A model generated the notes under the pieces. That model searched no databases. It saw nothing but the letters and a program-made list of their open reading frames with translations, and was not told where the DNA came from. From Terriglobia bacterium (lineage in GTDB: Bacteria > Acidobacteriota > Terriglobia > Acidiferrales > UBA7541): a DNA stretch of 64,000 nucleotides. The DNA lies in assembly GCA_963695545.1 (NCBI GenBank), contig OY968796.1, positions 1,824,001-1,888,000 on the forward strand, given 5' to 3'. Positions within the stretch are counted from its first letter, which is position 1, and the number at the start of each line of letters is the position of its first letter. Shown here in pieces: positions 1-64,000 of the stretch. The position numbers and the translations under genes are program-made.

Positions 1-73
1 GCTTCGTCACCAGTGGCCGACTCTCAGGCCGTGGTGCATCGAGTTCCCGGTGCATCGAATCAACGGCCGCGGC

Positions 74-1510
74 TCAGGCCGATTTCTTGGAGTGTGTCGG
101 TTCTGCTGAAGCGTCTTGCGCGCGTGACTCCGATTCCTTCTGCCGGATATCGAGCTGATTGATCAGGCGATGCAAATAGCCGCGCGCGATGCCCAGCGCG
201 CGCGCAGTTTCGGCTTTTTGCCAGCGGCATTCGCGGAGAGTGCGAAGGATCAATCGCCGCTTGAAGTGGCGGACCTCTTCTTCGTAGGAGCGCGCAAGCG
301 CGGGACCCTCGCTCGCGGGCAAAATCGTGGCGGGCAGGTGCCAAAGCTCAACGGTCTGGCCATCGACCAGGACGACGGCGCGCTTCACGGCGTTCTCGAG
401 TTCGCGCACATTGCCTGGCCAGCCGTACTCCTCGAGGCTGCGCAGAGCGGGCGGCGAAAAAGCGGTCGCTGTCCTGTTGAATTGGCGCGCCGCAACCTGA
501 AGGAAATGATTTGCGAGAAGCGGAATATCTTCGTGGCGTTCCCGCAGCGGGGGGATATGCATCTGAGCGACGTTGATGCGGTAATACAAGTCCTCGCGGA
601 ATCTGCCCTGTTGAACGAGTTCGGTGAGATTCCGGTTTGACGCACTGATCACGCGTATATTCACGGTTGTGGTGGCGCTGCTGCCGAGGCGCTCGAAGCT
701 GCGCTCCTGCAGAACGCGCAACAGCTTCGGCTGCAGAGACAAATTCAGGTCGCCAATTTCGTCGAGGAAAAGCGTTCCACGTTCGGCCATTTCCAGGCGG
801 CCACGGCGGCTCGTCAACGCGCCGGTGAACGCGCCTTTTTCATGGCCGAAGAGCTCGTCTTCGATGAGGGTTTCGGGAAGATTGGCGCAGGAGAACGCCA
901 CGAGCGGTTTTGCCGCTCTCGAGCTGGTTCGATGGATCGCCCGGGCCAGCAGCTCTTTGCCTGTGCCGGTTTCGCCGGTGATCAGAACGCTCACGTCGCA
1001 GCTGGCAATTTTCTGCGACAGCGCAAATAGCTCCTGCATGGGAGCGGAAGTCCCAAGGAGGTCGTCCATCCGCGCGCCGTCCTGGGCGCGCACACGAAGG
1101 CTTTCGAGCTCTTCTTCGGCGCGGTGCATCTTGGCGGCCCGCTGGAGAATCAAGCGGAGCTCGACCATGTTGGGGGGATTGGCCACGGTATCGTACGCGC
1201 CGCGTTCCATGGCCCGAACCATCAGGGAGCGATCTTCTTCGTCGCAGAAGACGATCATCGGGGGCTTGGAAACGGACTCCCGAATTTGGTCCATGAAGCG
1301 GATGCCGAGCGCTTGGTCTCCGCCGGTGCCGGAGGCGCGCAAGTCGAGAAGCGCCACTTCGCACCACTTGCGCCAATCGTCCGGCTTGGCGATGCCCATG
1401 TCGTTGCTGTTGCGCGACTCGAATTCACTTCCGAGCGCGCGCGCGATGGCCTCCATAAGCCCTACGTCCTTGCTGAGGAGGAGAAGACGGACGGACGGGT
1501 GAGTTGCCAT
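74..1510 (-). CDS. Sigma54-dependent transcriptional activator (NtrC-like; atypical receiver + AAA+ + Fis-type HTH)
   Basis: Walker A GETGTGKE, ELFGHEKGAFTGA, LFLDEIG, WPGNVRELEN and a C-terminal HTH (KAETARALGIAR). Start set at MATHPSVR (ATG 1510); the longer ORF extension overlaps the promoter. Confidence 0.93.
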   Translation of the reverse strand: MATHPSVRLLLLSKDVGLMEAIARALGSEFESRNSNDMGIAKPDDWRKWCEVALLDLRASGTGGDQALGIRFMDQIRESVSKPPMIVFCDEEDRSLMVRAMERGAYDTVANPPNMVELRLILQRAAKMHRAEEELESLRVRAQDGARMDDLLGTSAPMQELFALSQKIASCDVSVLITGETGTGKELLARAIHRTSSRAAKPLVAFSCANLPETLIEDELFGHEKGAFTGALTSRRGRLEMAERGTLFLDEIGDLNLSLQPKLLRVLQERSFERLGSSATTTVNIRVISASNRNLTELVQQGRFREDLYYRINVAQMHIPPLRERHEDIPLLANHFLQVAARQFNRTATAFSPPALRSLEEYGWPGNVRELENAVKRAVVLVDGQTVELWHLPATILPASEGPALARSYEEEVRHFKRRLILRTLRECRWQKAETARALGIARGYLHRLINQLDIRQKESESRAQDASAEPTHSKKSA

Positions 1511-1699
1511 AGTAGGTTCCCCGATGCCTACACTAGGTACTCGGAAGGCGCCGGACTTCACTACAACGATCGAACTGGCGCGTGGTGGCGGTGCTGCGGC
1601 GTGACCGCGGATCGGCCCTTGTTTTGCCCGACAGACGCGCAGTGCCCAAGAACGCCGGTCGTAGAAATATGAGACCCGATGAGTTACCTGAACGCATAG

Positions 1700-1715
1700 T
1701 GCAATTCGGATTCCA
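1700..1715 (-). promoter_or_regulatory. Sigma54 (-24/-12) promoter
   Basis: Minus strand TGGAATCCGAATTGCA has GG-N10-GC spacing and a TTGCA -12 element, ~190 bp upstream of the bEBP start. Confidence 0.6.
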
Positions 1716-1762
1716 CAAGTGAACGGAAATGACACCTATATACTATAGCAGAATTATTTGTT

Positions 1763-1775
1763 TATCAAGTCGTTA
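1763..1775 (+). promoter_or_regulatory. IHF binding site
   Basis: TATCAAGTCGTTA matches WATCAANNNNTTR, has an AT-rich flank, and lies between the -24 box and the putative UAS. Confidence 0.55.
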
Positions 1776-1905
1776 GAACGCTAATGTAGAAGATTCAGGG
1801 GGCCGGCCCACTGGGCAAATCATTTTATGTACAGTGTTTTGTCGATAAATGGACGAGAGGTTCCTCGTCAACCCGGTTCCCCCCGGCTCCTCCGGTGTCA
1901 CCATT

Positions 1906-1957
1906 TGTTTACACATTGTGTAAAAACTTCCTTGGGGAGTTGTTTGTCGTGTAAACA
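1906..1957. promoter_or_regulatory. Palindromic operator / candidate upstream activator sequence
   Basis: TTTACACA-T-TGTGTAAA (1908-1924) is a perfect inverted repeat; an extra half-site GTGTAAACA lies at 1949-1957. Confidence 0.45.
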
Positions 1958-2104
1958 CGAGCGTTTTCCGATTCAGGGAGATGCGGTCTGACAGCTAGCG
2001 CCGGACCAAGTCTGACCACCTCGTGGGTCCAGAATCTGCACCCGACAGGCGTCGCCAGCGGTTCTTATGCCCATGCCATCAGAGTGTTGCGGCGGTTCTG
2101 GCGG

Positions 2105-5100
2105 TTAGAACAGGAATTTCGCGGCCACCTGGAGAAGGCGCGGCGGGGCCGCGCTGATTACTTGGCCGAACGTTGAGCTTCCGATATTTCCGTCAACGGC
2201 CTGCGGTCCGAAAAACTGAGCATGGTTGAAGACGTTAAAGCCTTCCACGCGAAACTGCAGGGACTTGGATTCGGTCAGACGCAGGTTCTTGAGCAGGGCC
2301 ATGTCGTAGTTGTCCATTCCCGGTCCGTAGAAAAAGCGCCGCGGCGCGTTGCCTGGCGTGCCCAGAGAATTTTCGCTGAATGTAGCGGAGTTGAAGTAGG
2401 ACTGTCCGTTGCGAGGGTTGTCATTGAGGTCGAGGGGCGCGCCCGAGTAGTTCGGCTCGTCTACACCGTAGTTATTGATGCCATTCGGTTCGGCTCCCAG
2501 CACGGAATTGTCGCCATAGTTGACGAGCGTCACGGGGAGGCCGCTGCTGAAGTGGGTGATGCCGGAGAGTTCCCAGCCCTGCGTCCAGCGATTCGTGGCG
2601 CGAAACAGGCGCTCGAACGGGATCTGATAACTGTAACTCACGACAAAATTGTGTTTCACATCGAAGGCGGACAGACCTCTGCTGAGTCCAGGATCGAGCG
2701 GATTCACTTCTTCGCCGACGTTTGAAGCGTCGTCCTGGGATTTGCTGAAGGTGTATCCGGCCAGCACATTCAGGCGTCTGCCGCTGTGGCGCAGCGTGAC
2801 TTGCAACGCGTTGTAGTCTGAATTGCCGATGGTGGCCTGATTGGCATCGCTGCCAAAGTTCGATCCGAGTGGTCCGCGCGTGCCGTTATAGACCTGGCCG
2901 GTATTCGTGACGTAAGTGCTGTCTTCGCCGAACGGGCCGCATGGGGTTTGTCCCGACGCGAGGTTCGCGGGATTGCTCAGGTAGACGCAAAGCGCGGGGT
3001 CGCCCGGATTCGCTTCCTCGAGGACAAGGAGTCGATGGCCTTCGGTGCCGACGTAATTCACGCTGAGTACGGTGTTTTCTCCGAATCCGCGTTCGAGTGA
3101 GAGCATGTATTCCTCGGTGTACGGAATTCGATTGGTGGTGGGATAGTTCGGAAGCCCGGTGACGGGCTCGAACTGCGCCCAATTCACGTCGGCGTCAGGG
3201 AGACTCGCGGATGTGTCGAGCGGCGCGAGCGTAACCGGGAAATATTGACCGAGATTCTGGCCGGTTGCCGCGGTGACGAACGGCGTGGCAAACAGCGGCG
3301 GGGCCGGACTCGTGTAGGTGGTTCCGTAGGGCGCATTGGCGCTCATCACGCCGATCGTGAGCGCCTCGATGGCGCTGTAAAACATTCCGTAACTGGCGCG
3401 GATGCTGGTCTTTCCGGGTCCGCCAAGAAGTTTGGCGAGCACGCCTCCGTCTCCGGAAGCGCGCGGCGAGTACGCCAGGCCGACGCGCGGAGCAAAATCG
3501 AGATTGCCGGGCGGCGCCAAAGTCCGGGACACTCCCGGATCGCCTGGATAAAGGATGCCGGCCGGGGCGCCGGGGAAAACCACGGATTGCTCGCCCGGCA
3601 CGAACGTCGCGATCTGGTTGTACTTCTCATACCAGGGCTCGATGCGATCCCATCGCAGCCCGTAATTCAGCGTCAGGCTGCGCTTGACGCGCCAGCTATC
3701 TTGAGCGTAAAGGCCGACATATTTATTGCGCCCGTAAAAAGGCTGCAACTGGCTCTGATTGTATTGGCTCGGAATTCCAAGCAGAAAATCCACGAAGTCG
3801 GAGCCGGTTTCGGTGCCAAAGAACAAAAAGCTGCCGTTGAACTGAGCGATGGGGTTGACGTTGACTTGATCGTAGTGAAAATCGGCGCCGAATTTGAGCG
3901 TGTGGGTTCCCAGCACCTTGGAAAAATTGTCGAGCCATTGAAACGTGTTGTTGACCTGCTTCAGCTCGTTGGTGTTCGTTCCGATCGTGAAGCTGTTGAA
4001 GCCAACGCTTTCGACGCCTTCGGTTGCCGGCGATAGCGGCACGATTCCCGAAGTACCCTGGCCCACCACGAATCCTTGCGATGCCAGGCTCACGCCGACT
4101 CCGCCGACCGGTTTGCCGAGATCGTTCGCGTCGCGCATAAAGCTGAAGTGAAATTCGTTCACGGACGTCGCGCCGAGCGTCTTGGTGTCGCCCAGATCGA
4201 TCAATTGCGAGCGGCCGGTATAGAGCGCGTTAAAACCCGGGACGTTTGCGCCGCCTTGCGCGACGGGGTACGGATTGTTCTGCGACCAGTCGTCGACGGA
4301 ATAGTATGCGGACATCAAGCCCCAGCGTGTATCGGCGTCCAGGCGATAGGCACCCTTGTCGTCTCTCAAGATTTCGTTGTACGCCGAAGTGGAGAATGTG
4401 CCGTCGGCATTATTCGGCGTGGGAATATATGTCAGAAGGTTGATGGCGGGCGCGGACCACGCGTCCTTGGGAATCACGGCGCCGGGAAAGACGCACGCCG
4501 CGGAACTCGTGCATCCGGGCGTGTAGTAAGGTTCGCCGGCCGCCACGGTGTATCCCAGCTTGCCGGAAAGCAGGCTGGCCCAGTATGTTCCGCTCACCGT
4601 GGTGGGGACGGTGTTTCCGTTCGCATCCGCGGTCACGAGTTCGCTTGCCAGATCGGAGAGGTTGCCCGTCTGGTCCTGCACGGAAGGCACGGGAATCTGG
4701 CCCGTGTCTATTCCCTGCGTCGATCGAGTGCCTTGGTAATCCGCGAAGAAGAAAATCTTATTCTTGCGGATCGGCCCGCCCAGGGTGCCACCGAATTGAT
4801 TTTGGTCGAACGCGCCGCGCGAGGGGGAAAAGAAGTTGCGCGCGTCGAGATCGGTATTTCGCAAAAACTCGAATGCGTCTCCGTGGAGCTGGTTCGTGCC
4901 GGACTTTGTGACCACGTTGATCTGGCCGCCGGTGAATTCTCCGTACTCGGCGTCGAAATTGCTGGTGAGAATCCTAAACTCGGCAATGGAGTCGAGAGTG
5001 GGAACGATGGCGGTGCCCATGTTCACGTCTTCTTCCACGTCGCTTCCGTTCACGATGAAGGCGTTGGCAAATTCACGCTGCCCATTGATCGAAATCGTGC

Positions 5101-5749
5101 CCGGGTTCAAATCACCGGATGGAGAAAGCGCACTCGCGCCGACGTCTTGAACCGTGTCGGAAGTGATGGACGTGGACGGGGCCACGCCGGGTTGAAGGGC
5201 GAGCAGATCGGTGAAGCTGCGGCCATTGAGCGGCACGCCGGTCATTTGGGCGCCGGTGATCACCTCGCCCATCTGCGTGCTGGAAGTTTCGACGTGGACC
5301 TGGCTATCGGTGACGGTGACCGCTTCGCTCCTCGCGCCGACGCTGAGAACCGCATCGACGACGAGCGCAGTGTTCGCGTCGATCGCCACTCCCGTGCGGC
5401 GGTACGGGCCAAACCCAGTGGCTTTGAACTCGAGGTCGTAGCGGCCGATGGGGAGACTCGGGAATGAATAGAAACCTTTGTCGTCGGTCGCGGCGCTTTG
5501 CGCAAATCCAGTACCGGTGTTCGTCGCGGTGATCGTCACTTTCGGGATCACCGCGCCGCTGGAATCCCTCACGGTGCCGGAGATTTCACCTCCGACGCCG
5601 GCCCACGCGGCGATCGAGAGGCACGAAATCAGCGCCGAGATAAGAAGCAGAAGGCGCAGCCCCGCCCGGATCGTTGCGTACCCTGATCGAAGCGCGTTCG
5701 GAGACGAATGGAATAGTCTAGGACCAGTCACGTTCTCGTTTTCCCCCAA
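2105..5749 (-). CDS. TonB-dependent receptor-like outer membrane protein (Oar type, N-terminal carboxypeptidase-regulatory-like domain)
   Basis: Signal peptide, ISGTVRDSSGAVIP N-domain, PLNGRSFTDLLALQPGV, TKSGTNQLHG, YAQDSWR, GLRWD, FNVFNH and a C-terminal Phe. Exact start uncertain. Confidence 0.92.
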   Translation of the reverse strand: MGENENVTGPRLFHSSPNALRSGYATIRAGLRLLLLISALISCLSIAAWAGVGGEISGTVRDSSGAVIPKVTITATNTGTGFAQSAATDDKGFYSFPSLPIGRYDLEFKATGFGPYRRTGVAIDANTALVVDAVLSVGARSEAVTVTDSQVHVETSSTQMGEVITGAQMTGVPLNGRSFTDLLALQPGVAPSTSITSDTVQDVGASALSPSGDLNPGTISINGQREFANAFIVNGSDVEEDVNMGTAIVPTLDSIAEFRILTSNFDAEYGEFTGGQINVVTKSGTNQLHGDAFEFLRNTDLDARNFFSPSRGAFDQNQFGGTLGGPIRKNKIFFFADYQGTRSTQGIDTGQIPVPSVQDQTGNLSDLASELVTADANGNTVPTTVSGTYWASLLSGKLGYTVAAGEPYYTPGCTSSAACVFPGAVIPKDAWSAPAINLLTYIPTPNNADGTFSTSAYNEILRDDKGAYRLDADTRWGLMSAYYSVDDWSQNNPYPVAQGGANVPGFNALYTGRSQLIDLGDTKTLGATSVNEFHFSFMRDANDLGKPVGGVGVSLASQGFVVGQGTSGIVPLSPATEGVESVGFNSFTIGTNTNELKQVNNTFQWLDNFSKVLGTHTLKFGADFHYDQVNVNPIAQFNGSFLFFGTETGSDFVDFLLGIPSQYNQSQLQPFYGRNKYVGLYAQDSWRVKRSLTLNYGLRWDRIEPWYEKYNQIATFVPGEQSVVFPGAPAGILYPGDPGVSRTLAPPGNLDFAPRVGLAYSPRASGDGGVLAKLLGGPGKTSIRASYGMFYSAIEALTIGVMSANAPYGTTYTSPAPPLFATPFVTAATGQNLGQYFPVTLAPLDTSASLPDADVNWAQFEPVTGLPNYPTTNRIPYTEEYMLSLERGFGENTVLSVNYVGTEGHRLLVLEEANPGDPALCVYLSNPANLASGQTPCGPFGEDSTYVTNTGQVYNGTRGPLGSNFGSDANQATIGNSDYNALQVTLRHSGRRLNVLAGYTFSKSQDDASNVGEEVNPLDPGLSRGLSAFDVKHNFVVSYSYQIPFERLFRATNRWTQGWELSGITHFSSGLPVTLVNYGDNSVLGAEPNGINNYGVDEPNYSGAPLDLNDNPRNGQSYFNSATFSENSLGTPGNAPRRFFYGPGMDNYDMALLKNLRLTESKSLQFRVEGFNVFNHAQFFGPQAVDGNIGSSTFGQVISAAPPRLLQVAAKFLF

Positions 5750-5778
5750 TGCTCTAGTTTGCTAGTGCGCGCAGCTAG

Positions 5779-5795
5779 TTGCGACGTCGTCGCAT
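5779..5795. promoter_or_regulatory. Fur-family operator candidate (7-3-7)
   Basis: TTGCGAC-GTC-GTCGCAT in the fur-TBDR intergenic gap. Confidence 0.6.
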
Positions 5796-5884
5796 AAGCC
5801 GGTAAGTAAACCCCGCTGAACTTGTTCATCGCCCTGGGTAACTGGACCGACGACCGCTTCGCCGGGCTTACTTGGCGCGAAGCG

Positions 5885-6403
5885 TCATCCGGCGCTTTTC
5901 GCTGACGCCGCTGCCTTGCGGCACTTCTTGCACAAGCCGCCCACTTCCAGGCGCACCACGCGGATCGTGAAACCGCTTTGTTTGGCCATCTCTTGCTTCA
6001 GGCCCTCGAACGCCGAGCTCGCGTACTCGACGATCGTGCCGCAGCGGAAGCAAGCCATGTGGCAGTGATCACGGCTGGTCTTCGCCTCGTAATAATGTTT
6101 TTCGCCTTCGATGTGCATCAAATCGAGCTCATCGATCAAGCCGCGAGACTTCAAAAGCGCAATGGTTCGATATATCGTGGCGCGGTCGATGCCCGGATCG
6201 CGCTCCTTCGCGGCGCGCAGCAGCGCGGCTGCGTCCAGATGGCGCGACGCATCTTGAATAATTCCGACGAGCAAGCGCCGCTGTGTGGTGATGCGCACGC
6301 CGCGCGCCATGAGCTCTTTCATCAGGGAAGGCCTGGTGATGGCCGTATCGCTTTTCGACCTACCTAGTTGCGACTCGTTCGCAATTAATGCGCCGGCTGT
6401 CAT
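5885..6403 (-). CDS. fur: Fur-family metalloregulator
   Basis: ITTQRR, HLDA, DRATIYRTI, HCHMACFRCG and GLCKKC motifs; strong RBS AGGAGG before the ATG. Subfamily (Fur/Zur/Mur/PerR) not resolved. Confidence 0.9.
   Translation of the reverse strand: MTAGALIANESQLGRSKSDTAITRPSLMKELMARGVRITTQRRLLVGIIQDASRHLDAAALLRAAKERDPGIDRATIYRTIALLKSRGLIDELDLMHIEGEKHYYEAKTSRDHCHMACFRCGTIVEYASSAFEGLKQEMAKQSGFTIRVVRLEVGGLCKKCRKAAASAKSAG
6368..6384. promoter_or_regulatory. Fur-family operator candidate within the 5' coding region
   Basis: TTGCGAC-TCG-TTCGCAA; shares the CTAGTTGCGAC flank with the 5779 box. Confidence 0.55.
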
Positions 6404-6431
6404 CCAACCTCCTCCCTCGTTGCGACTCCAG

Positions 6432-6448
6432 TTGCAACTGAGTTACAA
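6432..6448. promoter_or_regulatory. Fur-family operator candidate upstream of fur
   Basis: TTGCAAC-TGA-GTTACAA, with an adjacent TTGCGAC half-site at 6420-6426. Confidence 0.55.
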
Positions 6449-6612
6449 GTGAAGGACCATTGAACTGGATTTGCGATGCGCTGTCAAGCGAAACGTGGAA
6501 CCTGCCTGTGAAAACCGCCGACCCGTTCGGAGTCAACGCCAGCTACCGGCTCCCAGCAGGCATGCAGGCCGCCACCGGCGAGCGGGGCGAACGGCCGAAC
6601 GCGTGCCTGAAG

Positions 6613-6647
6613 AAAAAGGCCGCCCGACGTCGAAACGCCGGGCGGCC
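6613..6647 (-). terminator. Intrinsic terminator of the TBDR gene
   Basis: GC hairpin GGCCGCCCG...CGGGCGGCC followed by TTTTT on the minus strand, just after the stop at 6692. Confidence 0.7.
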
Positions 6648-6691
6648 GTGGTAACTAATCGGCGGAGGCCGATTGGTTTTTTCTGTGCCGG

Positions 6692-9600
6692 CTAGAACGC
6701 GATTCGCCCGCCAATCTGGATGACCCTGGGCGTATTGGCCTGGCTGGTGATGGTGCCGAATGCCGATGAAGTTGGGGTGACATTCGGGCTGCCGAATTGC
6801 ACGCGGTTGAGCGCGTTGAAGGCATCCAGGCGCAGCTGGAGGTTTACGCGCTCGCCAAAAGTGAAGCTCTTGAATGCGGACAAATCGGCGTTGTTGGTAT
6901 TTTGCTCGCGCAAGAACAACGACGGGAACGTGCGGTAGTCGCTGCCGTTGGGTTGGTCTGCCGTCACTTTGTCGAAGGCCGCAGTATTGAATGCGGCCGC
7001 GGGGTTCCCAGGATCCTGCTCGAGCGGCTGGCCCGCGATCTGGATCACGTTGCCCCAACTGTCCATCGCGCCGGATTCCCAGGTATAGATGCAACTGATC
7101 GACCAGCCGCCAACGAGAGCATCCAGACCTTTGTTGATGCCGCCACCGAACCTGCGCCCTCGACCGAACGGGAAAGCGTAAGCTCCGGTAATATCGAAAT
7201 GGATCGGAAAGTCGGAACTCGTCTCTCCGTACCACAGCGGTCCGCCGGCATTTAATTGTGTACTGGCCTCGAGTTGGCGTGACCATTCAAAGTTTGCGTT
7301 GAATTGCAGACCATCCGAGAGGCGCTGGGTTATGCGAGCCGCGAGCATGTCGTAGTTCGCATAGCCGATCGGGTCCAATTGCTCGCTGACGCTGGAAAAC
7401 TCCGAGTACGCGCCGAGCAACGCTCCAACAGTGGTCGAGTTGGTATACGGCGTTCCGTTGTTAGCGATCCCTTTGTAGGGGCTCAGCGCAATGGTCCTGG
7501 TCAGCGCGGAGGTAAGACAAGCGTTTACGGTCTCGACCGCTCCACACGCGGTCGTCGTCGCCCCGGGAACGTTGGTGCCACTGGGGTACTGGATCAAATC
7601 CTGATATGGCAGCGCGCTGAGGCTGTTGTTGATCGAAAGATTGATTTGGCGTGCGCCAACATACCCGAGGTCGAACATCGTGTTCTTGCCCAGTTGCTCT
7701 TCGATGTCCAAGCTCCAGCGGTCGCTGTGTGCCGCTTTGACATTCGGATCGTAAAACTGGATGGCCGAGTTCAAGGCAGTATTGATTCCCAATCCGTTTC
7801 CGGTGGGCTCTAAAAGCGGGTTGGTCGAGGGGAACGGGTTGTCTATCGTGGCGGCCGGAGTCAGATAGCCATTGGTCGTCGGCACCACGGCATTGGCTTC
7901 CTGGTAGCCAAAGCCCATGTTGATGTCCGTGTTTGAGTAATAGGCGTTGAACGGATTGTAGAAGATGCCGAAGCCGGCACGGACGACGGTTTTGCCGTGG
8001 AACATGCCCGGCGACCATGCCACACCGATACGCGGACTCCAGTAAGCCGTCTGTGTTTGATATCCGTTCCTGGCCGACGGGCTAGCGAAGATCACTCCCC
8101 CGGTCGGCAGAAAGCTCGATGGCGCAGGGAGCAGCGGATTCACCTGTATCGTCCCGGTCGGGCCGTACTCCGCGTAAACGGTCGCGTAGGCCGCCTCTGC
8201 CGGATTGGTCACCTCATTCGTCGCGGTGGAATTAAACCCGATAATCTGGCGATTGCGGGCCTCGGCGGGCGGCGTTTCATGTTCGGCGCGCAGTCCCAGC
8301 GTTAGCGTCAAGTTCTGTTTGATGTGCCAATTGTCCTGCGCGTAGCCGCCGAAATACCAATTCTGGTTCACTGTCGGCGCGTTGATGTCGTACTCGTTGG
8401 TGGCCGCGCCGTCAGGAAGCCCCAGAAGAAGTTCGGCGAGTCCCGATCCGAATGTCGGACCATTCCCGCTGGAGGTTGCGCTCACCCAGGAATTGGCGCC
8501 GGAAGTTCCATTGAAACTGTAGCTTCCTGTGGCGTCACCCGGACTGATGCCGGCATATTTGTTCACGCGAATATCTGGGCCGATCTCGATCGTGTGCCGG
8601 CCCCAGACCTTGGTCAGCTCGGAAAAAAACTGGAGGTTAGTGAATCCGGTGATCGTGCCGCCCTTGGCGCCGAGGGTCTGGAATCCATTCACGTTGAATA
8701 TAGGCAGGTCCAAGTAATTCGCGCTGCCGGCGACGTTCGCGGCCATGCCCAATTCGGTGCTGGGATTGAATCCGGTGCTTGGCAGAGCGCTGCTCAGAAG
8801 GCTGCGGTCGACGCCGAAGCGCACATCAAGAGAAAGCGTGGGCGAAAACGTCTGCACATCGTCGAACGTTCCGCCCCAGTATCCCGTAAGGCTTGACGAT
8901 CCTGTGGCAATGTTGTTGAACAGGTTGCCGCTCGCGCTCACCACGTGGCTCTGATGTATCTCGAAGAACGCCAGATTGTTCTGGCTGATGTTGATGTCCA
9001 GACGCCCCTCGTTCGAGTAATAGTCGTCCGTGCTGGGATCGTTCGAGAAATAATTGTTCGCTCCGTCCGCCGCGGTAGTCGCTGAGTAGTTTGGCAGGGG
9101 ATACAATTGCAGCACCTTCAAAGCGACCGCATCGAGGGGCAATCCGGCGCCTGTCACCGAGCCCGCCGGTCCGTAGGTGTCGGCATCGGCGTTCGTAGCG
9201 GTCAGAATGTTATGAGGAATCGCCGTTCGCGTCACCACCCCGCCGCTCGTTGTGGCCAAATAAGGGTTGTACAGTTGATAGGAAGACCCCAAAGCCAGCA
9301 GCGCGGAAAAATCTCCGGTCCTCTCGAGCGCCGTCGGCACGGTCGTAATCTTTGAAGTGGGCAGGGAATCCTTGAAGCCTTCGTAGGCGTAGAAGAAGAA
9401 TATTTTATTCCTTCCATTGAATAACTTGGGAATCAGCACCGGGCCGCCAATGGTTCCCCCATATTGGTTCCAATGCGTGGCCGGCGCGTGCGTGGTGACG
9501 GGGTTGAAAAACAGACGCGCGGAAGGAACCGGGCTCTCGTTGAATTCCGAAAGAGTCCCGTGGAAATCGTTGGTTCCGCTCTTGGTGGTGATGTTCACGG

Positions 9601-10318
9601 TGCCGTTTGAGGTGTCGCCGTACACCGCGCTGCCTTGAAAGTCGTCTACGGAAATTTCCCTGACGGCGTCCATTTCCGGACTGAAACCGGACACGCGGCT
9701 ATTGTCCTGCATGTTCGGCACGCCATTCAGCAGCACTTCATTCGATTGCGAATTACCGCCGCCCGACGCGAAGTCGCTGCTGCCCGAGTTATCGAAGGGG
9801 CGCGCTTCGGTCAAGGAGTGCTTTTCCTTCGGTATCACGCCGTATTCATCCCGCACCAGGCCGATCGGAGATCGACCGTTGCTTGGCAAATCCTCCACTT
9901 CGCTGGTCGTCAGCACCTGTCCTACGCTGGCGGTTTGCGTATCGATCAGCGCGGAATCCGCCGTCACCTGGATCGTTTGCGAAGTGCCGCCCACCTGGAG
10001 AGTGATGTTCTCCGTGGCGTTCTGTTGGGTCACCAAGTTGATGCCGGTGTGATCGTACTTCTCAAAGCCGGACGCTTCGGCGCTGATTTCGTAAGTTCCG
10101 GGCTCCAAGAACGGGACCGTATAAAAACCGTCGCCTCCGGTTTTGGTATCCGTGTGCGCCCCGGTGCCCATATTCGTCACCGTCACCGTCACGTTTGCCA
10201 TCGCCCCGCCTTGCTGGTCCAACACACGCCCCGCCAAAGACGCGCGAGACTCCTGCGCATGCGCCAAGCCCGCTGCGCCGATCAAAAGGGTAAGCAACAC
10301 GGCTAACCGTTTCATCAT
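6692..10318 (-). CDS. TonB-dependent receptor-like outer membrane protein (probable transporter of the glycan locus)
   Basis: RBS GGAGGAGG, signal peptide, N-terminal GRVLDQQGG domain, KSGTNDFHG, YAQDNW, FNALNR and a terminal Phe. Confidence 0.92.
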   Translation of the reverse strand: MMKRLAVLLTLLIGAAGLAHAQESRASLAGRVLDQQGGAMANVTVTVTNMGTGAHTDTKTGGDGFYTVPFLEPGTYEISAEASGFEKYDHTGINLVTQQNATENITLQVGGTSQTIQVTADSALIDTQTASVGQVLTTSEVEDLPSNGRSPIGLVRDEYGVIPKEKHSLTEARPFDNSGSSDFASGGGNSQSNEVLLNGVPNMQDNSRVSGFSPEMDAVREISVDDFQGSAVYGDTSNGTVNITTKSGTNDFHGTLSEFNESPVPSARLFFNPVTTHAPATHWNQYGGTIGGPVLIPKLFNGRNKIFFFYAYEGFKDSLPTSKITTVPTALERTGDFSALLALGSSYQLYNPYLATTSGGVVTRTAIPHNILTATNADADTYGPAGSVTGAGLPLDAVALKVLQLYPLPNYSATTAADGANNYFSNDPSTDDYYSNEGRLDINISQNNLAFFEIHQSHVVSASGNLFNNIATGSSSLTGYWGGTFDDVQTFSPTLSLDVRFGVDRSLLSSALPSTGFNPSTELGMAANVAGSANYLDLPIFNVNGFQTLGAKGGTITGFTNLQFFSELTKVWGRHTIEIGPDIRVNKYAGISPGDATGSYSFNGTSGANSWVSATSSGNGPTFGSGLAELLLGLPDGAATNEYDINAPTVNQNWYFGGYAQDNWHIKQNLTLTLGLRAEHETPPAEARNRQIIGFNSTATNEVTNPAEAAYATVYAEYGPTGTIQVNPLLPAPSSFLPTGGVIFASPSARNGYQTQTAYWSPRIGVAWSPGMFHGKTVVRAGFGIFYNPFNAYYSNTDINMGFGYQEANAVVPTTNGYLTPAATIDNPFPSTNPLLEPTGNGLGINTALNSAIQFYDPNVKAAHSDRWSLDIEEQLGKNTMFDLGYVGARQINLSINNSLSALPYQDLIQYPSGTNVPGATTTACGAVETVNACLTSALTRTIALSPYKGIANNGTPYTNSTTVGALLGAYSEFSSVSEQLDPIGYANYDMLAARITQRLSDGLQFNANFEWSRQLEASTQLNAGGPLWYGETSSDFPIHFDITGAYAFPFGRGRRFGGGINKGLDALVGGWSISCIYTWESGAMDSWGNVIQIAGQPLEQDPGNPAAAFNTAAFDKVTADQPNGSDYRTFPSLFLREQNTNNADLSAFKSFTFGERVNLQLRLDAFNALNRVQFGSPNVTPTSSAFGTITSQANTPRVIQIGGRIAF

Positions 10319-11051
10319 GCCTCCTCCGATTTTCTCAACCTGTCCCCGTGAGCGATCGCGCGCGTTTCAGTCAGTGAGAAGCAAGGTCCCAGCGTCACGA
10401 CCCTGTGGGAACACCCCGGACGCGCAAACTAGCAAATAAAACAGTTTAATGTCAATAGAAATTGCGGACCATAATGTGAAATCAAATCGAGTATAAGGAA
10501 ACGTACCTCCGACCGGCCCAGCCCGTCACTTCTCGCCGTTTTGGGCGCAGTTTCCGTCGCCATCCAAGCCGCAGCCGCTCTCTTTTTCGGCCGCGCGGCG
10601 CGCAATCTATGTCCTTCGCGTCGTTGCTGTCAATCGGAAGTGTGTTCCTCTATTGAAGTTAGGGCGGCCCGATTTTGGCCCGGTGGCCCGAGACATTTCA
10701 ATTGTCAAAACGGAAATGCGGGGTGATAAAGCGTTCCGGCATTCAGATTGGAATATGGGCCACCTGCGATGGTCGCTCAATCCGTCGGCCGCGCTGATCT
10801 TTCCGCTGGCCTCGCTCTCCGTTGCTGCGCAATTCCCGCTCGCCGCCTTCGAAAAACTCCGCTCCATCCACTCCATTGATGTCGTTTCGAATACTTATTT
10901 ATTTGTTGACAACAATTCGTGCTTCTGATATTCTCGTACGTGTTCGCCGCCAACCAATTCGAATGGTCCGCCGCTTTTCCTCCCGTGCGCCTCGCGTTTC
11001 AGTTCGCCCCCGGGTGTGGTGACACTCAATCGTCTTTTCGCGCCCCAACAA

Positions 11052-11250
11052 CCCTTTTATTTTCAAATCGATCCGCACTCTTTCAAAAGAGTGCGCAACT
11101 CATTCATAAAAAACATTTTGAATGCCCTTTCTTTTCACACTCATCCGCACTCTTCTCCTGGAAGTCTTTTGTTTCTATGCTCTTAAGCAAAACATACCCG
11201 GGGTATATATAGGCCCTTTCCGGCCTTCACCAGTTTTCAACGACTTACGG
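11052..11250. repeat. AT-rich iterated/palindromic element
   Basis: Direct repeat ending ATCCGCACTCTT (11071-11082 and 11143-11154), each preceded by CCCTTT..TTTTCA; inverted repeat CGCACTCTTT-CA-AAAGAGTGCG (11074-11095). Confidence 0.6.
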
Positions 11251-11345
11251 CCTCGCGCTTTTCCAAAACTCTCGAAATCCCCTGGCCGCGGCGAAAGGTG
11301 GTACGCTCGCAAACTTCTGAGCGACACGATTTGTCTCCAGCGAAG

Positions 11346-13670
11346 ATGATCATGAAAAGCGCGCCAGCCAAAATAATGACCAACGCAAACGCTTGGACGA
11401 TCTTGTGCGCAGCTCTTCTCGCGGTGGGCTGCGCTCTTTCCGCCGCGACGCCACAGGCCAGCGGCCCCGATCTCGAATGGGCGAATTCCATCGGCATGCA
11501 GATGGAGCGCATTCCTGCCGGCTCGTTCATGATGGGCGCGGACGCCGCGCCGCTGCCGAAATCGCTGACCGCGGGCATTCCCGGCGTGATGTCCGATCGT
11601 CCAGCACAAGGCGATTTCGATGAAGCTCCCGCGCATCGCGTCGCCATCACGCACGAATTTTCCATTGGCGCATCCGAAGTTACGATCGCGCAATACCAGC
11701 AGTTCGATCCGCAATACCAGCCGAATCCTGCCTACGCTCCGTATGTCTCCGGCGTCAGTTGGGTCCAGGCGCGGGCATTCTGCGCGTGGCTCAGCAAGAA
11801 AGAAGGCCAACCGTATCGCCTGCCCACCGAAGCCGAGTGGGAATATGTTGCGCGCGCGGGATCGACAACGCCCTTTCCTTCCGGCGATACGCAGCCCAAA
11901 CCGGAGGAGGCCAACGCCTGGGGCGTGCGCAACGTGAACACCGGCGTAGCCGAGTGGGTCGAGGATTGGTATGGGCCATATCACCCGGATGCGCAAGTTG
12001 ATCCGGTCGGGCCCGTCGCGGGTTATGCGCGCGTGGTTCGCGGCGGCGGATTGGACTCTCGTGAGAATAAATTAGGGGAGACGCTGCCTGCGCTCGCTCC
12101 CTACTTTGCGCGCTCGGCCAATCGCGCAAGCATGGCTGCCGATTTCGTTCCGCGCGGCGGAGGGAATATCGGCTTTCGCGTTGTGCAAGCACCGGTACCT
12201 GCGACGCAGCCTTTGCCCGAACATATCTTCATCTTCCAGACCGCCGTGAAGCAGACTGCAGACGATTTAGAGGACGGCCCCGATCCCGCAAAGCCCTATT
12301 TCCTCACGCACGTTCTGTTTCCCGATTTGCAGGGACGCTCCATGCCGGAGGTTGGCTGGCGGCTCGGTCTGGCGCGCGGCCTCGGCGTGCAGTATCACAA
12401 CAGCGCCGTGCAGGAACTTCCCAACGGCGACATGTTGGCCGCGTATTACAACGCGCCTGTCGATGAGGACGATCCCGACCAAACAATCTTGATCATGCGC
12501 CGCCGCCGCGGCAGCGAAGATTGGGACATGCCCGAGCCATGGCCCTATTTCGCGGACGCCGCCAATGCCGCGCCGGTGATCTGGAACGATCACGGCCGCG
12601 TGTGGTTCTTCTGGGGCCAGCCGCATTTAATTGGAGCCTATCCGTTTGCGTACACCACGTCGCTCGACAACGGCGTCACTTGGTCGGCGGTTCAATTTCC
12701 AAATCTCGTGGGGCCGGTGGGACGCTACATTTCGCAGCCGATCAACAGCATAGTGCGCGCCGCGGATGGAACGATCTATCTGCCCACCGACGCCACGGGA
12801 AAAGGCGCGATGTCCGCGATTTGGGCCACGCACGACGACGGAAAAACCTGGTTTGACACCGGCGGACGAACCGCCGGCCGCCACACCACGCTAGTGCTCA
12901 GCAACGAAGGTAACCTGCTCGGCTTTGGCGGGAAAAACTCCGATATCGATGGCCGCATGCCGCTCGCCATCAGCGCCGATGGAGGCAAGACCTACGACGT
13001 CGTGAAAACTCCATTCGATCCGCTTGATAGCGGCGAGCGGCCCAGCGTGATTCGACTGGCATCCGGAAAACTTTTCTTCGTGGCCGATTACAATCCGAAT
13101 CACAGCAAGCATGTGCACACCGACGGCGCCTATGTGGCGCTCAGCAGCGACGACGGCAAAACCTGGCTGATGAAGCGCCTGCCGGAAGTTCTCACCGTCG
13201 GATACGTGACGGCGACGCAAGGAAAAAACGGGATCATCCACATCGTAACTTCCAAGAATCATCCCAACTATGAAATTGAGCTGAACGAAGCCTGGATCCT
13301 GGATGCCGCCGCCGATGCCACGGCCACCACTCCGGCCACCAGCATCGACCACGTTTCGCGTCACGAAGAACGCTACGCCGACGGCACGCCTAAGGCTGTC
13401 TGGAGCGAAGGGCGCGCAAACAACGGAGAAATACTGCTGGAGGGCAGCGAAACCTTCTACTTTCCCGATGGCCGTGTGCAGTGGAGTTTGAACTATCACC
13501 TGGGACGAAAAACCGGCGTCGAACGCCTATTACGCGAAAACGGCACGAAAAAATGGGAGAAAATCTACGGACCGAACGGCACCTGGACGTGGAGCGAGTT
13601 TGACGAAGCCGGCCAAAAAACGGCCGAGTCGCAGTGGAATGGTAAAGCGCTGGTGGACGTAAAGTTCTGA
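11346..13670 (+). CDS. FGE/SUMF1-fold domain + BNR/Asp-box (sialidase-like) propeller + MORN-like tail
   Basis: GSFMMG, EAPAH, RLPTEAEWEYVAR and GFRVV (FGE fold); Asp boxes SLDNGVTW, THDDGKTW, SADGGKTY and SSDDGKTW; signal peptide. Start uncertain. Confidence 0.82.
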   Translation: MIMKSAPAKIMTNANAWTILCAALLAVGCALSAATPQASGPDLEWANSIGMQMERIPAGSFMMGADAAPLPKSLTAGIPGVMSDRPAQGDFDEAPAHRVAITHEFSIGASEVTIAQYQQFDPQYQPNPAYAPYVSGVSWVQARAFCAWLSKKEGQPYRLPTEAEWEYVARAGSTTPFPSGDTQPKPEEANAWGVRNVNTGVAEWVEDWYGPYHPDAQVDPVGPVAGYARVVRGGGLDSRENKLGETLPALAPYFARSANRASMAADFVPRGGGNIGFRVVQAPVPATQPLPEHIFIFQTAVKQTADDLEDGPDPAKPYFLTHVLFPDLQGRSMPEVGWRLGLARGLGVQYHNSAVQELPNGDMLAAYYNAPVDEDDPDQTILIMRRRRGSEDWDMPEPWPYFADAANAAPVIWNDHGRVWFFWGQPHLIGAYPFAYTTSLDNGVTWSAVQFPNLVGPVGRYISQPINSIVRAADGTIYLPTDATGKGAMSAIWATHDDGKTWFDTGGRTAGRHTTLVLSNEGNLLGFGGKNSDIDGRMPLAISADGGKTYDVVKTPFDPLDSGERPSVIRLASGKLFFVADYNPNHSKHVHTDGAYVALSSDDGKTWLMKRLPEVLTVGYVTATQGKNGIIHIVTSKNHPNYEIELNEAWILDAAADATATTPATSIDHVSRHEERYADGTPKAVWSEGRANNGEILLEGSETFYFPDGRVQWSLNYHLGRKTGVERLLRENGTKKWEKIYGPNGTWTWSEFDEAGQKTAESQWNGKALVDVKF

Positions 13671-13708
13671 CGCATTTTCATCGCGGGCGTAGTCGCTGCG
13701 GAAGAGGG

Positions 13709-14689
13709 ATGCTCGAAATGTTCCGGCGGAGAATCAAATACGCGCTCGCGGGAATCTGTTTCTTGCTTGTGGCGCAAACCGCGCTCGCGAATGACGCTTA
13801 TCTGTTTGCGTATTTCAAGGAGCCCGGCGATCAGGGAATTTATCTCGCCCTCAGCCGTGATGGATATCACTGGACTCCGCTGAACGATGGGCAGCCGTGG
13901 GTGAAGCCCGACCAAGGCGGAGAATTGATGCGCGACGTTTTCCTCACGCGTGGCCCGGACCATCGCTTCCGCATGGTGTGGACTTGGGGTTGGCACGGCA
14001 CTTCACTCGGCTATGCGGAGTCGCCCGATTTATTGCGTTGGTCGGCGCAAAAACAAATTCCGGTCATGCAGGACGTTCCCGGCACTAGCAACGTTTGGGC
14101 GCCGGAGACCTACTGGGACAGCCACGCGAAGCAATGGTTGATCGTGTGGTCCAGCAGCGTCGGCGATCCGGGTCCTGGCAATCGCATCTATTCCGCGCTC
14201 ACGCCGGACTTCAACACATTTTCCAAGCCGTCGGTCTTCTTCGATCCCGGCTACGTGGTGATCGATGCCACGATTTTTCACGGTCGCGGCCAGTACTATT
14301 TTATTTTCAAAGATCAGACGCCCGATCCGCTGCGTTACCAGATTCGCTACGCCACAGGACCAACCGTCGAAGGGCCCTGGTCCAATATTCATGAACCGAT
14401 CACCGAGTCCTGGTCCGAGGGACCGTCGGCGATTCACGTCGGCGATGAATACATCGTGTATTACGATCATTACCGCTTCCCGCGCCGGCAATACGAAGGC
14501 GTTGCCAGCAAGGATTGGGTGCACTGGAAGAGCGTCGACGATCAAATCAGTTTTCCCGAGAATTGCAAGCACGGCAGCTTCCTCAAAATTACGGAAAAGG
14601 AGGCCGATCGCCTCGCGGCGTATCACCCTGCGGCGGCATCTCCGGCGCCAACGCCGTCAGCGGCGTCGCCGAACGCGCCGCAACGATGA
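13709..14689 (+). CDS. Glycoside hydrolase family 43 (five-bladed propeller)
   Basis: YLFAYF, LMRD, VWAPE, VIDATI, FKD, SEGPS and KHGS motifs; signal peptide. Confidence 0.85.
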   Translation: MLEMFRRRIKYALAGICFLLVAQTALANDAYLFAYFKEPGDQGIYLALSRDGYHWTPLNDGQPWVKPDQGGELMRDVFLTRGPDHRFRMVWTWGWHGTSLGYAESPDLLRWSAQKQIPVMQDVPGTSNVWAPETYWDSHAKQWLIVWSSSVGDPGPGNRIYSALTPDFNTFSKPSVFFDPGYVVIDATIFHGRGQYYFIFKDQTPDPLRYQIRYATGPTVEGPWSNIHEPITESWSEGPSAIHVGDEYIVYYDHYRFPRRQYEGVASKDWVHWKSVDDQISFPENCKHGSFLKITEKEADRLAAYHPAAASPAPTPSAASPNAPQR

Positions 14690-14702
14690 GTGTTTGTTTT
14701 AT

Positions 14703-16937
14703 TTATTGCCCGGTCGGATTCCAGCCATCGCTGCCCGCGAGAACCTTTGCGGGAGCGAATCGCTCCTCTTCGGCGGGCGTGAGCTGGTGGGAATACTTTT
14801 CGCGCGCGGTGGGATCCGCACCGGGCCCCGAGGAATCGAATTCGGCATAGTAGGCCACGGGCAAACTGGGCACGCCGAATCGCGGCCATTCTTCCCAGCC
14901 CGCGGGAATCACGTTCGCGTCGATGCGCGTGTGCAAATACACCACCGACGCGTGCGGCCGCCACGGCCGTCCGAGCGCCACGATTCCGGTCGTGCGCGGA
15001 TCGGCCGTCAGCGTGCAGTGATCGAAGACGTAGCCGCTTTCCTGATCGGTGGAATGTTTGTCTTGCGCGGTGAACATCACGTTGCCCGGAGCGTTGCCAT
15101 GCAGTTCACAGCGCTCAAAAACGGCCACGCTGTCGCCGAAGACAAAATCGATGTTGCCGTCAACGTAGCAGTCGGAAAAATATTGGCGCGCCGCGACGCA
15201 TGGCCCGTAGTCGCCGTAGCAATATTTGCTCGCGGCAAAAAGCGTGTCCTGATTCCCATGCAGGCGCAACCAGCGAAACGTATCGCGATCGCCGGTCACT
15301 GCCAACGCCACAGCTTGGCCGTGGCCGCCTCCGGGCGTGAAGCTGTTGGTGATCGTCAGGTGATCGAGCGAAACGTTGTCGGCTTCGACGAACACCGTTG
15401 CGCTGTTGAACGTGCCGCCGGATTTCGGCGCGCCGTTGTCGTAGACGATGGTGACGGCGCTCGGATCGGCGCGATCTCCGCTGATTGAAACGCGCGGCTT
15501 GCGTATGGTGACCACCTCGCGATACGTGCCGGGCTTGACGGTGATGGAGCCGCCCTCGAGCGGCAGCGCGTCGACCGCGCTTTGCACGGATTTGAAATCG
15601 CCGCTGCCGTCTTGCGCGACGACAAGATAACGCTTCGCGCCAATCTTCGGGACATCGCCGGAGATCGGCGTGAATTGCTGTCGCGGCGGCTCGTGAAAAT
15701 AGAACATCTCCGTATCCGGGCACTTTGCCGCGCGCCCGTTCTGCAATCCAGCGCCGCCGAGAATTCCTTTGCCGGCGACGGAAACGTTATCGAACTCGAT
15801 CGCATTCGCGGCGGGAATCGACGCGCTGCTTTGACCGTTCGCGTCGATGGCGCGCAACGGTTGCGCGACGCCGTCCATGCAAACATTTTGGAAATGAACG
15901 TTGCGAATTCCCGCGCCATCCGCTCCGGCGAGTTGCAGCGTCAGACCGGCGTGCGCGCTCTGGAAGACTGCATTTGTAATCTGGATGTCGTTCGCGTCGC
16001 CATAATGCGCGTCGCCGATCGCGATTCCACGGCCGCCATAAATATGCAGATCGCTCAGACGCGCGTGCGTCGTCGGGCCGAGAATGCTGGCTTCAAGTGA
16101 GATGGATTCCGACGGAGTGTGAATCCACGCGCCGTCAATCGTGGCGTTGACGGAATTGCTGAGCACGATTCCCGGACCGGCGGCGGAATTGTCCGGCGAA
16201 TCGATCACCACGTGCGTGGCGACAAATCCGGGCGTTTTGTAAATGGCCAAGTGCGCGCCAGCGGCGTTGCGCAGCGTCACGCCGATCACCTGGAATCCTT
16301 GCGATTCGTAATCGGAAACAAGATCGGGGGCGCTGATCGGGTGGCCCGCTTTTTCCGCTGCGCGCTGGCGATCCCACCAGGACGGTTCATTGAAACTGAT
16401 CGCGGTTCCCCCTTGGCCGTCGATTGTTCCCGCGCCCATGATCGCGCTGTATGCAGCCTGATAGCTGAATACGAAAGGCTTGCATTGCACGGCGTCGGTT
16501 CGGACCGCGCCGCAACTCAATGGCGAGACGTCGTAATCGCGCGGATTGCGCGACGCCAAAAGCGTGACGCCGTCATCCACGTACAGCGTGACGCCGCGCG
16601 GCACAATCAGCGGAGCGGAGAGGAAAGCGTTCTTTTCGCCGTCGGGTTCGAGGTCGACGGATTGCCCTGGATTGCATACATTCAGCGCGTTTTGGATTCG
16701 CTGCGTATCGATCTCGACGTACTCGTCGTGGCGAACACCGTCGTCGTGCAGGCCAACGTGAGCCGACAGAATGGCGCACGACGGAGGAACGGGCAGTACC
16801 GTCGCGCGCGCCGCGGTTTGATCCGCTGCCTGGTCTTGATCTGGGTTCTGCGCCGCAGACTGCGCGTGAGCCTGCGAGAGCGCCGCCAGCGTGAATGCGA
16901 GAGCTCCCAGCGAAATCATTCGCGCGGTGCCCGACAT
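14703..16937 (-). CDS. GH28-like beta-helix (degenerate) fused to CE8 pectin methylesterase
   Basis: N-half resembles polygalacturonase (FLSAPL, VTLYVDDGVTL, GTIDGQG). C-half has CE8 motifs DGSGDF.SVQ, GTYRE, QAVAL, QDTL, DFVFG and LGRPW. Confidence 0.85.
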   Translation of the reverse strand: MSGTARMISLGALAFTLAALSQAHAQSAAQNPDQDQAADQTAARATVLPVPPSCAILSAHVGLHDDGVRHDEYVEIDTQRIQNALNVCNPGQSVDLEPDGEKNAFLSAPLIVPRGVTLYVDDGVTLLASRNPRDYDVSPLSCGAVRTDAVQCKPFVFSYQAAYSAIMGAGTIDGQGGTAISFNEPSWWDRQRAAEKAGHPISAPDLVSDYESQGFQVIGVTLRNAAGAHLAIYKTPGFVATHVVIDSPDNSAAGPGIVLSNSVNATIDGAWIHTPSESISLEASILGPTTHARLSDLHIYGGRGIAIGDAHYGDANDIQITNAVFQSAHAGLTLQLAGADGAGIRNVHFQNVCMDGVAQPLRAIDANGQSSASIPAANAIEFDNVSVAGKGILGGAGLQNGRAAKCPDTEMFYFHEPPRQQFTPISGDVPKIGAKRYLVVAQDGSGDFKSVQSAVDALPLEGGSITVKPGTYREVVTIRKPRVSISGDRADPSAVTIVYDNGAPKSGGTFNSATVFVEADNVSLDHLTITNSFTPGGGHGQAVALAVTGDRDTFRWLRLHGNQDTLFAASKYCYGDYGPCVAARQYFSDCYVDGNIDFVFGDSVAVFERCELHGNAPGNVMFTAQDKHSTDQESGYVFDHCTLTADPRTTGIVALGRPWRPHASVVYLHTRIDANVIPAGWEEWPRFGVPSLPVAYYAEFDSSGPGADPTAREKYSHQLTPAEEERFAPAKVLAGSDGWNPTGQ

Positions 16938-16947
16938 CGAGAACTCC

Positions 16948-19227
16948 CTAATTCTGAAACAGCCAATCCAGATTCGCCGGCTGGGCCGGTTGCGACTGTG
17001 CCGGAGCTGCGGGTGCGGGTGCGGGCGCGGACGCCGATGCCTCCGCGTTTTGCAGCGACGCGAGATGATCCTGGAAAATCTTCAATTCGTTTTCGTACGC
17101 GGGCAGCGCGTCGCGCCAGTGTGAATATTTTCCGTCCGCGCCGGAGAATGGAATTTGACGCTGCTTGGTCAGCAGAGCGCACGCCTGTCGATACGTGGTA
17201 TCCGTGAGTGCGACGAGAGCGCGATAGAAATCTACGCTGTCGGACAGAAGTTTTTCCGCCTGCACCAGATGATCGAGATTGTGGTCGTATCCATACAGCA
17301 TCACGAGCTCGGCCGCCTGCGTCTTCGCGTTGTAATACTGCATCAGCGCGTGGATGCATCGCATATCGTTCAGAATGCGTTCAAATTCCGCGCGATCTTG
17401 GGTGACGTAAGGGCCGGCCGCTTCCGCGGCTTCGACCGCTCGCGCGGAAGAGTCTGTGACTTCGGCGGCGACTCCGATGGGCGTTTCGCCCACGTGCGGT
17501 TGATGCGTGAATTCGCGTTGCACGTAGTCGTCGAGGCGCTCGCCTTCGGGCGCGTCACCGGTCCAAAGCGTGGGCTCGGGATGATAGCGAGCGGCGTCGA
17601 TCAATTGGGTCATCAAAAGGCCAAGCGAGAATGCTTCGCGATTGCCTTCGGTGATGCCGATGCGCGGCAGAAGGCGCGGCGCGCACACGCCGGAAAGTTC
17701 GTACGCCGCGAGCAGATGTTCGCCCGCCTCCGCGCTGCCGAATTTTTCGGCGAAGCGACGCACCCAATAAGCGTGCTCGGCGGCCGGATCGCGATTCGGA
17801 TTCCATGCGTAGCGTGCCCAAGCCTCGTACCAGATCCAGTCGCGATCGATCTGTTGCAGCAGCGGCTGCGTGTTGTCCGCCGAATATGGCCAGTCCCAGT
17901 AGCGAAGCGGATAGAGATGCAGCCCGCTGATGCCGATTTTCTGAAACGACAGGACGCACTGGCGAATAAAATCCGGATCGCCCCAGCGAAAGGGCTCGAG
18001 GTTGGAAAGGAGATGCACGTTGGAGATATCGATCGGCGCGAGTTCCGCGAGCATCACATCTTTGTCGCGAATCGTGCCGCGCACGTCGGTCCAGGTGAGC
18101 GATTCGCCAGTCCATTTCTCCATTGTGTCGATGTTGTGATAGAGCGGGAGACTCGCATCCATCACCGCTTTGATGTCGGTTGCGTGCGCGCGAACCACGA
18201 TCGGCGGCTCGATGGTCGTTCCGAGCGCAGCCAAGCCGTCCTTCACGCCGGGAATAATGGTTTGGCTCATCCATTCGGCGCCGTATTGCGGAGCCATGGC
18301 CTCGCCGAGCGTGATCAGCAGACCCACGTTGGGATATTGCTGGATGAATTGCGAAATCACGTATCGCGTGTACTCGCTTGAAAGTGGCGTGGGCTGCGAC
18401 AAGTGGTATGGCACGCCGTGCGCGCGAGCGAACGCGTGCGAGAGATGGATATTGTAAAAGCCCTGCACGACCCAGATTCCGCGGCGATCCGCTTCTTCGG
18501 TGAGCCAGCGAAACATGGCGATGTTCTGGTTAAGTTGCGCGTCGGAAAGTTCCTGGGCCTCGGGATAACGCGGCAGCTTCAGCAGCGAAGTGAAGGGATG
18601 TCCATTCCACAGATACAGAGTGTTCATCCGGCCGTCGACGAGAAAATCGAGATATCGAATCCACGCGGCTTTGTCGTAGAAAAACGGAAAATTCTCCGGG
18701 GTGTACGGATAATCGTACTCGGCGCCCTCGTAGGTGATTTCGGTTTTCTGCATGCCGATGCAAGTGCCGCGCAATTTCAAGGAGGGATGATCTTCAAAAT
18801 CGAGATCAATGGGCAGCGCGCCGGCCTTTTCGATGCGGTCGGCGAGTTCCAGGCTGCCGTAGAGAACGCCGGAGGGATCGCTGCCGGCGACAATCCAGGT
18901 GTCGCCGATGCGCTTCAGTAGAAACGCTTCCGTCGCGCCGGGCCAGAACTGCGCGAGAGGATAGCGTGCCAGCAGCGGTGAATTGCGAACGGCCACGACA
19001 ACCTTGGCGTTTGCGGCGGCTGGGCCAGAGATATTTTGCAAGATTCCACTGAGACGTTCGGCGCCATATTTTTCGCGCGGCGTCGCATTGGGCGCCGTGA
19101 TCACCGGGACGGAAGCGGCTGCGGCGACAGGCAAGAAACAAAACAGCGCAACGGCGAGATAAAGGGAGCGCGGGGATTTCGGCGCCGGCAAATTGGACTT
19201 TCGAGGCAGCAAGAACGACGGCAGCAT
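16948..19227 (-). CDS. GH138-like alpha-D-galacturonidase
   Basis: LRGTCIGMQK, YDYPYTPENFPFFYDK, NTLYLWNGHPF, GFYNIH, TLGEAM and NVHLLSNLEPFRWG, recalled as characteristic of the BT0997/GH138 family; signal peptide. Confidence 0.7.
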   Translation of the reverse strand: MLPSFLLPRKSNLPAPKSPRSLYLAVALFCFLPVAAAASVPVITAPNATPREKYGAERLSGILQNISGPAAANAKVVVAVRNSPLLARYPLAQFWPGATEAFLLKRIGDTWIVAGSDPSGVLYGSLELADRIEKAGALPIDLDFEDHPSLKLRGTCIGMQKTEITYEGAEYDYPYTPENFPFFYDKAAWIRYLDFLVDGRMNTLYLWNGHPFTSLLKLPRYPEAQELSDAQLNQNIAMFRWLTEEADRRGIWVVQGFYNIHLSHAFARAHGVPYHLSQPTPLSSEYTRYVISQFIQQYPNVGLLITLGEAMAPQYGAEWMSQTIIPGVKDGLAALGTTIEPPIVVRAHATDIKAVMDASLPLYHNIDTMEKWTGESLTWTDVRGTIRDKDVMLAELAPIDISNVHLLSNLEPFRWGDPDFIRQCVLSFQKIGISGLHLYPLRYWDWPYSADNTQPLLQQIDRDWIWYEAWARYAWNPNRDPAAEHAYWVRRFAEKFGSAEAGEHLLAAYELSGVCAPRLLPRIGITEGNREAFSLGLLMTQLIDAARYHPEPTLWTGDAPEGERLDDYVQREFTHQPHVGETPIGVAAEVTDSSARAVEAAEAAGPYVTQDRAEFERILNDMRCIHALMQYYNAKTQAAELVMLYGYDHNLDHLVQAEKLLSDSVDFYRALVALTDTTYRQACALLTKQRQIPFSGADGKYSHWRDALPAYENELKIFQDHLASLQNAEASASAPAPAPAAPAQSQPAQPANLDWLFQN

Positions 19228-19248
19228 GGTTCTGTCCTATGGATCGGT

Positions 19249-20784
19249 CTACGTGACTTTTCGGAAACGCGCGGCCATGTAGGGTTTCCTTGGGAGCTTC
19301 AATTTGCTATTGCCGCTGAAGGTTCCCGTGACCGGGGTGATGGTCATTTCCCACGGATCGATAATCTCGGCGCTGAATTTCGCATCCTGCGGAAGCGGAA
19401 ATTCGTAGTCCGCAGGTTGGTGATAATCGAAATAATAGAGATAAAGCTGTCCCGGTTCGCCTGCGGAAAGATAATACGAGCCGTCATATTGTGTGAGACC
19501 GGTGGAGGTGGATTGTTCGACGAGCTTGCGCAGGAAACCGATTCGCGCCGGGCTTTCTCCGTGCATTGCGCCGCCATTCGCGGATTCGGGCACGCCGGCC
19601 GGCCCCTCGTAGGTCTGGCCATGCGTGGCATAGGTGCCGGCCACGGCGCTCAGCCAGAAGCGCCGCGTCATTTCCTGCGCGGAAAGATTTCCCCAACGGC
19701 GCGCGATGTTGCCTTCGTACTGAATTTCATCGAAGACGATGGGTTTATTCCATTCCACGCGCCACTCCGCCGCGTGGTCGAAGGCGTAATTTTGCAGGCT
19801 CGCGTGGGTCACCCAAGCTTTCGAGTAATCGTAGAGCACTCTGCTGTAGTGGATGGAGCGCAGATGATTGGAGGGGTCGGATTCCTGCACGATGCGGAAA
19901 AATCTATCCCAATCGGCGGGGGTTTTTTCTTTGAACAGGTCGTATTCGTTGGCGATGGACCACCAGACGTTCCGATACGAGGCGAAGCGCGCGATCACGT
20001 AGCGCAGATAGCGATCGTCGGCATCCGCGGGCATCGATTTGTAACCCCAGGAGTCGTAGGGATGAAAGAGAATCAAGTCGGCCTGAATGTCCATTTCCAT
20101 CAAATCTTGCACGCGCTTTTCGATGTGCTGGAAGTACGCCGGGTTCAACTGCGTGAGGTCGTTGCTGCCATCGGCCTGGCGCACGAAGGGGAAAGCGAAC
20201 AGCGGCGCGTTGTCGATGGGTTTCGGAAGAACGCACATGCGCACTTTGTTGAAAGGACCGGCGCGCAGCGTGGCGAGCGTTTCTTCTTCGAGCGCGTCGC
20301 CCAGATAGGCCCAGGCGTAACACGTGGTGCCGAAAGGAAAAAAGGGGGTGCCATCAGCATGCTGGAAGTGAAACGTGTGAGCCACTTGGACCGGTCCATG
20401 ATTGCCCTCCGCGGGCGCGACGCATTGGAACGAGCCGGTTTTCCCGGCCAAGCTGTCCGCGTTGCTTACGGTTTCGTAGGACCACTCGCCGGTGGAATCG
20501 GGCATGAAGCGCACGCGGTACACACCGGCGCCATCGTAGAAGCCGGGGACATTCACGGTGCGATTTTCGAGTGTGAAGCGCGCGCCGAACTGCACGTCCA
20601 CAAATGGATTGCCGATTGAGGGACCGCCTAAGGACGCCTCGAACGCCGCCCATTGCTCGACATCGTGGTGGCGCATTCCGCTTTCGTCCGTTGGGCCGGC
20701 TTGTGCGGCGGCCATCGCGGGATAAAGTCCGGAGACCGCTCCGGCGCCTATCTTGAGGAGATCACGTCGATTCATGGACTCCAT
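19249..20784 (-). CDS. DUF5060/DUF4038/DUF5605 protein (apiosidase-like putative glycoside hydrolase), Tat-exported
   Basis: MNRRDLLK Tat motif; GNPF, GFYDG, RFMP, GTTCYAW, PFNKVRM, WSIANEYD and DEIQYEG motifs. Confidence 0.75.
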   Translation of the reverse strand: MESMNRRDLLKIGAGAVSGLYPAMAAAQAGPTDESGMRHHDVEQWAAFEASLGGPSIGNPFVDVQFGARFTLENRTVNVPGFYDGAGVYRVRFMPDSTGEWSYETVSNADSLAGKTGSFQCVAPAEGNHGPVQVAHTFHFQHADGTPFFPFGTTCYAWAYLGDALEEETLATLRAGPFNKVRMCVLPKPIDNAPLFAFPFVRQADGSNDLTQLNPAYFQHIEKRVQDLMEMDIQADLILFHPYDSWGYKSMPADADDRYLRYVIARFASYRNVWWSIANEYDLFKEKTPADWDRFFRIVQESDPSNHLRSIHYSRVLYDYSKAWVTHASLQNYAFDHAAEWRVEWNKPIVFDEIQYEGNIARRWGNLSAQEMTRRFWLSAVAGTYATHGQTYEGPAGVPESANGGAMHGESPARIGFLRKLVEQSTSTGLTQYDGSYYLSAGEPGQLYLYYFDYHQPADYEFPLPQDAKFSAEIIDPWEMTITPVTGTFSGNSKLKLPRKPYMAARFRKVT

Positions 20785-21005
20785 TCCCGATGTTCCAGAT
20801 TGCCTGGCGGCGCTTGACGGAAATCATCGCTGGCCGCACATTCTTACCAGCCGTGCAGAACGGGTGTCAATCATCGGAACATGTAATTTTCAACCAAATC
20901 ACGAGCGCCATATCGGTTGTTCTATATAATGCTCGCGGCGAAGAGGCTGTTTCGCCGTACGCGCGGGCGATTGCGGAATGTGCTTTCAGCGTTTGGGAGA
21001 TGTCC

Positions 21006-22949
21006 ATGAGGGCGTCCTGGAGATTCCGAAAGCGAATTGGCAGCCTGCTGATTGTTTTGTGCGCGGCCGCGCCACTGCATGTCCGCGCACAGTCGGTGGT
21101 GGACCTGCCGGCAATGGCGGCGTCAACGAGTCCTGCGGCGCAGAAGTTTTCGTTTATTTCCGATGGTCCACTGGCGCTGGGATGGGGACGACCGGCGGAA
21201 TTACCGCGAATTTATTTTCACGATGCTCTGCCGGCGTTGTTCACGCGCACGCTGGCATTTGATGGCGATCTCCCCGCGCGCTCCAAGCTCACGTGGCTAT
21301 TCACGGGGCCGCACGCGGGAGTTACCGTGGAGCTGACGCCGAATTCCGTGCGCGTGACCCAACGCTACTACGATTCCTACGGCCTTTCGGCCAGTCCGAT
21401 CGCGCCGACGACGTATCCGGAAAAAATTACGCGCGAGGACGAGGCTTATTATCAAGGCGCGGTGCGCGAATTGACGGTGGTGATGGACGCGCATCTGGCG
21501 CTCGAGGTTCTGTTGAATGGGAAGCTGCTGATTCAGCAGACGTGTTTATTCGACGTGAGCAGGCACCAGCTTTTGCTGACGGCTCCACGAGATCATCACG
21601 ATGAATTTTCGGGCGCGTTGGCGTCGCCGCAAGTAGGCGAAACGACGGTCACGGTGACGCCGGACGAGAAACATCAGACCATGCTGGGATTTGGCGGCAG
21701 CCCCAGCATTCCCGCTTACGCGGAGCTGAGTCCGGAAGGAAAGCAGCGCTACTGGGACATTTTGCGAGCATACAATCTGCTGATCGATCGCGAATATCCG
21801 ATGGGCGCGCGGCTGAAGCCGGACATGTCCAATTTGGACAGCCTGGATGACGCGAGCCCGCACTATTACGGCGACAATTTTCCCAACGGCGAGGTTTCCG
21901 ATTTCGCGTACAGCGCGAAGACGATTCAAATGGGCGGCAGCGTGATTTATGAGATGTGGAATCTGCCGGAGTGGGCGACCAAGAGCTACACGGATTCCAC
22001 GGGGAAGGTTTGGCCGCACGCGGCGAATCCGGACGAATACGCGCGGGCCGTGGTGACCTATTGTGAGTTGGCGAAGGAGCGAACGGGCGCGCCGCCAGCG
22101 ATTGTCGGAATCCAAAATGAGGTGGATCAGCCGCAAGAGATAGCCGATCAGATGGTGAAAACCTTGCGAGCGGCGCTGGACAAAGCGGGATTTTCTTCCG
22201 TGAAGATTCACATGGCGGACGCTTCGTATCTTTATGGCGGAATCGAGCGCGCGAAGGATCTGCAGCGCGATCCTGACGCCTGGAGATTAATCGATTACGC
22301 GGCGAGCCACGTTTATGACTATCAGCAGGTGATGGCGAATCCGGATTTGTACGACGCGCTGCTTGAGCAGATGCACGCGTTGAGTGACGGGAAGCCATAC
22401 CTTTCGACGGAAATCTGCGTGAACGATCCGCGCTACCAAATGCCTTCATACCGCGTGGCGCTCGATGTGGGCCAGCTCTATCACAAGAATCTGACGATTC
22501 TGGATTCCGTGGCGCTGCTTTACTGCTGGCTAATCCTGGATGTGGAACAGCCGACATTTGGGGCGTCGCGATCGCTGCTGGTGCCCGATCGTTTTCACGG
22601 TGACGTGCCGGCGGAATCGAGTTATGAATTGCGCGTTCTGGGCGCTTACAGCCGGCACATATTGAAAGGCATGGTGCGCGTGGGCGCGGCGAGCACGAAT
22701 CCCGATTTGCTGGTGAGCGCGTTTGACGACGGCAAGGGCGGTTCGGTCGTGGTGATGCTGAATCGCTCGGTGACGGCGCAGCGCGTGTCAATTAATTGGG
22801 CGGGGCGCGCGTGGCAGCAGGTGGAGCGCACGAGCCCGTATCTGGATAATGCGGACTCCGCGGCGGGTTCGCTGAGCGCGCGGGTGCAAGTTGTCGAGCC
22901 CGGAGAGATTGTGACGATCTCGACGACGGCGGCGCCTGCGGTGCCGTGA
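21006..22949 (+). CDS. Clan GH-A glycoside hydrolase, GH30-like, with an extra N-terminal domain
   Basis: QTMLGFGGS, GIQNEV (acid/base), ASHVY, STEIC (nucleophile) and a C-terminal beta-sandwich (VSAF, VVMLN); RBS GGAGA. Confidence 0.65.
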   Translation: MRASWRFRKRIGSLLIVLCAAAPLHVRAQSVVDLPAMAASTSPAAQKFSFISDGPLALGWGRPAELPRIYFHDALPALFTRTLAFDGDLPARSKLTWLFTGPHAGVTVELTPNSVRVTQRYYDSYGLSASPIAPTTYPEKITREDEAYYQGAVRELTVVMDAHLALEVLLNGKLLIQQTCLFDVSRHQLLLTAPRDHHDEFSGALASPQVGETTVTVTPDEKHQTMLGFGGSPSIPAYAELSPEGKQRYWDILRAYNLLIDREYPMGARLKPDMSNLDSLDDASPHYYGDNFPNGEVSDFAYSAKTIQMGGSVIYEMWNLPEWATKSYTDSTGKVWPHAANPDEYARAVVTYCELAKERTGAPPAIVGIQNEVDQPQEIADQMVKTLRAALDKAGFSSVKIHMADASYLYGGIERAKDLQRDPDAWRLIDYAASHVYDYQQVMANPDLYDALLEQMHALSDGKPYLSTEICVNDPRYQMPSYRVALDVGQLYHKNLTILDSVALLYCWLILDVEQPTFGASRSLLVPDRFHGDVPAESSYELRVLGAYSRHILKGMVRVGAASTNPDLLVSAFDDGKGGSVVVMLNRSVTAQRVSINWAGRAWQQVERTSPYLDNADSAAGSLSARVQVVEPGEIVTISTTAAPAVP

Positions 22950-23024
22950 TTCATATTTCGCCACGAATTCATTTTCAGAATGTTCGCGCCTTGGGATCGG
23001 AATTGGCGTGAGGGGATTGCGGCC

Positions 23025-25391
23025 ATGAGTTGGCTCGGCAAGGATTCGTGCGGCGCGAAAGTGGCGCGTGTACGCGCCTGGTGTTGCGCGGGGTGCGCAT
23101 GTTTTGCGGCCGTCATGTGTTTGGCAGCGCCGCAGCTGATCCGCGCGCAGGATCCTGTGCACATCACGCACGCATTCACCAACACGGACGCGCAGAGCTT
23201 GATCGGGCTGCCGATGGGAACTTACAAGACGGTGGTTACGAAGCAGGGGTACTTGCGCTGGTCACATTGGAATTTGAAAAACAAACCGCTGGATTCGCCT
23301 TTCGGGTTCGCGGACCAGCTTGATGGAGAGCTGGGCATCGACATCGTCGATGCGGGCGGTTCTCCCGCTGCCGCGCCGTTCAAGGTCCAGAGCCAATCCT
23401 TATATAAGGACCGCTATCCGTTCGTGGTCACGAGGCTCGGCGCCAATGGCTTGGAAATGGAGGAATTGGCTTTTGCCGCCACTTCGAGCCAACAGGCAGT
23501 CGACGTCGTGCGTCTCGAATGCACCAATTCGGGAAATTCGGCTGGCGCCGTGGAACTCAAGTTGAGCGGAAAGCAAAGCAATCTTCCGGGACACGTCCGA
23601 GGCAGCTCGTTGGTCACCGAGAATGGCTACGAAATCGTGGTCGTCGACGCGGGCAACGATCAATCGAAGCAAGTGACATTCGACGCGGCGGACCACGGCT
23701 TAACTTTGCAAATACATTGGAACGTTCCGGCCGGCGCCACGGCGACGCTGTGGCTCAAGCTGCCGAAAGATGCGAAATATTCCAGCGCGGCCGATTGGGC
23801 GAAGACGCCGGGGGCGGCGCTGCTGGCGGGATCGCAAAATATTTGGGAGACAATTTGGAGCCGCGGAATCCACTTCGAGTTGCCGGAAAAAGAATTGGAC
23901 GATTTTTTCTATTCGTCGCTGGCGTACGTCTTGATTCTTACGGAGCGCGATGATCACGGCGATCTTTGGGTGCTCGATGGGCCCACGGGCTACGTGCAGT
24001 ACTGGGGGCGCGGGGAATATTTTCAAGCGCGCGCGCTTGAAGTGTCTGGACATCTCGATACTGCTGAAAATTCCATCGAGCATGCGTTTCATATTCAGAT
24101 GAGCGATGGCGAATGGGATGGTCCGCCGATCGCGGGCTGGCCGGCATGGGACAACATGGGCGGCAACGCCGCGGCCGCGTGGGACTACTATCTTTACACG
24201 CGCAATCGCGAGTGGCTCGCCGCAGCGTATCCGCACTTGCTCGCGGCGGCGCATTGGATCGGCGATCATCGCGAGGAATCTGAACTCGACCAATCCGATT
24301 TGCCCGCGGCGGCCAAGCCGATCCATCGCAGCATTCCGTGGAGTTGCCGGCCGGAGACGAGTCCGCCGCTATTGACTGGCGAGAAACCATACTGGTATGG
24401 GCTGTTGCCCTGGGCCTATGGTGATAGCGGGTTGCCCGAAGGGCATGCGTACGCGCACAATTTTTTCGCGCTGTACGCGGTGAAAGTGGCGTGGAACGCC
24501 GCCGAGAAATTGGGGCATCCGGAAGATGCGGCGTGGCTCGCGAAGGAATATGCGGATTACAAGGCTGACATTCTTGCTTCAGTCGCGCGCTCGGTAGCGC
24601 TCGAGAAGGAATCGCCGCCATATTTGCCCGCGATGCCTACGAATCCCGAGGCACCGTATTCGCAGACTTTTGTCGCCGTGTATCCGACGCAACTTTATTT
24701 GCCGGAAGATACGCTGATCACGGGACTTCTCGAGCGCGTGGAGCGCAGCGAACACGAGGGGCTGCCGACCAACATGGCTTGGATGGGTGCGGGCGGCGTG
24801 TGGCCGGGCGAATCGATGAACGTCGCGGAGACATATTTGCTGCGCGGCGACGTTGCCAAAACCGTGGATCTGCTGATCGCGGCGCTCAATTATTCGTACA
24901 CGACGAACGTGTGGAAGGAAGAGATTCGCGTCGATAAAACTCAGCCGCGTTCCTGCGTCGGAGAAAAAAAGGGCGAGAACCAGGAAGGCACGGGCGATAT
25001 GCCCGAAGCGTGGGGCAACGCGAACCTCGTCAATTTGCTGCGCGACATGCTGCTGCAGGAGCGGGATGACGGCTTGGAAGTGATGGCCGGCGTTCCGGCA
25101 AATTGGATCGAAGTCGGTCAGCAGATCGCGTTGCAGAACACGCCGGTCACGCTGGGCGGATCGGCATCTTTCCGGCTGCGCTATGAGAGCGCCGGAAAAA
25201 TGGTGCTGAGCATTTCCTCGTCGGCGCGACCAGCCCTCGTGACCATTCACTTCCCGATCGACTTGCAGACGCACACGATCACGGGTGTGCTCGTGAATGG
25301 AAAGCCTGTCGAACAGGCGAGTGCTGCGCAGGCAATCGTGAAACTCACGGACATGCAATCGCCAACCACGGTGGAGGTCGATTTTCACTGA
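23025..25391 (+). CDS. Putative six-hairpin (alpha/alpha)6 glycosidase, family unassigned
   Basis: Signal peptide, beta-rich N-terminus, Y..YWGR, WDYYLYTRN.EWL...YP, YGLLP, GDMP.AW and a C-terminal GVP..W....PVTLG segment. Confidence 0.6.
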   Translation: MSWLGKDSCGAKVARVRAWCCAGCACFAAVMCLAAPQLIRAQDPVHITHAFTNTDAQSLIGLPMGTYKTVVTKQGYLRWSHWNLKNKPLDSPFGFADQLDGELGIDIVDAGGSPAAAPFKVQSQSLYKDRYPFVVTRLGANGLEMEELAFAATSSQQAVDVVRLECTNSGNSAGAVELKLSGKQSNLPGHVRGSSLVTENGYEIVVVDAGNDQSKQVTFDAADHGLTLQIHWNVPAGATATLWLKLPKDAKYSSAADWAKTPGAALLAGSQNIWETIWSRGIHFELPEKELDDFFYSSLAYVLILTERDDHGDLWVLDGPTGYVQYWGRGEYFQARALEVSGHLDTAENSIEHAFHIQMSDGEWDGPPIAGWPAWDNMGGNAAAAWDYYLYTRNREWLAAAYPHLLAAAHWIGDHREESELDQSDLPAAAKPIHRSIPWSCRPETSPPLLTGEKPYWYGLLPWAYGDSGLPEGHAYAHNFFALYAVKVAWNAAEKLGHPEDAAWLAKEYADYKADILASVARSVALEKESPPYLPAMPTNPEAPYSQTFVAVYPTQLYLPEDTLITGLLERVERSEHEGLPTNMAWMGAGGVWPGESMNVAETYLLRGDVAKTVDLLIAALNYSYTTNVWKEEIRVDKTQPRSCVGEKKGENQEGTGDMPEAWGNANLVNLLRDMLLQERDDGLEVMAGVPANWIEVGQQIALQNTPVTLGGSASFRLRYESAGKMVLSISSSARPALVTIHFPIDLQTHTITGVLVNGKPVEQASAAQAIVKLTDMQSPTTVEVDFH

Positions 25392-25431
25392 AGCGCTCTG
25401 AATCCTACGACGCTATTCCGGGACCTCTTGC

Positions 25432-26844
25432 ATGAATCGTCGCGAATTTCTTCGCAATCTTGGCGCTTCCGCAGCTTTAGCCGCTGTGTCGCGGACTTCG
25501 CTGGCCGCGATAGACGCGCCGCCGGCTTCGCTCGAAATCGACAGCCGAACTGCCGAAGCCCCGGTACCCTCGAATTTCACCGGACTGAGCTACGAATCGG
25601 CGCAACTGGCCAATCCGGATTTTTTTTCCGCTGGCAACTCACAGCTCATTGAACTGGTTCGCTCGCTTGGATCGGAAGGCGTGCTGCGCCTTGGCGGAGG
25701 GACAAGTGAATTCACGGAATGGTCCGATGTGGAAACGCAGGAGGCCGCGCCGTTAGATTCGTTTGGTCCTGACACGAGCAAGACCGTGAAATCGAGCTTT
25801 ACGATCACGCCACTCGCGATTCGCAATCTGCGCGCGTTTCTCGACGCCACAGGCTGGCAATTGCTGTATGGATTGAAAGCCGCGCGCGGCACGCCGGAAG
25901 AAGCTGCGGCGGAAGCGGAATTTGTGCAACGCACGATCGGGCCGCGACTGGCGGCGTTTCAGATCGGCAATGAGCCGGATGCCTGGCGCAATCGCTACTT
26001 TCCGGCGAGTTGGGGATTCCAGGATTACAGCGCGCTTTGGAAACAATTTCACGACGCGATTGTGCAGCGCGTTCCGCAAGCGCGTTTCGCGGGACCGGAC
26101 GTTTCAAATCACATGGATTGGGTGGTGCAATTTGCGGCGCAGGCTCACACCGACGTCATCTTATTGACGGGGCACTACTACGCAGAGGGTCCCGCGAGCA
26201 GTCCCACAGCCACGATGGATCGATTGCTCTCGCCCAATCCGAAGCTGGACAAAGATTTGACCGATGTGATGCAAGCCTCGCGCGCGGCTGGAATCCCTTA
26301 CAGGATGACGGAGGGGAATTCCTGCTGGGATGGCGGCAAGCCGGGCGTCAGCGATACGCTTGGTTCCGCGCTGTGGGCCGCGGACATGATGCTGCAGTTT
26401 GCGCAGGCGGGCTGCGCGGGGGTGGATCTGCACGGCGGTGGCAATGGTTACTACACGCCGATCGCGGGCGGCATGCGCGATGGTTTCACGCCGAGGCCCG
26501 AATATTATGGGATGCAATTCGCCGAGTTGTTTTCCGGCAGTACGCTCGTGAAAAGCACGCTCGCGAACGCCAACGATCGTTTGACGGCTTATGCCGCGGA
26601 AAAAGATGGCGCACTACATCTGGCGCTCATCAATAAAGGCGCGGAGAATGCGGCGGTTTCGCTGAACGAAACCGTTTTCCACAAAAATTCAAAAAAACAA
26701 AAGACCTGGATGCTGACCGGGCCTTCGCTCAAGAGCACGCAAAATGTGACGCTCGCCGCCGTGGATGGAAGCCGGCACGCGTCGAATCCGATTCCCGTTC
26801 CGGCGCACAGCGCCGTGCTCTGGAGTTTGCAAGGCGCGGAATAA
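25432..26844 (+). CDS. GH79 beta-glucuronidase-like, Tat-exported
   Basis: MNRREFL Tat motif; GLSYE, LRLGGGTS, GNEPD, HYY, TEGNSC..GGKPGVSD and HGG motifs. Confidence 0.85.
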   Translation: MNRREFLRNLGASAALAAVSRTSLAAIDAPPASLEIDSRTAEAPVPSNFTGLSYESAQLANPDFFSAGNSQLIELVRSLGSEGVLRLGGGTSEFTEWSDVETQEAAPLDSFGPDTSKTVKSSFTITPLAIRNLRAFLDATGWQLLYGLKAARGTPEEAAAEAEFVQRTIGPRLAAFQIGNEPDAWRNRYFPASWGFQDYSALWKQFHDAIVQRVPQARFAGPDVSNHMDWVVQFAAQAHTDVILLTGHYYAEGPASSPTATMDRLLSPNPKLDKDLTDVMQASRAAGIPYRMTEGNSCWDGGKPGVSDTLGSALWAADMMLQFAQAGCAGVDLHGGGNGYYTPIAGGMRDGFTPRPEYYGMQFAELFSGSTLVKSTLANANDRLTAYAAEKDGALHLALINKGAENAAVSLNETVFHKNSKKQKTWMLTGPSLKSTQNVTLAAVDGSRHASNPIPVPAHSAVLWSLQGAE

Positions 26845-26859
26845 TTAAGGACCTGATTC

Positions 26860-29313
26860 GTGAAGAAATCAGTTACCGGGCTGACGCGTCGCACGTTCTT
26901 GCAACATTCGGCGTTGGCCGCAACCTACCTTTCGCAGCCGTCGCTATGGAAGGAAAATCTCGCATTTGCGCAGGACGCGGCGCGCACGCCGTACATTTTA
27001 TTCTTCAAGCATCCGGCTCAGGTCTGGACCGAGGCTTTGCCTATCGTCAATGGCTGTTTGGGGGCGATGGTCTTCGGCGCAACTGGCCGAGAACACATCC
27101 AACTCAATCACGACGGCGCGTGGGACGGCGAAATCCGCGATCGCAACAATCCTGCCGCGGGCGCGGCGGTGCCGGAAATCAGGCGACTATTATTTGCTGG
27201 CAAAGTAAAAGAAGCCGAAGCGCTCGCCGCGAGCGACATGCTTGCGATTCCACGGCGTTTGCCGCTATACGAAACGCTCGGTGACTTGTGGCTCGATTTC
27301 GGCGCGACGGATAACATAACTGACTATCGGCGCGAGCTCGATTTGCAGAACGGAATTGCCGGCGTTCGCTATCGTGTAGCCGGCGTTGAATATCGCCGCG
27401 AAATTTTCAGCTCTGCGCCGGATCAGGTCATTGTCGCGCGCTTCGAGGCCGGGACGAAGGGCGCGCTGTCATTTAGCATGGATCGTCCCGCCAGCAGCCA
27501 AGCGACGGTGATCGCGCCGAATCGCCTGGTGATGACCGGCGAAGCGCTGCCTCCGGTCGTCGGCGATCCGACGACGACCGAACGCAACGTTGGCATCGCG
27601 TTTCGCGCGGAAGTACTCGCGCTAACCGAAGGCGGCACGATCACGGCGACGGGTGGTAGCTTGCAGATCACCGGCGCAGACGCCGTCACATTATTGATTG
27701 CGGCGACTTCGCACCATTACACGAGCGACCTGGCCGGAGCGTGCGAACTCGCACTGAATGCGGCAAATGCGAAAACCTACACGGAGCTTCGCCGGCGCCA
27801 CGTGGAGGATCATCGAGATTTATTTGATCGCGCGGAAGTGAAACTCACGAACGAGGCAGACCCGAATGCCGATGTCCCAACCGACGAGCGTTTGGAGCAC
27901 GTGAAGGACGGCGGCGAGGATCCGCATCTCATCGGAATTTATTACCAGTTTGGCCGTTATCTGCTGATCGGCAGCAGCCGGCCGAAAACGATGGCGGCGA
28001 ATCTGCAGGGAATTTGGAACGACAGCCTGAATCCGCCGTGGGGCAGCAAATATACGATCAACATCAACACGGAGATGAATTACTGGCTCGCGAATCCCGC
28101 GAATCTCGCGGAACTTCAGATGCCGCTGTTCGACCTGATCGATTCGACGCGCGAGCCGGGCGCCGTCACCGCGCGGAAATATTACAACTCGCGCGGTTTC
28201 GTCGCGCACCACAACACGGACATTTGGGGCGATGCCGTGCCCATCGACGGCGTACCCTCCGGCATCTGGCCGATGGGTGCAGCGTGGCTATCGACGCATC
28301 TTTGGACCGCGTATGAGTACAGCGGCGACGCGAGTTTCCTGGCCCAGCGCGCGTATCCGGTTCTGCGCGAAATCGCCGAATTCTTCTTGGACTACCTGGT
28401 CGAATCCCCCGGCGGTTTCCTGGTGACGGGCCCTTCGCTGTCTCCTGAAAATCGATATCTGCTGCCCGATGGAACTCCGGCTTCCCTGTGCATGGGACCC
28501 ACGATGGATATCGAAATCACGCGCGCGGTGTTCACGCGCGTGATCCTTGCTAGCCAAATTCTAAAGACAGACGAAGAATTGCGCGCGCGCGTTCAATCGG
28601 CGATGGAGAAACTGCCTCCGTTCAAAATCACATCGCTCGGCACTCTGCAGGAATGGCCGGAAGACTATCCGGAGCAAGAGCCTGGGCATCGGCACATCTC
28701 CCATTTGTGGGCGCTTTTCCCCGACGATCAAATCACGCTGCGCGGAACGCCGGAATTGGCGCAAGCGGCGCGCAAAAGCCTGGAACGCCGTCTGGCGCAC
28801 GGCGGCGGCAGCACGGGCTGGAGCCGCGCGTGGATCGTGAACTGCTGGGCGCGTCTTGAAGATGGCGAGCAGGCCTACCAGAACTTGTTGGCGTTGCTGC
28901 GGCTCTCCACGCTCCAGAACCTGTTCGATGTGTGCGGAATAAAACCAACCTCGTATTATCAGATCGATGGAAATTTCGGCGGCGCGGCCGGCATCATGGA
29001 GATGTTGCTGCAAAGCCACGGCGGCGTGGTGCGTTTTCTGCCGGCGCTGCCCGCGGCATGGCCCAATGGTTCTTTCCGTGGTTTGCGCGCGCGCGGCGGC
29101 TTGGAAGTGGACCTCGCGTGGCAAGATGGGAAGCCCACGCACGCGCGCCTCGCCGCATCGCTCGATCGAGAGCAGAGACTGGCTTCGCCGGGGGCCGCGA
29201 AAATCGTATCGATACGAACCGGCCCATCGAAAGTGGATTTCGTCGAGAGCGCGGACGGTGTGGTTTCCTTCCAGGCGAAGCGCGGTCAAACTTATTCGGT
29301 GCGGTTCGCATAG
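26860..29313 (+). CDS. GH95 alpha-L-fucosidase / alpha-L-galactosidase, Tat-exported
   Basis: RRTFL Tat motif; [50 protein letters not shown] and QIDGNFG motifs. Confidence 0.93.
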
Positions 29314-29342
29314 CGGATCAAGCGCCAACGGCGGCCCATTGC

Positions 29343-29885
29343 ATGACCACACACATTGCCCTATTGCGCGGAGTAAATGTTGGCGGACATCAACTTGTTC
29401 CCATGAGCGATCTACGCGGCCTGGTGACCAAATTGGGCTTCGCCGATGCGCGCTCGCTGCTGCAGAGCGGCAATCTCGTTTTTCGGAGCGATGGCCGCAC
29501 GAGCGCCGAAATCGAGCGGATGTTGGAGATCGGGTTGGAGAAGCGTCTCCGAATTCGTACGGATTCCTTCGTCCGCAGCGCCGCGCAATGGAAAGCGGTG
29601 ATCGCCACGAATCCATTTCGCAAGGAAGCCGAGCGCGATCCGGCGCACCTGGTCGCAATGTTCTTAAAACGCTCGCCGGCTGCAAAGCAAGTGGCGGCGC
29701 TCGAGCAAGCGATTGTTGGCCGCGAAGAAATTCGCGCGCAGGGAAGCGTTATCTACATCGTCTATCCGGATGGCATCGGAAAATCGAAGCTCACAAACTT
29801 GCTGGTCGATCGAAAACTCGAGACGCGCGGAACCGGAAGAAATTGGAACACCGTGCTCAAGCTCGCCGCGATGAGCGAAGAATGA
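29343..29885 (+). CDS. DUF1697 family protein
   Basis: ALLRGVNVGG, QSGNLVF and T.RNWNT motifs; ATG at 29343. Confidence 0.88.
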   Translation: MTTHIALLRGVNVGGHQLVPMSDLRGLVTKLGFADARSLLQSGNLVFRSDGRTSAEIERMLEIGLEKRLRIRTDSFVRSAAQWKAVIATNPFRKEAERDPAHLVAMFLKRSPAAKQVAALEQAIVGREEIRAQGSVIYIVYPDGIGKSKLTNLLVDRKLETRGTGRNWNTVLKLAAMSEE

Positions 29886-29921
29886 ATCGCCGGCGCCACG
29901 TTTCCCGTTCGCGTAGGCGCG

Positions 29922-30800
29922 CTAATCGCGCCAGGGATGCTTCAGGCCAAATTTCCAGCGAAATGCCCGCTTCTCCGCCGGCGAATATTCGTCCGGATAT
30001 TTCTGCAAGCGGTCGGGCAGCACCTGGACGTCGGGTTCCTTGAGACGCAACCCATGCCACGGGAGAGAAATGAATCCGTGGCGTTCGCCGTGCGCGAGAA
30101 ACACGTGGCCGTCATAACCGACGAAAATGCGAGGCACGCCGGAATCGTCGCGCATGAGGGCGAGAGAATTATCAGGGATTCCGAAAGCGGTGTAGTGCTC
30201 CGACGCGACAAACAGAAGATTCAGGTAGGTCGTGGCGATTAACTCATATCCTTTTCGCCGGCCCAATTCGACCAGCGACGCCGGGCTCGCTCCCTGTCTG
30301 CGCCCAGGCCTTTTTTCCTGCACAAACAACATTGAATTCGCGAGCGTGGGGTTGTACTCGATCACCACCAGTTTCGGGCGATAGGCCTCGACCGCTTCCC
30401 AGGCGTAAAAATCGTTTCCGTCGATGTCGATCGAGAGCAAATCGAAATTCTTTGGGATTTCCGTGCGTGAGAGCAGCGTGTCGAGCGAATCCGATTTCGA
30501 GTAGCCGACGGAAGCGTTGATCAGGACGTGGCGGCCGGAAGCGCCGTGAGTGCGCTCGAGATCGCGAAATCTCGCCGGATCGGCCTCGATCAACACCGCG
30601 CGGTAATTCTGCGACACGATTAGATCGCACGTATTGCTCGCGGCTTTTCCGTCCCACGCGCCGAACTCGACGCACCAGGACGTGCGCTCCGACAAGAGTC
30701 TAAGTGCCTTGGCGATGATGCCATCCTCGCCACACTCAGATGTGACGTTTGCGGCGTGACGCGACAACCAGCGGCTCTGTTCCTGCAGGTCCTTCAACAC
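29922..30800 (-). CDS. FkbM-like SAM-dependent methyltransferase-fold protein
   Basis: S..GEDG, VEFGAWDG..SNT, DLLSIDIDGND and VIEYN motifs; GTG start after GAGGA. Confidence 0.75.
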   Translation of the reverse strand: MLKDLQEQSRWLSRHAANVTSECGEDGIIAKALRLLSERTSWCVEFGAWDGKAASNTCDLIVSQNYRAVLIEADPARFRDLERTHGASGRHVLINASVGYSKSDSLDTLLSRTEIPKNFDLLSIDIDGNDFYAWEAVEAYRPKLVVIEYNPTLANSMLFVQEKRPGRRQGASPASLVELGRRKGYELIATTYLNLLFVASEHYTAFGIPDNSLALMRDDSGVPRIFVGYDGHVFLAHGERHGFISLPWHGLRLKEPDVQVLPDRLQKYPDEYSPAEKRAFRWKFGLKHPWRD

Positions 30801-30991
30801 GAGATCCTCACGTGACGCCTGAATTGAATTTCGAAGCCCCCGGCGCGAGACTCGCGGAATTGTATCACCCGCGAGTGGCCGCGCCTTTGGCCTAGGGCGG
30901 GGTATTATTCCGGCCGGCAAATGCCAAAAATGATTTAGACTCTGAGGCCGCAACGAATATGGAATCGCATTCAGGCAACACGGAGGTTCAA

Positions 30992-32242
30992 GTGAAAAAG
31001 AAATCGAGTTCTGCCGCGTGGCTGATCCTCGCCGCACTTGCTTCGCTCGCGCTTACCGCGACGGCCGGATCGGGCGCGGATCAGAACACAGACCACTGGG
31101 TGGGCACATGGGCCACGGCCCCGCTTCTACTGGTTCCTCCGACGAACCCAAACGCTCCTGCCGCTCCGATATTTAAAGACACCACGTTGCGGCAGGTCGT
31201 GCACGTGTCGATCGGTGGCCCCTCGGTCCGCGTGCGATTCTCGAATGCCTTCGGCACCACGCCGCTGGTGATTTCGTCGGCGCACGTGGCGGTACCCGCG
31301 GGTGGCGGCGCGATTCGTGCGGACAGCGATAAGGCTCTCACGTTTGGCGGACAATCGTCCGTGACCATTCCGGCGGGAGCGCCGATGTATTCCGACGCGC
31401 TCGATTTCAATCTCGCTGCGTTGTCCGATCTCACGATCACGATTCACGTGGCCGAAGCGCCTGAGGGCACGACCATGCACGGAGGATCGAACGCCACATC
31501 CTACCTGCAATCCGGTGACGAGGTGTCGGCCGCGGATATGACCTCGGCGACGCATGTGGAGCATTGGTATTTTCTCGATGGCGTGGACGTGCAATCGTCG
31601 CGCGCCGCCGGCGCGGTGGTTGCGTTCGGCGACTCCATCACCGATGGCGCGCACTCAACGGCAAATGCCAATTCCCGTTGGCCTGATGATTTGGCGCGGC
31701 GTCTTGCGGCGAACAAGAAAACGGCTGGCGTCGGCGTGTTGAACGAAGGAATCGGCGGGAACCGCATTCTGCATGACATGACCGGGCCGAACGCGCTGGC
31801 GCGCTTCGATCGCGATGTTCTTGCGCAGAGCGGCGTGCGCTGGCTGATCATACTCGAGGGCATCAACGATCTTGGCGCGCACGGACGAGCCGTTCCGCGC
31901 AACGAAACGATTCCGACGGCGCAGGAATTGATCGCCGCGTACCAGCAAATTATTTTGAGGGCGCATACCCACCATATTCGGGTCTACGGCGCTACGATTC
32001 TCCCGTATCAAGGAGCCAACTATTTCTCGGCGGAGGGCGAGGCCGATCGCGAGACGATCAATAAATGGATTCGCACCAGCGGCGCGTTTGACGCCGTAAT
32101 CGATCTCGACGCCGCCACGCGCGATCCCCAGAAGCCCACGCAGTTCGCGCCATCCGACGACAGCGGCGATCATCTGCATCCAGGCGACGCGGGCTACAAA
32201 GCGATGGCCGACGCCATCGACCTGAAATTGTTTCTGAAGTGA
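30992..32242 (+). CDS. SGNH/GDSL hydrolase (probable carbohydrate acetylesterase)
   Basis: FGDSITDG, GIGGNR, EGIND and DHLHP motifs; signal peptide; GTG start after GGAGG. Confidence 0.9.
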   Translation: MKKKSSSAAWLILAALASLALTATAGSGADQNTDHWVGTWATAPLLLVPPTNPNAPAAPIFKDTTLRQVVHVSIGGPSVRVRFSNAFGTTPLVISSAHVAVPAGGGAIRADSDKALTFGGQSSVTIPAGAPMYSDALDFNLAALSDLTITIHVAEAPEGTTMHGGSNATSYLQSGDEVSAADMTSATHVEHWYFLDGVDVQSSRAAGAVVAFGDSITDGAHSTANANSRWPDDLARRLAANKKTAGVGVLNEGIGGNRILHDMTGPNALARFDRDVLAQSGVRWLIILEGINDLGAHGRAVPRNETIPTAQELIAAYQQIILRAHTHHIRVYGATILPYQGANYFSAEGEADRETINKWIRTSGAFDAVIDLDAATRDPQKPTQFAPSDDSGDHLHPGDAGYKAMADAIDLKLFLK

Positions 32243-32309
32243 TGAGCGCGTGACGTCGAGTTCGTCAAGCGACGCGGAAGATTCGCCGAAGCGCGCGGAG
32301 CATCGAGCC

Positions 32310-32765
32310 ATGAAGCTTGAGATGGATGATGGGGCGATGCTCGCCGTGGCTCTGGCGGAGGCACGCAAGGGCCTGGCGGAAGGCGGCCTCCCGATCGGCG
32401 CGGCTATTTTTGACGCGAGCGGAAAGCTTCTCGCCGCGGGACACAATCGTCGCGTGCAGGATGGCGATCCCGCGACGCACGCGGAAACCGACGCCTTCCG
32501 CAGAGCGGGCCGCCAGCGCAGCTATCGCGATCTCGTGATGGTCACGACGCTTGCGCCTTGCTGGTATTGCAGCGGCCTGGTACGCCAATTCGGATTCGCA
32601 AAGCTGATCGTGGGTGAGAGCCGCAATTTTCGCGGGGGCATGGATTGGCTGCGCTCGAACGGCATCGCAGTTGTCGATCTCGATTCCGAGGAATGCGCGG
32701 CGCTGCTGGCGAATTACATCCGCGAAAATCCTGGGGTGTGGAACGAAGATATCGGGCGAGAGTGA
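32310..32765 (+). CDS. Zn-dependent cytosine/nucleoside deaminase (yeast-cytosine-deaminase-like)
   Basis: EGGLPIGA, HNRRVQ, HAE, PCWYC and C-terminal WNEDIG motifs. Confidence 0.88.
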   Translation: MKLEMDDGAMLAVALAEARKGLAEGGLPIGAAIFDASGKLLAAGHNRRVQDGDPATHAETDAFRRAGRQRSYRDLVMVTTLAPCWYCSGLVRQFGFAKLIVGESRNFRGGMDWLRSNGIAVVDLDSEECAALLANYIRENPGVWNEDIGRE

Positions 32766-32882
32766 CGCTCAGCGCGCTGTGGGTGCTCGAGCGACGTGCC
32801 CACGCGCCAAAATAGATCAGCGGCGACCGTCGCGTGATGGCCGCCGCTTCTTGTTGTTGAAAGTTTTTTTCAGGCTCTTCGG

Positions 32883-35800
32883 TCAGAATTGAAGCGCGAC
32901 GGACAATTGGAACTCGCGCGGGCTGCCTATCGTCTTGTCGGTTATGCCCAAACCGCCGGGGCAGTTGTAGAAGGAGCCGTTCGTGGGGCCGCTGCCGGTG
33001 CAGGTGTTGGGCAACGCGGGCTGACCCTCGATTGGAAAGCCGTTGTAAAATTCGTTCTGGAAAACGTTGTCGATGGGGAGGTCAAAGCTCGGCGTGTTGG
33101 TAATGTTGTAGACGTCCAGGCTGACCCTTAAGTCGAGGCGCTCGCCGATCTTGGTCATTTTCACGACGGAAATGTTCGCGACGCGTTGCCAGGGCTGCCG
33201 GAAAATATTGCGCTCGCTGGTCTGGACGAAGTTCGTCTCGTATTCATCGCCGGGGGGAATGGCCCCGTTGAGCGCACCGGGAGCGAGCGTTTGAACGCCG
33301 AAGCACGAGACGTTCAGCGCGGGGTCGTTTGGATTCGTACCGTTTGTGCCGGTGACCGCGCTTTGGGCCGTGCAGTTGCCTACGAGGGGAACGACCGGGT
33401 TGGTGATCCCGTTGGCGACGCCGTAGAAGATGCTGCCGACGGCGCCGGTGTAGTCGACCACGCTGTAGGGCTGTCCGCTTTGGATCGTGACGATGCCATC
33501 AAGCGACCAACCATCGATGAAGACTCCCATCAACGACGCCTCCGGCGCGAAACTGTGCAGCTCGTATCGGAAGTCGAAGTTGATCACGTGGGTGCGGTCG
33601 AAGTCGGATAGTCCGTATGCACTGTGCAGATTGAGAGGATTATTGCCGTTGTAAAAGAGACCCATGGCACTCTGATCGTCCATCGATCGAGAAAGCGTGT
33701 AGGAGACGCCGGCCTGGAGACCGTGGCTCATGCGTTTTTCGAAGTGCATTTGCAGAGCGTTGTACACGGAGACGCCGGCGGCGGTATACATTTCCGACTC
33801 CCCCGCATAGCCGATATACGGAACGCGCAAATCGGTGTTGCCACCCTCAAAGGTCTCAAGCTCCTGCCCCTGACCGTTGGGGAGGGTGATGGGACTACAT
33901 CCAGCGGAACTCGAGCAGTCGGTAAGAACCGTGTAGCCGTACGTATAGTCCTGTCCGTGAATGGGTGCGGTAGGCGTGGCAATGCCCGGCTGGTTGAAAG
34001 GAATCGGAACCACTTCGTGGCGTCCGAGAGCATTCACGTATCCGATGTCGATAGCGATGTCGCTGCGCGGCTGCCACTGCACGTCGAAGGTGCTGGCGAT
34101 ACTGTACGGCAGCTTGTTGGTCGGCGCGTAGGAAGCCAAGGAAAGCGGCTGCGCGCCGTCTTCGATTGCAGCCATATTCGGCAGAGAGTTGACGATGGTC
34201 GCCGGATTTCCCGATGGAGCCGCTTCCTTGGTCGGGCCCCATGGATTTGCGAAGGAGTAGCCCTGGGAAGGATCGCAAATGGCCGGGAAGTAGAAGGTTG
34301 CTGTTTCCGCGGGGCAGACCTGCGTGGCCACGGCGGGAGGAGCCTGGTTCACGCCGAACGGTCCGCCGGTGGTCTCGCCCGCGGTATAGCCCGGCGATAG
34401 ATACGTAAACAGTTCTCCGCGATCGTAATAGATTCCCGATCCGGCTCGAATCACGAGTTTGTTGTCGAATTTCTTGGGACTCCAAGCAGCGCCGAAGCGA
34501 GGCGCGAAGCCATATTGCCGGCCCGTCAGGGTGGTCTTGCTCTCGCCGGGCGTTGGGAACTGTGCGTTGTTTCCGGCTACGACAATTCCGGTTTCAGGGT
34601 TGCCGTTTGAATCTGTGTTGAACGCATCTGTGTTTTCGTTAAAGGAATAGTCCCCCGGATTGAAGTTGTAGATGTGGCCGTATTTTTCGGTGAGGCCGCC
34701 ATCCCAATCGACGCGCAGACCGAAGGTCAGGCTGAGATTGCTGCGAATCTGAAATTTATCCTCAATATATTCACCCATTTGATTCGCGCGATAGTAGCGG
34801 CTGGCGTCGCCGACCAGGAACGAGGTGGTGTTGAAGTTGTAGCCGGGGATAGGTGTGACGATTCCCTGCAGGAAGTCGGAGAAAGTGGGGAAAGCGATCA
34901 TGCCCAACTGCGTGCGGTTGTCGCGCGTGTTCAGCTGGGTGTACGAGAAGTTCCCGCCGAAGGTGATGGTGTGCTTGTTGTGAATCCAAATCGCGTCGGC
35001 CGATGGCTCGAAGCGATTCTGGAACACGCCCGTCAAATCTCCCTGCGACGCCGAGCCGGCGCCAAAAGTCATGGCTTGCGTATAGGGTAGGGTAGACGTT
35101 TCTCCAAGTGTGTCCACGATGCTCATGCCAGGGAAAAAACTCGAGCCGAACGTGTTGATCGTGGAAGCTGCCGGTGTTGCGCCAGTGAGTTGCTCGACGT
35201 AAGTCGCCAGGCCGTTGGGAGTGAAGGGCTGGCTTTCGGAACTATAAAGCTTCTCGCGGTCGAAGCCGAAGATTTCCGTGACGCTCAGATTGGATCCAAT
35301 CATCTCCGAGTTGTTGAGCGAGAATACTTGGCTGCCGGCCGTGAGGTGCTGGGTGAATCCCGCGAAGCTCGAATAAGCGTACGGCGCGATGCTGGGATCA
35401 TCCTGGTAGTAATACTTGGCCGCCACGGTGTGCGTCGGGCTTGGGTCCCAATCGAGATCGGCGACGCCCTGATGCGCGATGAAATACGCAGTGCCCGGGA
35501 CAAGCGCATCTTCCGGAAATGCCGTCGAGGGCGTGCTTCCGTTAGCCGACGGGATCAGGTACTGGCCGTTGGGAAGCTTGTAATTCAAAAGTGCGTAGGC
35601 GATCGGATTGATGTCGCCGGTATTGAGCGTGTTTGCCTCGCAGGCTGTAGACTGGCACACGCTACCCGAGACAGTGTCAACCGATCCCACGAAGCCATCA
35701 GGGAACTCACTATTGGCTAAATTTGCCAAAGTTTGGGCGGAGCGATCGTTCGTAAGGCCCGGAGGAACGGTGGTGCGCGAAATGCCGATTTCCTGATCGG

Positions 35801-36878
35801 CGTCGTGGAGATTCTGGTAGCTGATGAAGTAAAAAAGTTTGTTCTTTTTGATCGGGCCACCGAGAGTTCCGCCTTCGACGAACCGGTTTAGGCCGGGGAC
35901 CTTTTGGTCAGTGGCGAGGTTCGGATCCGCGTTGAAAAAGAAGGGCGCGGCATTAAGCATATTCGTCTCGCCGTGAAAATATGCGCTGCCGTGAATCTCG
36001 TTGGTGCCCGAGCTCGTGCTCATATCGATGTGCGCTCCGCTGCTTGAGCCCTGTTGCGCGTCGTACATCGAGGCGTTCACGCGAACTTCAGCCAGAGTCT
36101 CAGGCGGGGGACTGGGCAGGGATTCGCCGATGGCGAGATAAGGAGAGGCGGTGCTCTGGACCGGGTCCGAACTAAGGTTGGAGGCGCCGCTTACACCGGT
36201 GTTGTTCACGATTCGAGCCGACGCCACTTGGCTGGTGCTCTTTCCATTGAAGAGGTTGCTGCCGTCAACGCCGTTGAGCAAGAAACTGTTGCTGGTGTCG
36301 CGCTGCCCATTGGCCCAGATGGGCGAATTGCCTAAGCCGGCGTTGGCTCCGCTCCCGCCGGATAGTTCGGCGTTCACGCCCGGAGTCAAGATGGCGACGC
36401 CGGTAAAGCTGCCGGTCGGCAGAGGAACGGCGCTGAGCTGGCTCGTATCGAGTACATAGCCATTCGTGGTGTCCACGGAATTGATTAGCGGAGTTTCGTT
36501 GACTGTGACGGTCTGGCCCACCGTACCGACCTGCAGCGTCGCGTCCACCGTCACCGTGCGGTTGGCTTGCACGAGGATGGACGGAATGTTCAACGTCTGG
36601 AATCCATCATGTGTGAACGTGAGGGTGTAGGTTCCGATGGGTAGATTCACAAAATTGTAGGTGCCGGAATCGTCGGTGGCCGCTGAGCGCTGCAATTTCG
36701 TCTGGTCACCCACGACCATTACCGAAGTTTTCGGCGCGACTGCGCCGGAAGTGTCTGTGACCACACCGTTGATGCTGCCGAGCGTCTGCTGCGCCCGCGC
36801 TCCCGTCGCGATTCCGAAAGCGATTGAAAAGAGGACAGATGAACACAGAAGGGAAAGCGCTCCACCCTTGAATTTCAT
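32883..36878 (-). CDS. TonB-dependent receptor-like outer membrane protein
   Basis: GGAGG RBS before MKFKGG; signal peptide, N-terminal GVVTDTSGAV domain, SGTNEIHG, FAPRFG and a terminal Phe. Confidence 0.92.
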   Translation of the reverse strand: MKFKGGALSLLCSSVLFSIAFGIATGARAQQTLGSINGVVTDTSGAVAPKTSVMVVGDQTKLQRSAATDDSGTYNFVNLPIGTYTLTFTHDGFQTLNIPSILVQANRTVTVDATLQVGTVGQTVTVNETPLINSVDTTNGYVLDTSQLSAVPLPTGSFTGVAILTPGVNAELSGGSGANAGLGNSPIWANGQRDTSNSFLLNGVDGSNLFNGKSTSQVASARIVNNTGVSGASNLSSDPVQSTASPYLAIGESLPSPPPETLAEVRVNASMYDAQQGSSSGAHIDMSTSSGTNEIHGSAYFHGETNMLNAAPFFFNADPNLATDQKVPGLNRFVEGGTLGGPIKKNKLFYFISYQNLHDADQEIGISRTTVPPGLTNDRSAQTLANLANSEFPDGFVGSVDTVSGSVCQSTACEANTLNTGDINPIAYALLNYKLPNGQYLIPSANGSTPSTAFPEDALVPGTAYFIAHQGVADLDWDPSPTHTVAAKYYYQDDPSIAPYAYSSFAGFTQHLTAGSQVFSLNNSEMIGSNLSVTEIFGFDREKLYSSESQPFTPNGLATYVEQLTGATPAASTINTFGSSFFPGMSIVDTLGETSTLPYTQAMTFGAGSASQGDLTGVFQNRFEPSADAIWIHNKHTITFGGNFSYTQLNTRDNRTQLGMIAFPTFSDFLQGIVTPIPGYNFNTTSFLVGDASRYYRANQMGEYIEDKFQIRSNLSLTFGLRVDWDGGLTEKYGHIYNFNPGDYSFNENTDAFNTDSNGNPETGIVVAGNNAQFPTPGESKTTLTGRQYGFAPRFGAAWSPKKFDNKLVIRAGSGIYYDRGELFTYLSPGYTAGETTGGPFGVNQAPPAVATQVCPAETATFYFPAICDPSQGYSFANPWGPTKEAAPSGNPATIVNSLPNMAAIEDGAQPLSLASYAPTNKLPYSIASTFDVQWQPRSDIAIDIGYVNALGRHEVVPIPFNQPGIATPTAPIHGQDYTYGYTVLTDCSSSAGCSPITLPNGQGQELETFEGGNTDLRVPYIGYAGESEMYTAAGVSVYNALQMHFEKRMSHGLQAGVSYTLSRSMDDQSAMGLFYNGNNPLNLHSAYGLSDFDRTHVINFDFRYELHSFAPEASLMGVFIDGWSLDGIVTIQSGQPYSVVDYTGAVGSIFYGVANGITNPVVPLVGNCTAQSAVTGTNGTNPNDPALNVSCFGVQTLAPGALNGAIPPGDEYETNFVQTSERNIFRQPWQRVANISVVKMTKIGERLDLRVSLDVYNITNTPSFDLPIDNVFQNEFYNGFPIEGQPALPNTCTGSGPTNGSFYNCPGGLGITDKTIGSPREFQLSVALQF

Positions 36879-37128
36879 AGGACAATGCCTCCGCATAAGA
36901 AAATCGCTATGCAAACACCCCATTTCTCCCGGTGCATTTGATCGGACGAAGTTAGAGTAAAACTGCGCCGATGTTTAGCGCATTCTTTCTATCGGAGCAA
37001 TCGATTATTTGTCTGGAGACAGACCGAGCGCCAGTTTTCTAAACGATTTCTAAAAACTGTGGATGGAAACGCGCCGCGAATGGAATTCGCCGAATGGCAA
37101 CGCCCAAAATGAACAGGAGGATCCAGCC

Positions 37129-38559
37129 TTAGTTGGCGGATGACACGCGCTCGCGGCGCGCCAGCAGGAACCAGACCATGCCGGCCGCCAGAACACCTAA
37201 ATAGACGTAGGGCAATTTCCCGTAAGGACCTTCGGGTACCGGATAGAGGTTCCCAATCAGCGCAAGAAGCATGGCGACGAAGGCCAGCCATGGGACGGTC
37301 TGCGCGCCGGCCCAATGCACGCCGCGGTCGCGCAAATATCGCGGAACTGCCACGCAGACCAGCGCGTAAGCTACGATAAATCCATAGGTAGCGAGCGATC
37401 CCATCCAGCCATAAACGTCGAGGCCGCTCGCGTGCCGCGCCGCAAGCACAGCGACGGGCAACATCGTGGCCGTGCCGGTGACGAGCACCGCGCGAACGGG
37501 TGTTTCCGTGCGCGCGTGCGTCGCGCGCAAACCGCCGTGGACTAATCCGTTGTGGGACATCAGCAGCAATACCCGCGCTGCCGCCGTGATGCACGCGAGC
37601 GTTCCGGCGAACATGCTCACCATCGCGCCGACGTCGATCAGCGTTCCAAACACCGGCACGCCGGCCACTTTCGCGAGCACGTGCATCGGCGCCTGGCTGC
37701 TGCCCAAATTTTGCCCAACGGTATGAAATCCCAGAACTTCCGTGTAGGCGCAGAGTGTAAAGAATACTCCGGCGATGATGGCGCTTTGGATCACGGCGCG
37801 CGGGATCGTCCGCAGTGGATTCACGGCCTCGGCTCCGAGCGTCGTCGCGCTCTCGAATCCCACGAAACTAAATAGCGCCAGTACGAGCCCGAGACGTAAT
37901 CCGCTGCCGGTCATGCCGCGGAGATGGAACTGCGCCATATCGGCGTGCGGCTCATGACGACCCAACACCAGCACGATCACCGAGAGGATAACGACGAGCG
38001 AGGCGGCCTCGAACCACAGCATCAGACGCGCGGAAATCTTGACGTCGCGCGCCGCGATGAATATGGAAAATCCGGTTACGATCAGCGTCAGCGCGACGGT
38101 GGAAATTGCCCGTCCCGAAGCCGCGCTCAGCAAAATGTTCGCGTAGTAATAGAAGCCGCCGGCGACGCTGGCTCCCGTGGCGATGTAAGCGAGCAGCAAG
38201 CTCCATGCCGCCACGGCCCCAAGCCACGGAGGCAAAATCATAGCCGCGTAGGTGTAAAGCGATCCCGGCGAAGACGAATAGCGCGCGAGGCGGCTGATGC
38301 ACAGCGCCACCAGCAGCACAGCCACCGTGGCCAGCAGATAAGCGAGCCACGTGCCGTTCCCCGCGAGGCCGCAAACCAGTGGAATTGTGGCCGCCGGAGT
38401 CGTGGTGGGAGCAATCGTGGAGACGGATTGAGCGAGCGTCTCCATCGGCGAAAGCACGCCGCGCCGCAAGCCATATCCGGCGGCTTGCGCGTCTTTCTCG
38501 GAAATGTTCTCAAGCAACGATCTATTGAGGTTGCCACTCGCGGGGGCGGGATCTTGCAT
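37129..38559 (-). CDS. APC family amino acid/polyamine permease
   Basis: About 12 hydrophobic segments; AQSVSTIAPT, SPGSLYTY, FSFVGFESA.TLGAE and ARVL motifs. Confidence 0.9.
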   Translation of the reverse strand: MQDPAPASGNLNRSLLENISEKDAQAAGYGLRRGVLSPMETLAQSVSTIAPTTTPAATIPLVCGLAGNGTWLAYLLATVAVLLVALCISRLARYSSSPGSLYTYAAMILPPWLGAVAAWSLLLAYIATGASVAGGFYYYANILLSAASGRAISTVALTLIVTGFSIFIAARDVKISARLMLWFEAASLVVILSVIVLVLGRHEPHADMAQFHLRGMTGSGLRLGLVLALFSFVGFESATTLGAEAVNPLRTIPRAVIQSAIIAGVFFTLCAYTEVLGFHTVGQNLGSSQAPMHVLAKVAGVPVFGTLIDVGAMVSMFAGTLACITAAARVLLLMSHNGLVHGGLRATHARTETPVRAVLVTGTATMLPVAVLAARHASGLDVYGWMGSLATYGFIVAYALVCVAVPRYLRDRGVHWAGAQTVPWLAFVAMLLALIGNLYPVPEGPYGKLPYVYLGVLAAGMVWFLLARRERVSSAN

Positions 38560-38743
38560 GCCGTACCATAGCGGCCTCGCGATTCTGACGCAAGATTTCG
38601 TTTGCGCCGATCGTGGATGTTCGCTCGAACGGAAGCCTTCGCCACAGAATACAACGCATCGATATTTTGCGCGTTCCCTCTTTCGTTGACGCTGCTACGC
38701 TCGCGGCCTATAGTGACCCTCATTTTTCGGGGGAGAACCCGAG

Positions 38744-40039
38744 TTGCTCGAGCGCATTTTTCACCTTCGCGAAAACAAGACCACGGTTCGCCGCGAGATG
38801 CTCGCCGGAATCACCACGTTTATGACCATGGGCTACGTCGTGGTGGTCAATCCGCGAATTCTCTCCGAGGCCGGTATGCCCGTCGAGGGAGTGCTTTTCG
38901 CCACGTGCATTTCTGCGGCTCTCGCTACGCTTGTGATGGGATTGTGGGCGAACTACCCGATTGCGCTGGCGCCCGGAATGTCGCTCAACGCGTATTTCAC
39001 CTACTCGATCGTGATCGGCCGGGGCGTGCCTTGGCAGACGGCGCTGGGCGTGGTTTTTCTTTCAGGCGTGCTGTTCCTGTTGCTCACGCTCACGAACATC
39101 CGCGAACAGATCGTCAACGGCATTCCGGATTGCCTGAAGCACGGCACGGCCGCGGGCATCGGTTTGTTCATTGCGTTTATCGGCCTGCGCAACGCCAACA
39201 TCATCGTGGCCAATCCCTCCACATTCGTGGCGCTTGGAAAAGCCAACGATCCGCGATTTCTGCTCGCCGCCGCAGGCGTGATCCTGATCGCTCTGCTGAT
39301 GGCCCGGCACGTGGGCAGCGCGATTCTGATCGGGATCGTGGCCATTACGCTCGCTGGCATTCCTCTGCACCTGAGCCAGTGGCCGCACCATTTTTTCTCG
39401 CTGCCGCATCCGGGCGGCACGTTTCTAAAACTGGATCTGCGCGCCGCCACGAAAATTGGGCTCGGCGAACTCGTATTCGTTTTTTTCTTTGTGGATCTGT
39501 TCGATAACGTCGGAACATTGGTGGGCGTTTGCGAGCAGGGAGGATTCTTGCGCGATGGCATACTTCCTCGCGCCAGCCGCGCGCTTCTCGCCGATGCTTT
39601 GGGCACCATCGTGGGGGCGCTCACGGGGACGTCCACAGTCACGAGTTACATCGAAAGCGCCGCGGGCGTCGCGGCGGGCGCGCGCACGGGCCTCGGCAAC
39701 GTCGCGATCGCCGGTCTGTTCGTCGGGGCGATGTTCTGCGCGCCGATTGTGGCTTGGATTCCGGCCTACGCAACAGCCCCTGCGCTGATTCTGGTGGGCG
39801 CGCTGATGTGCGGCGCCGTCGCGAGAGTTCGTTGGGACGATTTCACCGATGCATTCCCGGCGTTTCTCACCATCCTCGCGACGCCTCTTACCTTCAGCAT
39901 CGCCACGGGTCTCAGCCTCGGCTTGCTCTCCTTCACGATCCTTAAACTCGGCACAGGGCGGTACCGCGAGATCAGTCCGTTGATTTGGGTCTTGAGCGCC
40001 TTGTTTTTGCTTCGCTACATTTTCCTCGGAAGCGAATAG
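38744..40039 (+). CDS. NCS2/AzgA-type purine (guanine/hypoxanthine/adenine) permease
   Basis: REMLAGITTFMTM.Y, APGMSLNAYF, DLFD..GT, YIESAAG..AGARTG and PLTFSIA.G motifs; TTG start. Confidence 0.92.
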   Translation: MLERIFHLRENKTTVRREMLAGITTFMTMGYVVVVNPRILSEAGMPVEGVLFATCISAALATLVMGLWANYPIALAPGMSLNAYFTYSIVIGRGVPWQTALGVVFLSGVLFLLLTLTNIREQIVNGIPDCLKHGTAAGIGLFIAFIGLRNANIIVANPSTFVALGKANDPRFLLAAAGVILIALLMARHVGSAILIGIVAITLAGIPLHLSQWPHHFFSLPHPGGTFLKLDLRAATKIGLGELVFVFFFVDLFDNVGTLVGVCEQGGFLRDGILPRASRALLADALGTIVGALTGTSTVTSYIESAAGVAAGARTGLGNVAIAGLFVGAMFCAPIVAWIPAYATAPALILVGALMCGAVARVRWDDFTDAFPAFLTILATPLTFSIATGLSLGLLSFTILKLGTGRYREISPLIWVLSALFLLRYIFLGSE

Positions 40040-40397
40040 ACCCTTTCCCGGACGTGAACCGGGCGCCCCGCGGCCGCGCGCTTCGCACAGCGATGTCCGT
40101 CGCCGAAAGCCGCCCCCGGGGAAGCCACCTGGAGCGAGCGGTTGCAACCAAGGAAAACTAAATTTGCGCGCTCCCATACGGAATTGAACTCAAGTGTACG
40201 AAACGGGCCTCAAATTGAGGCGGCCGGAGCGCTTGAAGCGCCGTTCGAGTTGCGGCGTGGAGAGCTGTGGCCAGCAAGTTTCGTTTCGCATAGCAAAACA
40301 CGGAAAGGGCACGGCTTAAGTGCGCGACGGCGGAATCAACAATGAAAACAGGCATAAAGGGAGCGAGGGCGTTTTGTGCTACAAAACCCAGCGGAAA

Positions 40398-40416
40398 TTG
40401 CAAATATGTATTGCAA
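40398..40416. promoter_or_regulatory. Operator candidate upstream of TBDR
   Basis: TTGCAA-ATATGTA-TTGCAA (both direct and inverted repeat), ~85 bp upstream of ATG 40503. Confidence 0.35.
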
Positions 40417-40502
40417 ACAGGGCCGAATTTATAGCAAAGTCCGCCGCACCACGGGGTGGTGGTGCACGTTCCAGTATTCCTGTGAATCTAGGAGGATTTT
40501 AG

Positions 40503-43500
40503 ATGCGCTACGTTGCCATCTGCTTTGCGCTGCTCGTCTCAGCGTGTACGGCTTTCGCCCAGACCGGCAGTACCGGCGACATTCAAGGTACGGTCACGGA
40601 TCCATCGGGCGCGGTCGTCGTTGGTGCCGCAGTCGACGCCACCAACGGCGCGACCGGAACCAACACGGCCACCGAAACCACCGACGCCGGATTCTTTGTG
40701 ATCCCGTTGCTGCTGCCTGGCCAATATACAATTACGGTCACAGCATCCGGCTTCCAAACTCTTAAGCAGGAGCATGTGATTGTCGACGCGCTGCAAACCG
40801 TGACGCTGAATCCCAAGTTGCAACTGGGCTCAGCCGCTCAATACGTCACCGTGTCGAGCCAGCCGACGATGCTGCAGGCGGACGACCAGAAGCTTGGCGG
40901 AGACGTCGAGAACAACGTTTACGATTCCCTTCCGCTCGCGATGGCCAATAACCAGGCGCGCGACCCTGCGTACTTCTCGAACCTTGTCAGCGGCGTCACG
41001 GACTCCGGCTTCCAGTCGTCCGGCACGGATTTGAACTCCTACAATGGCGGCCAGCAGTTCCAGAACGAAATCTACGTGGAAGGGCTCGCGCTCACCAGCA
41101 TCGGCACCGGTGGCGATACGCGCAACGTTTCGTTCGGAATGTCTGTGGAGGCCATTGAACAGTTTCAGGTCGTCACCTCCGGCGGCGAGGCCATGTATGA
41201 AGGCCAGGGCGAATCGAATTTCGTCATTAAGTCCGGAACGAACCAGTTCCATGGCGGACTTTTCGAATACTTCCGCAACACCGTATTCGACGCCCGGAAC
41301 TTCTTCCAGACCATCGCGCCACTCGAGCACCAGAACGAGTTCGGCGGCACGGTCGGCGGACCCGTCCTGAAGAACAAACTGTTTTTTTTCGGCAGCTATG
41401 ACGGCTATCGCTTTGAGACGGATATCGCGCCCGCATCCGATACTATCCCGACGACCGCCGAGCAAACTGGCGATTTCAGCCAAACTGGGCTGGTTCCGAT
41501 CTACAACAACAGCATCCCGTGTACGCTAGGGAGCGGCTGCACCCCCATCGGTACGCAGTTCGTGTGTCCGGCAACCAGTACCAACGTCGCCAACCGGGGT
41601 AAGCTCAATATCATTCCGGGCTCGCCAGCTTGCCCCGTCACTGGTTTGACGGACCCGATATCCACGGTTTCGCAATACTTGGCGTCGGCTCTGCCGACAC
41701 CCACCAACACTGCTATTGAGAACAATTACCTGGCTCAGGGATTGCTGTCGAAGACCATCCAGGACACCACTACTGAAAAGGTCGACTACAATCTTAACGA
41801 AAAGAACCGCCTTTTCTTCGTTTACAGCTATGGCCGATACTTGCAGCCAGGCACGGGCAGCTTTACGGCCGGCACTTCCGAACTGCCTCCACCCTATCTG
41901 CAAGCCAGGAGCAACCAGGAGTTCGTGAACACGGCCCAAATACACGAGACCTACACAATTAGCCCGACATTGGTGAATGATATCGGGATCCAATTTAGCC
42001 GTTTGCTGGTGCCTGAGATGAACATCACGGCGGCGGGCGATTGGCCAACTAAGGCCGGACTCACCGGCCTGCCGGCCGGCATCGCGAGCACGGCTTTCCC
42101 GATCGTCAACTTTGCCGATTCCTACCAGCCAATGCCGGTTTCGACCGCTACCACCAGTTCGTGGGCCGGGACGAACGCAAACGCCTCCACGGAAGCGCAA
42201 AACACCTACACCGTTCAGGACAGTGTACTGTGGACCAAGAACCGGAACCATTTCACTTTCGGTTTTCAATATCAGGCGCTTGAGGACAACGACAACAATC
42301 CGCTCACCGGCTCGCTGGCCACGTTCAACTTCAGCGTCAATGAAACCGCATGCGTTAACGTCGCTTGCGGATCGAGCGGCCAAGGAACGGTGTTGACCCA
42401 CACCGGCAACGCGTTCGCCAGTTACCTGTTGGGCGAGGTTGACTCCAGTTCTGTCGTCGAAGATACGGTGGCTGAAACCGGCGGCCGTTATCACGATTAC
42501 GCGCCATATGCTCAGGACGATATTAAAGTCACTGAACGCCTGACGGTGAACTTGGGGCTCCGCTGGGACATCTGGAGTCCCTACAATGAAGATTTCAACC
42601 GCATGTCATTCTTCAATCCCACTTTAAATAACCCGCTCGTCGGCTTGCCGGGAGCCTTGCAGTTCGCGGGCAATGGCACAGACAGTTGCCATTGCGCAAC
42701 TCCGGTGAGTTGGGATTTCAAGAACTTCGGGCCTCGCGTGGGCTTCGCCTACCGTATCGGCAGTAACACGGTGGTTCGCGGCTTCTACGGCATCTTCTAC
42801 GCGCACGCCGGCGGCGTTGGCGGACGCACAGACGGTCGCCAGGGGCTGCTGCTTATCGGAGATAACGGCACGGCTTCCGCATCCTCCACCGTCGGCGGCA
42901 ACCCCGCGTATAACTGGGGCTCGACGGCAATTGGGGGTACCAACGGTGTAATCCCCGGCGGCACGCTCAGCCCGCCATTCATCAATCCAAGCTATGGCAT
43001 CGGATTCATAAGCGCTTCCGCACCCGGAGCCGCGGCAATTGGCGCCGGTCCCGGTACTGCGCAAACGCTGAACTACGCCGACGCGCATGAAAGCGGCATC
43101 CCGCCCAGCTACCAGGACATCTCATTCGGTATAGAACATTCATTCACGCCCAATATGACGCTGGGCGTGAGCTACTCCGGTAGTCTCGGCCACCATTTGG
43201 CGGGCGCTGGCGTCGCCGGACCGCTCACTGACCAGATTCCGTTGGAGTATCTTCCGCTCCAAGGGCTTCTGGGATCCACTTTGACTGTGGCCAACGAAAT
43301 GTCGGCGTATGCCATCCTCAATCCGCTGGGCATCGCGCCCTCGTGGATGAACGCCGCCGGCACGGGAGTGCCGTTCACGTTCTACACCGGAACGGTCGGG
43401 CAATCCCTCAAGCCATTTCCCCAGTATTCCAGCATCTCAAATCCATGGATTGATGTGGGAAATTCGGCCTACAACTCCCTTCAGGTAACTTTCAACCGCC

Positions 43501-44195
43501 GTACGTCGCACGGGCTCACCTTCATGGCCAACTACACGTTCAGCAAGGAGCTGGACGATTTGGCTGGCGTCCGGCTTCCGGGTGACGACGACCTTGAGCG
43601 GGCTCCCGGCGCCATTGACCGTCCGGAGGTTGCATCCGCCACAATCGTGTGGCAGCCATTGGCTCCTGGTCATAGCGTGGCCCATTTGGATCGGGCGGCG
43701 AGCGCAATCCTCAGCGGTTGGCTGTTCTCAGGCATCTACACCTTTGCCAGCGGCGCGCCGTTGTCTGTCACCGGCGCGTGCACGGGCGGCTCAATCATCG
43801 ACGCCTCCTGCTACCCGAACCTCACTCCTGGATTTACCGGCCCCGTATGGCAGGGCGGAACACCGGGCACCGGTGGCGTGAATCCGGCCACCACCCACTT
43901 CCTCAATTCGTTGGCTTTCACGGAGCCCGCGGCGTACACCTACGGAGACGCCGCGCGCATGGCTCCGTACAACCTCTACGCTCCGAATATCTGGGATCTG
44001 GACCTCAGCGTTCGCCGCGTGTTCGCGATTCACGAGCAAATGAGCTTCGCGATCCAATGTGACGCGTTCAACGTTCTGAACATCGTCAATTTCGGAGCCC
44101 CGAATACCACTTTGAGCTCCTCGTCTTTCGGGGAAATCACCACGCAAGCCAACAACCCGCGCAAATTGCAGTTCAGCGGCAGGTTCACGTTCTAA
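40503..44195 (+). CDS. TonB-dependent receptor-like outer membrane protein
   Basis: AGGAGG RBS, signal peptide, GTVTDPSGAVV, KSGTNQFHG, YAQDD, GLRWD, FNVLN and a terminal Phe. Confidence 0.92.
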   Translation: MRYVAICFALLVSACTAFAQTGSTGDIQGTVTDPSGAVVVGAAVDATNGATGTNTATETTDAGFFVIPLLLPGQYTITVTASGFQTLKQEHVIVDALQTVTLNPKLQLGSAAQYVTVSSQPTMLQADDQKLGGDVENNVYDSLPLAMANNQARDPAYFSNLVSGVTDSGFQSSGTDLNSYNGGQQFQNEIYVEGLALTSIGTGGDTRNVSFGMSVEAIEQFQVVTSGGEAMYEGQGESNFVIKSGTNQFHGGLFEYFRNTVFDARNFFQTIAPLEHQNEFGGTVGGPVLKNKLFFFGSYDGYRFETDIAPASDTIPTTAEQTGDFSQTGLVPIYNNSIPCTLGSGCTPIGTQFVCPATSTNVANRGKLNIIPGSPACPVTGLTDPISTVSQYLASALPTPTNTAIENNYLAQGLLSKTIQDTTTEKVDYNLNEKNRLFFVYSYGRYLQPGTGSFTAGTSELPPPYLQARSNQEFVNTAQIHETYTISPTLVNDIGIQFSRLLVPEMNITAAGDWPTKAGLTGLPAGIASTAFPIVNFADSYQPMPVSTATTSSWAGTNANASTEAQNTYTVQDSVLWTKNRNHFTFGFQYQALEDNDNNPLTGSLATFNFSVNETACVNVACGSSGQGTVLTHTGNAFASYLLGEVDSSSVVEDTVAETGGRYHDYAPYAQDDIKVTERLTVNLGLRWDIWSPYNEDFNRMSFFNPTLNNPLVGLPGALQFAGNGTDSCHCATPVSWDFKNFGPRVGFAYRIGSNTVVRGFYGIFYAHAGGVGGRTDGRQGLLLIGDNGTASASSTVGGNPAYNWGSTAIGGTNGVIPGGTLSPPFINPSYGIGFISASAPGAAAIGAGPGTAQTLNYADAHESGIPPSYQDISFGIEHSFTPNMTLGVSYSGSLGHHLAGAGVAGPLTDQIPLEYLPLQGLLGSTLTVANEMSAYAILNPLGIAPSWMNAAGTGVPFTFYTGTVGQSLKPFPQYSSISNPWIDVGNSAYNSLQVTFNRRTSHGLTFMANYTFSKELDDLAGVRLPGDDDLERAPGAIDRPEVASATIVWQPLAPGHSVAHLDRAASAILSGWLFSGIYTFASGAPLSVTGACTGGSIIDASCYPNLTPGFTGPVWQGGTPGTGGVNPATTHFLNSLAFTEPAAYTYGDAARMAPYNLYAPNIWDLDLSVRRVFAIHEQMSFAIQCDAFNVLNIVNFGAPNTTLSSSSFGEITTQANNPRKLQFSGRFTF

Positions 44196-44274
44196 GCGAA
44201 CGCGCGCCTGAAACAACCTGCGGCTCGGTAGTCGTCGTTTCTAAGGGCCGCGCGCGGCAGAATCGAAAATCAAT

Positions 44275-44309
44275 GAGCCCTGATCCAAAAGGTCAGGGCT
44301 CTTTTCTTT
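44275..44309 (+). terminator. Intrinsic terminator
   Basis: GAGCCCTGATC/GGTCAGGGCTC stem followed by TTTTCTTT. Confidence 0.75.
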
Positions 44310-44312
44310 GGT

Positions 44313-45206
44313 TTAGGAGTGGCCAGCCGGATGCGAGCCGCGATCGCCCATCAGAAGGATACTTCGCTGAGCGAACGGAAGAAACAACAAAGTCGCGATC
44401 ATCGCCATCACGAGGCCGAGGCCGACGCGATCGAGCAGCAGAAACGGCGAGAGCGCCCATAACTCGTCCAGCGGGAAAATGGCGAGGAACAGGTGAAGGA
44501 ACTGGCGCGCGAGACCGCGATAACCAAAGACGGCAGCCGCCAGAAGATACAAACGCACGGCGACGCCCGCTGCTGCCGTAGCCACAATAATCGCGAGTAT
44601 CAATGTGGCATGCTCGGTCCGGCCCGAAAGAAACGCATCTTCCAGGCGCAGGTACGCAAGAGCCGCGATGTAGATTCCAAAATATAGCAATTGGATCAGT
44701 GCAAAGAGCAGGCGCGCCGTTTTCTGCGGGACGCCTGGCAAATCCCGGTGGTCGCTCAATAGCCTAGCGCGGGGCATCGCGGAGAGAGCGTCATTGCCTG
44801 CCACGCCATTCGGCGTAGGCGCGTGAGCGGCTTCGCGCGTTTCAACCGGCGCTATGAATCGATAGCCGCGGCGCGCCAGAGTCTGCACGAAGCGCGGATT
44901 GCTCGCGGAATCCTCGAGAGCTTCGCGCAGCTTGTTCACCGCGGTATTCAAACTGTGATCAAAATCCACGAAGGTGTCCGCGGGCCAAAGCCGCTGGCGC
45001 AGCTCTTCTCGCGTCACAATTTCGCCGGGGCGTTCGAGCAACTGCAGCAGCACGTCGAACGGCTGTCCTTGCATGCGGCGGCGGGCCACGCCGTCTTTGC
45101 GCAGATCGCCCGACTCGCGATCGAGCTCGAAAACGCCGAAGCGAATCACACGATCGGGCTTTTGCGCCTCTTGAACCAAAGTATCTCCGGCGAAAACCGG
45201 CCTCAT
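44313..45206 (-). CDS. ToxR/CadC-like winged-helix regulator with a polytopic membrane C-terminus
   Basis: RFGVFELD, LLERPGEIVTREEL, VDFDHSLNTAVNKLREAL and PRFVQTLARRGYRF, then ~4 TM segments. The start may be TTG 45179. Confidence 0.88.
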   Translation of the reverse strand: MRPVFAGDTLVQEAQKPDRVIRFGVFELDRESGDLRKDGVARRRMQGQPFDVLLQLLERPGEIVTREELRQRLWPADTFVDFDHSLNTAVNKLREALEDSASNPRFVQTLARRGYRFIAPVETREAAHAPTPNGVAGNDALSAMPRARLLSDHRDLPGVPQKTARLLFALIQLLYFGIYIAALAYLRLEDAFLSGRTEHATLILAIIVATAAAGVAVRLYLLAAAVFGYRGLARQFLHLFLAIFPLDELWALSPFLLLDRVGLGLVMAMIATLLFLPFAQRSILLMGDRGSHPAGHS

Positions 45207-45340
45207 TCTAAATGATACGGTCTTCCAAGTCTCTCATTTTCATGCAATTACGGAGTGATCTGGGAACAAGCCAAAACTGAGCGCGCGTGCATTGTTCGAC
45301 GTTCGAGTTTGCTCAATGCTCCGCACGAACGGAGGAACCC

Positions 45341-46225
45341 ATGCGAGGCGGACTGAAAGTTCCGATTGCGATTTCCATTCTTGCGGGATTGTTGTGGGCG
45401 TCTGCGCCCGCGAAGGCGCAACTCACGCCCGCGGCAGAGCGCGGATTCGAGCGTTATGTTCAACTCACCGAAGATCGAATGAGCGCGGAGGTGCGGCCGG
45501 GCGCGCCGTTTCTTTGGATCGATCGTTCGCCGGAAGCGCAACGCAAATCCGGCCTCGCGCGCCTGGAGAACGGTGAGGTCCTTTCGGAACAGCTGACCAC
45601 TTCGGCTCCCGGCGCCGAGATCTCAACGCCGGGCGCGCTGATTCACCACTGGGTTGGGACTGTTTTCATTCCAGGAGTGACGCTGCAGCAAGTGCTGGCC
45701 GTTGTGCAGGACTACGATCAGCACCAGCAGTATTACCAGCCCGAAGTCGAGCGATCGAAGCTACTTGCGAGAGCAGGCGACGATTTCAAAGTTTATTACC
45801 GATTGAAACAGACGGACATCCTCACTGTGGTGCTCGACACAGAATACCAAATTCACTACGAGCGGCTCGACGCGAATCATGAGACGAGCTGTTCCTACAG
45901 CACGCGCGTCGCGGAAATTGTCCGGCCTGGAACGCCGCGTGAGCGCGCACTCTCTCCCAATGACGATCACGGATTTCTGTGGCGGCTCAATTCGTACTGG
46001 CGCTTTGAGCAGACTCCGCGCGGCGTCTTCGTGCAATGCGAAGCCATTTCGTTGACGCGAGACATCCCCGTGGGCGTCGGGTGGCTGATGGCGCCGCTGG
46101 TCGAACAGGTTCCGAAAGAATCGCTCGAATTCACGTTGGGAGCCACGCGTGAGGCGGTTCTCGGTCGCGCGACCGGCGCCGCACCGACGCAAGATTCCGC
46201 GCCGCACAGCGCGGAGCGGCCGTGA
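45341..46225 (+). CDS. Exported hypothetical protein (START/SRPBCC-like guess)
   Basis: GGAGG RBS, signal peptide, IHHW.G.VFIPG, QDYD, GFLWRLNSYWR and EAISLTRDIP. The fold assignment is tentative. Confidence 0.7.
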   Translation: MRGGLKVPIAISILAGLLWASAPAKAQLTPAAERGFERYVQLTEDRMSAEVRPGAPFLWIDRSPEAQRKSGLARLENGEVLSEQLTTSAPGAEISTPGALIHHWVGTVFIPGVTLQQVLAVVQDYDQHQQYYQPEVERSKLLARAGDDFKVYYRLKQTDILTVVLDTEYQIHYERLDANHETSCSYSTRVAEIVRPGTPRERALSPNDDHGFLWRLNSYWRFEQTPRGVFVQCEAISLTRDIPVGVGWLMAPLVEQVPKESLEFTLGATREAVLGRATGAAPTQDSAPHSAERP

Positions 46226-46269
46226 GTCGGTTCCGAATTGCACGATGTTGCAGAGAAAAAGGAGGAAAC

Positions 46270-47034
46270 ATGGCCACGTCAACCCAGGACTTGGAAGAAA
46301 CGCTGACATTGGAAACAACGATGCCAATCGTTACGCGAGTGACTGGAGACGATGCGCGCGTCACCGGAGAAGCGTTTCGCGATGCCAGGCGCGTGCAAGA
46401 GAGCCTTACGGCTGGAATCGAGCGAAAGGCGCTGCGATGGATTGGGATGCGCCTGCCGGCGTGGGTGCAATCGGATCATCTGACACTGCTCGGCTTTCTC
46501 GCGATGCTCTTGGCGGGGGCAAGCTATGCGTTCACGCGCTGGGATCGCGATGGTCTACTGTTCGCGATCCTTTGCATAGCGCTCAACTGGTTCGGCGATA
46601 GTCTCGATGGAACGATTGCGCGATTGCGGAATCGCCAGCGACCGCGATACGGATTTTACGTGGACCACATGATTGACACGGCCGGCGGATTGTTCTTGAT
46701 GGGCGCCCTCGCGATTTCCGGTTTGATGGATTGGCGCATTGCCATGGGAATGTTCTGCGCGTTTCTAATGCTTTCGATCGAATCGTACCTTGCAACCTAC
46801 ACGCTGGGCGCCTTCCGCCTTTCGCATGCGAAGCTCGGGCCGACGGAGATTCGTATTCTTCTGGTGGGTGGAAACCTGGCGCTGTGGTTGCATCCGGCGC
46901 AGTGTGTCTGGGGCACGGCGTACAGACTTTTTGATGTCGGAGGCTTGGTAGCGATCGCCGGGATGGGCGCGATGTTCGTCGCGGCCGCGATTCGGCATAC
47001 GCGCGATCTCTACCAGATGGAAAGGCTGCCGTAG
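46270..47034 (+). CDS. CDP-alcohol phosphatidyltransferase family protein (YnjF-like)
   Basis: Signature DSLDGTIAR...YGFYVDHMID, plus DHLT and GPTE.R; GGAGG RBS. Confidence 0.9.
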   Translation: MATSTQDLEETLTLETTMPIVTRVTGDDARVTGEAFRDARRVQESLTAGIERKALRWIGMRLPAWVQSDHLTLLGFLAMLLAGASYAFTRWDRDGLLFAILCIALNWFGDSLDGTIARLRNRQRPRYGFYVDHMIDTAGGLFLMGALAISGLMDWRIAMGMFCAFLMLSIESYLATYTLGAFRLSHAKLGPTEIRILLVGGNLALWLHPAQCVWGTAYRLFDVGGLVAIAGMGAMFVAAAIRHTRDLYQMERLP

Positions 47035-47092
47035 GCTTTACAGCGCCGCGAAAATCGCGCGGGCCAAACGCGTCGCGGCGGTTGCTCCAGCT

Positions 47093-48160
47093 TTATTGAG
47101 ATGGAGTCGTTCCCTGCGTAAGCAGTCTCGGAATCGGGCGGTAGCCGCTCCTGGTACGAATGTGGTATTTCTTCAAGCGCGGACCCACCAGAGTCACCTT
47201 AATCGCGCGCCAGCCGCGGTTCGGATTTTCCTGAGGGTAGTAGCTGAGCGAATAGAGATGCGCGAGGTCATCACGCACCAGAGAGAAAGCCTTCTTTTGT
47301 CCTCTCCAACTGCTCGCAAAAAAGGCCCTGCCGCCCGTGCTCATACTCATGCGCGTGAAAACCTCGGCGGAAAGCGGGTCTTCTTGTGCTTCGCGGGTGC
47401 AGATCATGTAGATCGGAATTCCTTCCGACTGCGCCAATTCGCCAACGACATCGGGAGAAATCGCGCTGGCGTTGTCGGGTCCGTTGGAGAAAACTACCAC
47501 CACTTTTCTGCCGGTAAAGCCACCCGCATCTTTGAGTGTCAATAGCAGAGCGTCGTAAAGTGCCGCGTCGTCTCCGGCCACCGTGTCGCGCACCCCGCGC
47601 AAAACTTCCGATCGATCGGCGGTGAGCAGCGCCTCGCGCGACACATTGCGGCTGTAAGAATAAAACGCCACACGATCTGCGTTTTCCAGGGACCGGAGAA
47701 AGTCGGCGATGGCATCCTGCGCGAGGACAAAACCCTGGTGCAGATACATATAGTCACTCGTATCGAAGAGCACGAAAACGTCCGCGCCGGCCACGGCAAC
47801 GCCGAGCCGCTCCGCCGAGTCATCGGGCGGTGCCGCGGGGACGCTGGCCTGGCTGGCTTCGGTCGCCCCCGGTTGGGCCGGCACGGGCCCGGCGTCTGCA
47901 ATTGTTTGCGGGGCTCCGTTACCTTCTTCGAAGATGGCGATTTTTTGCGGAATCTTGTCCTCGGTAATCGCGAAGTCCTGGGGCCGCAGGCCGGTAACAT
48001 AGTTCCCTTTGCTGTCCGTCACTGCGACGTTCAGCTGCACCAGGTTGACTTCGACGCGGATCACCTGGTTTTGTGATGTGTCCTGAGCGGCCATCAAAAC
48101 CGCGGACACGGATATCAGTGTCAGTAAGATCAGACTGCACGCATAGGATCGCTTTGCCAT
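47093..48160 (-). CDS. Acidobacterial VWFA-related domain protein
   Basis: IRVEVNLVQLNVAVTD..GNYV.GL..DF.I.ED, LYDAL, RKVVVVFS, TGG and YSLSYYP...RTRSGY motifs. Confidence 0.85.
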   Translation of the reverse strand: MAKRSYACSLILLTLISVSAVLMAAQDTSQNQVIRVEVNLVQLNVAVTDSKGNYVTGLRPQDFAITEDKIPQKIAIFEEGNGAPQTIADAGPVPAQPGATEASQASVPAAPPDDSAERLGVAVAGADVFVLFDTSDYMYLHQGFVLAQDAIADFLRSLENADRVAFYSYSRNVSREALLTADRSEVLRGVRDTVAGDDAALYDALLLTLKDAGGFTGRKVVVVFSNGPDNASAISPDVVGELAQSEGIPIYMICTREAQEDPLSAEVFTRMSMSTGGRAFFASSWRGQKKAFSLVRDDLAHLYSLSYYPQENPNRGWRAIKVTLVGPRLKKYHIRTRSGYRPIPRLLTQGTTPSQ

Positions 48161-48240
48161 AAAGCCCTCTCGTACTCGCCCGTCACGTCTCCCTCAGCAG
48201 GCCAGGGATTTCGAGAATTTGTGGGCGGATCGACAGTCTT

Positions 48241-51200
48241 CTACTTTTCAGATACAGCGACACTCTTGGGCAAGGGAGCGATCTTGCCCTCCCGAAATTC
48301 CTCACCCGTTTCCCGCATCGCGCGCAGCAGCGCCGGCCAATCCTCGTAGTGCGTTGCAAATATTTTCTCGACCATGCGACGCGTCAATTCAGGAACCAAT
48401 TGATTCAGCATCACTGGGGAATAGCCAAGTTCGTCCGCCAAGCGAGCCCAGTACAGATTGTTTGACTCCCAAGATTCGGCCATCAAGCGCGAAGAATAAC
48501 TCTCGAACGTCGGGAGCAGCTTTACATTCATCAACTCGCGGGCGTCACTCTGTCCCAGGGCGGGATGAGGTATCCCAAAATCTTCCGACAGCCGTTCCGG
48601 GCCGACCTCCGCGGGATATTGAGTGGAGAGCTTGGCCAGTTCGTTCCCTGAAGCGCCCCAATGATCGGTGTCTTGCGGGTAGATTCGACGATACTCCTCC
48701 GCCAAGTAGAAGGTCTCCGCCGGCATGACCTCAGCGAGCACTTCGTCCATGTGCCCCGCGCGGAGATCATCCTCAACTCGTTCGGACCTTTGCGTAAGCA
48801 TGCAGTCCGAGAGGATATCCATTACCCGCTGGCGCACTGCGTCATTCTCGGCAGCAGCGGCCAAGAGTTCCTCGCCGGTTCGCTGGTACAGCGCGACAGC
48901 ATGAAGCTCGTTCGGAGTTACGCCCCACCACCGCGGCAGAACCGCGCTGGTCATCATGCTCGGTACCAAGTCCTCCCAGATCAGGGCTTGCACGTTATCC
49001 GGAACGATGAAGTCCTGCTCCGCATCCGCCAGGGCGAACGGCAGATCCGCCAGCGAGCCGACCAGATGGGATCCGCCTACCGCCAACAAGCCGCGGCCAG
49101 ACAACGTCGAGGTCTGCCAGTCAGGCTCTCCCCCGTCGGCAAACACTTCCACGAATTCGTGAGATCGAACGAAAAGGGGATCATTGTGGAGAATTTGAGC
49201 GCCGGGCGGTTCGTAGTAGGCATAGTTCAGGCCCACCAGAGTGTCTCTGAGGAACGGAGTGAGCTCACCGCGAGCCGCGATCAATTCTTGTGCCGAGCCA
49301 GAGTCGATGGCCTTGGCCAAGTCCGTGCGCATCTGCAATTTTGTGTGGCGAGGATCATACTGGCCGGAAGACCACTCATTTTTTTCGGTGCTCGTGAGAA
49401 TTTGCTGCGGCATCTCGAATTCCCGAAGCTGCGCGGCGAGTGGAAGCAGGCTGGCGGCAACGGCCTTTCCTTTGGCCATTTGATCCAAGCCATCCGCGAG
49501 CGCCAATATCGTGTCCAGAGAAACAAGACGCTGAGCGACCATGACCGAGCGAATTCTTTCAGCGATCTCCTGCCTGACTTGCTGGCCGTCGGGGCTTGCC
49601 TGATCGGGGCCCGCCAGCAACGCTACGATGTCGTCCTGGGAAAGATCGGATTTGCCGGTTGCGTCGTGCAACAGTGCAGCGAGTGAAGCTCGGCCCGCGT
49701 CGAAAACTTGTTGTGACGTGGTGATTCCAACAAAGGGATTGATCACGCGCTGCAACGAATCGTTCAAACTTGCATCCGCCATTTGCCCTTGCCGCGCCAG
49801 AATTTGCCACAGACCCACCTCAGCCTGAAAAATGCCGATAGCGTTGCCTCGCACCGTGCCGTCTGGAAGGTGGTCGAGGTCCTCGGCAACTTTCATAAAG
49901 TCTGTGATGGAGGCATTGCTCAGATCGCGAAATTCCGAAAACATCAGGTACTGGTCGCTGAATCGCGAAAATTTGTCGGCCAACAACCGGACTGTTTCCG
50001 GAGTCAATCGCTGTTCGGGTGACCGTCCGCGATCGATTTCGCACAACGAGAGGTATATTTCCAGCGGGCTGTCCATCATTTCCACCCGCGAAAGACCGAA
50101 CATTCCCTCGACAAGATTGTCTGGGCTCTCCCAGCGCGTTGCGCGCCGGCCCCATTCGCCGACGACCTTGGGATCGCTCTCCGTGTCGTGGCCCAGGATG
50201 TACTTCCATGCGTCGAGATTGCCGGGGACGAACGGCTGGCCGCTCGAGTCCAGCTGGAGCTGAGTCACAAGTAGCACGAGTCCCGCATCGGGACGATACG
50301 CGCTCCGGAACGACGTCTGGGAATTATCGTGTCCTCGGAGCGCTGCATAGAAAAGCTGCATTCGGGTTGGATCGGTGAAATAGGCCTGCTGAGTTTTGTT
50401 GCCCCGTGACAGCGCATCATAAAACGCCACCAGCCAGCCGTTGTCTTTGGTGAGCAGGTGAGATACGAATTCTCCGGGCGAATCCGGGCTCGCTCCTACC
50501 AGATCTTTCCACGTGGCTTCCGCGGGAGTTCCCCCGGGCACGACTACGCGTCCGGACCGAATGGAGATGTTACTCGCATAGAAGTCCATGACCGGAGCGT
50601 GGGGAAGCAATTTCGCCAATCCCAGCGATTGGTTCAACGCGTCACACGTTTCGATGTCCATCTGAGACATAGCCCAATAAAGACGGGAGACATCGGGGTC
50701 GCGCACAAGAACGTCAACTACATCGTTTGCGCCTCCCGAGCTCACTTGATCCTTTTTGAATGCGGTCCAGGCGTCCTGCCCGATCAACACCGGCACTTGT
50801 GTGGGAGCGAAAGAATAGGTGAAGGGTTTCGCCGCGCGCAGCGATTCCTCGAGGTCAGCGAGAGGAAAACCCGAATCTATGGTTACGAAGGCCCTACTCG
50901 GATCGGCAGTCTCCAAATAAACTTCCGGTCCACAAGTTTTCTCCAGCCGGTATCCCAAGATCGTCAGCAAGGCGCCCGCGTCGTTGCAAGTCGTCACGCG
51001 GATCACGCCTTCTGAACCAGCCAGCGTTTGCAATTCCCTGGCTTCTTGCAAATACCGCTGCAGGAGGATCAGATACTCCGTGGGCCGGTCACCATCTTTC
51101 CCCGAACCACGATAACCAAGGGTTGCCACACTTCGGGCCAGGAGTGGCAAAACCTCCTCCGGCGAAACTTGCTGGCTGATTCCAGCCATGCGCAATAAGG

Positions 51201-51393
51201 AGCGTAGCGGACCCGGAATGGCCGTCTCCGCCGGATGCAATGACACAGAAGGGTTAACGTCGAAAGGCCGAGTCGCCGCTAGAGGTTCCGACGGCCCTAA
51301 TTGAGCGGCACTTCTTGTCGGAACGGACAGGCAGGAACAAGTGCAGAGAATAGCCGCTGGAAGAATCGTAGAGAGGCGAAAAGAGGATCTCAT
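48241..51393 (-). CDS. Large exported hypothetical protein (1050 aa)
   Basis: Long uninterrupted ORF with GGAGG RBS and signal peptide; no recognised motif. Confidence 0.8.
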   Translation of the reverse strand: MRSSFRLSTILPAAILCTCSCLSVPTRSAAQLGPSEPLAATRPFDVNPSVSLHPAETAIPGPLRSLLRMAGISQQVSPEEVLPLLARSVATLGYRGSGKDGDRPTEYLILLQRYLQEARELQTLAGSEGVIRVTTCNDAGALLTILGYRLEKTCGPEVYLETADPSRAFVTIDSGFPLADLEESLRAAKPFTYSFAPTQVPVLIGQDAWTAFKKDQVSSGGANDVVDVLVRDPDVSRLYWAMSQMDIETCDALNQSLGLAKLLPHAPVMDFYASNISIRSGRVVVPGGTPAEATWKDLVGASPDSPGEFVSHLLTKDNGWLVAFYDALSRGNKTQQAYFTDPTRMQLFYAALRGHDNSQTSFRSAYRPDAGLVLLVTQLQLDSSGQPFVPGNLDAWKYILGHDTESDPKVVGEWGRRATRWESPDNLVEGMFGLSRVEMMDSPLEIYLSLCEIDRGRSPEQRLTPETVRLLADKFSRFSDQYLMFSEFRDLSNASITDFMKVAEDLDHLPDGTVRGNAIGIFQAEVGLWQILARQGQMADASLNDSLQRVINPFVGITTSQQVFDAGRASLAALLHDATGKSDLSQDDIVALLAGPDQASPDGQQVRQEIAERIRSVMVAQRLVSLDTILALADGLDQMAKGKAVAASLLPLAAQLREFEMPQQILTSTEKNEWSSGQYDPRHTKLQMRTDLAKAIDSGSAQELIAARGELTPFLRDTLVGLNYAYYEPPGAQILHNDPLFVRSHEFVEVFADGGEPDWQTSTLSGRGLLAVGGSHLVGSLADLPFALADAEQDFIVPDNVQALIWEDLVPSMMTSAVLPRWWGVTPNELHAVALYQRTGEELLAAAAENDAVRQRVMDILSDCMLTQRSERVEDDLRAGHMDEVLAEVMPAETFYLAEEYRRIYPQDTDHWGASGNELAKLSTQYPAEVGPERLSEDFGIPHPALGQSDARELMNVKLLPTFESYSSRLMAESWESNNLYWARLADELGYSPVMLNQLVPELTRRMVEKIFATHYEDWPALLRAMRETGEEFREGKIAPLPKSVAVSEK

Positions 51394-51961
51394 CGCAAAT
51401 ACCTCCCGACTGGCTGCTACTTAATGGCGCCCAATCCAGCGACGCGAATAGCGGGAGAGGACTCGATCCGCTCCCCGATGAATCCTGCAATCTGCTGGCC
51501 TAAATAGCGAGAATCGCGAATTCGATTTGGAGTGCGCGTAAACCGGAATCATTCCCGTTTTACGCGACTAACGTGTTGGCGACCCCCCTTACTGGGCGCA
51601 AGGGTATGCCAATCCCTGGACGTTCGTCAATTGCGACAATGATCTCGACCGGGGGCTCGCAGGCCCGGATCGGCCAAACCCATTTTGGGGCGTGCCGCGG
51701 AAAAATTCCCGCGTCGTGCAGGCGCCTCGCTAGAGTTTCGACGCAATCTTCGCGATTCAATATTCGTGATGCGGCCCACGCAAGGCCGATTTGCGCTTGC
51801 TTGAGATTCCGTTCGGGTCGTTTCGACCTTTGACGATTCTCAGCGGACTGGATTTATCTGATGAAGTACAGAGTTGCAGGTGGGTACATGGCTCCGTGCC
51901 AGCTCGCGCAGGCATGGAACAAGGCGGTCGAGTCTGGACGCAAAATCAGCGCAGGGCGTGG

Positions 51962-52017
51962 TTGAAAACGAATTGTCGGGGCAAGAGGATTTGAACCTCC
52001 GACCTCTAGTCCCGAAC
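51962..52017 (-). repeat. Degenerate 3' copy of tRNA-Pro (att direct repeat)
   Basis: TTGAAAACGAATTGTCGGGGCAAGAGGATTTGAACCTCCGACCTCTAGTCCCGAAC versus TTGAAAACAAATGGTCGGGGCGAGAGGATTTGAACCTCCGACCCCCTGGTCCCGAAC at 62716-62772. Identity ends at the anticodon loop. Confidence 0.9.
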
Positions 52018-52254
52018 GAGACTCTAGCGCTTATTGAAATCCATGAATTCCTGTTGATTCTAAGTGATCGCTGTTGATACGTTTGAGGCCTTCTTGTTGA
52101 ACTCCGTTGAGTCTTGTTGAAGTTGGGTGTTTTCGCAGCTGCAAAATTATCTACAGTTTGGCTCCACGCTACTGCCGAGACCGAGTTCGCGTCGAGCTTG
52201 GAACTTTTAGGACGGACAGAGCACGATTGCCTTGCGTCTAAAATCCGATCGCAT

Positions 52255-53709
52255 CTATTCCGCTTCGGCGGCGTTTTCTCGTCTCCCGGAAGCGGTGAAG
52301 TACGATCCAGACGCAAGTCCGACTTTAAGTACCGGATCTTTTCGCGAGGATTCCGTAGCTTCCGGGGCGCTCGCGGGCCCGGGTGAAGTCCGATCATTTC
52401 TTGGTGAGGGAATCCCCGGCTCGGAAGTGTCGAGCCCCTCCTCGATATCTTGGCGAGACTTGAGGCTGAACGCGCCGCGCAAAGCTATGGGCGTCAATAA
52501 GGTAGTGAGTAGCACGACGGCGACCATAACGGCGACCTCGGACCTTCCGAAGATGCCGGTGTTGGCGCCCATCGCCGTGACAATCAACCCAACCTCTCCG
52601 CGCGACATCATGCCGCAACCAACGCGAAGACTGCGCACCCAGTCCATGCCAGACCCGAGAGCAGCGAGACCGCAGCCAATGAGCTTTCCGATAATTGCGA
52701 CGAACAAAATTAGAAGCATCAGCGTCCAATGTCCCGCAAGAGCGCGGTAGTCGCTGGAAAGGCCGATCGAAATGAAAAACAAGGGGATTAATAGTCCGTG
52801 CCCGATCGCATAAAAGCTGCGCTCCACATCCGCCTTGAATTGCGATCCGGCAAAGACGTAGCCCAACAAATATGCTCCGGTGATGCCTGCGACGCTGCCA
52901 AGCCATTCGGCGGATAGCGCATACACCAGCACCAGGGCCAACACGCAACTCGGGACCGCTTCCGTAGCCGTCAATTTTCGCAACTGGATAATTAGCGGGT
53001 CGAGCCAACGTGTCGCCGCCACGTAGCCGATGACGAAAAAGACTACGACGCTCACGCTGATCATCGCCATTTGCACGATCAGCGGGTGAGCGGCCGCCGG
53101 TGCCAACGTCTGCTGCAGCCAACGGCTGGCCATCGGGGCCGCGCCGAACGCCTCTCCCTTGCCCGGCACCGTCGACGCCGCAAGGAAAGCGAGCACGAAC
53201 AGACCCATCACATCGTCGATCACCGCAGCGCCCAGGATCACGGTTGCTTCCTGGGAAGCCATTCGGCCGGCGTCCATCAATGTTCGCGCGGAAATGGATA
53301 CGCTGGTCGCGGTAAGCGCTCCGCCCAGGAAGCACGCGGTCGTCCACGACAGTCCGAGCATGTGAGCCACTGCCGCGCCGAGCAGAAATGGCCAAATCAC
53401 TCCGGACAGTGCGACGACGAAAGCCGTGACGCTCGCTTCGCGCATGCGGTCGATGTCGGTCTCGATGCCCGCTATGAACATCAGCACCAATCCACCGATT
53501 TGCGCGAGGATGAAGAGCGCCCCGGTCGCCTGCCCGCCAGCAAACAGATGCATATGCAATAGGTTGAGCAGGCCGGGGCCGAACAAAACTCCTACGGAGA
53601 GCTCTCCGATGATCGGCGGGATATTAAAATGCGAGCATAGCGAAGCGGCAATTTTGCTGGCCGGAAGAAGGATGGCCAGAAGTACGGCAAGCTGAAGGGC
53701 CGGTTGCAT
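52255..53709 (-). CDS. Cation:proton antiporter (CPA2/NapA-like)
   Basis: PPIIGE, MFIAGIETD, ATSVSISARTL, GAAVIDD, PLFF.SIG, GKLIG and SRGEV motifs. Confidence 0.9.
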   Translation of the reverse strand: MQPALQLAVLLAILLPASKIAASLCSHFNIPPIIGELSVGVLFGPGLLNLLHMHLFAGGQATGALFILAQIGGLVLMFIAGIETDIDRMREASVTAFVVALSGVIWPFLLGAAVAHMLGLSWTTACFLGGALTATSVSISARTLMDAGRMASQEATVILGAAVIDDVMGLFVLAFLAASTVPGKGEAFGAAPMASRWLQQTLAPAAAHPLIVQMAMISVSVVVFFVIGYVAATRWLDPLIIQLRKLTATEAVPSCVLALVLVYALSAEWLGSVAGITGAYLLGYVFAGSQFKADVERSFYAIGHGLLIPLFFISIGLSSDYRALAGHWTLMLLILFVAIIGKLIGCGLAALGSGMDWVRSLRVGCGMMSRGEVGLIVTAMGANTGIFGRSEVAVMVAVVLLTTLLTPIALRGAFSLKSRQDIEEGLDTSEPGIPSPRNDRTSPGPASAPEATESSRKDPVLKVGLASGSYFTASGRRENAAEAE

Positions 53710-53711
53710 TC

Positions 53712-54293
53712 TTAGCTGGCGTCCACCGCCGCCAAGCCCTCCGCCTTTCCTCGATTCCGCGTGAATAAGCGCCGCACGCGACTGAACGCCAGCCACGGCG
53801 TTCTATAACCATTGCGATCGACGCCCTCCCGCATCATCGTTCGAATCGTCGCGGCCTGGCGCCGCGCCGACTCTGCTTGCGCGAGATTCTGTGCCAGTCG
53901 AGCGGCCCGCTGGGTGTGGTCCTCGGCTTTGGTGATTACCCGCAAGCGCATCCACAGTTCGCCCATTTTCAAATGCGCGATGAAACTATTGGGGTCAAGC
54001 CTCACAGCATCGCCCAACTCCTCCATCGCATCCTGCACCTGCAGATTCACGCACAGCGCCATGCCAAACACGACGCGCAGTTCCGAAATCTTCGGATTTT
54101 GCGCCACGCATTCTCGTAAGGCTTTCACCAACTCAGCGCGCTCCTCTTTCGCGAGCACGTTGGGATCGGCGAACATTCGCAATAGAAATCCTTGTGCGCG
54201 AGCCGGCACCGAGGCCAGGGCCAAGGAGGGCTGTCTCGCGCTCAAGAAGCTTTCTGAGTTTTCGTCTCTGCGTATGATTTCGATTTCGCCCAT
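53712..54293 (-). CDS. TPR-like repeat protein
   Basis: Helical repeats ALRECVAQNP...LRVVFGMAL and AVRLDPNSFIAHLKMGEL; its stop lies 2 bp from the antiporter start. Confidence 0.7.
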   Translation of the reverse strand: MGEIEIIRRDENSESFLSARQPSLALASVPARAQGFLLRMFADPNVLAKEERAELVKALRECVAQNPKISELRVVFGMALCVNLQVQDAMEELGDAVRLDPNSFIAHLKMGELWMRLRVITKAEDHTQRAARLAQNLAQAESARRQAATIRTMMREGVDRNGYRTPWLAFSRVRRLFTRNRGKAEGLAAVDAS

Positions 54294-54423
54294 GATGTTT
54301 GTGTCCTTAAACCTCAGGTTCGTCTGCCACCTTCGTGAAGCGATTGCCGAACGCCACGTCCCAGCAAGCAAGACGCGTGGCCGAGGCGCGTCTTGCCGCT
54401 AGGCGTGTACTGCAACTCGTTGA

Positions 54424-56094
54424 TCAAGACACCGCGTATTCCTTTTCTGCCTTGATCATCCAATCCGGTTCCGGGTTCAGAGCAAACTCGGGATATCCAA
54501 GTTGGCCCATTTCCGGAATGTCCAGACCGGCTATCTCTGTCTCGATCGAAACTCGCTGTCCGATCACGAATTCCAGAGCGAGGTTGACGAGGAAACTGAA
54601 GGTGAAGACGAATCCGATGAGCGTCGAAATGCCCACAAGCTGTGCGGCAAGCTGGCTGGCATCGCCGTAGAATAGTCCGGTGACCGAACCGGTGACTCCG
54701 TTCCACGCTCCGCCGTAGTTGCTTGTGCCGTCGGCAAGAAGCCCGACGGAAAGCACGCCCCACAGACCGCAGGTCCCGTGCACCGAGATCGCACCGACTG
54801 GATCGTCGACCTTCATGACGTTCTCGATGAAGGAGCAACTCAAGACGACCAAAACGCCAGCCACGAGGCCGATGATGCAGGCCCCGACGGTGCTCACGAA
54901 ACCGCTGGGCGCGGTAATCGCAACGAGGCCCGCGAGGAGCCCGTTGCCGCTCATTGAGTAGTCCACCTTGCCGTTCTTCATCCACATGAACAGCATGGCG
55001 CCGAATGTGCCGGTGCAACCGGCAAGCATCGTGTCCACCGCGATCGTGCCGATCCGCAGATTTCCTGCGGCGGACGCACCCAATGTGCTGCCGGGATTGA
55101 ATCCGAACCAGCCGAACGCCAGGATGAAGCAGCCGATCAGCACGGCCGAGACGTCGTGGCCGATGATCGGGTTGCCCGAACCATCGCGGTTAAATTTTCC
55201 GATGCGCGGTCCGACGATGATGCTGACAGCGAGCGCCGTAATTCCCCCCACGGCGTGCACCACACCGGAGCCGGCAAAGTCACAGTAGCCCTTGCCCAGT
55301 TGGTTGTTGACGCCGAGTTGGGAGAGCCAGCCGCCGCCCCAAGCCCAGTTGCCATAGATTGGATAAGTGAGTGCGCCCATGATCGAAGAAGACACGCAGA
55401 ACGCCAGAAACTTCCAACGCTCGGCGCATGCTCCGGTCACGATGGTCAGCGCAGTGTCCATGAACACCATCTCGAACAGGAAAATCACCATCACCCCGAC
55501 GTCGTACGTGTGGCCGGAGAGAAGGTGGCCGGTCCATCCGAAGAGGCCCCACGTCTTGCCGAAGAGAGAGAATGTGTGCTCGGCAGAGAGCGACTGAAGT
55601 CCTCCGAGGTTACCGTTGCCCGCGGCTCCGCCCATTTGTATGGCGAAGCCCATTAACCAGTAGGAGAACAGACCGCACGCGTACACCATGAAATTCATCA
55701 TGTACGTATGATTTGCGTTCTTCACGCGGGTTAAGCCCGATTCCACCATCGCGAAACCCGCCTGCATGAACATGACCAGGAAGCCGGTGACGAGCGTCCA
55801 GACGAAGTTGATCGCGATCTTGTTTTGTCCGACTTGGTTGGCCACATCCGGAAGCGTGAGCCCGGTGGTGGGATTGGAAACCGGTACATCGTTGATTGTT
55901 CCGGTGATCGTCCCGCCTGGATCGCCCTTCGCCAAGTCCGCCACGGTAGGAGCTTTGGCTGCCCCCGCCGCCAGTTCAGCGGTTGAGGCGGACGTAGGCG
56001 CCGCAGCTGGAGCCGGCGTCTGCGCACGTAGCGCGATCCCCGCAGCGAGCGTGATGATTGCGAGGCCGAAAAAAAGGTTCCGCATTTTTTTCAT
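54424..56094 (-). CDS. amt: Ammonium transporter (Amt family)
   Basis: FMQAGFAMVE.G, GACAER, WGGGWL, DFAGSGVVH, GPR.GKF, GWFGFNPGS, NGLLAGLVAITA, DDPVGAISVHG and E.AGLD motifs. Confidence 0.96.
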   Translation of the reverse strand: MKKMRNLFFGLAIITLAAGIALRAQTPAPAAAPTSASTAELAAGAAKAPTVADLAKGDPGGTITGTINDVPVSNPTTGLTLPDVANQVGQNKIAINFVWTLVTGFLVMFMQAGFAMVESGLTRVKNANHTYMMNFMVYACGLFSYWLMGFAIQMGGAAGNGNLGGLQSLSAEHTFSLFGKTWGLFGWTGHLLSGHTYDVGVMVIFLFEMVFMDTALTIVTGACAERWKFLAFCVSSSIMGALTYPIYGNWAWGGGWLSQLGVNNQLGKGYCDFAGSGVVHAVGGITALAVSIIVGPRIGKFNRDGSGNPIIGHDVSAVLIGCFILAFGWFGFNPGSTLGASAAGNLRIGTIAVDTMLAGCTGTFGAMLFMWMKNGKVDYSMSGNGLLAGLVAITAPSGFVSTVGACIIGLVAGVLVVLSCSFIENVMKVDDPVGAISVHGTCGLWGVLSVGLLADGTSNYGGAWNGVTGSVTGLFYGDASQLAAQLVGISTLIGFVFTFSFLVNLALEFVIGQRVSIETEIAGLDIPEMGQLGYPEFALNPEPDWMIKAEKEYAVS

Positions 56095-56144
56095 CTTTAT
56101 TCTTCGCTCCTAATCGTAAGATTGCCGGCGAGAGGCCGGCCCGT

Positions 56145-56537
56145 TCAGCTTTTCTTCCAAACCGCGTTCTTATTGAATGCCGCTGGCAAAACCACGATGA
56201 TCCCGAACAGACTCACGGCGATACCCACCAACGCAAGGGCAATTCGCCCGCCGGTGCTGGGAGTGAGGTGCATGCCGAAGAGCGTGATCACCCATCCCAG
56301 CGCTGCTACTGCGGCGCCGACCAATTTCATCGCGAGTGGGTTGGACTTGAGTGCGGTCTTGCCCTCCAGCGACTTGATACTCCACATTCCGAACAGGCTA
56401 CCGACCAACCCCGCCCCTCCGACGATCATGAGCACCGTGCCCGTTCCGCTGGGAGCGTAGTAGATGCCGGCACAAAGCACGGTCGCTGCCGCCAAGAACA
56501 ACGCGTAATAGTTTCCTTGCGATTTGTTCGCTGCCAT
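56145..56537 (-). CDS. Small 4-TM membrane protein of unknown function
   Basis: GAGGAGG RBS, four hydrophobic segments, directly upstream of amt. Confidence 0.75.
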   Translation of the reverse strand: MAANKSQGNYYALFLAAATVLCAGIYYAPSGTGTVLMIVGGAGLVGSLFGMWSIKSLEGKTALKSNPLAMKLVGAAVAALGWVITLFGMHLTPSTGGRIALALVGIAVSLFGIIVVLPAAFNKNAVWKKS

Positions 56538-56772
56538 TAAACCTTTCCTCCTCGACCCGAAAGGGTCATTTGCGAAGTAGCAAGTCCCGTATAACTTTCA
56601 CGCTTTCCCGTGGTCCCATTGCGCCCTGGTCCAGCCAGAAGCGACACCGATACAGATTGGCCCTCGTTGTCAAAAAGCTACTTTCTTCACGGCTGGATCT
56701 TGTCGCGTCGCGCGCCCGACTGAATCCGCGTCTTCAGACCGCGGAGAATGGCGCAAACGCGTACCGGGTGTT

Positions 56773-57081
56773 TCATCTTGTCCTCGCCACTTCCGGTGCT
56801 TGCGCGCGTGTTGGCACCGCAAGAAACATCACGAACTCCATCGCGACGGTCATCTCGGCGACCATGGGAGCTCCTCTCTGCGCCCGTATTACGAGGAGGA
56901 GTGCGACCATCGAAAACCACTGCCAACGGGACCGGCGCAGCCGTTCCAGGCGCGCCGGCAGACGAAACAGATTCCCAAACTCCAGTTTTCCACCGTCAAC
57001 CGCGGGTACGCTCGTGCGCAGGCAGGCGACAGCAAAAAACCCCGCAAGTATTATCTCGACAAGAAAATTCTGGTAACCCAT
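56773..57081 (-). CDS. Small membrane protein of unknown function
   Basis: GAGGGGG RBS, 2-3 hydrophobic segments, co-oriented in the operon. Confidence 0.65.
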   Translation of the reverse strand: MGYQNFLVEIILAGFFAVACLRTSVPAVDGGKLEFGNLFRLPARLERLRRSRWQWFSMVALLLVIRAQRGAPMVAEMTVAMEFVMFLAVPTRAQAPEVARTR

Positions 57082-57111
57082 GAATCCCCCCTCGTGTTGG
57101 GCCTCGACGGA

Positions 57112-57606
57112 CTAGGCGTGGCTTGAAATCCCCAGAGCCACTTCTTCTCCCATCGAGTCCTCGGCCGGCATGCTCACCAAAATCTCTTCCTCAAGCGAAA
57201 ATCGCAGACCAAAAAGTTTGGCCCGCATCGGCAGTGAACGTATTCTGGAAGCCACCTGATCGTGTCTCTTGATCGTGCCCGCGATGATGAGTTCCAGTGG
57301 CGCGCCCGCCGTGTATCGGAAGACCCGAACGCACGCCATGTGAAGATCTGCGAAGGCCCAGAACATGAACTCACGCACCCGCAGTGCGTCTCGCAGAGCT
57401 TGCGCGGAGGAATTGCGCTGCCCCACGCTCGGCGCCAACTCCGCGTCCCACTGATCGGCTGGCCGCGCAACCCAGTCGCATTCGGCGTAATCGCCGCGCA
57501 GTTCTATCCGCAGTAGCCTCAGGGGAGCGCGGGAAAGGTCGCCGTATTGGGCGCGCATCCTGAATTTACGGGCAAAATCGCCAACTTCACTCAAGCGCCT
57601 GATCAT
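57112..57606 (-). CDS. Hypothetical soluble protein (164 aa)
   Basis: GGGAGG RBS before MIRRLSEV; the upstream in-frame extension looks non-coding. Confidence 0.65.
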   Translation of the reverse strand: MIRRLSEVGDFARKFRMRAQYGDLSRAPLRLLRIELRGDYAECDWVARPADQWDAELAPSVGQRNSSAQALRDALRVREFMFWAFADLHMACVRVFRYTAGAPLELIIAGTIKRHDQVASRIRSLPMRAKLFGLRFSLEEEILVSMPAEDSMGEEVALGISSHA

Positions 57607-58146
57607 CGCTCCCTCCCTTCTGTTGCCCGCGTCCGAGATCCGGTCACCCTCAGCCGTTGCGCCGCCGCTCGTTCTCTCAGACGGCGGCAATTGTGCGTAC
57701 CGCGGTCGAGCGGCCAAGACTCGCTCGTGGCTCGCAATCGGGCGAGTAGATCGGTCCCCGCGCTCCGAGGGTCGCAGCGCGGCGCTCTGGCGGGCCCTGG
57801 GAGAGATATTCAAAAACTTTCTTTCCGTTTCTTGACTCAACGCTTTTCTCCGCGCGACTACTTTTTCCCACTCTGGAGGCAATGAGCCTACCGCCGAGGC
57901 GCAAACAACACGCCCCGCCCGTGCCACGGACGGTGTATGAAGACACGTCCGCGAAATTCGTTTTAGCTCGGCGTCGAGCCTAATTTAGCGATTGGTTCGG
58001 ACACGGCGTCGTGTCCGCGACAACTGAGAAGGGATTCCTCATCTCGGCAACGAGCGAGGAACTGAAGGCATCTTCGCCTTCGTGCGGAGATTGCAATGTT
58101 TCAGAAGAAGAGTCAAATGCAAACTTTGAATCAAGTCAATCGAATC

Positions 58147-58947
58147 CTATGACACTCCAGCAGAGGCCGTTCGCTTCCTGGATGCTGCGGAAATCGGAGC
58201 GGGAGTGCGCTTCAGGTCGTCGCTCAAAATGATTGCTTCGGCGATCTCTCTCATCGACTTTCGCCTTTCCTGGCTTTCGCGCTGAATAGTCCGGTAGGCG
58301 GAGTCTTCGGAAATTTTCAGTTCAGATTGCAATATGCCTTTCGCGCGTTCGATCAGCGTCCGCATTTCCAATTTCTTTAGAAGCAGAGAGTTCTCGTTTT
58401 CTAGCCGGACTCTTTCGATTTCGGAGCCCACCAGTACGCCAAGCGTCGCGATCAGGGTGATTTGGCGCTCGCTATATTGATGTTGTTTCCGATTCTGTAC
58501 GTTTACGACGCCGATCAACTTGCCGCCACTGACCACCGGGACGGACAGAAACGCTTCGAACCGATCCTCGGGCAATTCATTGAATAGCTTGAAGCGCCGG
58601 TCCTCGTAGGCGCGCTGCGCGACGACCACGGGTTCCCGATTCACGGCGACCCAACCGGTGATTCCTTGTCCCATTTTCATTGCCAAGCGGTCTACAACTT
58701 CGGGATGTGGATTCTTGGACGCTCGCAGGACGAGCTCGTCTTTTTCGAGCACGTAGAGCATGCACGAATCGCACTGCACGGCGGCGGTCACGAACTTCAC
58801 GACTTCTTCGAGGACCTCATGCATTGGAGCGGCCGCGGACAAGCGAACGGCGAGTCGATTCAGGAGAACAAAATCGATGTCGCGATTCGTCGCGCCGTTG
58901 TGGTCTCGGCTTACCGGAACTAAAGTCGCCCGCTGCAAGAGAGCCAC
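58147..58947 (-). CDS. GAF-ANTAR RNA-binding antitermination regulator
   Basis: GAF (LVLRAS, GQGITGWVA, D.RF, FLSVPV, IGVVNVQ) plus ANTAR (LIERAKGIL, EDSAYR.IQ.ES...RKSM.EIAEAII); GTG start 6 nt after AGGAGG. Confidence 0.92.
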   Translation of the reverse strand: MALLQRATLVPVSRDHNGATNRDIDFVLLNRLAVRLSAAAPMHEVLEEVVKFVTAAVQCDSCMLYVLEKDELVLRASKNPHPEVVDRLAMKMGQGITGWVAVNREPVVVAQRAYEDRRFKLFNELPEDRFEAFLSVPVVSGGKLIGVVNVQNRKQHQYSERQITLIATLGVLVGSEIERVRLENENSLLLKKLEMRTLIERAKGILQSELKISEDSAYRTIQRESQERRKSMREIAEAIILSDDLKRTPAPISAASRKRTASAGVS

Positions 58948-59176
58948 CAAGAGCCTCCTGTTCGTATACCTTCCACTTTGAAGCGACAGCCATGTCCGCG
59001 CGATCACGGTGGAAATGTCTGCGTTAAAGGTCGATTTTATCCTGGCGCTTCGCGAGAGCATCGCCGTCTTTCGGGGCGCCCAGGCTATCTTTTGGCTAGG
59101 GTAGGTATCATCGGAGGGTCTTGCTGCGATAATACGGTCAGCCAGAATGCGGTCCATGGGAGATTAATTCGCGCGT

Positions 59177-60568
59177 ATGGACGCCTACTCCATCTATTCC
59201 GAGACCAATCGGACTGCTCTGCTGGCGACGAGCTTAATTCTGATATTCGCGATCGCGGTGATCGATGTGGTCACTCCGAGTTTTCCGCTCGGGTATCTAT
59301 ACCTCCTTCCAATTCTTCTTGTCTCTGGATTCTTGGATCGCGAGTGGATTACCATTATCGTGATCCTCTGCGCTTTCTTGACGGCTGCTTTGAGCCGCTA
59401 TGAGTTCAAACAAGCGGTCGTCCTTTTCCTGATGGCCTTGACCGCTTTTGGTGGCACGGGCTTTTTCGTTTCCGAGGTCGTTCTAAATCGCCAAAAAGCG
59501 CTCGATTACATTCGGAAAATGGAAACCGAAATACGCTTGCGGCGGGAAACTGAAGACCAACTGCTCGGACTCGTTCAAAGTAGCCCGCTCGCGATCGTAA
59601 CCATCGGCGCGAACGGGGAAATACTCTTGGCCAACGACGCCGCCCAGAACTTGTTCGCTCCTGGAGACGCTCCGATTCCAGGCCAACCGATTGCGCAATT
59701 TCTGCCCGCCCTGCAGTCCGTGACGCAGCAATCCCGCTCGCATCTTTTTCGTACACGCATTCGGTGTCGGGGACAACGCAAAGGTGGCGAAATGTTCCTC
59801 GCCACGGTTTGGTTCTCCACCGCGCTGACCGCAGTCGGACTGATCGTTTTAGCGATTATTATCGATTTTTCCGAAGACGTCCAGGATCGGGAAGATCTGA
59901 GCCTCGAGCACCTCCTGAAGAATGCCAGAATCCTAGTGGGCGCGATCTCGCACGAAATCCGAAATTTATGCGGTGCCGCGTTGATCGTATTTAGAAACCT
60001 CTCTCGAGTCCCCGAACTGTCGCGCAATGAAGATTTCAATGCGCTCGGCGCATTGATTGGCGGACTCGAGAAATTATCGACGATGGAGTTGAAGCCGTCG
60101 TCGCTTCAAGACCTGGGTGCTGTCGAGCTGTTTTCGGTACTGGATGAATTCCGGGTTGTCGTCGAGCACGCTTGCCGGGAGTCCGGCATCAAAGTGATTT
60201 GGAACGTACAGGAGTCTCTGCCATTGGTGACCGGCGATCGGTACGGCATGCAGCAGGTTTTCCTAAACCTTGCGCGAAATAGCCAGCGCGCAATGGAAGC
60301 CACCGCTCGCAAAGAACTCGCGATCACCAGCGAGGTCAGTGCGGCGTCCGTCGTGCTCCGTTTTGAGGACACCGGCATCGGCGTGTCGGATACATCCCAG
60401 TTATTCCGGCCATTCAATGAACGAGGTACCACCGGCCTTGGCTTATATGTTTCACGCGCGATTCTCCGCAGCTTTCACGGCGACCTTCAGCACGAGGAGC
60501 GCACCGAAGGCTGTTCGTTTGCTGTTACGCTCGAAAGATTCGTTTCCTCGGAGGATGACGGCGCGTGA
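59177..60568 (+). CDS. Membrane-bound PAS sensor histidine kinase
   Basis: N-terminal TM bundle, PAS (SSPLAIVTI...N.AA..LF), H-box SHEIRN, N-box QQVFLNL..N, DTGIG, F.PF and GLGL. Confidence 0.9.
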   Translation: MDAYSIYSETNRTALLATSLILIFAIAVIDVVTPSFPLGYLYLLPILLVSGFLDREWITIIVILCAFLTAALSRYEFKQAVVLFLMALTAFGGTGFFVSEVVLNRQKALDYIRKMETEIRLRRETEDQLLGLVQSSPLAIVTIGANGEILLANDAAQNLFAPGDAPIPGQPIAQFLPALQSVTQQSRSHLFRTRIRCRGQRKGGEMFLATVWFSTALTAVGLIVLAIIIDFSEDVQDREDLSLEHLLKNARILVGAISHEIRNLCGAALIVFRNLSRVPELSRNEDFNALGALIGGLEKLSTMELKPSSLQDLGAVELFSVLDEFRVVVEHACRESGIKVIWNVQESLPLVTGDRYGMQQVFLNLARNSQRAMEATARKELAITSEVSAASVVLRFEDTGIGVSDTSQLFRPFNERGTTGLGLYVSRAILRSFHGDLQHEERTEGCSFAVTLERFVSSEDDGA

Positions 60569-61218
60569 CCACTCCTGCCGGCGATATTCGGATCTTGCTC
60601 GTCGACGATCACTCGCTGTTTCGAGAAAGCCTGGCGAGGTTGCTCCAAGCCGAGCCGGGTTTCGATCTTGCGGCACATTGCGGTTCCGGCGCGGAAGCCT
60701 TGCAAATTTTGAAGTCCCGCGTGATCGATCTCGTTTTGCTCGACGTCGATCTCGGTACAGAACGGGCTGCCCACGTCATCGATGACTTTCGCGCCATCGG
60801 CTATCCGGGAAAGATTCTGCTGGTCACCGCCGGGGTCGACGAGAGCGAAGTTCCGGACTTTATTCGCAAAGGAATCGCCGGCGTCTTTATGAAGCACAAT
60901 TCTCCGGCGCTCTTGATCCAGGGAATTCGCGAAACGATGCAAGGCAAAGTATGGTTTGAGCAGGACCTCCTGAAGAGGGCGTTTCAGGGGGCCGTCGCCG
61001 GCCGGACCGCCGCTGCTCCCGCCAAGCTCACCAAGCGGGAAAGGGAAGTCATGTCCTTTGTCTTCGAGGGCCTGGCCAACAAGCAGATCGCGGATCGAAT
61101 CCACGTTTCAGAAAGCGCGGTGAAAGCATGCCTTCAGCAATTGTTTGACAAGACCGGCGTGCGAACTCGAAGCCAATTGGTTCGAGTCGCGCTCGAACGA
61201 TATCGTGACGAGTTATAG
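60565..61218 (+). CDS. NarL/LuxR-family response regulator
   Basis: LVDDH, LLDVDL, FMK, LTKREREV, GLANKQIA and SESAVK motifs; GTGA overlap with the kinase stop. Confidence 0.93.
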   Translation: MTTPAGDIRILLVDDHSLFRESLARLLQAEPGFDLAAHCGSGAEALQILKSRVIDLVLLDVDLGTERAAHVIDDFRAIGYPGKILLVTAGVDESEVPDFIRKGIAGVFMKHNSPALLIQGIRETMQGKVWFEQDLLKRAFQGAVAGRTAAAPAKLTKREREVMSFVFEGLANKQIADRIHVSESAVKACLQQLFDKTGVRTRSQLVRVALERYRDEL

Positions 61219-61284
61219 CGCGTTCGAGGCTTGGCGCTTCGATCCGCCGGAATAAAAATACAGTCGCGGTTCTCGCGGCACGAC

Positions 61285-62235
61285 CTAATGCCGCGAGAAA
61301 TAAAGTAGCAATCCAAAAATCAAGATGGGGATGAAGGCAAGCGTCACATACAACACGATTGTTCCTGTTCCTGGCCCGCGTTGTTTTTTCCAGTCCCGCA
61401 GCTCGGCGCGGTCCGCCACGCCAACCTGATCAAGGTGCTGCAAATCGTGCGCGAATTCGTGCGCGCTCCCGTAGCGATTCCTGTGTTCTCGCTCCAGAGC
61501 CCTGCAGATCACCTCTTGTAACTGAAGTGAAATCGAGGGATCGATTTCGCGTGGCGGAATCGGATATGTCAACAACCGGTCAAATGGATCGCTTCCCGCG
61601 AACGGCGTCGCGCCCGTGAGCATTTCGTACAGAATCACGCCGAGCGAGTAGATATCGCTGCGTGCGTCGCCTCGTTTCCCCGACAATTCTTCGGGAGAAA
61701 TGTACGGCGTTACTCCCACGATTTGCGCAAGGCTCGTGAACGTCAATCGCGCCGAACCCTCCTTCGCGGCGGCGCCAAAATCCGTCAATTTGATGTGATC
61801 GTCGGGCCCGACCAGGATGTTCTCCGGCCTTAGGTTGCGGTGCACCACGCCATGGTTGTGAATGTACTCAAGCACATCGCACACCGACACGGCGATCCGA
61901 TTCGCCCGATCTTGAGAGAGCCTTTTCTCCTGATTGAGTATTCGGCGTAGTGATTGGCTTTCAAACCACTCGGTCACCAAGTACGTCTGGCCGCGATGCT
62001 CGTCGGGATGTAGTTTCAGCAGCCCGGGGTGGCTTAGGGTCTTGCCGATCTCCTCTTCGCGGTGAAAGCGATCGAACAGCGCGACGTCACTTTCGACTTC
62101 AGGATGCGGAATCTTAAGAGCTACCGGCTGGTTCGTGCGGAGGTCGGTGGCCCGAAAAGTGGATGTGGTGTTGCTGCTTGATACGAGGCTGTCGATGCGA
62201 TAGTGATCGAACTGGTCGCCGAGGTTGATGGACAT
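61285..62235 (-). CDS. Hanks-type Ser/Thr kinase-fold protein with C-terminal TM, probable pseudokinase
   Basis: VALK, DFG, YISPE, DIYSLG and EMLTG..PF are present, but the catalytic loop reads HRNLRPEN and the Gly-rich loop has no Gly. Confidence 0.88.
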   Translation of the reverse strand: MSINLGDQFDHYRIDSLVSSSNTTSTFRATDLRTNQPVALKIPHPEVESDVALFDRFHREEEIGKTLSHPGLLKLHPDEHRGQTYLVTEWFESQSLRRILNQEKRLSQDRANRIAVSVCDVLEYIHNHGVVHRNLRPENILVGPDDHIKLTDFGAAAKEGSARLTFTSLAQIVGVTPYISPEELSGKRGDARSDIYSLGVILYEMLTGATPFAGSDPFDRLLTYPIPPREIDPSISLQLQEVICRALEREHRNRYGSAHEFAHDLQHLDQVGVADRAELRDWKKQRGPGTGTIVLYVTLAFIPILIFGLLLYFSRH

Positions 62236-62726
62236 GTCCGTTCCTGCGTCGGCAGAAGGCCATCATGATTACATCAGCCCTCGGCCTCGCTCCGTGTGTG
62301 ACGCCCTCGGCTCGACGCCTCACTTCAGAGTCTGTGAACCGCGACTTAGGGTAATACCACCAACAAATAATCCGCAAGACTATCTTTCGGTGATCGGGTT
62401 TGCCGCTAAAACCGCGGATGCCCGTGGTGCAAGCGCTGAGTGTGGGCGATAGCGTTATCGGAAGTTTTTGTACCAGCGCGGTGAGAGAAAATTCACCCTG
62501 GAAGGAAGTCGGTATGCCGCTGAGGACGTACGAGCTGGCGACGCTGCTGCGGCAGGTCGAATTCGAAGTCGCCAAGCTGAGTGCGCATAGCTTTGAGACG
62601 TGCGCAGCGCCCGATTCCGCTCAACGCGGGTCGATTCTTACTGAGGATTTTTGCTAGCGCACCTGACCTAAAACCAGGTGGCCGAGTTTGCGCCTGAACT
62701 GAACCCTCTAAATACTTGAAAACAAA

Positions 62727-62803
<77 letters not shown>

Positions 62804-62963
62804 ACTGCGGACGCCTCGGCACAGAAGCTGCGCCAAGGCTCACGATTTATCAGAATAGCACAGGCGCAGGGGGCCAGCCAGCGCGCCGGAAGCGCCACAT
62901 TCGTCTTGGTTCTTCTCGATCGTTCTTCAGTCTGTGCGTCTTCTCCATCTCGATCGTCTCCGG

Positions 62964-63776
62964 TCACCTGGGCACGCAGAAAATGTCGTAGTGGGGCCAG
63001 GTCATCACGTCGCGCTCCTCGAGGCGTTGGCCGAGGTAGTGGGCGTCGTCTTCCCACCGATGAATGGCGTAATTGAGATCGATGATCATCCGGAAAAGGC
63101 GTTCGCGCTGCGGCGCGTTTGTGGCTTTGAACACTTCAGCGCGCAGATAAGGGCGCGTCTGGGCGATCACGCCGGTGAGCGTTGAAAGCACCGTCGCGTC
63201 GTAACCTTCGGCGTCGACTTTGATGTAGCGAATCCGAGGCAGCAGATCGGCGTAATCGCGACCCAGCACCGCGGCGAGATTCCGTCCTTGCACCCGCAGC
63301 TTGAAAGCGTGGCCGTGCCTCCATCGGCTGATGCCCTCGTGCAAGCCGCCGTTGCAGAACCCAGCGTCGGAATATTCGAAATCCAGTTCGCCATCTTCGG
63401 GCGTGGCGGCGAACATTAGTGGGACGATGCGCGCTTTTGAAGTGTTGAGCTGCGAATTTTTTTCGAGGATGGGGAATACGTAGGGGTTTGGCTCGAGCGC
63501 GAGCACTGCGCCCGTCGGCCCGACAGCCAGGGCCATCGGCAACGTGGAATCTCCGGTGTGCGCGCCGATATCGATCGCCACATCCCCGGGTGAGAGAAAT
63601 TTCCTCAATTCATCCACCGACTCCTGCCGGATGTTTTTCGCTGATTCCCTCGGATGAAGCCATTGCGCGTATTGGATGTCGCCGTCGGCGGGCAACTGGA
63701 ACGACCGGACCTCATAGCCATAGGTCCGCGGCTTCGGACGCATTCCCAGCAAGTAGAGCCATTCCTTTGCTTTCAT
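62964..63776 (-). CDS. FkbM family methyltransferase
   Basis: IDIGAHTG, ALEPNP and IKVDAEGYD motifs. Confidence 0.88.
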   Translation of the reverse strand: MKAKEWLYLLGMRPKPRTYGYEVRSFQLPADGDIQYAQWLHPRESAKNIRQESVDELRKFLSPGDVAIDIGAHTGDSTLPMALAVGPTGAVLALEPNPYVFPILEKNSQLNTSKARIVPLMFAATPEDGELDFEYSDAGFCNGGLHEGISRWRHGHAFKLRVQGRNLAAVLGRDYADLLPRIRYIKVDAEGYDATVLSTLTGVIAQTRPYLRAEVFKATNAPQRERLFRMIIDLNYAIHRWEDDAHYLGQRLEERDVMTWPHYDIFCVPR

Positions 63777-64000
63777 GGGTTCGCGGCCGTCAATCCCAAA
63801 CTGACACGCGGGGCCGAATGCGCATCCTATTATAAGGGGCGGGGTGTTGCATGGCGGACTTGAGAATCCCGCCCAACCCCAGTCCTGGCGGGAGTGGCTG
63901 GCAGCGTGTCATCGGGCGCGGAAATCTCGAAAGACCGATGCGGCGCTAGGGCGTACCGCTTGTCGCATGGCGCGGAGTAACTTTTTGCGCGGTGGCACGT

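What the first reader, a model, noticed from the sequence alone, without database searches (positions are those of the whole stretch)
52255..62235. Candidate undescribed nitrogen module: GAF-ANTAR > three unknown genes > PII-less Amt > TPR > cation/H+ antiporter, with a divergent two-component pair and a pseudokinase
Seen: seven co-oriented minus-strand genes (ANTAR, 164-aa unknown, two small membrane proteins, amt, TPR, CPA2) inside one att-bounded segment, with no glnK/glnB beside amt. Established: amt genes are usually paired with glnK, and ANTAR proteins (NasR/NasT, AmiR, EutV) often control nitrogen operons by RNA binding. Inference: this is an ammonium-uptake/pH-ion homeostasis unit. The small membrane proteins or TPR may replace PII as Amt partners, and the antiporter may offset the H+/charge load of ammonium uptake. 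I do not know a characterised operon with this layout.
Basis: partly seen in the sequence, partly recalled or inferred. Interest (0 to 1): 0.85.

Follow-up and report, generated by a model that had tools for sequence, protein, structure and literature searches.

The report
Ammonium transporter with own membrane subunit
In Acidobacteria, one lineage of ammonium transporter genes travels with a small unknown membrane protein that is predicted to clamp onto the transporter, in an operon likely switched by an RNA-binding regulator, so this family, textbook-wise a stand-alone trimer, likely has an overlooked subunit.

Summary
The genes are real and the layout is conserved. In 80 GTDB loci anchored on the 130-aa membrane protein (m130), amt follows in 77/77, TPR in 74/74, and a NapA-like antiporter in 64/74 (an unrelated IT-family transporter in the other 10). 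m102 precedes in 79/79 and GAF-ANTAR in 43/76; 80 metagenome loci agree. m130 is a fusion of two 2-helix proteins seen only before this Amt clade and a gate-less paralog (0/114 other amt). It is predicted to bind Amt helix 11 and the cytoplasmic loops (ipSAE 0.87, best control 0.00). The top co-varying pair, Amt483/m130-99, is a predicted contact that replicates in 53 held-out pairs. The leader after ANTAR holds four covarying GNNGNN hairpins, an ANTAR-target signature. 'Replaces PII' is not supported: PII sits in 3/5 basal loci, and this genome has glnK and glnD-like genes elsewhere. The pseudokinase belongs to the module, the divergent two-component pair does not, and the block is cargo at a tRNA-Pro integration site. 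Uptake versus sensing, and expression, are untested.

The parts
51962..52157 (-). att-like remnant: decayed 3' half of tRNA-Pro(CGG) plus ~130-bp conserved arm
   Evidence: 43-nt repeat 93% identical to the tRNA end; 88% over 59 nt; many 76-85% copies in same-genus genomes, several near their tRNA-Pro
52255..53709 (-). NapA-like CPA2 cation/H+ antiporter (484 aa)
   Evidence: PF00999 2e-55; closest solved chain 4BWZ Na+/H+ antiporter E 2e-42 with IDD and GK motifs aligned; third gene after m130 in 64/74 and 35/35 loci
53712..54293 (-). Module-specific TPR protein (193 aa) with an amphipathic or hydrophobic C-terminal helix
   Evidence: TPR fold, pLDDT 79.5; follows amt in 74/74 and 43/43 loci; in 250 phylum genomes all 3 strong hits (E<=6e-18) lie at amt
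54424..56094 (-). Clade-A Amt (556 aa; signal peptide, conserved periplasmic N-terminal extension, intact Phe gate and twin His, receptor-type N1/N2 residues)
   Evidence: PF00909 1e-102; residues; closest solved chains are the receptors 6EU6 and 8QPF
56145..56537 (-). m130: small membrane protein (likely four helices), fusion of two ~60-aa proteins; predicted Amt subunit
   Evidence: 547 homologues; split forms; complex 0.87 vs control 0.00; covariation; no family or PDB match
56773..57081 (-). m102: small membrane protein with a conserved basic RLRRSRWQWF segment; role unknown
   Evidence: 79/79 and 61/62 loci; no Pfam family
57112..57606 (-). u164: soluble alpha/beta protein; role unknown
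   Evidence: 58/79 and 58/62 loci; model pLDDT 83; best Z 7.3, inconclusive; also found with ANTAR before another amt-glnK (L182)
57965..58081 (-). ANTAR-target-like leader: four C(GNNGNN)G hexaloop hairpins at 58064-58081, 58037-58059, 57998-58017, 57965-57980
   Evidence: folds as four hairpins; coordinates; central hairpin in 63/80 and 39/50 leaders with G4 in 61 and 38; 9/14 pairs compensatory
58088..58116 (-). Possible sigma70-type promoter (TTGACT-17-CAATCT), read by eye
   Evidence: the -35 word recurs in 13 of 80 homologous leaders; not reported by the consensus scan
58147..58947 (-). GAF-ANTAR regulator (266 aa); GAF most like that of PtsP/EI-Ntr
   Evidence: R, K, E, Y of the EutV RNA site invariant in 34/34, Met172 position is Q/R; upstream in 43/76 and 25/30 loci
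59177..60568 (+). Membrane PAS histidine kinase (variable passenger)
   Evidence: this divergent orthologue in 3/71 loci, a co-oriented pair of another type in 29/71
60565..61218 (+). NarL/LuxR-type response regulator (variable passenger)
   Evidence: 4/71 loci
61285..62235 (-). Membrane-anchored Hanks-type pseudokinase, part of the module
   Evidence: HRN, no glycine loop; a kinase gene within 6 kb in 53/61 loci; 51 of 58 module-type copies lack a core catalytic residue, by different lesions
62727..62803 (-). tRNA-Pro(CGG), integration site bounding the block

Best explanation
This is a conserved acidobacterial amt operon whose Amt trimer likely carries its own small membrane subunit (m130), predicted to clamp helix 11 and the cytoplasmic gating loops of each protomer, likely imports ammonium, and is likely switched on through an ANTAR-bound RNA leader. 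Steps: (1) shown: u164-m102-m130-amt-TPR-antiporter is a conserved block behind a conserved hairpin leader. (2) inferred: the PtsP-like GAF domain reads glutamine or a related nitrogen signal, and the ANTAR dimer binds pairs of G4 hexaloops to let the message through when nitrogen is short. (3) predicted: m130 packs on an S-x-x-x-G face of helix 11 and touches loop M5-M6, loop M9-M10 and the start of the C-terminal region, which stabilises the trimer and couples its gate to partners (TPR, pseudokinase, m102). (4) inferred: ammonium passes the intact Phe gate and twin His, and the obligatory secondary transporter offsets the ion or proton load. (5) inferred: PII, encoded elsewhere, can still close the pore; the subunit adds to PII control and does not replace it.
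For: Synteny: amt 77/77, TPR 74/74, CPA2 64/74, m102 79/79; 66/66, 43/43, 35/35, 61/62 in metagenome loci. The 10 loci without CPA2 share another membrane-protein gene there; in the 2 tested it is PF03600-like. Specificity: the C-half protein precedes 4/4 assessable clade-A and 12/12 gate-less amt genes but 0/114 other amt hits. Complex: ipSAE 0.87, best of 3 controls 0.00; the mark was reached by 116 of 157 solved and 2 of 215 mismatched pairs; runs agree in >=89% of contacts, partner pLDDT >=83; m130 has no PDB relative to be remembered. Covariation: A483/I99 is the top pair in the 43 rows given to the model, rank 1 of 11,745 in 53 held-out pairs, with 9 concordant switches on a tree built without helix 11. 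G494 is Gly in 14/15 clade-A and 10/10 gate-less Amts, against 0/5 and 12/94 in Amts without the small protein. Leader: paired hairpins in 38/80 leaders vs shuffle mean 1.2, max 5; covariation 0/500 shuffles; ANTAR R, K, E, Y kept. Pore residues invariant. It is the only Amt with an intact gate found in this genome.
Against: Binding is predicted, not measured; one protomer was folded, so fit to the trimer is untested. Bulk covariation is weak: 8 interface pairs in the top 50 held-out pairs, and one of 8 shuffled pairings gave 9; held-out pairs are kin of the training pairs and some tree nodes are poorly supported. The Amt has all receptor-type N1/N2 residues and the exit-narrowing Asn of the non-transporting Sd-Amt1/Ks-Amt5. 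Several genomes keep a canonical amt-glnK beside clade A, so plain uptake may not be its job. Loops start mostly with G, not the canonical A, the EutV Met172 position is Gln/Arg, and no convincing intrinsic terminator follows. The reverse strand also scores 14/80 in the hairpin test. Five Amts nested between the two carrier clades lack a detectable small protein. The GAF ligand and antiporter substrate are untested.
Confidence: 0.55

Rival explanations
1. Split ammonium receptor: the Amt binds ammonium at an N1/N2 site and mainly signals; m130 replaces the fused transducer of Ks-Amt5/Sd-Amt1 and passes the helix-11 movement to the TPR protein, the pseudokinase and the antiporter.
For: F114, E118, N134, T217, T220, N384 invariant in 15/15 clade-A sequences and matching Sd-Amt1 F25, E29, N45, T104, S107, N269; nearest solved chains are the two receptors; m130 is predicted to sit on helix 11, which leads to the transducer in those receptors; the gate-less paralog keeps the small protein and lies with an intact kinase, a PP2C and an APC permease.
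Against: F, E and N at 114, 118, 384 occur in 33/33 other acidobacterial Amts of the same subfamily, many beside glnK, so they are not diagnostic; the module's kinase is mostly degenerate; this genome would then have no gate-intact importer; no contact between m130 and any soluble partner was tested.
Confidence: 0.25
2. m130 is only an assembly or stability factor (KdpF-like, recalled) for this Amt clade, with no role in gating; control is by PII in trans and by ANTAR.
For: The best-resolved contacts are helix-helix packing in the membrane; the C-half is kept even by the gate-less paralog, with overlapping stop/start codons; the C-terminal motif for PII is intact.
Against: The invariant residues of m130 include its cytoplasmic ends (MAA..QG, K..E, K.A.WK), and the interface includes loop M5-M6 and the C-terminal region.
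Confidence: 0.25
3. The small membrane proteins or TPR replace PII as the off-switch of this Amt.
For: PII is within the fetched locus in only 1/58 GTDB loci (plus one short locus) and 0/13 metagenome loci of the m102-bearing lineage.
Against: PII co-occurs with the small proteins and TPR in 3/5 class-wide clade-A loci and in L016; the genome encodes glnK and GlnD-domain genes; the predicted site is the membrane flank, not the pore exit (PII site recalled and).
Confidence: 0.1
4. Unrelated genes collected by chance at a tRNA integration hotspot.
For: The site is a hotspot with varied cargo in same-genus genomes; the HK-RR pair is variable.
Against: The same order recurs in over 140 loci in other genomic settings, with a conserved leader and inter-protein covariation.
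Confidence: 0.02

Closest known systems
glnK-amtB (E. coli AmtB-GlnK)
   Same: Amt fold, Phe gate, twin His, C-terminal motif; nitrogen context
   Different: No adjacent PII in this lineage; adds a predicted integral-membrane subunit, TPR, antiporter and pseudokinase. A 2023 review lists only PII as Amt regulator in the passages seen (PMC10710835).
sP36-AmtB1-GlnK1 of Methanosarcina mazei (PMC10714827, passages)
   Same: A small protein binds an Amt and works with, not instead of, PII
   Different: sP36 is a 61-aa cytoplasmic hexameric adaptor; m130 is an integral membrane protein encoded directly before amt and predicted to bind helix 11. sP36 was not aligned with m130 here.
Ammonium receptors Ks-Amt5 and Sd-Amt1 (PMC11152129, passages and Results part 1)
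   Same: N1/N2 site residues and exit Asn; nearest solved structures
   Different: No fused kinase or cyclase here; signalling proteins are separate genes, and the residues are shared with many glnK-linked Amts.
ANTAR/dual-hexaloop systems (EutV, NasR; PMC3369931, PMC8934654, PMC8164766, passages)
   Same: GAF-ANTAR with conserved G4-binding residues; hexaloop hairpins with G4; ANTAR RNAs before ammonium transporters are already reported
   Different: Up to four hairpins, loop position 1 mostly G, Met172 replaced by Gln/Arg, no clear overlapping intrinsic terminator.
Small-membrane-protein partners of transporters (KdpF, AcrZ, MgtS; recalled) and NapA antiporter
   Same: Small hydrophobic subunit on a transporter's flank; CPA2 nearest to NapA 4BWZ
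   Different: No sequence match of m130 to any Pfam, NCBIfam or PDB entry; no such partner for Amt found in the searches.

Membership tests
Amt/Mep/Rh transporter | PF00909 domain over the curated cut-off | tested here: met
   344 bits vs 23.2; TIGR00836 351 vs 343
Amt/Mep/Rh transporter | Trp/Ser recruitment site, Phe gate, twin His, conserved Asp | tested here: met
   W252, S336, F211, F332, H280, H439, D272 in 15/15 clade-A rows; E. coli numbering recalled, Sd-Amt1 numbering
Amt/Mep/Rh transporter | Ammonium transport | not testable with these tools
   needs SSM electrophysiology or complementation
glnK-amtB operon | PII gene adjacent to amt | tested here: not met
   only PII is 1.65 Mb away; 1/58 and 0/13 related loci; but 3/5 basal loci have it
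Ammonium receptor (AmR: Ks-Amt5, Sd-Amt1) | N1/N2 ligands and exit Asn | tested here: met
   F114, E118, N134, T217, T220, N384; shared with other Amts of the subfamily, so not diagnostic
Ammonium receptor (AmR: Ks-Amt5, Sd-Amt1) | C-terminally fused transducer domain | tested here: not met
   556-aa protein with one Pfam domain and a short tail
ANTAR regulatory system | ANTAR domain with G4-binding Arg, Lys, Glu, Tyr | tested here: met
   PF03861 59.8 bits vs 27.3; 34/34 invariant at EutV spacing
ANTAR regulatory system | Met plug (EutV Met172) | tested here: not met
   Gln 26, Arg 8 of 34 at that spacing; mapped by residue spacing, not by alignment to EutV
ANTAR regulatory system | Dual hexaloop hairpins with G4, short linker | tested here: met
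   four hairpins, linkers 4, 19, 17 nt; covariation; G4 in 61/63 and 38/39
ANTAR regulatory system | A at loop position 1 | tested here: not met
   G 40, A 17, C 4, T 2 of 63; A1 makes no protein contact in EutV
ANTAR regulatory system | Overlap with an intrinsic terminator or ribosome-binding site | tested here: inconclusive
   only a weak site at 57930-57914; 13 found vs 12.9 expected; hairpins lie over 350 nt before u164
CPA2 NapA-like Na+/H+ antiporter | PF00999 with Asp-Asp and Lys motifs aligned to NapA | tested here: met
   below the TIGR00932 cut-off; meaning of the motif recalled; ion specificity untested
Active Hanks-type Ser/Thr kinase | HRD Asp, catalytic-loop Asn, DFG Asp, VAIK Lys | tested here: not met
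   HRN in the window; 7 of 58 module-type copies intact vs 12 of 13 paralogues
Autonomous integrative element | Integrase between att sites | tested here: not met
   5 PF00589 hits, none in the block
CDF C-terminal domain or CamS fold (for u164) | Structural match above background | tested here: inconclusive
   Z 7.3 (rmsd 3.1, 95 aligned) and 7.2 (rmsd 2.5, 80 aligned), within the range of common arrangements

The most novel reading that the evidence does not exclude
Clade-A Amt and its gate-less paralog are hetero-oligomeric membrane complexes: each protomer carries a dedicated small membrane subunit that couples helix 11 to separate signalling proteins (TPR, pseudokinase or kinase/PP2C) and to an antiporter, making a multi-component ammonium transceptor, possibly with phosphorylation-linked control in a bacterium, under an ANTAR switch with altered RNA specificity.
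Probability: 0.3. Interest if true: 0.9.

Novelty: new variant of a known kind. Interest (0 to 1): 0.78.

Why it matters
Amt/Mep/Rh proteins are described as self-sufficient homotrimers controlled by soluble partners (PII, sP36) or fused domains. A co-evolving integral-membrane subunit on helix 11 and the gating loops would be a new way to control them, and gives a direct handle on two open questions: how the C-terminal region gates the pore, and what separates a transporter from a receptor when both carry the same site residues. The system is compact and testable: a 130-aa protein, one natural compensatory pair (Ala/Ile against Val/Leu, Met or Gly), split and fused forms, and a gate-less paralog as a built-in control. 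It also gives an ANTAR target RNA in Acidobacteriota, for which the papers seen report none.

Tried and rejected
RNA evidence: no RNA holder listed. Rfam found only the tRNA. The promoter/terminator scan gave chance-level counts and missed the site read by eye. A first hairpin count wrongly excluded loops with G1 and C6 (21/80) and was redone. A genome-wide hairpin-cluster scan found the leader among 14 three-hairpin clusters and no clear second target; model R1 ranked the leader first in the genome but only at E 0.07 and found no firm target before glnA, glnK or the second amt, so no wider ANTAR regulon is claimed. u164: no Pfam match, no Foldseek hit at E<=0.001, VIA best Z 7.3; not a PII-like match in those lists, which does not exclude one. 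m102 was not folded. The comparison of the two m130 halves was uninformative because both alignments held fused members. L016 first looked like a broken m130 but is the split two-gene form. In the Amt tree 5 of 118 rows (L229, L225, L206, L154, L130) sat on very long branches, taken as wrong-frame extractions, and were dropped. Four kinases over 400 aa were left out. Composition: GC 0.574 vs 0.606 (4th percentile), tetranucleotide distance unremarkable (30 of 208 windows as far). The phylum search with the C-half scored only 19 candidates a genome, so 8/300 is a lower bound and one hit (L105) has no amt. No phosphorylatable residue was seen at the plant AMT1 regulatory position (recalled) in the C-terminal motif. 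Earlier findings: four look-ups returned nothing. Literature searches listed no paper on this operon or on a membrane subunit of Amt; the library is open-access only, and no supplements were read (Table S2 of PMC3369931 might list acidobacterial ANTAR RNAs).


Full report
1. Observation. The window lies in a 4.16-Mb single-contig genome; named homologues are Acidobacteriota, mostly Ca. Acidiferrales and Terriglobales. All ORFs of the finding are present and the domain calls hold. Gaps from ANTAR to CPA2 are 540, 30, 235, 50, 130 and 2 bp, so ANTAR is likely its own unit and u164 to CPA2 likely one transcript (inference; no RNA data). The genome has one PII, beside a porin and glnA, GlnD-domain genes, a second GAF-ANTAR near glnK and a second amt. 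The block lies between tRNA-Pro(CGG) and a decayed copy of its 3' half, without an integrase. Five same-genus genomes (three at least 90% complete) gave no m130 hit and no Amt above 41% identity; G001, G003 and G004 carry other cargo and further copies of the att arm at the same tRNA. The block is therefore acquired cargo here (inference).

2. Conservation. A scan of GTDB genomes with the m130 alignment confirmed 82 loci and kept 80. Counting only loci long enough for each test: amt next 77/77, TPR 74/74, CPA2 64/74, m102 79/79, u164 58/79, GAF-ANTAR within 3 kb 43/76, a kinase within 6 kb 53/61, PII 1/58, the window's divergent HK 3/71 and RR 4/71. The 10 loci without CPA2 share another gene at that place; four were read and two scanned, giving weak PF03600 (IT superfamily) matches. 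The best 80 of 276 metagenome loci gave amt 66/66, TPR 43/43, CPA2 35/35, m102 61/62, u164 58/62, ANTAR 25/30, PII 0/13. These loci are kin and were chosen by m130, so the counts show linkage, not independent events.

3. The small membrane protein. m130 has 547 homologues and no Pfam, NCBIfam or PDB match. A profile search showed that its two halves exist as separate ~60-aa genes. To test specificity from the other side, I listed all amt genes in 90 genomes of the class and fetched flanks for nearly all. The C-half protein precedes 4 of 4 assessable clade-A genes (a fifth is cut by its contig end) and 12 of 12 genes of a gate-less clade, and 0 of 114 other hits (110 with at least 700 bp upstream; a few may be counted twice). 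The two carrier clades group together (support 0.966) with five Amts that lack a detectable partner. The gate-less clade, which includes this genome's second amt, has lost both gate Phe and the recruitment Ser in 10/10 and one His in 6/10; its small gene overlaps the amt start, and it usually lies with an APC permease, a PP2C and an intact kinase.

4. Predicted complex. Amt 49-542 with m130 scored ipSAE 0.87 against a best control of 0.00; the mark was reached by 116 of 157 solved and 2 of 215 mismatched pairs (only roughly valid with my alignments); runs agree in at least 89% of contacts, partner pLDDT at least 83. The interface centres on helix 11 (479-512) against m130 78-113 and includes Amt 292-305, 426-429 and 514-520. 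That helix 11 faces lipid and that these loops take part in gating is recalled; the trimer was not modelled. Independent checks: Gly494 tracks the presence of the small protein (14/15, 10/10 vs 0/5, 12/94). The strongest inter-protein covariation is Amt483 with m130-99, one of the 25 best-resolved predicted contacts: first in the 43 rows the model saw and first of 11,745 in 53 held-out pairs, Ala or Thr with Ile and Val with Leu, Met or Gly, without exception, switching 9 times in step on a tree built without helix 11 (several nodes are weak). Against: beyond this pair the signal is modest (8 of the top 50 in held-out pairs, shuffled pairings 0-9; 10 against 1-5 in all 95).

5. Leader RNA. The 540 bp after ANTAR hold four consecutive hairpins closed by C-G with GNNGNN loops. 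The central hairpin occurs in 63/80 leaders (window included) and 39/50 metagenome leaders, with G4 in 61 and 38. Paired hairpins occur in 38/80 against a shuffle mean of 1.2 (maximum 5) and 14/80 on the reverse strand. In 18 leaders that I picked for a close hairpin pair, 9 of 14 pairs change on both sides and G-U pairs occur (0/500 shuffles; slid controls lower), which favours RNA over a DNA palindrome. ANTAR targets are dual hexaloops with A1 and G4, found also before ammonium transporters (PMC3369931 passages; PMC8164766 passages); in EutV only G4 is read, by Arg142, Lys149, Glu160 and Tyr164, and Met172 is essential (PMC8934654 passages). The four G4 residues are invariant here (34/34) but the Met position is Gln or Arg and loop position 1 is mostly G. 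No convincing terminator follows, so the mode of control is open. The GAF domain is closest to PtsP (E 2e-18), whose GAF binds glutamine (PMC4848567 passages); a glutamine signal is an inference.

6. Other parts. The Amt keeps all pore residues and also the N1/N2 residues and exit Asn of the receptors Sd-Amt1 and Ks-Amt5, but so do most Amts of its subfamily. CPA2 is nearest to NapA. The TPR fold is confirmed and its family is tied to amt. The kinase is degenerate by different lesions in 51 of 58 module-type copies, while 12 of 13 paralogues are intact; the groups were told apart by the activation-loop motif. u164 folds confidently but matches nothing clearly; it also appears with ANTAR before another amt-glnK (L182), so it may belong to the regulatory arm. 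m102 remains unexplained.

7. Mechanism and verdict. Best reading: an ANTAR-switched amt operon whose Amt carries a dedicated membrane subunit and likely imports ammonium, with PII still able to act in trans (0.55). Taken apart, I put Amt-m130 binding near 0.85, ANTAR control of the leader near 0.75, and uptake over sensing near 2:1. Rivals are a split receptor (0.25), a purely structural subunit (0.25), replacement of PII (0.10; PII is present in 3/5 basal loci, and in L016) and chance (0.02). Known Amt partners in the passages seen are PII (PMC10710835), the cytoplasmic sP36 (PMC10714827) and fused transducers (PMC11152129). Searches (listings only) showed no description of this operon or of a membrane subunit for Amt. 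New variant of a known kind, with a new component; interest 0.78.

Noticed in passing
G000:C1:150561-156390 (L008): Gate-less Amt (no Phe gate, Ser to Gly, His to Gln) with its own 59-aa C-half protein, divergent from APC permease, PP2C and an intact membrane-anchored Ser/Thr kinase; widespread in the class and sometimes fused with the window's module into one locus (L054, L057-L059, L080, L095). Looks like a signalling unit and deserves its own study.
   Followed up: partly
window 51958-52157; L260, L262, L263, L265-L269: The ~200-bp att arm occurs in many copies in same-genus genomes, several in tandem beside tRNA-Pro(CGG) with varied cargo between them, like a cassette array without an adjacent integrase.
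   Followed up: partly
L055:13243-15078, L065:12910-14757: A ~610-aa IT-superfamily (PF03600-like) transporter replaces CPA2 between TPR and kinase in 10 loci; no NCBIfam match.
   Followed up: partly
G000:C1:210849-227457 (L007): Second GAF-ANTAR (56% identical) among genes that look like sulfate adenylyltransferase, uroporphyrinogen synthase and siroheme synthase (labels by eye), near glnK, a BBP2 porin and glnA; glnK has no amt beside it, whereas G001 of the same genus has amt-glnK.
   Followed up: partly
L182: HK-RR-ANTAR-u164 precedes a different amt clade with glnK, with a weak leader-model hit between ANTAR and u164.
   Followed up: partly
G000:C1:81876-82829: A third close paralog of the module kinase (47% identity), context not examined.
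   Followed up: no
window 48241-51393 and 47093-48160: 1050-aa protein with a signal peptide and no Pfam or NCBIfam match next to an acidobacterial VWA protein (TIGR03436); conserved at 73-75% in two same-genus genomes.
   Followed up: no
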